Shown here: piece after piece, positions 1-43,120 of the stretch
Layout of the letters: each line of letters begins with the position of its first letter
How positions within the stretch are numbered: position 1 is the first letter of the stretch
Origin: Welwitschia mirabilis
Lineage: Eukaryota
Reading direction: 5' to 3'
DNA: 43,120 nt
NCBI GenBank assembly: GCA_051453625.1
Contig: JBOZIK010000001.1
Location: 38,510,545 to 38,553,664 of the forward strand
Translations under genes and position numbers: made by a program
The notes under the pieces: model-generated
The model's database searches: none
Told to the model about the DNA's origin: nothing
Seen by the model: the letters and a program-made list of their open reading frames with translations, nothing else

Positions 1-1617
1 AAATGTTATTCTTCTCTTTATGAAAGCAATTTTTCGTATTCTCTTTTACAAGTCTTCTCTGTGTGTACAACATTTGGGTTGATCCCACTATACAAATGTG
101 TATTGTATGCACTTAGATAATTAACTTTTCAAATATCACAAGTTAAATTCAATTTTTAGAATATTGGAATTAGAAGAACAAATATGCATTGCAATAAAAT
201 AAATTCAAGAAAAATCTTGAATCTCTTTAGCACATCTTTATGATCATTTCTATTAGATTTAGTTAACTACATCAAGGCTTGGATACTATTGGAAATGCAG
301 ATTTAATGATTTATTTATGATACATTCATATACACTGGGCTATAGATGCTTGTTGATAACATAGTACTGAATCCTTCTTATACAACATCTTAAATCTATT
401 AGAAGAAACTATTACAACACTAAATGCTTAATATAATCAAGTTATTAAAACTTGTATGCCCAAGGAATAATAAGGGAAAGGAATAAAATTAAATTGGGAT
501 TCAAGAAATCTATTTTTTGCTTGTTTAACAATTGAATTTGAGATTTCATAACTACTTGTGAAGTTGCATAGATTTACAAATTTAGAATTTTCTTTGTCTT
601 GGTAAAAGATCCATTAAAATTATGTAAATAAATAATATAATTATCTTATTTTTATTTGGTATCACTTATTCATAGGATGCATAGTAGGATTTATTATTTC
701 ATTCATTNNNNNCATCACATTTTCACTCACTTTCATCATTTATTCCAAGCTATAATCCTTTTACATTTTTTTAATGAAAAAGCATATCAATAAAAACATT
801 GTTTTATTTGTGATTTAATCTATTTACTTATGTTTAGATCTAAGGTAAATTGATCCAAATCATTAATAAAATTTAGTCATTTAATAATCCTCATTTCTTT
901 CACTTTCTATACAAACCCATGATTTCTAAGCCATCTTCACTGAGCATTCATAGGTTTTGTGATCTTCACACTGTTACAGCCCCTCTAAAGTTCACTTAAG
1001 ATAAGTTTTTATGTTTTGCTAGTATTTCCATCTACTCTCAGTAGTATCATTATCTATTTCTTTTTTTCATGTTCAACTTTTTCTTATGGTGCTAGTTTGA
1101 TTTCCTCTTAGATTATAGTTGATTGGTGATCCCATTTTCATTCTTAAAATTATTTGTTCTTTCACATTCCATTTTTCATTTTTTAATAGTTATTTTCACT
1201 TGCCTTTTATTTTTGTTTCTTTTTCTTTCTTCCATTTTATCATTTTAGGCTATCATAATTGGGATAGCAAATTCCTTTTTAGAAGAATACATCTTTACAT
1301 GATTCCTTGTCTTGTTTAAATCCTTCTATTTTGATAAAATTTAAGAAAGAAATTAGAATTATTTGCTAAATGAGGATAGCATCTACTACTTCTCAAAGGC
1401 TATTTTAGAGTTCTACAATAATGCAATAATTGATGAAGATAACTCTTCAATTATTCATTCCTCAATTTAATATGCTTCCTTTGTTATTTTCCTTAATTAT
1501 CTAGAAGCCTTATTAGAAGTTGAGAATCATAATAGTTTGATTTATATGCTTACTAAATCTCTTATCTATTGTTATGCTGCATTTAATGTTGAATATTAAT
1601 TAAATAGAAAAGTCTTT

Positions 1618-1887
1618 ATGCTTTCCAAATACCTCTACAAGAATCAACTTGTAGTTTGTAGGTTTATCATTCAAAATGTTTTAGCCACATCTCATGTAAG
1701 CTATGTCTATAGTAGTTATCTTAATATGATTAGGATTATAAAATATAGTAAACCCTTTGATATTTCTAAATGCATCCTTACTACTATCGTTAATAATATT
1801 GGCCACAAAAGTAAACATCCCTCCCATTGCTTAGTTTTAAACTTAATTCACAATTCCTTAGCTCATGTCTTAGATTTTAAGGAATGA
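1618..1887 (+). pseudogene. Athila env-like/ORF2 ('putative plant transposon protein', Transposase_32-like) fragment
   Basis: RFIIQNVLATSHVSYV...IIKYSKPFDISKCILTTI...HCLVLNLIHNSL fits the family pattern FIxxNLxPxxHxSxV...IxxxxxIDVGxxIxxxI...LPFPxLITxL. It lies upstream of the Athila 3' motif, as expected. Confidence 0.55.
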
Positions 1888-4037
1888 GATAAAACCTTTA
1901 TTGAGATCATTAACCCTAAAATTATTACCCAACTCAGCAAGTATAAGAATCATTATTGTATTCTAAAGTCCTTTAAGAAATTCAAGAAAACAAAGTAGAA
2001 CATATTCAAAGGATACCTCCTTCTCAAACTCCTTCTTCTCCCTTATTTTTCACCCACTACAATAAGAAAGGGGAAGTCTCCTACTAGTGAAATGTTTCAT
2101 GCTCTTTTTTCTCCACATTTTTCTATGTCTTCTTCCACTAATTTTATATATTCCTTACTACTTTAAATAATACCTTGTTATAAGAAGTCCCCAAATCTCA
2201 AAGGAATTAGATTGAAAAGTTATAGGAGAAGATGAAAAAGATTTCCAAAAAATAAAAAGAGATGTTCAAGAACCAATAAGAGATGGATGAAAAGTTAGAG
2301 AGGTTGGCCTTCATAAAAGATCTTTGAGCTAAATTTCTTTCACTCTTTTACTCTATTACCCTTCTCCACCTGCATTTTTCATTTGTAATATTTACATTGT
2401 ACTTACATCTTGCTTTATTGTAATGTCTTTTAAACTTAATAAGAAATTAATCTGAATTTATATTTTTGTAAATCTGATTTTAATTCTAAACTAACACTTA
2501 ACTATAAAATTCTTAATTCGGTTTTGAGGCCCTAAAATGTAAGATTTAATTTGTAACTCTTAATAGAGATAATGTTGTTGGTATCTTTAATCAGTGCCAT
2601 TACCTTGTGTAGATAGATTTCTTTTTACATAGACATTCTATATCACATTTCCTATGTCTTTATTACTTGGGTCTCTCTTAAAAATTTATATAAATTAGCT
2701 GATTTAGATTTATCGTATACTCATTCATTCAAAATCATCACATTCAATTCTTTATCCTCCTCATTTTTTAGTTATCTTTTGATCTTTTATGCATTTATAC
2801 ATTTCAAATTGAGAAATTTAAAATATTACAAGTAAAGCTTTTTTTTTAAGTCTTTCATTTGCATTAATTCATACTTTATCATTTCTAGTTTAATCATGCA
2901 TTGCATATTTTTTTCTAGTAATTTTCTTTCTAGCTCATTCTATACCACATTAGCACATGCATCATTCATTTTTTATTGTGATTAAAATTTAATTTTTTAT
3001 CATTCAAACTTTGAGGATAAAGTTTAGCCTTGGTTAGAGGGAGTAACATTTGCACTTAAGTATATATTTTTTATGCTTTGTCTTTTACTTAAGTGTAATT
3101 TCAAAGTATAATGGCTAAAATTTTTTCAAACTTTCTTCATCTTTTTATACTCAATTGACTTGATTTGAAATTTTTTCGATGTTATCTAATTTTTTAACAG
3201 AATTTTTTTTCTAAGGACTAACAAAATAAAAATTGACATTTTCATTAAGGAACTAAGGCCTTAGAATAATTATTAATTAATTATCACAATGGTTTTATGC
3301 ATTTAATATATTTAAGGCCATGGAAATGCTAACTTACTAATAATCTATCTTGATACTACCATTTTATAGGATAAATGTGTCATTAGTATCATTATGATAG
3401 AAGATGCAAGTATGGTAAGCATGGCAATGCTAGTTCTAGTGGCATGGAATGAGTTACTCTAAGTAGAATAATATCAAACTCATGTTCTTGAGTTCTCTTA
3501 TTACAAGAAATTCATTCCAATCATTTTCAAAAACATAAGATGAGCAAGAAATATATTGTAAGAAGATAATTTTTTCATACACTTTGGAAATTATTTATAA
3601 TGACTCCATTATACCTTTTAAATCTTAATTATAAATCCTAATTTTTGCCTAAAAATACCTATCCCTTTTCACTTGCATGGAATACTTCATGTCATATCAT
3701 TATTAAAGACATTGGAGTTTTTAGTCATTAGTTCTTTTTAAGCCTCCAATATGGATGGGATAGCTATCAAGCTAACATGATACTTCTTGTTTTAGCATGA
3801 GTACATTCTCAAATTGTATGCTACTGATTTTTAGATAATAAAATACTACATGTTATTGGTATATTACTTTGATATCAAGTTGTGATTGTTTCATTCTTAT
3901 TATGCATAGTATTGGCTAAGGTATGATTTAACTTTAAGATCTTTTTGGTGATTCTTTTCTTCATTCTATCTTGCATAATCTAAATATTTATTTATAGATC
4001 CTAAAAGACCCATAGGCTAGATGACTCAGATATATTA

Positions 4038-5435
4038 TGTTGCGATGCCAATTTGTAGGACTTTGATGGTGTATTTGGAGTACTTTTGCAGGACATTTAT
4101 ATAGGTTTAGANNNNNNNNNNNNNNNNNNNNNNNNNNNNNNNNNNNNNNNNNNNNNNNNNNNNNNNNNNNNNNNNNNNNNNNNNNNNNNNNNNNNNNNNN
4201 NNNNNNNNNNNNNNNNNNNNNNNNNNNNNNNNNNNNNNNNNNNNNNNNNNNNNNNNNNNNNNNNNNNNNNNNNNNNNNNNNNNNNNNNNNNNNNNNNNNN
4301 NNNNNNNNNNNNNNNNNNNNNNNNNNNNNNNNNNNNNNNNNNNNNNNNNNNNNNNNNNNNNNNNNNNNNNNNNNNNNNNNNNNNNNNNNNNNNNNNNNNN
4401 NNNNNNNNNNNNNNNNNNNNNNNNNTCATCGCCTGTGTGTATGATGACAGATAAGATGACACCTTGGACTGTGTGCCCATGTGTTATCATTGCCTGCATG
4501 TGCTATCCTCACATCCATCGTGCAAGGTGTCGTCTTATATGTCGTCTGGACGACACGGATAACCCACGGAGCTAACGGTATTGCATGGGCATATAACCCA
4601 AGGCAATAAGATGGCATCGTCCCCACGGTCGTGTGGACGACAAGCAGGACAATAGTTGATTTTACACTGCGATAGTAAATTGCATTATCACAAGTGCCAA
4701 ACGGGCGATGTAGGTGGCTAGGGTTTCCTTAATGGCTGTCTAGGGGTACGGTTCATTGTAATTCTATAAATACCCCTTCCATCCTTTAATTCCGACCATC
4801 TTTTGTACTTGATATGCTTGTGACTGAAGCTTGAAGGTAGAAGGTCCATCCCATGGCTACAGAAAGGGGTTTCCTTGGCATTAGGTTGTGTCTCTTCCAT
4901 TGAGGGAGCTATTATTTTGTTGTAAGTGGATGTAATATTCTTTTGATTAATACAAATACTCTTTTCATTTCAATTCTGTAAATGTCCNNNNNNNNNNNNN
5001 NNNNNNNNNNNNNNNNNNNNNNNNNNNNNNNNNNNNNNNNNNNNNNNNNNNNNNNNNNNNNNNNNNNNNNNNNNNNNNNNNNNNNNNNNNNNNNNNNNNN
5101 NNNNNNNNNNNNNNNNNNNNNNNNNNNNNNNNNNNNNNNNNNNNNNNNNNNNNNNNNNNNNNNNNNNNNNNNNNNNNNNNNNNNNNNNNNNNNNNNNNNN
5201 NNNNNNNNNNNNNNNNNNNNNNNNNNNNNNNNNNNNNNNNNNNNNNNNNNNNNNNNNNNNNNNNNNNNNNNNNNNNNNNNNNNNNNNNNNNNNNNNNNNN
5301 NNNNNNNNNNNNNNNTTAGTTGGGATTACGACAATCGGGTGAACTACCGTCTATACTAGCATGTGTTTTTCTGCAAGTTATATGATTTATAGATTTACCT
5401 AAGGACTTCAAATTTCATAAATTCACACCGCAACA
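4038..5435 (+). mobile_element. Young Ty3/gypsy (Tat-like) solo LTR; may be a collapsed full element because it contains two N-gaps
   Basis: Termini TGTTGCG (4038) and CGCAACA (5435) form a perfect 7-bp inverted repeat. Perfect 5-bp TSD TATTA at 4033-4037 and 5436-5440. TATA CTATAAATA at ~4764. CpGs are retained, unlike in the host. Confidence 0.85.
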
Positions 5436-6048
5436 TATTACTTCATGTCTATGATGAATGAGATTATTTATTGTGCTTGAGATTGGAATACATAAGCACT
5501 CATATCTATGATATATTATATATTATGCTTGAGTTAGAAGTAAAAGCTATATGATTTCACTTAGTTCTTATGTCTTTCCATTAAGTTATTATTCTAGTTT
5601 TAATTCTATGTTTCATTTCTAGATCTCTTATATAATTTTACTTTCTCTTACTCAATATCATTATGCTTGTTTTATTAATAGCTTTTGTTATCTATCTTTG
5701 TATAAGAATGATAGTAGAAATATACTATAAATGAAAGTCTTAGTATTATTAATAAAAGTAAGGTTTAGATACTTAAGATTTTTATCTCTAGGATGATTTG
5801 ATATTTACCATACATTAATGATAGATACAAGAATAGTAAGATTTTACCATGAACACTCTGCTTCACTAGTTAAGTTCAACTCATGTCAAACTCACTTCTC
5901 ATTTTTGTTTTGATTTTTTATAGGTTAGAGAATATTGCATTAAGTTTGTCTAGTCCTATCTCAATTTATCCCTATGAAAAAAATGGTATTGAGACTCTAT
6001 GATAATGACAGTTTCAATTTTATAAATTGTAAAAGATAATATTAAATA

Positions 6049-9000
6049 TTTTTTAATTGTTAATGCTAGGGATAATGGCACAGGAGCTTCTCAAAAGAAG
6101 TAGAATTTTACTTGATTATAATTCTTATTTTATATTTTTAAGCTTTATCACTTATAGTGGTTGGTACTAATTCCTTTTAGTAATACCTGAAGTGGTCCAT
6201 TTTCTTTTGAATTTTTATTTTTCATTTTCACACTTTCTAGTGGTGAGTACTAGTCCATGTTTAGTGATATATAAACTATTCTATTTTTATATTTTATTAA
6301 TTTTTTCTTACACTAAATATAATTTTTGTATTAGATCTTTTGTTTTTTAGGTCTAATGAATTTTCTCTATATTTTGACCTAAAAATATGATCGATAAAAA
6401 AAATGACAAAACTATATAATACTCATCTTTTATTTTTCTTTTTGTTTTATATAATTCTCCATTTCAATAGTTATATTCTATGTTCATTATATTTCAATTT
6501 TTCCATTAAAGAAAAAAAGCTTTTTCCATAAGAAGTATTTTATTTTTTTAACCTACTAATTTATTTTATATTATGTATGTTCTATACCCCATAACATGAA
6601 TTTTTTTGTGCATTCCTAAACATAACTTTTTTTTTTTTTGGCCTTTTTGTTTCAAACAATTAGTGCTACTAATACACCTAACTAACACTATTGACTTTTT
6701 TGTTAAAATTTTTTTAAAATTTGCATATATCCTCTCTTTAATCCTCTAAGCCATTTGTTATGTTAGTCCTTCTTAAAATCATAAAAATGTGTGAAAATAT
6801 AATCCTATAGTCAAATTTATATACTATTTTTTAAATCTTGACATGGTTTGTGCACATGATTCTTTTAGTAGACTGTATAACAAATCTTTTGAATTCCAAA
6901 TTGACTCTAGCACTAAAATCACATTTGTTTATGGGAACTATGACAATCTTTACAAATTTACTAATCATGTTCAATCTAAACCAATTGTAGAATATTATAT
7001 TTAATCTAAGGAAACTTTAATGATTTATATTTAACTCAAATACAATTATATATCATCATCTTATTACAACCTATATTATTTTAAATCCAAAAACCCTTCT
7101 GATACTAGGCAAATCTTTAGAGATTGTCTTTAATACATAGAACCTCTTCTACACAAATACCAATCTCTTTATAACCCTAAGTTTTAAAATCCTTTCTTGA
7201 AACAAAAATAATTTGATATTATGCCTTTTAAGTTCCCTCATAACCTTCTTCCTTATAGTCTTATCAATTCCATTCATCTAGTAATCCTTATTATTTATCA
7301 TTTAATTAATACCCTCCATATTCCTATACTCAAAAATCCTCCTTGCCTTTCTTGAAAGATAACTTTTAAATGTTAGATCCAAATCCACTAAGAAACCTCT
7401 TACATCTTGTAAATATTTGATCAAAATAATTAATAATTAAACTAGACTAAAAATAAAGATCCTCCTACATCCCTTAAACCTAGTCTTCAAATCCTTGAAA
7501 GGATTAAGGATAATTAAAATAATGAAATTTAGATCATATCCTTTTATAATAAGGAAGAAACTATCGGAAAATCTACAAGGATCTTGAGAATAAGAACTAA
7601 TTAGAAAATAAGCAACCATTTGTAAAAATCTATACCTTTGAGGAGAGTTGTACATCAGAGGATGAGTAAATAGGCAACATCAATGAGGAGGATAACATCA
7701 AAGAAGAATCTTTCTTTAAGTTACAACCATTATTACATAAGCAAGTATTAGAAGATAAGAAACTAATTGAAAAGAGTTATGCATGAAAGGATGAGTCTGT
7801 TAGTAGCTTTTATGAGGAGAACATTAAAGTAGAACCCATAATTGATCCATCATATTTGAAATTTTACCTTCTTCTTAATATTACCATGATTAAATGTTTT
7901 AGATTTATCTTTATCTTTTGAGTAAGAACCAAGTTTTAAGAAAGAAGACGAAACTTTCTTAGAGTTATAACCGCATTCCAAGGATTGTACACCTAATTCT
8001 TTTAATGAATATTTATCTTTTCAAGTGATTTCTAATTAATATCTTATAAGAAATGTTTAGAAAGAATAAACAAACTAAAGGATGCACTATTTTTTACATT
8101 AAATGCATAAACCTTATTGCTTATATTAATGTTCTTTTTAATTTTATGGACTCATCTATAAAAATTTTCATAGATTCTCTCTTTACTCATATCCATGATC
8201 CTTCATACATGCATCATAGTGGAAAATCCCTTTCAAAAATTTTAGTTTATGTTCATGATTTTATATTATATTTTTCTTTTAGATTGGACTTAGCATGGGT
8301 AGGTATATTTGCAATAAAACCAATTTTCCCTAATGGTCTATCTCTCATGAAACCATCCATGCATTACCAACTGTATAATTATCACATTGAGCCATTTTAC
8401 ATTGCTAATTCCAAGTTCTATCCATACCACAAAATAGGCTATTATTATCTTAAATCATAACATTCATTTCTTCCAACATGACACTACTTCATAATGCTTA
8501 TTAATCACCCACATTATCCATATTACTATAAGTTTATGAGATTTACTAATCTTGGGTAGTGGCCTTTTCAAAATAAATAAGTATAAGAGATATTTTTCAT
8601 CCCATGCTTTTGGCTGAGATTAGGTGAACCTTGCTTTTTAAGACTAAGTCATATTTATCTTTGATTTCTTTTATTAAGGATTACATTTATTTAATGTCTC
8701 TAATTTGAAATCACTAAAATAAAAGATGGTTTTATACTTTCATGATATGTCTTTCTTTCAATAATTTATGTGAATAAGATTATTTTTTAAAGGAGAATAA
8801 TAAGCCAATGAACCCTCATATGTGCATTTAGAAAAACTTATATGACAACTAGAATTAAAAGAAAAATAATATATCTTCTTTAAAATTATGATTTTATTTT
8901 TGGTTAGTTTTATTTATTTTAGTTAACTACATTGAGGGTATGGACACTCACTAAAAATGGAGCTTTAATCATTTATTTATGGTATATTCAACTGCTTCTA

Positions 9001-11627
9001 GGCTATAAATGCTCATTGGTAATGTAGCACTAACTACTTCATGTACAACATGTTTAACTCTGTTGAAAGAATCTACCACAACACTAAATGTTCAATATGA
9101 TCAAATGTGTAAAGGATGTTACTTATGGTCATAGAAGGGTAAAAATTGGAAAGAACTTAAGATGGAATTGGAGACTTCTTGTGAATTACTTGTTTTAACA
9201 TTTAGTACTTAAGATATTTTTACTACTTTTTAATTGCACAAATTTACTTTATAAAACCCTTATATTGGTTTGACATAGATCCATAATTAAATAAATTTTA
9301 TCTAGGAAAATACCTTAGTTTCATAGTCTCATTAATTCATAGCATATATGGTATATTAATAATTTCATTTCCATCATTTTAGCATTTCATACCACCGACA
9401 TTCACCCCTCCACCTCTATGATGAAGCATACCTAAAGGTAAATTTGTGTTTGTTGTGATGAAATCTTCCCTTTCATTTATCAATTTTAGTGAATTTTTAA
9501 TCATTTTAAGCCTCATTGTTACTTTATTACTTCATCCATTATGTTTTTGTAACCACTACATCCTCACCTATTCATTATTTTAAACTCAAGAACTTCAACC
9601 ATAGAAGACTGATACTATTGTGAGACCTCATTAACATTGCTATCCATTTTCCTCTATTTAACTCATTCTTCTCCACATAGCCTCTTATTTTAATAGCCTC
9701 TTATTTTAATCCACAATGAACTCAGATTGTTGATAGATTATTATGTTTTATAAAATTAAATTGTAACTTAGTTTTCATTCATTTTTCATCTCATTTTAAC
9801 ACTACCTTTATTATTTCTATATTTTTATTTTTTTTAATTCTTCTTCCTCTTAACTTTTCACCTTTTATTTCTCACTACCCCTCTCATCTATAACAGTCAT
9901 TTGTAAAACCTCATTACTTAGCGATATCTCATAGAGTTGATGTCTACTTCATGCATCCATTTAGACATTTTTTGCATTACCAATGCATTATTGTTTTACT
10001 TCACATAATTTTTCATTTCCCTCCTTCTTTTCTAGTTTTAATAAAAGGATGTATCATGAAAAATATTTCTTAAGAGTGCTTCACCATGTTCTTAAAAATT
10101 GTATTAAGTTTTTGTATCTTTTTTTAAACTTTGAGGATAAAGTTTAGTTTTGATTTGGGGGTATGACATTTGTTTTTAAAGAATTTTCTTCATTTTGACA
10201 TATTTTTTAAAAAGTTGGTTAAAATTTTTAAAAAGTTATATTATTTTCATATTTAAGTATTTTTCACTAGAATGTTTTCATGTTGACATTCAAACTAGGT
10301 TTTTTTAATAAATTTATCTCTAAAGAACATATTAAATAACCATTTTATCATAAAATTATGTCTTCTACTCTTTTTAACATAATTTATAAACTTACACATT
10401 TTTACATGATAATTTTAGAGTTTTTCCTAAATTCTAAAGGACATACTAAAATATGAAGTTCATCTAGCCAAAAACACTAGTGCCACTATCTAGATCACCA
10501 ATGCCACTGGTCATTTTCACTAAAATAGTTCAAAAGCTAAATTCTAAAGTTGTTATGGAAAAGCAATAAAAATTTAGTTGTGGTCTTTAATCAGTTATTA
10601 CATCAAAAACCATTGGTATCTTTAATAACACATGGCAGTTATGCAAATGACATGTGGCAGTGACATGGTGGCAATGTTGAAAACGCATTATGATAACACT
10701 AGTGTGTAGAGGCATCATGATTCAAAGATCATGTCTTGGACTCATTACAACAATTGCCACCTAATAAAAGATGACAACCTCCACATAGTTCTACATGATA
10801 AATGTTGTAACTGCTCAAATTGTAACCATCATTAACCATTATAAGCCAAATACTTCTAACCTATTTAACCCTTCCCTCTCCTATGAAAGGACCTTGAGCC
10901 CTCATTTATAATGATCTTTGACTAGAAAATAAGGTGGAAACATTTGGAAAGCCACTTATTGACATATCTTTCTAAGATATTCATTTGGGAAAGAGTTAGC
11001 TTTAAGGCTATCTTTTAGGAGATTATACCATCTTTGCTCTCATCCTTCAATGTAACATAGTTCCTTTTTTAAATAAAGAAATAGTTATTCATTCTTAATT
11101 TTGAATGTAGTTATCATTACACTTTTAATGCTTAAGTGAGACCATATTGTTGAGTTCTTTTAATCACCGAGTGAGTTTCTTAAGTTTACTTGTGGTCATA
11201 GTCATCATTTTTTATGGATCTTAAGTACATTATTTCTTACTTTTCATACTTACATTATGCTATAAAAGATCAAAGGGACTAAGGCATTCACCAAAACTCA
11301 TGTGATGAATGAGACTATGTCACCATGATCCAAACCATAATGACTTAACAATTTAAGCTTTATTTAATGAATTTATAGAATATTAATAAAGTGAAAGTTT
11401 TATAAGTTGGATGACTCAAGCTAGGCCTTAGAGATAGTTCATTTCCCTACTTCAATATTCATTTTTAGCTCATCTTAAACCTTTTTGTTTTAATTCCTTA
11501 CAAGTTAGAGAATATTGTAATGCCTTTATTTAGTTCTATCTCAATTTATTTCTATGAAAATAATTATATTGAGATTCTACTATAGTAAGGGTCTTGATTT
11601 ATAAATTATAAAATTCAACCTTGAACA
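6049..11627 (+). mobile_element. Degenerate, internally deleted Athila-like element, copy 2: PBS remnant, protease-region remnant, spacer, 3' motif, LTR 3' end
   Basis: Decayed tRNA-Asp-type PBS (TTTTTAATTGTTAATGCTAGGGA, ~6050-6072) directly after an LTR end. Protease-region remnant at 8053-8460. 3' motif TTTGAGGATAAAGTTTAG..TTTGGGGG at ~10130-10161. LTR end ...CCTTGAACA at 11627 is homologous to 5880-6048. Confidence 0.6.
8053..8460 (+). pseudogene. Athila aspartic-protease region remnant
   Basis: CINLIAY...HIHDPSYMHHSGKSLSKILVYVHDFILYFSFRLD...KPIFPNG resembles the Athila pattern SVNLMPY...LADxSxxxxxGxxxxVLVxVxxFxxPxDFxVLD...PIILG. Compare 28017-28346. Confidence 0.45.
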
Positions 11628-11699
11628 CACAAAGCTAACAATGAAAAATTTTCACTTAAGTAGGTAATTAAGCTTTATGCATTTCCTTATAATTTTTAA

Positions 11700-13443
11700 A
11701 TAATCTACTTGGCATAGATTCTTTGAATGCACTACAATTTTCCTTTTAATCCTTTAAAACCATTTTTACCAATAAGAAAGTAAAAGTAACTAGAAAGGAT
11801 CTTATGACTCACATTTTTTGTCAATCATGTGTAAATCTAAAAGAATATTTAAAAAGAAAGGACATGATTCCACATGCTTCCACATTGATCTTGGTTATAT
11901 TTTATAATATTCTAGTTTGAGCTGATAGACACAATTATTGTATAATAATGAAAACTATTGTAATGTATTATTTACTATTTAGAATATTGATAGATGTTGA
12001 ATTTGTTATTGATATGGATATAATTTTGTAATTTCATTATGTACAAACATTTAGACATTTATTTTTAATCAATTTTCTTATTTCTAATGTTGGGATTGTT
12101 ATACATTCTTTTAAATTAGTCCCTACAAATAAAACATTATTAAACTTTAGTGAGAAACCAAGAGCACTGAGTTACAAGAAACCAACATTAAAATATCTGA
12201 GTTAGTTGGCATATAGATGTCTTCATTCTTAAAGAAGAGAAAAATAGAAATAGCCAAGAAAGTTGACAAAATTGAAAGAAACATTATGATAATTAAGAAA
12301 AGATAAGGTAGGTATGGAAAGGAGAAATAAATAAGAGGAAAAAACCTATTTGAAAATTGTAATAAATGGGCACACCTATCTAGATAGAAAGCAATAAAAA
12401 TAAAGAAAGAAAAAATGGCACAAAAGAAGAGGATGAATATCTTTTTAGAGAAACAACTTATGATTTAAGATGTGGAAAGGGGTACCACATGCAAAGGAAC
12501 ATACCATCTAAGGGAAGATACAAGAAGCAGTAGAGGAATCCTTGAATAAATCAGTTGAATCATTCATAGCCACTCTCTTATAAAATTGAAGATTTAAGAT
12601 AAGGATAGTAGCCATTGATAGAGTTATTACCCTAAATTCATCCACCACTAGTGTATGTACTAGTAGTAACTTTAGACTTTGTTCATGAGGTAACATCTAG
12701 TATCTTTGATACATTCATTACTTTGTAAACATAATTCTAGATAAGATAAGAAGTAGCTTATGTAGGTAACAAAATTTAACATTTTCTAAGATTAAATTTT
12801 TAGCAGGAAAAATCCTCATCCCATGTTACATGTCAAACATATTCTTCTAGATCATATGGTGGCACAAATAATTTTAGCAAGTGGCATAAATAATATTGAC
12901 AATGATGATCAACTATATATTACACCATTGGATTTATATGTATCTTCCAATGATTAGTGTTTAAATGATGTTCAAAAGAAGAAGAATTCAAATGTAGAAA
13001 ATTAGGCAAAAAAAGTAGATATAGTGGAAAGAAGAAACAGAAAATTAGATAATAAACCAAGGACATATTGAAGAGACATCTTTCTATGCTTACTATGGCA
13101 ATGAAAGTTGGAAACATTACATTATGTTGAATCATTTAATTATGTTTTTCTTTTTGTTTTTCAAAATTGAACATCATCCATGTTTATGTTTCTGTCTATG
13201 TTTAATCAGAGTCTAGTGTTTTTTGTTCTAATCGAATCTTTTTAAAGTAAAGTTTTCTCCATCACACTTGTTGTATAATTCTTACTAATGCATATTCTCT
13301 AAAAACATTCTTATAGTACAATATTTCTTATCAAGGCTTTACACTATTAGTTTCTCTGACAAAATGTAATTTTCTAATAATTGGTTAATAATATATGATT
13401 TTAACATGTTTGTCATATATTGAAAATCATTAAAAGGAAAGGT
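11700..13443 (+). mobile_element. Sirevirus (Ty1/copia) 3' internal remnant: probable env-like region plus PPT
   Basis: Ends in TTTGTCAT...ATCATTAAAAGGAAAGG (~13409-13442), a decayed form of the SIRE junction TTGTCATCATCAAAAAGGGGGAGA. Weak env-like peptide similarity near 11870-12110. Confidence 0.4.
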
Positions 13444-15153
13444 TCTTAACCTACCTAGTTTTAATGTGTCAAACTTATCAAATCTAGTATTATACATGTG
13501 TAGGGGTCACAAAGATCAAAGAACTAAGTGTTTTGAAGATGTCTATAAAGTTTAAAGAAATCTACAACATGTAAATACATCTATAACATTGAATATTTCT
13601 ACATGATATTAAGTAAGTCTTTCAAGTTAAGTGTTTTGAACTTATTTTTTGTTTAGTATTTTATGTTTCAAAAACTTGTAGTAAAGATGTCTACATAAGG
13701 TAAAGACATTTACTAGACTTTCAAATGTCTATAAAAGAAGAGATGTTTAAAATAAATCAAAGGAAAAATAACAAAAGATGCTCATAATTTTAAAGACATC
13801 TACATACTATGAATATGTCTATAAATAATAAATATATATGAGCTAATTCATAAGAACTCAATAAAAGACATCAACTAGGGAAAAAAAAAACTCAACTAAA
13901 ATGGAGAAGTGAAAGAGATCTACTATAAATTGAATTCATCTATTCACTTAAAGACATCTATAGCACTTGAAGATGTCTACTAGGATTAAATACATCTACA
14001 CTAAATTAAAGAGTGATGATAGACAAGTTATGGATTAAAAACATCTACATTAAATGAAAATGACTAACACACTTAAAAAAATCTACATTTTTAAAAGACC
14101 TCTATAATGTATAAAAGTAAAAAATGAAATAGTATTTGAAGGGTACAAATCTAGCCATTTGCAAGTTTTCTTTCAAGGAGACTCTATCACATAAGTATAA
14201 TAGAAAAGAAAAATAGAAATCCTAAGTTAAGATATTCTTTTAACAAGTTTGTGGAGATAAAAAAGCTTATCAAGAATAGATTTTTGGGGTTTAGATCTAT
14301 ACAATTGAATAATCAAGAAAACTCAAAAAATAAATATGAAGGAAGATTAGTAGCAAAGCTACATTATTGTGCAATAGATTCATAGAGGAGAAAATACTTC
14401 ATTATTATTAAAGAAAGAATCTTATTACTACTATGTTATGAGAAGAAAAAAGAAGGAGGACCTCAATAGGAGCATCATCTCATTTCATTCTTATTCTAAG
14501 TAAGTAAGTTATTTGGGTTTATTAATCTCATTTATTTCATCTCTATGTTGGCTTTCTTCTTGAGTCTGAAATCTTCACTTTTAGTTCTAGAGATTTGATT
14601 ACGTAGAATCTTTGCTATTTCACTCTTTTTTAATTTTCTTTCCTTGACCCTTGGAAAGCCGTTTTGGTGTTGGATTCTTGTTTTGGATTCCAAGTTGTAT
14701 TGTGTCTACTGTGGCACTCAAGTATGATTGTAAGAGAGATACTTTGGCTATAAGATTAGTGAAAAGCTTAAAACCACAGTGAAACCCTAAGGGGTTGAGT
14801 TGGCTATCTTGCAAGGAGAAACTCCTATGCACTAAGCATTGTAAGATTAGTGGTGAGTCTAAAACCATAGTAAAACCTTAAAAAGTTGAGTAGGCTACCT
14901 TGTAAAGGAAAACTCATTATACTAAGTCTTATATACTTGGTGGTAAGCCAAAACCATGCTTTTGAGTTAAGTAACAAGGTCCAGAGGTATGCAACTTTTG
15001 ACCCTTTGAGTATGGTTGGGAAACCACATAAATATGGTAAGAGTTTCATTGATATGGTAAGTTTTTATTTTCTTACTGATACTTAGTTTTTATAATTGTA
15101 ATTTTTATTAGGAACTCATTCACTTTCCCCTTTAAGTTCAATGAACCATAAAT
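13444..15153 (+). mobile_element. Old Sirevirus-type 3' LTR
   Basis: Starts T(C)TTAACCTACCTAGTTTTAATGTGTCAAAC after the PPT. U3 has many AAGACATCTA/AAGATGTCTA motifs. U5 has ~91-bp tandem repeats and GAGTATGG..AAACCACATAAAT. Ends ATTCACTTTCCCCTTT..., compared with the SIRE LTR 3' motif ATTCACCCCCCTCT. Ends are approximate. Confidence 0.7.
14754..14957 (+). repeat. ~91-bp imperfect tandem repeat (2 full copies plus a partial) in LTR U5
   Basis: GATTAGTGAAAAGCTTAAAACCACAGTGAAACCCTAAGGGGTTGAGTTGGCTATCTTG.. at 14754 versus GATTAGTGGTGAGTCTAAAACCATAGTAAAACCTTAAAAAGTTGAGTAGGCTACCTTG.. at 14845. Confidence 0.85.
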
Positions 15154-18100
15154 ACTATGTTACTAAAAGTAATAATAATAAAACTTTCTAAAAACCAAAA
15201 TTATGAAAAAGTTAATATCTATTGAAAATCATTACACTAATGAAATCACTTAGTTCATCATATTGTCCTATTTATTATAATAAAACATTCTAGATAATAG
15301 GATGTAATAAAGAATTTGATTATCTTATAATGAATCAAAACTAATAATCTTTAATAAGGTTAATACCAAACAACATGTTCTTATCTACTTTAGCCCGTAA
15401 AACACAAAAAGTATTTATTTTATTTTGTTGCTTTTAGAAATAGTTAATCATATTTTCTTATTACTAAATACATTTTATTAGGTAATATTTTACTTATTCT
15501 ATTCTTTAAAACTATTTTATTTTTATCAATTCTAAATAATTCCACTAAAATTCTAGTCTATGAAATACTTAAAAATAGAAACTCCATATGAAACCTTTTA
15601 TCTTAAATAATCAAAACAGGGAATTATGTAGTGGATCAATGAGTAAAAATGAAAAAAAAAAATAGTAGGAGTCTAGATTTTAAAATATTAAATCAAAATA
15701 AGAATTACAAAATGAAATAATAAGAAAAAACATAGAATAAAATACAAGAAGTTATGGTTTTAAATATTAAAGAAACATTAAGATGAAAAAAATGAGAAAC
15801 ATACCTTCATAAAATATTAATAGTTTAATTAAATTCAAAATTTGTTCATTTTTACACCATTCCAATAATCAAAGTTCTTGGATTCAAATAATGTTAATTC
15901 TTACAACTTTTAATTTTTTTAAAATCTATTCTTCAAGATTCTGCTACACAAAACTCTCTTATTATCATCTATCCTTAAACAAAAATTTAAAAAATCACTT
16001 GTAGAATAAATTACATATTTTAATAGACTTTTCTTTATTTACACTCATCTTTCAATATCATAATAAAAAAAAATATTGACTCAAAACTAAAAATACAATA
16101 AAAATGATTCTCCCCTAATCAACCATTTAATTCTATATTTATCATTATCTTACTTTTAACATTTTTCCCCTTATAAAGGTACTTAAATGTAAATATGAAA
16201 GATTTAAAGTAGTAGTAATAATAATAAAAGAACATACTTGAAACATTAAAGGAAGTAGATGTATGCATTTGAAGAACTATATAACAACCTTTAAGGGAAG
16301 AGAATTAGAAGAGGGATTTTATGATACACTACAACAAGCTACACAATGACTATTAAGGATAGAGGTTTTAAAAGAGAAAAGTGAAAAAGAGACCATTTTA
16401 ATTTAAAATTTGTTATTTTATCTTTTTTAGTTGTTCAAGTGTGTTTATACATGTCATATAATTTATTTATTTTTAAAATTTATTAAAAATTTTACAATGG
16501 TCATAAACTATTATAACCTTGAAAATTCGTCTTACTTTTTATGAATGGTTATAAATCTTCATAACACATTAGCACTAAATTTTTTTTTAATTTAGTGAAT
16601 GGATGTTCATGTAATAAATTTTAATGATCTTAGAATAGAAATGCAAATCTTAAATATGTGGCACATATTTTAGTAGCATCCTATGTTAAGCAATATCCAC
16701 CTTTTTTTTTTTTTGTGGTGTGGGACTCATCATGTGATCTTCCTTACATCAAAATAAAATTTCTATGCTCTAAATAAGACATGGTGAATCTTTTCTCCTT
16801 TTTAATTGAGTAGGGACCTACTTGATAAAAAGTGAATCATTGCTCAATAAAAGTTAGCAAGATATTTGTATTTTAAAAGGAAAAATTCCTATTTAGGAAA
16901 TTCTTGATACCACTCACACTATAAATATGTTTCAAGGGAAAAATGGATTGGTTATCAGACCCTTATGTTTCATGTATAGAATCAAATAATATATATTGCA
17001 TTATCTTTTAGTTAATATTAATAAATCTCTTTAAAAATGTGTTTAAGAAAAATGGTTTGGAAATTTAGCTTTTAACAAATACATTATGATATAAATACTA
17101 AAAATAGTTGTAGTATGATCATCCACAATCCATGAAATATTTTCCACCATTTATTAGTAAATTGTTTAAATTATAGTAGTTCTATCTAATGCTTCTTGTG
17201 TATAAACACCTGCAATACATTCCATTATAGTGTTCATCAAATTCTTATTTGATGACATATGTTTTGCTTTTTTAAATATTACATAAGACATTTTGAGGTG
17301 TATTCTCTTTTTATTATCAATATGCAATGTTTTAGTTTTGTAATTAAAAACCTTTTTAGTGATATTTTTTCAATTTTAGATAGATATACAGACTTGTTAC
17401 TTATATTGAAGACTCATAGGTCATACATTCATAGTACATTCATTAATGAATGTAAAAACATACACTTCACCTCTTAATATTTTTGTTGGTAATAATTCAC
17501 ACACATTATATGGCATTAACTCATACTTTCTTATGGCTTTATGATCGTTCTTTTTGAATGGTTTTCTCATCGTCTTATTTAATATATGTGTTTTGTATTT
17601 TAAAGTTTTCATATAAAGATCTTTAGGATATTCTTCAAGGTTGTGTATGCCTTCTAATGACATAGCAAGTCTAGCATGCAAAACAGCTTTCTTCAAAATT
17701 TTTTATAGATTAGTTATTTCCATGGCTAAACAATGCTATGTTAAGAAGTCCTTTCCTCTTTATCTAATAATGCATTTATCATGTAATTACATCAATTTTC
17801 TAATTACTTTGTTGGATAGATCTTATTGTCACTAGTAACATTCACTTTTCCTATATCTTATTGTCATCATAACATTAAAGATTGTTTTCTCCAAAGTACT
17901 ATCATATCTAAATTTAAGGATATGTAACATATCTTTAGTTTTGTAATTAATGATTCCATGTCTCAAAAATTTTAGAGATGATTGTTAGAAACGGAGTCGT
18001 GCCTTGTCCAATGCATTTGAAATGAGCTTTCAATATGCTTTTAATGGGACATCCAAGGTGATGCCTTAAATGTTCTCATGGTGTTTGTGTTCTACTTATA

Positions 18101-18749
18101 TAGACTTGGGTTATTGTTTACATGCAATGCTAAAAATGTAGCTTTTGGATTTCTTTACTTTATCTCTCTGTTGGCTCGTTGATAAGTCTTTTTAACTTGA
18201 GTAAGGGAAACATTGCTAACTCACATTACCCCATGTAAAAGGACTTCTTCCCTTTTGTTATATGGACTTATGTTTTACACATACAATGCCATAGAGCCAT
18301 AAGTGAAATAGAGTATCGAATAAGCACTTAAAATCTTGTTTTAGGAAACCTTGTCTTAATGAATTTGTAATCTTGATATAACATAAGCATTGCATCAAGT
18401 ATATGAGTAAAAGCTCTGATAAACTGCTTTCTTTTAATCAACAACACATGTTGTTGTCTTCTCACATATACATTTAAATATACAATTGATTATCCAGTAC
18501 TAATAATTGATGGATGTCTTATGGTAGGAGTCTCATTAAAATTGATATTACTAATTGCTAAATGGTTCTTAATAAATATAGGATTTCAATAGTAAATATA
18601 TACACAGCTTGAGATATTGAGACAACTATGATCTAATGCCTCAACAGGATTACGAAGACATTTACCCTCAACCAATTGAACAAATCAGACCATTCCTTTG
18701 CATCAACACCATCCTTCACTTCTCAGAGGAAAAAGTCGAGCCGCACATG

Positions 18750-18946
18750 ACTTGGCCACGTATGAAGGCCTCTTACGTCACGTCACCGACAAGACACATC
18801 CAACGTCTTTCTTCTGGAAATTAATAAACTTACACAACAACATCGAAAACTACACACGTGTTTACTAAACCATCTTCCTTCCAAGGGGGAAGACGAGCTA
18901 ATCCATGTCGGTGACGGAGCGCATCGGCGCCGTTGCGCCTATATAA
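18750..18946 (+). promoter_or_regulatory. GLP proximal promoter: ACGT-box cluster, two inverted TGTCGGTGACG elements, TATA box
   Basis: GCCACGTA (~18755), TTACGTCACGTCA (18773-18785), CACGTG (~18856), CGTCACCGACA (18781-18791) and its reverse complement TGTCGGTGACG (18906-18916). TATATAA at 18940-18946, 52 bp before the ATG. Confidence 0.7.
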
Positions 18947-18998
18947 GCGGAATCAGAGACAGAGAAACGCCATCCAACCAAAAGCAAAAAACCAAAAG

Positions 18999-19667
18999 AT
19001 GGCGAAGCCGAGAAACGCATGGATAACGGCGCTAGCGGTGTTCATGATGGCGGCGGCCACGGCGCACGGGGCGGACGAAGATCCTCTACAGGACTTCTGC
19101 GTGGCGACGAACGACACCGGAATATTCGTAAACGGCGTGCCGTGCAAGAATTACAGCGAAGTAAAGGCAGCCGACTTCAAAACGTCGGCGCTGGCAAAGG
19201 CCGCTACGCCGACCGCACTTTTCGGAAGTGTGGCGACCGGCACGTCAACGAAGAACCTGCCGGGCGTTAACACTCAAGGCCTCACTATGGTGCGATTCGA
19301 CTTTGCGAAAGGCGGCGTGGTGCCGCCGCACAGCCATCCCCGGGCAGCGGAGGTCGTTTTTGTCCTGAAAGGTGGGCCGATCACCGTAGGTTTCATTGAT
19401 ACTAATAATACGTTGTTTCAGCAGACTCTGGGTGTTGGGGATATCTTTGTGTTCCCTCGCGCGCTAAATCATTTTCTGGTGAATGTGGGTAATGGCCCCG
19501 CGGCGTCCATTTCGACTCTGAGTAGTCAGAATCCGGGTACATCTCTGCTTCCTTTGACTCTCTTCGGCGTCTCCCCTGCTATTCCTGATAATGTTTTGGA
19601 AAAGGCATTCAAGCTGGATGCCCGAAAGATCGCCAGCCTCCGAAAGGAGTTCGGTGGGTCTAAGTAG
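18999..19667 (+). CDS. GLP: Germin-like protein (cupin_1; secreted, Mn-binding), 222 aa, intronless
   Basis: Signal peptide MAKPRNAWITALAVFMMAAATAHG, then ADEDPLQDFCVA (box A) and the partner Cys in NGVPCK. Box B GGVVPPHSHPRAAEVVFVLKG and box C GDIFVFPRALNHFLVN retain all four metal ligands (H, H, E, H). C-terminal SSQNPG and IPDNVLEKAF. N-glycosylation sequons NDT, NYS, NNT. The ATG follows an A-rich leader; stop TAG at 19665-19667. Confidence 0.96.
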   Translation: MAKPRNAWITALAVFMMAAATAHGADEDPLQDFCVATNDTGIFVNGVPCKNYSEVKAADFKTSALAKAATPTALFGSVATGTSTKNLPGVNTQGLTMVRFDFAKGGVVPPHSHPRAAEVVFVLKGGPITVGFIDTNNTLFQQTLGVGDIFVFPRALNHFLVNVGNGPAASISTLSSQNPGTSLLPLTLFGVSPAIPDNVLEKAFKLDARKIASLRKEFGGSK

Positions 19668-19688
19668 GGCAGCAGGCCTCTATCCTAT

Positions 19689-19694
19689 AATAAA
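19689..19694 (+). terminator. Candidate poly(A) signal AATAAA of the GLP gene (second candidate at 19749-19754)
   Basis: AATAAA 21 nt after the stop codon, followed by a U/GU-rich tract. Confidence 0.35.
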
Positions 19695-19899
19695 CGAGGG
19701 CAAACGAAACAAAATAATGTGCTGGTGTAGTTTTAAGTATTATATTTTAATAAATTTTTATGTATATATTTTAAATTTAAAAAAAATCTAAAATATATAG
19801 TGAGTTCAAGATTAAGAAGCTTATGAAAAGGCAATACATGTAATGTAACTATTAAAAAAAAATGTGATCCTATGCAAACTCTTTCAAAGTAATAAGAGT

Positions 19900-20816
19900 C
19901 TTAAATATCCTGGGCTATGTGATTCTTAAGTGGTATACAACCACTGTCATAGTCTTTGCTTTGTTTACTAATTGTAGGCTATTTAGAAGCTAGCATAGAG
20001 GTTTGAACTAAAGAGATATGCTGTAGAACAACTAGATTCTAAGAAGGCATCTGTGAAAGCAAGGTGCATCTAATAAATGCTTCAATAGCTAGAAAAGATA
20101 ATTAACCTCCAACTAAATTTCTATTACTGAAGTGTAATTTTTAAAGCAATAATTTACAAAATAATAACATTAAATCTTAAATTGAGAAAAGTAGATTCAT
20201 TAATTCCTTTATTAATTCCTTGAAAAATATAAGTGCATTGGTATTTCCATATTACACAAAGGATGCAGGGCTTGAAACGCTCCAAATAAATAAATACTAT
20301 ATTAAAAATTCGGTTGATCTTCAAGAGCAATATGCTTTTAGTGTGGGTGAAATCCATTGAAAGGGTATAAGAACCCACATCCAAGAATTTTGGGTGATAA
20401 AGCAATCAATGAGAAATGTTAAAAATTGCCTTCATTATTGTAGAAAGGGCAGATAACACTATAAATTGCATATGACGAAGCCTTTTAGTAATAAGTAGAC
20501 TTGATGAAAGAGAGACCACAAAAGGTGCTATTATTTTGATAAGGTACGTAGTCCTCAAATGCTTTAAGCCCTTAATATCCATTGAGTCTCTAAGCCTGAG
20601 GTATATGCTATAATTTATCATAATGATTCTTAATGGACATCTCTTTCAAAAGCATATGAAATAATTTTTTTTTGTTTTGAGTAATAATAACACAAACTCA
20701 CCTTTATACTATTTTGAGTTTAGAGGTAAAGCATAATCAGTTTGAACATAAACTATAGTAGAAATATGAGAAATAAAGTCTCCAATTCTTTTCCCTTTTA
20801 AGAGAATTTGAGCTAC
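19900..20816 (-). mobile_element. L1-clade LINE, 3' part of ORF2 (zf-RVT region), degenerate
   Basis: Minus-strand VICPFYNNEG..HF..DC (zf-RVT CxxC..H..C pattern, ~20405-20460) followed by ILCVIWKYQCTYIF (WxIWKxRNxxIF motif, ~20225-20270). It continues beyond the Athila TSD. The 3' end is approximate. Confidence 0.65.
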
Positions 20817-22750
20817 TGAATAAAGTAAAAACTCAATTCTTAAAATGAGGACATCATTCTTTGAGCCTTTGCAAAAATAGATGTGTACTTGACATGATAA
20901 TTCAACTTAGGGAAAGGAAATTAAGTATAAAAAGTTCAAATTGCATCATAAAGAAATCTCCTAGTTCGAATTATGTATGTAGTGGAAGCACACCAATATT
21001 AAACTAATGAAACACTTGACATAAATTTACATGGAAATATTAACATTGTCTTACTAAACTGTCACTTCATATGATAAAATAACTATTTCTCTTAAGTGAC
21101 ATACAATGACATAAAATAATCGGGAAAAAGACTACATATTTAGAAAATTGATACTTGCATTCAGGGCAGATCCCTTCCAGTAACTACAACCTCTCTCGGC
21201 ACGTCTAGCTCTTGACCTTCTCATTGCAGGCATATATGAAGCAACCCCTTATGTTGCATTTCGCAAGATGTGAAAAAGCTAATACAATAAAATAAGAAGT
21301 TGCCTTTCATGNNNNNNNNNNNNNNNNNNNNNNNNNNNNNNNNNNNNNNNNNNNNNNNNNNNNNNNNNNNNNNNNNNNNNNNNNNNNNNNNNNNNNNNNN
21401 NNNNNNNNNNNAAAGACTACATATTTAAAAAATTGATACTTGCATTCAGGGCAGATCCCTTCCAGTAACTAGAACCTCTATTGGCACGTCTAGCTCTTGA
21501 CCTTCTCATTGCAGGCGTATATGAAGCAATCCCTTATGTTGCATTTCGCAAGATGTGAAAAAGCAAATACAATAAAATAAGAAGTCGTCTTTCATGAACA
21601 TTCAAAAGATTCTAAAGATCATTTATAATTCATATGAATAAGCAAAGAAATTTAAACAGTTAAATTTACCTAAGTCATTTTCATATATAAAATATTTTTC
21701 TTAAAAAATTTACTACTTGAATTCATATCGTATGAATGTAATCAGATAATTCAAACATCTCATTCCATTCTATGTAAAATGTACATCAATGTAGAATCAA
21801 AATATAACACTTGCAAAGCTATATTTTTCAAATTGACTAGGCAAACTATTTAACTTTATCAAGATTTTTACTAAATTGTGATACATTTGACTTGAAAGAT
21901 AACTCTTTACTTAGCTTAAAATGGATTATAAAATCATGGAAACATAAAAATTAGGATTCAAATCAATAGGTAATTGATAAAAACTAGCATAGGAATGTTT
22001 ATTAAATTAAAGTAATACCTATTGAATTTGGAGTTGTTTTGATCAATAGAAAGAGAAGAAATGAAGAAGAGAGAGAAAAGGAAGAGAGAAATTTCAGAAG
22101 AAAGGATTTAGAAAATCTCAAAACCTTCAAAATACTTGGAATATGTTCTAAAACAAGTTTTTAAAACTGAGTATTCAAGATTAAGTAGAATTGATTGCAA
22201 CTAATCAAAATAGTTCATCTAGAAAAAACTTCACAAAGTCATAGTCAACCTTATTTTGACCAAGAATATTAAGAAAACTACAAAACTTGCAAAAAACTAG
22301 ATTTCATATTCTAAAAGTAATTAAAACATACTACAAGATAAAATCTTGAATTTTAGAAAACACATTAAGAATGACTAAGAAATTCATTGTGCAAAAGTAG
22401 AAAAAAATAAGACTTAACAGTTCAAAAATTTGTCCAAGTAAAACAACAACAAAGACTGAATATGGCTAAAAAAGGGTTTTTATGGGCCAAATTTAGCTTC
22501 TAACTCTTTGAGAAAGAAAGTTTCTAAATTTTGAGAGGATGCTACTGAGAAAATGTTAGAACCATTAGATTTGTATCTAAAGTGTTGTGGCCAAAATAAA
22601 TACTACAATTCAGTATTCTACTTTAATTTTGAGAAGGAGAGATAGAAGAGAGAATAATTCTTACAAAAAAGAAATAAGTTAAATTTTAAAAAAAACATAA
22701 ATAACATATTTACAAACCAATATACTATTATTGGAAAGGGGGAAAAATAT
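20817..22750 (-). repeat. Athila 3' LTR, truncated (U3 lost); includes a gap-associated duplication
   Basis: Colinear with 30547-~32100, roughly 80-90% identical by eye. Homology stops at ~22750, where it abuts integrase-coding sequence. Confidence 0.85.
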
Positions 22751-22759
22751 ACTAATCAT

Positions 22760-25252
22760 TATGATAAAATTCTAAGATATAATCATTTCATTCTCAGGTA
22801 CACACCTTCAAAGATATGGTCAGCACAATATTTAAACAAAAGAGGTAGTTCCCAAAAAAATTTATGTTATTGAGATAAAATTTTCTTTTGATCATGGTAA
22901 CACAAATTATTAGGAATTTTCCTATGGGATTTAAAACTTACAATATCAGTATATCAAGGCAAAACATTCATAGTAAATAAATTTTCATCAAAAAGAAGTT
23001 TCATTAATTTCAGATGAACCAATATGTATGAAAATACAAGATAAATGATCAACAAATAGGTTTTACTTTTCTAATATATCTTTAATAGTAATATCAAAGT
23101 CTTGCATAAGTAAAGCCCAACGCATAAGATAAGGTTTAGTTAAGGGATTCTTTGGAATGTATTTCAAAGCAGCATGATTAGTAAAGATAATTACAGGATA
23201 ACCAATCAGATAGTGGTAAAATTTTTCAAAAGTAAAGATAACAACTAACATATCCTTTTTAGTAATATAATAATTAAGTTTTGCATCATGCAAGGTCTTA
23301 CAAGCAGAGGAAATAACTAGGGGTTTATGCTTAAGAGTTGAAGTAATACTACACTTACTGTGAAGTCACTTGCATCACTCATTACTTTAAAGTGATAATA
23401 CTAGTTAGGATATTAAAGCAAAAGTGAAGATGACAAAAGATCTTTAAGTTTTTGAAATGCAATTTCACACTCAGTGTCTAAGAAAAAGACGCATCTTTCA
23501 AAAGCAACTTAGTTAAAGTTTTAGTAAGAGAACTAAAAAATGGAATGAAATGGTGATAGAAACCAGCATGTCCTAAGAAAGATCTTATATATTTAACATA
23601 ATTAAGAGTAGGAAGAGAATAAATAATATCAATCTTAGTAGGATCTTATTCTATTACTTCTTTAGAAACAATACGGTTGACAACAATGCCTTTAGTAACC
23701 ATGAAATAACGTTCCTTCCAACTAAGTTTAAGATTATGATCAATATAACAATTTAAGGTTAACTTTAAATGACAAATTGTTTGATAAAAAGAATCACCAT
23801 AAAGAGAAAAATCATTCATAAAGCCTTCTAAAAATTCATCNNNNNNNNNNNNNNNNNNNNNNNNNNNNNNNNNNNNNNNNNNNNNNNNNNNNNNNNNNNN
23901 NNNNNNNNNNNNNNNNNNNNNNNNNNNNNNNNNNNNNNNNAATGACACATTATTTGATAAAAAGAATCAACATAAAGAGAAAAATCATTCATAAAGCCTT
24001 CTAAAAATTCATCAATAAATTTAGTAAAGGGACTAGTCATATACCTTTGAAAAGTTATAAGAGCATTACATAAACCAAAAGGCATGCAACGATAGCAAAA
24101 GTTCCAAAGGGACAAATAAAAGTAGTCTTTCTTGATCTTCTAGAGCTATAGGAATTTGATTATAACTGCTATATGCATGTAGAAAACAATAATAATGATG
24201 ACCATAAAGTTTATTAAAATTTAGATCAATGAAAGTAATAGGAAAATGATACTTTTTTAGTATGATTATTAAGAGCACAAAAATTAATATAAATTTATCA
24301 TTTATCATTCTTGTTTGGAACAACTTATAAAAGGCNNNNNNNNNNNNNNNNNNNNNNNNNNNNNNNNNNNNNNNNNNNNNNNNNNNNNNNNNNNNNNNNN
24401 NNNNNNNNNNNNNNNNNNNNNNNNNNNNNNNNNNNNNNNNNNNNNNNNNNNNNNNNNNNNNNNNNNNNNNNNNNNNNNNNNNNNNNNNNNNNNNNNNNNN
24501 NNNNNNNNNNNNNNNNNNNNNNNNNNNNNNNNNNNNNNNNNNNNNNNNNNNNNNNNNNNNNNNNNNNNNNNNNNNNNNNNNNNNNNNNNNNNNNNNNNNN
24601 NNNNNNNNNNNNNNNNNNNNNNNNNNNNNNNNNNNNNNNNNNNNNNNNNNNNNNNNNTATTTTTTAGTATGATTATTAAGAGCATGAAAATTAATATAAA
24701 TTTATTATTTATCATTCTTGTTTGGAACAACTTATAAAAGGCTCACCCATTCACTATCTACAATGGGGTAAATAATATCAACTTTCCAACATTTCATGAT
24801 TTCTTCTTTAATAATATCTCTAAGCTTTGATTTAACCTATGCTGAGGTTGTGACCAAGTTTGATACCAGGTTGTAAGTAAATATGATAAGAACAAACAAA
24901 GGAATGAACACCAACCAAATCATGATAAAACTAAGTAAAAGCTAGAGAATGTTCAAGTAATAAATCAGTAAGCTCTTTTTCTTAAAGAGGAGTAAAATGA
25001 GCACTAATGATAACAGGTTTAGATTGATTACTACCTAGAAAGTTGTACTTTAAATGATCAAGTAGAGGTTTTAAATCATCATTAGCAAGACTATTTGCGA
25101 TAGAAATATCATTCAAAGAAATATTCATTTTTATTTATTTAAAAACATAATTAGAATCTTCAAAATTAACACATTCAATAGGAGTACCAATTTCATTTGA
25201 ATCTAAATAAGATGCAACAAGCAATTTATACTTAGCATCTAGACAAAGCATG
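22760..25252 (-). pseudogene. Athila pol remnant: RT, RNase H and start of integrase
   Basis: LKPLLDHLKYNFLG..PVIISA; CFLHAYSSYNQIPIALEDQE; YRCMPFGLCNALITFQRYM; EGFMNDFSLYGDSF (FMDD site); SDASDFTVSVV; NYYITKKDMLVVIFTFEKFYHYLIG..TNHAALKY..RWALLMQDFDITIKD; FFWELPLLFKYCADHI..RCVPENE. Many stops and frameshifts. Confidence 0.92.
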
Positions 25253-25257
25253 CCATT

Positions 25258-27828
25258 TTTTGTGATTATTTTTGGCAACTCTATGTTAATTTGATTGTAA
25301 TTTTACCAATAAAAATAAAATTAAGCCTTATGCATTCACATGGATGCAGAGAAAATATGTGAATTAAAAAGTGAGATAGAACTTGAGAGAGAGGTAGAGG
25401 TTAATTTTATATGTCATTAGAAAGACAGAAACAAATGACTTTATTAAGCATCTACAAATATCTTCCTAGCATTATATTTTTTCCTTTTTTCCATTGTAAA
25501 ACATAAATCCTTATAGATTTATAATTAAACATGGAATATTAATTTCTATGAAATAATTTATTTTATTAAAAGATAATTTAAAGGTCTTCTTAGCTACATG
25601 CAAAACTAAAACATTCAATTAAAAGAAAGATTTCTTTTATCAAATAAATTAAATCCCAAATTCACATTTGGCCAAATAATAATTAAAAAAACATAGTGTT
25701 TTGGGATGCATGAAATGAACCATGAATTGTTTTAAATTTGAGTATCGCACTGATGCAATAATGAAAAGTTAAGCTAAGAATAATAGATTCAGGATGAAAC
25801 CTGGTCACTGTGTATTGTCCTCCTTTGAATGATGCTTTGTTATCTTCTGTGTGCTTCTCTCTCTTGCGTTGTAGTTTTGCTGCTGTATTCTTTTGCAATG
25901 CCTTCTTTTATTGTTTTGATTGTTGCTTATGTGATTTCAAATTGATCTACTGCGTTGTTGCTCGTTCGCCTCTGATCTTCGTCAACGCCTTGTCCGTTTT
26001 TCTGATGAATTCGCTTGCTCTGTGACTTTACTGCTCTGTTTTCTTTTCTTTTTGATTTCGGTGTTCTTCAGCTCTGGAAATCTCTTTGTTCTGTAAGCGC
26101 TGTCGTCCTTTTCATCTGATGCGCTTTCTTGATCGTTCTGCCACTGTTCTACTCCTCTGTGATGTCCCTGCACATGCTGGTTCACTGCGCCTCTATTAGA
26201 TGTTCAGTCAATGCCCTGTCTGTCCGTCCCACCTCTGTTTTCCCTGCTGTGTCCCGTCTGTGATGCGTTTCCGGCTTTAGCTTTGACACGTGCTTTCTTC
26301 TACACTTTTGATCCTCTCTCCAGAATACCTTTTTTTGCTAGTGCGTCGTCGTTTCTGGTGCTTTTTCCAAGCGCGTTGCTTCTCTGGTGTGCTTTGATGG
26401 ATCCGAGTGTTGTGGCCTCCTCCTCTTTTTAAAACGCAGGTTTTGGCCTCTGTTTCCAATATATTCTCTCATCCTCCTTCTTGTGTTCTTCTTTAGTCAC
26501 GTTCCTGCATGATTCACGAACAAGAAAAATAGAATATTCATGGAATTCTCTCCACTTTGTGTCATGCCTCTAAATGCTTTGGCAAATAATAACCATAGTT
26601 TGTATTCATGCATCTTCTGTAAAAAGGACATAGTTATGTGCAGTGCGTATGAAGGAAACTGCATCACTGTTTGATACGATGTACCCTTGAAAACTCCAGG
26701 CATTTCTAGCTGTTTCAGCCAGGAGAGTGTAGTCAGCACAGGTGGGAACTCCATTAACACTGTTATACAAGCACCTGATGCCACTGGGCTGTTCTTCCTC
26801 TTCACAGCTCTTCAAGGGCGGTTGGCATGTATCCAAGAGATCTTGTTTACTCACCAGTGCATCAAAGGAATAGCGAGTAAGATCCATCCAAAATCATAAA
26901 CAGTAAAATGTTTAAAGTAAGCAAAAGCCTTTTCATCTGTAGAAGAGCGAATATCTTTGAGCCAGCCATTTGCAGTATCGCCTTGAAGACCCTTGACAAA
27001 GGCAACAGAATACCGAGCTAATGAGCACTGGGTCCTCCCTGGGTGTCTCATGGTCTCTCCCCCATCTCGGATCTTTGAAAATATTGACATCGGGTGTCCA
27101 AAACATTAGCCTTTCGGCCTGCCCAGTGTTGAAGGATGCTGTAGCCTCTGTTCCAGTGACCTGCCCGATAAGATATTAGAGACTGGTTTCACAATTTTTC
27201 CGGAAAAAATTACTTGAGGAAAGGTGGTTGTAGATCAATGCTTCCCCAAAACAGATTCCGTATCTTTGTAGAATGTTTCTGCAACGATAGCCATGTAATC
27301 ATCCAACACAAAAAATTTATTTCTGCATCCAACTATTCCAAATTATTTTCATGTTGACTAAAATTTTTATGGTATGAAATGCGGAAGAAGTCATACGGAA
27401 AATGGAGTCCATGAATTATGGAATGGCATAGGACTTTATAATAAATGAAATAGGGGTTTGAGAAGATGAATGGCTAAAATAGGAAGAGAGTGAGCATTAA
27501 TAGTAAAATTTAAACATTACGAAGGTGTGTAAAAAGGGAAGGTGAATAAAGAAGGCAGAATAGGGTACTGAAAATGTTTGTGTAAATGAAAATAAAAAGG
27601 AGGGTTAAATGGGTATAGGGTCTTTTTGAGATATTTGTATGGGTAGCCAAGAACTATGAGATCTTTTAGAACAAATTTGTTAGAGACATTAACTGGCTAG
27701 TTATATATTGATTGAGTAAAAAAAAGGGGGGGAATATTGAGTGTATAAAGGAGGTATGTATAGAAAGGTAGACAAAATGTACTTGTAGGAAAATAACAAA
27801 TTATTTGTAAGTAAAATACGACCCTACA
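25258..27828 (-). mobile_element. 2.57 kb TSD-flanked insertion (probable Ty3/gypsy solo LTR, alternatively an L1-made retrocopy) carrying a BXL gene fragment
   Basis: CCATT(T) direct repeat at 25253-25257(8) and 27829-27833(4). Excision restores the host pol frame. The minus strand starts TGTAGGGTCGTATTTT and ends GCCAAAAATAATCACAAAA. TATA-like TTTTAAAAAGAGGAGG at ~26419-26434. Confidence 0.75.
26609..27300 (-). pseudogene. BXL: GH3 beta-D-xylosidase/alpha-L-arabinofuranosidase (BXL7-like) N-terminal-domain fragment, frameshifted and intron-less
   Basis: Across frames: [172 protein letters not shown]. Confidence 0.92.
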
Positions 27829-27833
27829 CCATT

Positions 27834-30090
27834 TAAAAATAAAGATAAATCATTACTCATAGGTTGTATTTCAGGCACAGAAATATGTGTATTCAATTCA
27901 ATAGTCTTTTTATTTCTAATTATAAAACACATTTAAGGTAATGGAAAGATTGCCAAAAATAATTTTCAATGCACTAGATCCACAATTAATTTCCTAATCT
28001 ACTGTAGCAAGCTAAGCTAAGGTCTAACAAGAATGATAGGGTATCTAGTGGAATTCATAGAAATTTTAAGAATAATGAAGTCAACAGGATAAACTACTTT
28101 ATCAACTTCAATTAATACATGTTTTAAGATTCTTGAGATCTTAACCAGGGTTCCATTAGCAACATAAAGAAGTACATCACTGGAATCAACATGATTAAAT
28201 CCTAAGGCATGGAAAATATGTTCGAGCATAAGGTTGACTCTAGCTTCTAAATCTACTATGGTTTTATCAATAATACAATTATCAGTAGTAATAGAAATAG
28301 TGGGGGATCCAGGGTCACCATATTTCACAGGGATTTTCAATTCCAAAACATAAGTGGTAAATGTAATAAGATTAAGTGTTTCTCTAGAAAATTGAATCTT
28401 TCATTTATGAGTGCATAAGTCTTTACGAAACTTGGCATATAGAGGAGTTTTCTTAATTACCTCACGAAGAGGAAAAGTAATGCTAACATCTTTAAAAATT
28501 TTATGAATCTTATCATAGTTATTAAAACCTTTATCAGATTAAAAACGAGTAAGTAAATGGTAGAATATTTTGATTTTATTTTCTTTTTAAAATTTTTCCC
28601 TAGAATCAAATTTAAGGTTTTCAATTATTTAATCTAAAGTTACATCTTCTTTATCTTTAGAACTAGTTTCTGAAATTACTTTTTCACTTCTTAATCTAAT
28701 GGCATTTACATTAGTGTATTCTTACATCACATTAGTTGATTTTGAATTAAGAGCAAATGGAGAAGGTAAGCTAGGATGACTCTCCTTTTCATTTTGTTGT
28801 TGAAACATGAAATTAGTAGTTTTTTTTCCTTTTGACCCATTTGATTAACTAATAACTTCATTTTTTCTTCTGAATTGTTTTCCAATGGAGGAGGAAGAGA
28901 GAAAGATTTAGGTTGCCATTAAGATTGATTGTTATAAGGATGAAAGGAATTATGATGGAAATTCTTTAAATGAGAATTGAAATACTTATCAAATGGCAAG
29001 AGGGCATGATAATTTTAATTAAAGGTATGAGCTTCAGAAAGATGATGATGATGATGATGATGTAAAGCACTTTGAACTACCTTAAAGTTTTCATAAATTT
29101 TAATGGAATTATCCTCTACTTGACACAACTCATAAAAAGATGAATGTGAAAAAGGTTGGATTGGAATTTTCTTAAGATTTTCTTATTCTAATTTAGCATT
29201 TTTTAAGTTGAGTAGATAGAACTTCCATTTTCTTAGCTAATTCATCATTAGATTTTCCCTTATAAAAAATTTCATTTAAGCTAAACTTACTTCTAACATG
29301 GTCATTATTAACATTTCCCCATCTTTGAGTAGCTTCTACTAGATCTTCTAATTCTTTTAATGATTTATCAGTAGTAGAATTTAATAAATCCTTAGTCATT
29401 AATGTTTTTAATAACTTCATAGTTTTTTCAATTAAGATCTTCTCGAAATAATTAAACTAATTTCTAAACTTTAAAGAAATAATTGAAATTTTTAATTAGA
29501 AGATCTTTAAAACACTTAAAAGTTTTAGAATAAGATTTAGTCAAAGATTGCTTGAAACTACTAATAAGATTTCTCAATTGATTAATGCAAGTAAAAGGGA
29601 GAAATTTTTAATAAAAGATTCTTTAAATTTTCCAAGAATTGAAAGATATTAATTATGATTAACAAGTTTAATCTAATGTTTAGCTCTTTTTTTTAAGAAA
29701 AGAAGAAGAATTTATAATTTAGCTTCATCAAAATGAGCTTGCGAAGTTATCTTATAGACTAGGTTAAATTCTTCAAGAAACTTATAAGGATCCTCATAAT
29801 ATAAACCATGAAAAGTAGAAAAATCTTTAAGGTTTTCAATGAAAATTGAAGCATCATGAGTAAAAGAAATAAGAGAGTTCGTTTGAGAACCTTCAAAAAG
29901 CTAACCAAAAGTAGGTTGAGAATCAGAATTATGAGCATTACTATCTCTAGTAGCTATTTGAGAAGAAAGAATATTTGAGGCATCAACAACAATGTCAAAT
30001 TTAAGTGGAGATGAAATCAAAGGTGGAGATGGAATACAAGGTAAAGAGGGTTCAGAACTATGCAAATGTTTACCAGTACAAATCTAATTT
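27834..30090 (-). pseudogene. Athila gag and aspartic protease remnant
   Basis: gag motif FSTFHGLYYEDPYKFLEEF (~29765-29822). Protease IPVKYGDPGSPTISITTDN..IVDLEARVNLM..VANGT..VLIEVDKVVYPVDFIIL..PIILVRP (28017-28346). Confidence 0.9.
29041..29062. repeat. (GAT)7 microsatellite within the gag linker
   Basis: GATGATGATGATGATGATGATG read directly from the sequence. Confidence 0.9.
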
Positions 30091-30100
30091 CTACTTATGA

Positions 30101-30540
30101 ATGCATAGCATACATAGAAATGAGATGCACAAAAAAGTAATGAGAGTTAGAACATGTGTAGCTGGAAGGCTTGATGAAGTAATGTAGTGCTTGTGAGCTC
30201 ATGAATGCAATTTTAATATTGAAACACCTAAAAACAAGTAAATTACAATCAGTGTATGTAAATTATTAAAGAAAAGTATAGTATTATAACTAAAAATAAA
30301 AAATGTTCCCCAGCAACAATGCATAGCATAAAAAGAAAACAAGATGTAAAAAAATTAATTAAAGTTAGAACATGTGCAACTAGAAGGCTTAATGGAGTAA
30401 TGTAGTGCTTACAAGCTCATGAATGCAATTTTAATATTGAAAAACCTAAAAACAAGCAACTTCTAATCAGTGTATGTAAATTATTAAAGAAAAGTATGAT
30501 ATTATACATAAAAATAACAATTGTTCCCTAGCAATAATGC
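30101..30540 (-). repeat. ~218-bp tandem duplication of the Athila leader including the PBS
   Basis: Units start ATGCATAGCATA at 30101 and 30319. Both contain AGTTAGAACATGTG..AGTAATGTAGTGCTT..GCTCATGAATGCAATTTTAATATTGAAA..TGTTCCC.AGCAA.AATGC. Confidence 0.9.
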
Positions 30541-30542
30541 TA
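30525..30542 (-). promoter_or_regulatory. Primer-binding site (tRNA-Asp type), decayed; second partial copy at 30307-30322
   Basis: Minus-strand TAGCATTATTGCTAGGGA versus the Athila consensus TGGCGCCGTTGCCGGGGA. It lies 4 nt from the LTR end, and all 7 differences are C>T or G>A. Confidence 0.85.
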
Positions 30543-30546
30543 ATTT

Positions 30547-33404
30547 TAAATAAAGTAAAACATCAATTTTTAAAATGAGGATATCACACTCTGAGCCTTC
30601 ACAAAAATAAATTTGTACCTAACATAATTTAACTTAGGGAAAAAATTAAGTATAAAAAGTTCAAATTTCTTCATAAAGAAATCTTCTATGTTGAATTACA
30701 TATATAGTGAAAGCACATGAGTATCGAACTGATGGAATACTTGACATGAATTTATATGGAAATATTAACATTATGTAATCAAAATATCATTTCATCTAAT
30801 AAAACAACTGTTTCTCTTAAGTGACACACAACTAATTAAACACACATGACATAAAATAATTGTGAAAAAACTACATGTGTAAAAATGGAATTTCACAAGA
30901 TGTAAAAGAGGAAATACAATAAAATTAAAAAAAGTAATATTTCATGAACATTCACAAGATTCTAAAGATCATTTATAATTGATATGAATAAGTGAAGAAA
31001 TTTAAATAGTCCAATTTACCTTAGTCATTTTCATATATAAAAATAATCTTTCTTGAAAAATTCACTTGTTGAATTCATATCATATGGATGTAATTAGGTA
31101 ATTCAAACATCTAATTCCATTCTATGTAAAATGCACATCAATTTAGAATCTAAATGTAACACTTTCATAATTAGATTCTTTAAATTAACTAGGCAAACTC
31201 TTTAACTTTATCAAGATTTTCACTGATTTGGAATACATTTGACTCAAAAGGTAACTCTTTACTTAGCCAAAAATAAATTATAAAACCATTGAGAAATATA
31301 AACTAGGATTCAAGTTAATAGGTAATTGATAAAGCCTAGCACATACATGTTCATTTAATCAAAGTAATACTGAGTTAATTTTAAGTTGTTTTGACTAATA
31401 GAAAGAGAAAAAATGAAGAAAAAAGAGAAAAGGGGGAGAGAACATTCAAAAGAATAGATTTATAAAATCTTAGAACCTTTAAAATACTCAAAATATGTCT
31501 AAAACAAGTTTCTAAAACTAAATATTCAAGATTAAGTAGAAGCAATTGCAACCAATCAAAATAGTTCATCTAGGAAAAAAAAACTGCAGAAACATACAGT
31601 TAATTCTGTTTTAATCAAGAATATCAAACTAACTACAAAATGTGAGAAAAATGGATTTCATATTTTAAAAGTACTAAAAACATACTACAAGATAAAATCT
31701 TGAATTTTTGAAAACACATTAAATATGACTGAGAAATTCATTATTCAAAACTAGAAATAGAAAGATTTGATAGTCAATGAATTTATTTAAGTGAAACTAG
31801 AATTAAGATTAAACATGGCTAAAAAATGGATTTTAGAGGATGAATTTGGATTTTAAATCCTTTACAAAGAAAATTTCTAAACTAGGAGAGAAATCTATTG
31901 ATAAACTTTCAAAACCATTGGAGTTGCATAAAAAGGGTTATGGCCAAAACAAGTACTGAAATTCACTATTCTACTTTGATTTTGAGAAGAAGAGGTATAA
32001 GAGAGAATAATTCTTGAAAAATAAATAATTTTAATTTTAAAAAAAAACATAAATAACCTATTTACAAATTTAATTACTGCTATTAAAAAGGAGAAAATGT
32101 AAATTCATGATCTATTTCCTAGAAGAAATGTGGAATCATGAGAAATGTACTAGAAGATGAAATGAATGAAGGAAAGAAAAGAGAAAAAAAAAAGAAAACA
32201 AATGATTTATTTTAATAAGAAGTGATCAAACATGCAAATTTTCAGATTGCCATCAAGGGTACTAATTTTCAAGCAATCTAATTAGCACGAATTATGCTAT
32301 AAGCTATAAAAGGTCTAATTGAATTGAAAGAAATTCATGATACAAATGAATAAATTAAGTAATTAAAATCATAAAAAGCATAAAGAAAAGAACACTTATT
32401 TGTTTTATATGAATGCACAGCCTTAGTCTTCCATCTAATTGCTTACAAGATTAAATGCCTTCTCCTCTTCTTACACTACGAATTATGTGCACTTCACCAC
32501 CCCTACAAAGATGGATGGAAATAGGAGAAAAGATGTTGAAAAATGGGATATGAAATGGTCTAGGAGAATGAAAATGAACTTGGATGACTACAAAAGATGT
32601 GAATGAGAAATATAGAAGGTTTCCAAAGTTGATATAGAAAGAAACTCAACTTAGAAATGAAGAAAAACGATAGAAGATCTCTTTCCAATTTTGGGAATGG
32701 TAAGGTGTAATAATATGAGTTTGAACACTGGAGGAGGGGTATTTATAAGGGTAATAGGGTTAGTTGTAGGCTAAGGAGTTTCCAAAACCATCGCCAATTC
32801 ACTATGATTCATGAGGTTTTAGGAAAAACTGTCACATAGTGTTGTAGTGCCATTTTACTCTTGGAAATGTGGCAGAGTCATAGATAGTTTTATAGATAAC
32901 TACCAAAACTTCAAAAATAAAACTTAATCTAATATTATTTCTTAAACCTTACAATACATGAATTCATCAATTTAGACACACAAATAACTATAAAGATACA
33001 AATTATAGCTTCTGCAATGTAATTTCCAAGGTACTAATGTCTTGAATGGTTATGATGTCATCTAATGTCATCCATCCAGTGTCAGAATGAGTCATATTAA
33101 TCACGTTAGAAAGAGGATGATATATGATGATGAAAATGGGCCTATGAATCATCTATAGAGCTTCTACATTGAAGTAGTCATTCATGATTTGCATTTTCAC
33201 CCTCAATCTTGATCTCTTAATCACAAGCATCGCAAGGAGCCTTAAACTATAATATAATGCATCATTTTAAGCTTAGTAAATGTCCAAGGTCCATGTCTCC
33301 TAAAATGTTAAAACATACCTCTAAATGCAGTATTAAAGTTCAAAACATAACATAAAATATTTAACTATTAATACCTTATTTTGTCTAAAATTTAGACTTC
33401 ATTA
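30547..33404 (-). repeat. Athila 5' LTR (~2.86 kb)
   Basis: Adjacent to the PBS. Minus-strand TATA CCTTATAAATACCCCTCC (TATAAATA at 32740-32747). Outer end TAATGAAGTC (decayed TGATG..) is flanked by the TSD. Confidence 0.82.
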
Positions 33405-33409
33405 GCTAT

Positions 33410-36400
33410 TTCATAGTAATTAAAATGTTTTATATGAAATCAATTATATCATTAAAGTGAAGATATGAAAGAGAAATCACATCTTATTAAACTAATGATC
33501 TACAAAGTAAGGTCTTAAAGAAGAACTAAGGTTCCATTTAATGGTAACCACTATAGAACTGCTTTTGGCAATATAGAAAAAGGGATAGAAAAAATTTTTA
33601 TTCAATTTTCTTATAGAGCATCTTTTATGTAATATAAACTCTTTCTAATGCTGAATATCCTTGAATCTTAACATCCATTATAGATATAAACTACTTAATA
33701 TAATGAATATTAATTTACCTTAATTTATTATTTTAATGAGTAGTTTTTAATCATTCAAAAATTAAGTTATACTATGATCTTATGAATTCAGGATAGCTAA
33801 TCAAGATGAACATACTTGAAACAAGTAATCAAAAAGGTTTAAACATCATTGTTCTTTAGATAAGACTTTGTGAAATCCTTTCCTATAATTTTTACCTAAT
33901 TACATGAAGTCACAAAGTAAATTTTTAATTCACTTATAGTTCAAATCAATAGAAGCCCAAAAAGATAAATAAGAAATATGAATAGTAGATAAAATAATTT
34001 TTTGCATTACATATTTCATATTATGAGATATCTTGTTTTCCATTTATCTACTTTAAAATCTAATTTATTGATATTAAGGTTCCATAGTTTCTTGAGAGTC
34101 CCTTCAAAAGAAAATATAATGCTAACAATTTAAATTATCTTGTCATATTGGATAACTTTTCACAATTTAAAGATAAATAATTTTTAGAAAGAGTAAATAC
34201 TAAATATTTCCTTTAATTTATCTGAAAACTAGAGAGAAAACAATAAATGGTAATCTGAGAGAGTGGCTAATTAATTATATCTTGAAAATTCTTAATGAAA
34301 AAAAATAAGTTATCTTCAAAATGCATGTTGATTATATATTTTAGATTTTTATTCATATAAATACCGTGATTAGACATTTCCTACTCATCCTTCTTAATAA
34401 CATGGTATAAAACCTTTGATACAATGATAAAAAGATAAGGATCTAAAAAACATTCTTGCTTTATATATCTTTCAATAATAAATGTAGAACTAACAAATCT
34501 TATAGTGGCAACATAAGCGTTTCTATCCTTGAATAAATAACTTAGAATATGAAAGAAAGCTTCATGAAATATTAGCTTTTGCATGTAAGGTAAGAGAAAG
34601 TTTTATTCAATTCTATTGTAAACTTTTACTTAATCAAGTTTAAAGAAGGCAACATCTTAATTAGTATGATCTATTTTTGTTAAACCTTCCTAAGTAGATA
34701 TAACATTATTAAAAATACATCTACCTTTAACAAAACCACTTTCATAATGTGAAAAAATACTAGATGGATAACCTTAAACTTGTTACTTAAAAATTTAGCT
34801 AAAATTTGACAAGTGATATTGATTCAAATAATTATTCTTCAATTAGAAATGAAATGAAAATTACCTAATTTTGCAAAAACATGGATGATATCTTGATTAA
34901 TATTTTTATGTAAGATTCATTCATATAAGTCTTTTTAAACTACTTTAAAGTAACATTTCTGAATAATATCCTAATGATTCTTAAAATCCTCTATAGAATG
35001 ATCACCCATACTCAAATCCTTATGATTAATAACATTTAAGTAAGCTAGTTTTAACACATCCTCTATAACATATTTTTTAAATCTTTAATAATGAACTTCT
35101 AAAAATTTCTAGGAAATGAAGTTATCATTTTGATCACGATAATGGGAAATCTATCTAATCTAAAAACTTGAGTAAAATGCCTAATTAAATAATTAAGAAT
35201 GGCTTAAGGATCATAACATAAAGAGCCATAAATTCAAGTTTCTATAATTGAAAAGAAGAAGATCTCTTAAGGAACTTAAAATTTTATTTATAATTAAAAT
35301 CTTAAATTTTAATGTAAGACATTTTGCTCTTAATTACAATTTACTTAAGTAAAATAGATTTCCTAGGAATTTAAAAAATTCCTCATTATTATCATTAAGG
35401 TTTGCTAAACAAATTTTATTTTGCTATTTATATCTATTAAGAGCTAAGTTCTTATTCATATCTAGATAATGTAAATCTTTTATCATCATTTCTTCCCAGG
35501 TTTTTCGGTTCTTTATCTTGCTACTTTCTTGGAACTATAAAGTAGTAATCTTTTTTAACAACTTTGCTATTTAATCTACTCTAAATATGGCCATACTAGT
35601 TAAGCTACTATTTCATTAATCTTTCTAAAATAAGTGTAGATTCAATTCTTTTTTTGATATAATCATTACCAATTATATCTCTTCTTGTAACATTTAACAT
35701 TCATTCAGGCATCTACATTTATACCATATTAACATGTTTATTTTTTAACTTCTTAACAGGCTAACACTCTAAGTAATATGAGATGTTATCTTGAATTACA
35801 TTTTGATAAAATCACTCTTTTAATTTTATTAGAATACTTTTGTGACATAATATTTCATATACTTATCTTCATTTTAACCATCCTACCTTTATTTTATTTC
35901 TCATTTCATTGTTAATTTTACCATCCATTTATAATATAGATCATAAGAATGTATGTACTAATAAAATAGTTAATATTAGATTTTTACTTCTATTTCATCA
36001 TTGTTCATATTTTCATTGAAATTGCATTCCACATTTTCTATCTTACATATTCTAATTTTCAAGTTCTTTGATTCTAAAGATTATCACTTGAAATCAATAT
36101 TCACTCAAGATTTATTTATTAACAAATTTAAACAATTCTTAAGTTCTAAAGATTTTGTATAAATACGATTATTGCAATGATCTTATTCTATGGTAGTGAA
36201 AGTTAATGATACACATTGTTGAATTTTTAAAGATACTTCTCTTACTTTAGTAATCATTTGTTTACCAGCAAGTTTAAATAATTCTTAATATAACACATAG
36301 CATAAATTTATCATATGGTCTCGATGACTACCACTTGAATGGGTTTTTGCATTCAATAAAACATGAAAAATAGTTCTTCCTCATTCAAAGTTATATACAT

Positions 36401-38700
36401 TTCCATAAAATCTAAGGACAAAATAATGATTTCACTTAGTTGAATTCTTGAAGTTAATTTATGAATAAATGACATAATGATCTAATAGCAAGCAATCATT
36501 ATGGAACCTAATTGAAGAATCATAATTCTAGAAAGAGACAAAAGTAAAATAAAATTTACCAAGGTATTAAATAATATAATCAAATATTAATCGAACATTT
36601 AACTAAGTAAAGAAAACTCATTGAATGGAAGACTGATATTATTAAAGAAAAATACTAAGAAAAACTTATTTGTGTAAAGGATTAGCAATTTTGTTTTTAA
36701 GTAATTAATATGAAAAAAAAGGAGTCTCCAATCTTATCATATAAATTATCCATCATATTAAAATATGCACTAAAGATCTTAGTAAGAGTTAAAAGAAATT
36801 AAGTTAATTCAAATTTTGAAGGCAACTCTTTTAGAAGATTTATTTGGAGTATAAATTAAGATAACCTAAAAAACTCCATAAGGGAAATTGAAAAAAAAAA
36901 AAAGAACCTATATTTATTGATTTTTAAAATTAGGATCATTTTAAATTACTTTAAAATGCCAATGTAAGTTTGTTACAAATGTAAGACTATTTTTAGTAAG
37001 TAAGTTTTTTAATAAAATTAATTTATTCTTTAGAGATTTGAACTTATTATAGTAATATAAATTAGAATATAGAGGATATTACTTAATTAAATCTTTATCT
37101 CTTCTTCTTCAAAAGTTATTTGTAAACTCTTAGACATGCTAAGAATATATAATCATGGACATTTGATTGAGAGAACCCTGTTTGATCAAATAATTAACTA
37201 TTAGATTTCAGTATAATCCATTTGATTTTCATAGTTTTATCCTAAAACTTGAAACTAATTAGAGGTTGGAATCCTATCCTTTAAGGCTTGTCAACAAGAG
37301 AAGTTCTTTTATTAAAAATCTTAGTTATCTTTGAAGATCCATTAGGACTAGATCATTTATATGATTCCAACATTTTGAAGTCTTATATACTTATTTAATT
37401 AGTATTTTTTTCATAGCATCATTTGAAATAGAAGCATATGCATTCTATAGAATTAGAGATTTCTTAAACAAAAAAGGTTTAACTTTTTATCTTTACTACT
37501 TAAACAAATTAAATATTTTAATTTTTTTATTGATGCTTTTGACAACCAAATGAAATATTCTAAATAAACGTAAACCTTAAACTAGAAGGAGATTTAAGTT
37601 CAATAGTATGAAATTCATTATTTAAAAGTATTATCTTATAAGAGGAAATAATGATTAAATGAATAACCACCTTTATGACAATAGTTGTAGGAATTTAAAA
37701 GATTAAAGTGAAAACCTATTATTGATGGATAATAGGACTAGTTTTAATAGATAAAAATTCCTATGTCTAATTGAAATATATATCAATAAAATACATGTTC
37801 TACTTCCAAGAAAGAAAGAAGCGTTTTAAATATTAATAATTAGTTTAATAAATTCAATAATATTAGGCTCAAATTTATTAAAAATAATAAATTAATTTGG
37901 TAACTTTATAAAACAAGAAAAACAAAAATGCTCGAGAGAATTGATATTAAAATTTAGAATAATTTAAATAAAATTACAAAAGGAAATGACTTTTTATACC
38001 ATAAACATTTTAGAGAACTTAATTAATAAAATAATTCCAATAGAAATGTTTTGGAAGTACTCTAAGGATCTAATCAATTCACCCAACTCTCCACCTTTTC
38101 TCCAATGATTTCTATATCTTAAAAACATAAACTAAATTATGAAGTCATTAAGGCTTGACATAGAGGCATAATCTCATCCACCACATGAGTGTTGATGAGT
38201 TATCGAGTCCAACTGATTCTTCATAGACCTTCGTAAGCATGAAGACTATGAACTAATGTGCATAAGATTCATAAAACTATAGAACTACAATAGGCTAGAA
38301 GCAACCTTAAATAACTCACATGATATGAAATAACTTTAAAAGTGAGTAAGATTCACCTAAAGATTGCTAATACCTATTTCTATGCATTAACAATGAAGGA
38401 ATTAAACTACTAAAGAACTAGTCCTATCTAAATATTGCTAATGCCAAATAAAATATTCAATAATAATGAAAGGATTCAAATCAATTTTTATATTAAAATT
38501 CTAAAATAAATATATACTATATTAAATGAAAAAGGGTAAATAATAAAGACTATTCAACTAGCCTTGAACATTTTTCCACTAAGAAAGGTGATCAAAGCAT
38601 CATGATTTCCTATGCTCCAAGTCTTCCCCATGTTAATCTGACAAAAAGATGTTTACAATGGATGCTCAAGGCTCTTTTATAAATGAGAAAAGATTTGTAG
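33410..38700 (-). mobile_element. L1-clade LINE, 5' part (RT clear; endonuclease and ORF1 very decayed; right boundary approximate)
   Basis: Minus-strand AFFKLD*VKVYNRIE*NFL (KLDxxKAYDRVEWxFL, ~34595-34650), FIIERYIKQECFLDPYLFIIVSKVL (RGVRQGCPLSPYLF, in ORF 34381-34584) and HFEDN (FADD site, ~34310-34324). Weak SDH-like and GD-like endonuclease motifs at ~36480-36730. Confidence 0.7.
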
Positions 38701-39119
38701 GAGTTTCATCATGATTACATTAGATGAGGTTGGTGGATGGTTACATAAGGGGAGTTACTTAAGGGAAGTTACATAAAGGAACTTACAATATTTAGCATGT
38801 AGTCACAATAAGAGATTCTTTGTCTTCTTATGCAAACATAGTGATAACATCTCCTTTAACCACTGAAGATGCTGCTAATGGATTTCATATCATATTTCTT
38901 CCATGATCATCCTTTTTGCACCAGATGTCACTATGATGTATCATCTTGTACTTCCACTAGGTGTCATCAGGTTTTGAAGATTTATTCAAGATTAATTATG
39001 ATTTAATCCATAAGTGTAAGATTATTAATTTCCTAGATGGTGTACGAACATGAGTTTTAACATGTTTTAGCTTAGAATACTAGCTATGCTAGTAGTCTTG
39101 GCTAGTGGCACTGGAATTA

Positions 39120-40747
39120 TTTGTTGGCTTATCTTTAGGTTTTGTAATGTTGTCCGAAATGCAACAACAAACATCCTCATGTTAGGAGAACTTTGATAAT
39201 TTCATGAAAAATAATAAAAAGGATAGAAGAAATTAATATGTGATGAAACAATGTGTTTTAATGTTTTTGTTTATGCTAAATTGGTCAATTATACTTACTT
39301 ATAATATTAGTTTTTACATGCAAACAATTAGTGGTAGGAATAAGGATCTTATATAGACATTAATCCCTGTCAATCTATGCCATCCTTTAAGATTATTATG
39401 TAGTATTTAATTAGCATAACTGTGTAGTTCTAACCATTCAGAGAGTAATGTCTCTATTATGTGAAATGTATCGGGTTTCCTAAGATTTATATTCTCAAGC
39501 ATGCCTTAGTAATTAAGGGTGTATTAGGTGAAAATATGAGACACAGTGGTAGGATCTACTTAGATTTCATCACGAAGTTGATAGTGAGACATAAGTGTAA
39601 GAAATTTAAATTTTACTAAGGATAACTAGATTGCCAACATTACATCATAGCCTCTCATAAGGGGGATATATAGCTAAGGTAAATAAGAATAGGCAATGAT
39701 TTGAATGCTTCACTAGCATAATCCATACTTAATCTTTTTGCTTCTTTTAGAGAAAAGGGTCACATCCTTAGATAGGACATGATCACTACTTGAATTTGTA
39801 ACATAACCTAAACATAATAAAATATTTTACTTAATTACCTAATGATTTAGGTTTATTCTATTAAAATTTATCATGTTTAGATAAGAATTTATTAATAAAT
39901 ATAATTTGTTTTCTTTACACATGTGGTTATTAAGGGTTATTTTTTTATCATACTTTGTCATACTTTTATGGATTGAATAGATCATTTGACTTATGAATGT
40001 GAGTAAGATATCCTTTAAATTGAATACAACTCTCTATCATAACTCTTTTTTGGAATTGTATTGTGTCATTGTTATTTGGATAGATCATGTAAACCTATGA
40101 ATGTAAGCAAGATTCCTACTCAAACTGATGATATCATTTTTCTTTTCTCTTATCGCTTTCTTTTCTCTAGTTGATAAGTGTTATTTATGTAAAGGATAGA
40201 TCTATTATCCAATTGCAGATGTGAGCAAGATTCCCCAGAAATTGACTATACCTTATAATTTATCATTTATTCTTTAATTACTTCAACTATGACAACTTTA
40301 AAGGGTGATTTTTAGATGCTATCACACTCTTTCGCGTTGTTTTGAATAACTGAACTTATGGCTAACATTAGAGTCACATTATAAGGTGATTAGATTTGGA
40401 AAGACTAACATGAAGATTTCATATCTAGAATACATGTATAGGGTTTTGATATAGATTTTTATGAGAAGGAACATGTTCTCCTTTTACCTCCAAAAGAAGG
40501 AAATGCTTGAGATACAAATTATTAAAAAATATGTGGCTTCATAGTAAGACAGGCTACACCAACTTCATCACATCATGAGATATATTCTATTCAAAGAATG
40601 ATTTTAAGCTTATAAATCTCATCATAAGCATGAAAAAATTGCATTATAAGAAATAAAAGATATGATAGTTTATTGCATATATGATTAATACTAAGTGAAG
40701 GTTACTAAAATCGACCCATAGAATCTATTAGTTTACAATTGGTATCA
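39120..40747 (+). mobile_element. Old Ty1/copia (Angela-like) LTR followed by an initiator-Met PBS; left end uncertain
   Basis: ...GTTTACA (40737)-AT-TGGTATCA (40740-40747). Three imperfect repeats G.ATAGATC..ATGT.AG.AAGAT at ~39973, ~40077 and ~40192. Confidence 0.5.
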
Positions 40748-40871
40748 AACTAATTCCTCTGGTGTAGTGCAAATTTGTTAGATAATGTATGCAGATGAGT
40801 TTAAGTTATGCAGGTAAAAGATGTAGACCAAAATGCACAAAAGAAACTACTTAGTTATATTTACCTTTAGT

Positions 40872-41195
40872 GGGGATCGACTAGAACCTAGAGGGGTCAA
40901 CTGCACCTGAAGCAGACACAATAGAAATGAACTAAACCTAGAGGGGTCTACCGGATTATGAAGGGGTTGACCGGACCTATGATATCAAGAATCAATAGTC
41001 CCAGAACGAGAGGAATGGGGTCGATCGGATATTCATGGGGTTGACCGAATTTGAATAGCTAATAGTTAAGTCCCAGATCTAGAGGAAAGGGGTCGACTGG
41101 ATTTTCATGGGGTTGACCGGATCTGAGAAGCTAACAGTCTATAGTTCCAGACTGAGATACAAGGGGTTGACTTGACCTAGGATGGGGTCGACTGA
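40872..41195 (+). repeat. Array of 10 GGGGTCGACCGG-like motifs in 5 pairs
   Basis: Motif starts at 40872/40893, 40943/40963, 41017/41037, 41089/41109 and 41163/41184. Confidence 0.9.
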
Positions 41196-42717
41196 GTTCT
41201 TATAGGGCCGATCGGATATTTGTAGGATCAACCAAACGACATAAAAAATTAAATCTTGTAGACATTATGTATCCATTACCTAGTCATTACCTAGCTGTTT
41301 TCTAGCCATTTATAGTTGTTGGAGGCGCAATTAAGTTGTATCAAACCCTAATATCCCTCCATTATAAATACCTAAGCAAGAGATGACCTAGAGATCTCTT
41401 GGCACATTTTTAAGACTAGTATATTCACTATGGATCTGAAACATCAAGTAGCATATTTCATTAAAACATTTTTTGTACTGATTCATATCTGATTGAGAAG
41501 ATCTATTCCTGGATTAGGATGTCACTCAAAATCAGATCTAAGCACTTCATTATTGTATTCATTTGGAGAAGAACTCCATTCTATGTACTGATACTGAATA
41601 AGTAATATTAGAGCTACAAATACTTCATTGCATCACTTCTATTTATCTTCAAAGGTTGAGACTTAGCCTATAAAAGTCTGTTGTCAAAGGTTAAAACTTA
41701 GCCTATAAAAGTCCGTTGTTAAGGTTGAGACTTAGGCTATAAAAGTCCATTTATAAGGATTAATAGGTGAGCCTAATAAAACCTACGAAATAACAGAGAT
41801 CCAAGATCAAGCTTGGGAGAAGCTGATCATCGAGAGTGGAGTAGGGGAGTTCTCAAACCACTATAAATCCTNNNNNNNNNNNNNNNNNNNNNNNNNNNNN
41901 NNNNNNNNNNNNNNNNNNNNNNNNNNNNNNNNNNNNNNNNNNNNNNNNNNNNNNNNNNNNNNNNNNNNNNNNNNNNNNNNNNNNNNNNNNNNNNNNNNNN
42001 NNNNNNNNNNNNNNNNNNNNNNNNNNNNNNNNNNNNNNNNNNNNNNNNNNNNNNNNNNNNNNNNNNNNNNNNNNNNNNNNNNNNNNNNNNNNNNNNNNNN
42101 NNNNNNNNNNNNNNNNNNNNNNNNNNNNNNNNNNNNNNNNNNNNNNNNNNNNNNNNNNNNNNNNNNNNNNNNNNNNNNNNNNNNNNNNNNNNNNNNNNNN
42201 NNNNNNNNNNNNNNNNNNNNNNNNNNNNNNNNNNNNNNNNNNNNNNNNNNNNNNNNNNNNNNNNNNNNNNNNNNNNNNNNNNNNNNNNNNNNNNNNNNNN
42301 NNNNNNNNNNNNNNNNNNNNNNNNNNNNNNNNNNNNNNNNNNNNNNNNNNNNNNNNNNNNNNNNNNNNNNNNNNNNNNNNNNNNNNNNNNNNNNNNNNNN
42401 NNNNNNNNNNNNNNNNNNNNNNNNNNNNNNNNNNNNNNNNNNNNNNNNNNNNNNNNNNNNNNNNNNNNNNNNNNNNNNNNNNNNNNNNNNNNNNNNNNNN
42501 NNNNNNNNNNNNNNNNNNNNNNNNNNNNNNNNNNNNNNNNNNNNNNNNNNNNNNNNNNNNNNNNNNNNNNNNNNNNNNNNNNNNNNNNNNNNNNNNNNNN
42601 NNNNNNNNNNNNNNNNNNNNNNNNNNNNNNNNNNNNNNNNNNNNNNNNNNNNNNNNNNNNNNNNNNNNNNNNNNNNNNNNNNNNNNNNNNNNNNNNNNNN
42701 NNNNNNNNNNNNNNNTT

Positions 42718-43120
42718 CAAACCTATGAACTTAAATTTACTAAAGATAGAATAAAATGTATTGCTATGAAATGTATGCAGGAGGATTATAAATCTGACAG
42801 ATCGAATAAAGAACTTGACGATGATGAAGTGGCTCTTCTAGCCAGACATTTTAAAAGATTTCTCTATGGAAAAAAGGAAGGAGAACCAAGCAGGAATCCA
42901 AGAAAAAGTAATTCAAAACAAAAAAGAGAACAGGACAAGGGAAAGAAAATTTAGTGCTATTCATGTAAAGGATTTGGACATGTCGCCAATGAATGTCCCA
43001 ACACTAGAAGAGAAAGTAGGAAACTTAAAAACAACTCATTGATAGAAACTTGGAGTAATGAAGATGATGAAAACAAAGAAAACTACTCAGATCATGGATC
43101 AGATAGAGAAAGGAGATTAT
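42718..43120 (+). pseudogene. Sirevirus gag C-terminus with zinc knuckle, one in-frame stop
   Basis: QTYELKF..IAMK..DDDEVALLARHFKRFL..KKI*CYSCKGFGHVANECPN..IETWSNEDD. CX2CX4HX4C knuckle. TAG at 42952-42954, probably from CAG. Confidence 0.9.

Follow-up and report, generated by a model that had tools for sequence, protein, structure and literature searches.

The window (the whole 43,120-nucleotide stretch of Welwitschia mirabilis DNA that was analyzed) is dominated by LTR elements. In one of these, an old element that is apparently of the Ty3/gypsy type, judging from an RT_RNaseH match and a weak RVT_1 match, the pol frame is interrupted by a block of 2,570 bp with a fragment of a beta-xylosidase (BXL) gene inside it. 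The parts of the block and of its host are listed in Table 1; the host open reading frame (ORF) upstream of the insertion may be the protease, judging from a resemblance of motifs.

Table 1. Features of the inserted block and of the retrotransposon that hosts it
Feature	Position	Strand	Remarks
Host 3' LTR	20819..22745	-	78.7-81.3% identity to 30549-32097; N gap with duplicated edges
Host RT and RNase H remnants	23063..24139	-	RT_RNaseH E 1.4e-16; RVT_1 at E 3.7e-4 only, under the Pfam threshold
Left copy of target-site duplication (TSD)	25253..25258	.	CCATTT, AAATGG on the minus strand; single copy at the 25251->27828 joint (X1, X5, X9)
Inserted block	25259..27828	- (sense taken as minus)	2,570 bp; from sequence and contig joints
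AT-rich 3' tail	25259..25799	-	Ends ...GCCAAAAATAATCACAAA; AATAAT at 25270-25265; terminal AAA continuous with the AAA of the TSD
T-poor, purine-rich tract	25800..26499	-	A 44%, G 25%, C 19%, T 11%; GC ~45%; about single-copy
BXL residues 324-338	26565..26609	-	MNTNYGYYLPKHLEA, fused directly to residue 315
BXL (GH3) coding fragment	26609..27262	-	Residues ~89/100-315 of Cryptomeria BXL7
5' part	27263..27828	-	Pyrimidine-rich, G-poor (G 5-9%); 566 bases; without BXL homology or Pfam match
92-nt stretch	27622..27713	.	~93% match to an abundant RNA from another locus
Right TSD copy	27829..27834	.	CCATTT; preceded on the minus strand by TTTTT, giving the target TTTTT|AAATGG
Host ORF upstream of insertion	28017..28400	-	No Pfam match
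Host 5' LTR	30549..32097	-	From the LTR-pair alignment

The direct repeats that border the block were read from the sequence, and in 200,000 random placements a flanking repeat of 6 bp arose by chance in 0.057% of cases and one of 5 bp in 0.16%. The codon phase, (A)(AAT)(GG.), is identical for both copies. The host frame, which ends on the right as ...DLSLFLNG, continues on the left as GMLCLDAKYKLL..., and the ORF at 25135-25302 is parted by one stop from a second ORF of the same frame at 24982-25134 (LKPLLDHLKYNFLG). In the DNA read sets X1, X5 and X9, one contig each joins 25251 to 27828, omitting 2,576 bases, that is, the block and one repeat copy, and in more diverged host copies 13-14 other letters stand between 25251 and 27840. 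The contigs that do not carry the block are paralogous empty sites in related copies of the host element, with a single CCATT(T). The original prediction of a clean later insertion, flanked by CCATT(T) and with a host frame continuous across it but for one stop, was thus confirmed by the repeats, by the ORF reading and by the single site in related host copies, and the uninterrupted relatives that it proposed as a check do exist. The right junction is spanned by an X1 contig (467 nt, 3 differences) and a contig of 1,691 nt covers 25762-27452; among the matches listed, none spans the left junction.

Within the block, tblastn aligned 27262-26609 to Cryptomeria BXL7 with 106 of 227 residues identical (E 6e-59), and a hidden Markov model (HMM) of 42 sequences matched the same piece (i-E 3.3e-61), in agreement with the ca. 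0.7 kb of GH3 BXL coding sequence that had been predicted; the Pfam Glyco_hydro_3 score was 18.3 bits, below the cut-off of 27. Residues 316-323 are absent, and the peptide of residues 324-338 that follows ranked first of the 81,514 fifteen-mers in the six frames of the whole window (18.6 versus 13.5 for the next). Neither tblastn nor the HMM detected BXL homology before residue ~89-100 or past ~342. Upstream extension to residues 76-99 was not supported, the block's sequence lying outside the top matches of the PSSM scans, and the 95-aa BXL ORF found no match among proteins of similar length. With at least two frameshifts and in-frame stops in 26609-27262, and with only residues ~100-338 in place of intact N- and C-terminal GH3 domains in one frame, the piece is a BXL7-like pseudogene fragment and no xylosidase gene.

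Many plant BXL sequences break, as exon-limited ORFs or truncated gene models, at residues 233/234, 290/291 and 323/324: after G290 in at least 17 sequences, after KAG323 in at least 15 and before V234 in 9, the positions coming mostly from angiosperm or unnamed sequences and none from the donor gene. The fragment runs unbroken over 233/234 (26855|26854) and 290/291 (~26684), and there is no intron at 323/324. In the same organism, a DNA contig of 3,671 nt (record 6) matches 27230-26853 and ends no more than 2 bases from the exon boundary at 233/234, and therefore an intron-bearing BXL gene exists in that genome. Another contig (record 5, matching 26611-27005) is continuous over 233/234 and 290/291, so that some BXL copies of this genome are without those introns. 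The intron loss expected of a LINE-type retrocopy is hence seen against both the plant relatives and the same-organism contig. Continuity at the three plant intron sites, together with the break in that contig, argues for a spliced RNA origin of the BXL piece, as the original prediction had it; the claim is well supported, with intron sites taken from other BXL sequences.

Beyond this piece, the block is a compositional mosaic of four domains, and the BXL piece is preceded by 566 bases and followed by ca. 1,300 bases without homology to BXL. The 5' part may derive from an intron upstream or from another RNA. Within it, the 92-nt stretch was covered to a depth of 113 in one mate orientation and 89 in the other, and reads left it on both sides: 371 had loose ends before 27622, and 168 had them behind 27713. 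Reads of the RNA run fell only on such short sub-stretches, came from other loci and are uninformative on expression of the block. The three other features that had been pointed out from the sequence were also found: a purine-rich tract, an AT-rich tail and, on the minus strand at 26434-26419, the TATA-like motif TTTTAAAAAGAGGAGG. For the purine-rich tract, Pfam and a protein-atlas comparison revealed no protein homology (in two atlas queries, even the nearest named clusters did no better than chance, at scores of 0.76-0.92). The idea that this tract is a decayed remainder of the BXL coding sequence was discarded: tblastn with 55 segments gave only short, non-collinear matches (E of at least 0.03), and the HMM gave none. 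Inside the tail, a summed X1 depth of 60-67 at 25304-25605 suggests a low-copy repeat. Pfam matched none of 10 ORFs from the non-BXL parts, and neither Rfam (E up to 1) nor ARAGORN found anything in block or window, and thus there was no sign of a SINE or tRNA-like part. That the block contains no reverse transcriptase or transposase, as predicted, was likewise supported. With its frameshifts and stops, and with no RNA reads spanning it as a unit, the block is without function now.

At the center of the block the summed X1 depth was 5.2-11.7; the locus's own contigs had a depth of 2.8-4.2, and the host flanks reached 530-3,900. The center thus recruits about 1-3 times the depth of the own-locus contigs at ≥80% likeness. 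Across the block, depth was uneven, from about 1× to 17× (5-67 in X1). At ≥80% likeness the unit as a whole is about single-copy, as are its central ca. 600 bases, with diverged copies below that threshold possible. The window holds no second copy of the block and no related sequence elsewhere, and neither of the two BXL-like contigs among the matches listed reaches into the non-BXL parts.

On the minus strand, the block begins with TGTAGGG, as had been noticed before, and finishes with AATCACAAA(A). Its 3' end, AATAATCACAAA, has the same sense as the BXL piece and abuts the A's of the duplication directly. No CA terminus is present at this end, though the opposite end has TG, and the plus-strand reading TGTGATT...CCCTACA requires 2-3 extra T's between the duplication and the TG. 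A search of the window for inverted repeats (seed 14, length 40) yielded none, terminal inverted repeats (TIRs) of the block included, and the block has no internal direct repeats and no terminal ones of the TRIM or LARD type. Of the marks of Pack-MULE, hAT, CACTA, PIF and Helitron insertions, TIRs, 9-, 8- or 3-bp or TA/TTA duplications and TC...CTRR ends are all absent. The target TTTTT|AAATGG, duplicated on insertion, is an endonuclease-type site, T-rich before the cut and A-rich behind it; TTTAAA occurs at 102 of the 43,120 window positions (0.24%), and a cut at TTT|AAA would be expected by chance at ca. 0.24-0.28% of sites. The A tail consists of the AAA before the AAATGG duplication, i.e., 3-6 A's in DNA that is 72-74% A+T, and AATAAT, a cheap motif in such DNA, lies 6-11 bases upstream of the block end.

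A target of this kind, together with a 3' end in A in the sense of the BXL piece, is the signature of LINE-type target-primed retroposition. The block is most likely a dead insertion of the processed-pseudogene type, made by target-primed reverse transcription, for which we infer LINE-type enzymes. On balance, we favor, with little more than even confidence, a retrocopy truncated at its 5' end, the template being a BXL transcript that had been only partly spliced, had been polyadenylated too early or was chimeric. Since BXL homology does not extend before residue ~89-100 or past ~342 and there is no collinearity with a mature parental mRNA to its 3' end, the template would have been aberrant or chimeric: an RNA with spliced beta-xylosidase exons (residues ~100-342) between noncoding stretches. 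Most simply, this may have been a partly spliced BXL pre-mRNA that retained an upstream intron, entered another intron past the exon ending near residue 342 (next bases GTGGAG) and was polyadenylated inside it, after AAUAAUCAC. An endonuclease would have nicked the host retrotransposon at TTT|AAA, and the T's of the target would have primed on the poly(A) tail. Reverse transcription would have halted after 2.57 kb, leaving a 5' truncation, and a second nick 6 bases off would have produced the CCATTT duplication. In a variant of this scheme, the enzyme would have switched templates among two or three RNAs, giving a chimeric retrocopy. Mosaic composition is as expected for an exon plus introns or for several RNAs; a T content of only 11% in the T-poor tract, unlike the usual U-rich plant intron, weakens the single-pre-mRNA variant.

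Several observations speak against a retrocopy. The A tail is very short, and both the A run and AATAAT come cheaply in DNA of 74% A+T. A duplication of 6 bp is short for LINE insertions and would fit an integrase too, the TG start is LTR-like (ca. 5% by chance), and the noncoding parts on both sides have no demonstrated link to a BXL gene. No LINE came to light in the window. The original prediction had offered L1-type retroposition at TT|AAATGG as its alternative, and this fits better than an LTR, but the block is not a plain retrocopy, since its flanks are without BXL homology.

That prediction had preferred a gypsy solo LTR with the spliced BXL fragment in its U3. In this reading, here widened to any LTR element, an integrase would have made a 5-bp CCATT duplication, and only later would the element have been reduced to a solo LTR. 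A duplication in the range of 4-6 bp is present on both sides, the TGTAGGG start and the TATA-like motif are suitable, and 2.57 kb falls inside the LTR size range. Moreover, template switching lets LTR elements capture gene fragments (PMC13317346, PMC5470649, PMC2774510); passages of PMC3726574 do not locate the captured genes within the elements. However, the TG terminus stands alone: the 3' end is CACAAA(A), and the ends share no inverted repeat beyond the shifted TGT...ACA with its extra T's. Copies with shared ends or in pairs were not found among the read-set contigs listed at 80% likeness, and an about single-copy center with uneven depth is no single amplified unit next to flanks of such high depth. 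The confinement of the listed BXL-like contigs to the BXL part, the lack of related sequence in the window and a cut at TTT|AAA, expected at so few sites by chance, count against it as well. We therefore consider the solo LTR very unlikely. Equally slight is the chance that the block is the lone LTR of a very low-copy gypsy element, the BXL cargo in both LTRs having outlived the element and the 3' CA having mutated away.

Two further explanations, each improbable although less so than an LTR, do without a LINE. A chimeric retrocopy made inside a virus-like particle or by the reverse transcriptase of an LTR element, or any cDNA, could have been caught at a staggered double-strand break. The intron-less fragment and the abundance of LTR elements in the window agree with this, and LTR-mediated partial retrocopies have been described in plants (PMC5470649). 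Nevertheless, LTR sequence, which normally flanks such copies, is not recognizable here, a clean 6-bp duplication is unusual for break repair, and the TTT|AAA site and A-run end are left without explanation. Alternatively, an already intron-less BXL pseudogene locus might have been copied at the DNA level, via repair synthesis or an unrecognized DNA transposon. Record 5 is another intron-less-looking copy in the same genome, which makes such an origin possible, and the non-BXL flanks resemble ordinary noncoding DNA. Against this, there are no TIRs, no 8-9-bp, TA or TTA duplications and no Helitron ends (TC...CTRR between A and T), the listed contigs match the BXL part only, and retroposition better accounts for an exact duplication of 6 bp at a site of the endonuclease type.

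With retroposition as the preferred reading, the appropriate annotation for the block is a retropseudogene that derives from BXL and lies nested inside a gypsy element; it should be labelled neither as an LTR family nor as a xylosidase gene. Were the single-RNA variant true, the block would be the fossil of a BXL transcript that was only partly spliced and ended in an intron, and a small example of long-intron genomes supplying unusual RNAs to retroposition. Repeat-borne gene fragments and processed pseudogenes number hundreds of thousands per gymnosperm genome, with 224,957 processed pseudogenes in one conifer (PMC13477047), and therefore one more is expected. It is an ordinary event for a large plant genome, with little significance beyond annotation.

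Among known systems, Pack-MULE, Pack-CACTA and Helitron captures also place a host gene fragment in a mobile unit, but they carry genomic DNA with introns. They have TIRs accompanied by duplications of 9 or 3 bp, or else Helitron ends, and the block has neither. LTR-carried gene fragments, such as maize Bs1 and those of 425 elements (PMC2774510) or of BARE-2 and Veju (PMC13317346), share an RNA-derived host fragment in retroelement-associated DNA; they lie within elements that have two LTRs and TG/CA termini, and they multiply along with these elements, whereas the block has no LTR pair, CA end or amplification. Processed pseudogenes made by LINEs, whose hallmarks include a short poly(A) remnant and target-site duplications (PMC5470649), share with the block an intron-less gene sequence truncated at the 5' end, a low copy number, a duplicated target at an AT-rich site (TTT|AAA) and perhaps the short A remnant at the 3' end. 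Unlike them, the block is gene derived over only ca. 0.7 of its 2.57 kb, lacks the 3' half of the coding sequence and a recognizable untranslated region, and has unexplained noncoding flanks and a very short tail and duplication.

In LINE template-jump chimeric retropseudogenes, of which the mammalian U6/L1 chimeras are an example, several RNAs contribute to one insertion. Their RNA copies are fused head to tail within one TSD pair (PMC2104539). In the block, by contrast, a known RNA could be named for the BXL component alone, and nothing was recognized as the 3' part of a LINE; a chimera of this kind would nonetheless account for its four compositional domains.

The block, a 2,570-bp insertion at 25259-27828 whose sense is taken as the minus strand, lies between CCATTT repeats at 25253-25258 and 27829-27834 and breaks the pol frame of its host element. 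Both repeat copies are in identical codon phase, so that ...DLSLFLNG on the right flank and GMLCLDAKYKLL... on the left share one frame, with a single stop between it and LKPLLDHLKYNFLG; continuity from DLSLFLNG to GMLCLDAKYKLL was judged by codon phase. The chance of a 6-bp flank repeat was 0.057% (200,000 random placements). Contigs from two DNA runs of organism A (X1 and X9) and one of organism B (X5), together with raw reads of an RNA run (X16), were placed on 24700-29200 at 80% likeness. One contig per DNA run joined 25251 to 27828, skipping 2,576 bases, that is, the block plus one repeat copy. More diverged host copies passed from 25251 to 27840 with 13-14 intervening letters, and the joints of further diverged copies ran from 25210 to 27909, 25226 to 27917, and 25251 to 27914. 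Since joints across CCATT(T) occur in all three DNA runs, the host family normally has one CCATT(T) site with nothing inserted in it, and the original prediction of a clean later insertion with a target-site duplication was confirmed. The right junction of the block is spanned by an X1 contig (27481-27947, 3 differences) and the left by none of the contig rows listed. Near-identical pieces of the block also occur in organism B (record 12 with 5 differences, record 13 with 1).

The host is an old LTR retrotransposon. Its RNase H matched a Ty3/gypsy-type Pfam model (E 1.4e-16), the RVT_1 match was weak and under the Pfam cut-off (E 3.7e-4), and the open reading frame at 28017-28400, previously read as the protease, had no match in the Pfam search. 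The motifs LKPL..HLKY.FLG and DLEARVNLM seem Athila/Tat-like. The window is rich in A+T (A and T 36% each) and contains seven N runs, three of which (21312-21411, 23841-23940, and 24336-24657) are each bordered by direct copies, 73-185 bases long and 95-96% identical; these duplicated edges look like gap-closing artefacts. Short tandem arrays at 40997-41138 and 41652-41763 (the first with two units of 70-72 bp, 84% identical; the second with three of 34-35 bp, 81% identical) adjoin an 844-base N run (41872-42715). A GC-rich island (36-47% GC) about 1.2 kb from the host LTR holds an unbroken plus-strand frame of 250 codons (18915-19667). Its product is germin-like (Cupin_1, E 3.4e-36) and begins with what resembles a signal peptide, and the frame is probably a genuine gene with a single exon.

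Features of the host element and composition of the block
Feature	Position	Strand	Description
Host element LTR, 3'	20819-22745	-	79-81% alike to the 5' LTR
Host element LTR, 5'	30549-32097	-	79-81% alike to the 3' LTR
Gap-edge duplications	21127-21596, 23768-24013, 24253-24742		within host LTR and RT
Block, 5' domain, G-poor	27359-27758	-	G 5-7%, C 25-29%
Block, BXL piece		-	balanced composition
Block, purine tract, T-poor	25859-26458	-	T 9-13%, A 34-52%, GC ca. 45%
Block, tail		-	AT-rich

Within the block, the plant beta-xylosidase (BXL) fragment was recovered by several routes. The best matches of a 95-amino-acid open reading frame were beta-D-xylosidase 7 of Cryptomeria (65% identity) and Acorus (64%), 3 of 110 candidate proteins passing E 0.001. 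By tblastn, BXL residues 89-315 (Cryptomeria BXL7 numbering) aligned at 27262-26609 on the minus strand (106/227 identical, E 6e-59), along a coding path with at least two frame shifts plus in-frame stops. A profile HMM of 42 BXL proteins matched 27190-26594 (i-E 3.3e-61), with no second match on the block's minus strand. Residue 315 is followed immediately, in a different frame, by MNTNYGYYLPKHLEA (26609-26565), which ranked first among the 81,514 fifteen-mers of the whole window against a profile of residues 324-338 (18.6 versus 13.5 for the runner-up); thus, residues 316-323 are absent and homology restarts exactly at 324. Organism A has at least two further BXL-like loci in X1 (records 5 and 6; 26611-27230), at ca. 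81-85% identity.

Exon ends were mapped from partial proteins, many of which are truncated gene models or frames predicted from genomic contigs. At least 17 sequences break after G290 (e.g., models of Asimina, Apostasia, Musa, and Morus that end in ...WGF.G), and P0260 runs through a short in-frame intron there; at least 15 break after KAG323, each continuing into unrelated residues, and nine start directly before V234, following an unrelated stretch ending in Q. The fragment in the block is unbroken at 233/234, 290/291, and 323/324. Record 6, an X1 DNA contig of 3,671 nt, matches 27230-26853 and ends within 2 bases of the 233/234 boundary (26855|26854), indicating an intron-bearing BXL gene in the same organism. 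The original view of a spliced fragment is supported by the three unbroken positions, but record 5 (2,304 nt), unbroken over 26611-27005, shows that at least one other BXL copy also lacks the introns at 233/234 and 290/291; this copy may itself have been processed, or may be a paralogue poor in introns. A spliced-RNA origin is well supported but not proven.

On the minus strand, the composition of the block falls into four domains, and single-strand base depletion is extreme, of T over the 600 bases of the purine tract and of G over the 400 bases of the 5' domain. Long open reading frames in the purine tract are expected from composition, because stop codons need T there and A on the opposite strand. 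The non-BXL parts had no Pfam, Rfam, tRNA, or protein-atlas match, and searches with BXL segments (tblastn) and the BXL HMM ruled out decayed BXL sequence in the purine tract. An abundant X16 RNA matches 27622-27713 at ca. 93%; the pile is ca. 200-fold, carries six fixed differences, diverges sharply at both edges, and originates at a related locus with high expression, so that relatives of part of the 5' domain are expressed.

As to origin, a gypsy solo LTR carrying BXL cargo, the explanation initially put forward, would fit the TG start, the block size, and a possible 5-bp duplication. However, the block has no CA end or terminal inverted repeat, and its sequence is not repeated within it or elsewhere in the window. 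Its depth varies along its length (summed X1 depth of 5 to 67, versus 530 to 3,900 in the host flanks), the centre (25908-26511) is about single-copy (5.2-11.7, versus 2.8-4.2 for the locus's own contigs), and BXL-like contigs, among the pieces listed, stop short of the non-BXL flanks. We consider this origin very improbable. Capture of cDNA by some other route is unlikely, and a DNA-level copy is likewise doubtful.

On balance, we lean toward a retrocopy of LINE type, made from an aberrant or chimeric BXL transcript. The target reads TTTTT|AAATGG (TTTAAA occupies 0.24% of window positions), and AATAATCACAAA at the end of the block, which is its 3' end when read in the sense of BXL, abuts the A's of the duplicated target. 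Target, A-abutting end, intron-less content, and low copy number speak for target-primed retroposition, and the same hallmarks are listed for it in PMC5470649. Three things weaken this reading: a very short tail, a short duplication, and flanks without explanation. The L1-mediated alternative raised originally agrees with the target and the terminal A's, but a plain retrocopy leaves the non-BXL flanks outside. These could derive from a partly spliced transcript that retained the upstream intron and was polyadenylated within the intron that follows residue ca. 342; GT directly follows the last homologous BXL codon, and in two angiosperm models the break falls at 340-341. Alternatively, reverse transcription could have involved template jumps between RNAs, as described for a fungal tripartite pseudogene (PMC2104539). 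As the T-poor tract would make an odd intron, both variants are retained.

Processed pseudogenes, and retroelements that carry gene fragments, are commonplace in plants. PMC2774510 gives 425 maize LTR elements bearing gene fragments, and PMC13477047 gives 224,957 processed pseudogenes in one conifer genome and ca. 400,000 captured fragments per gymnosperm genome; the block is one more case.
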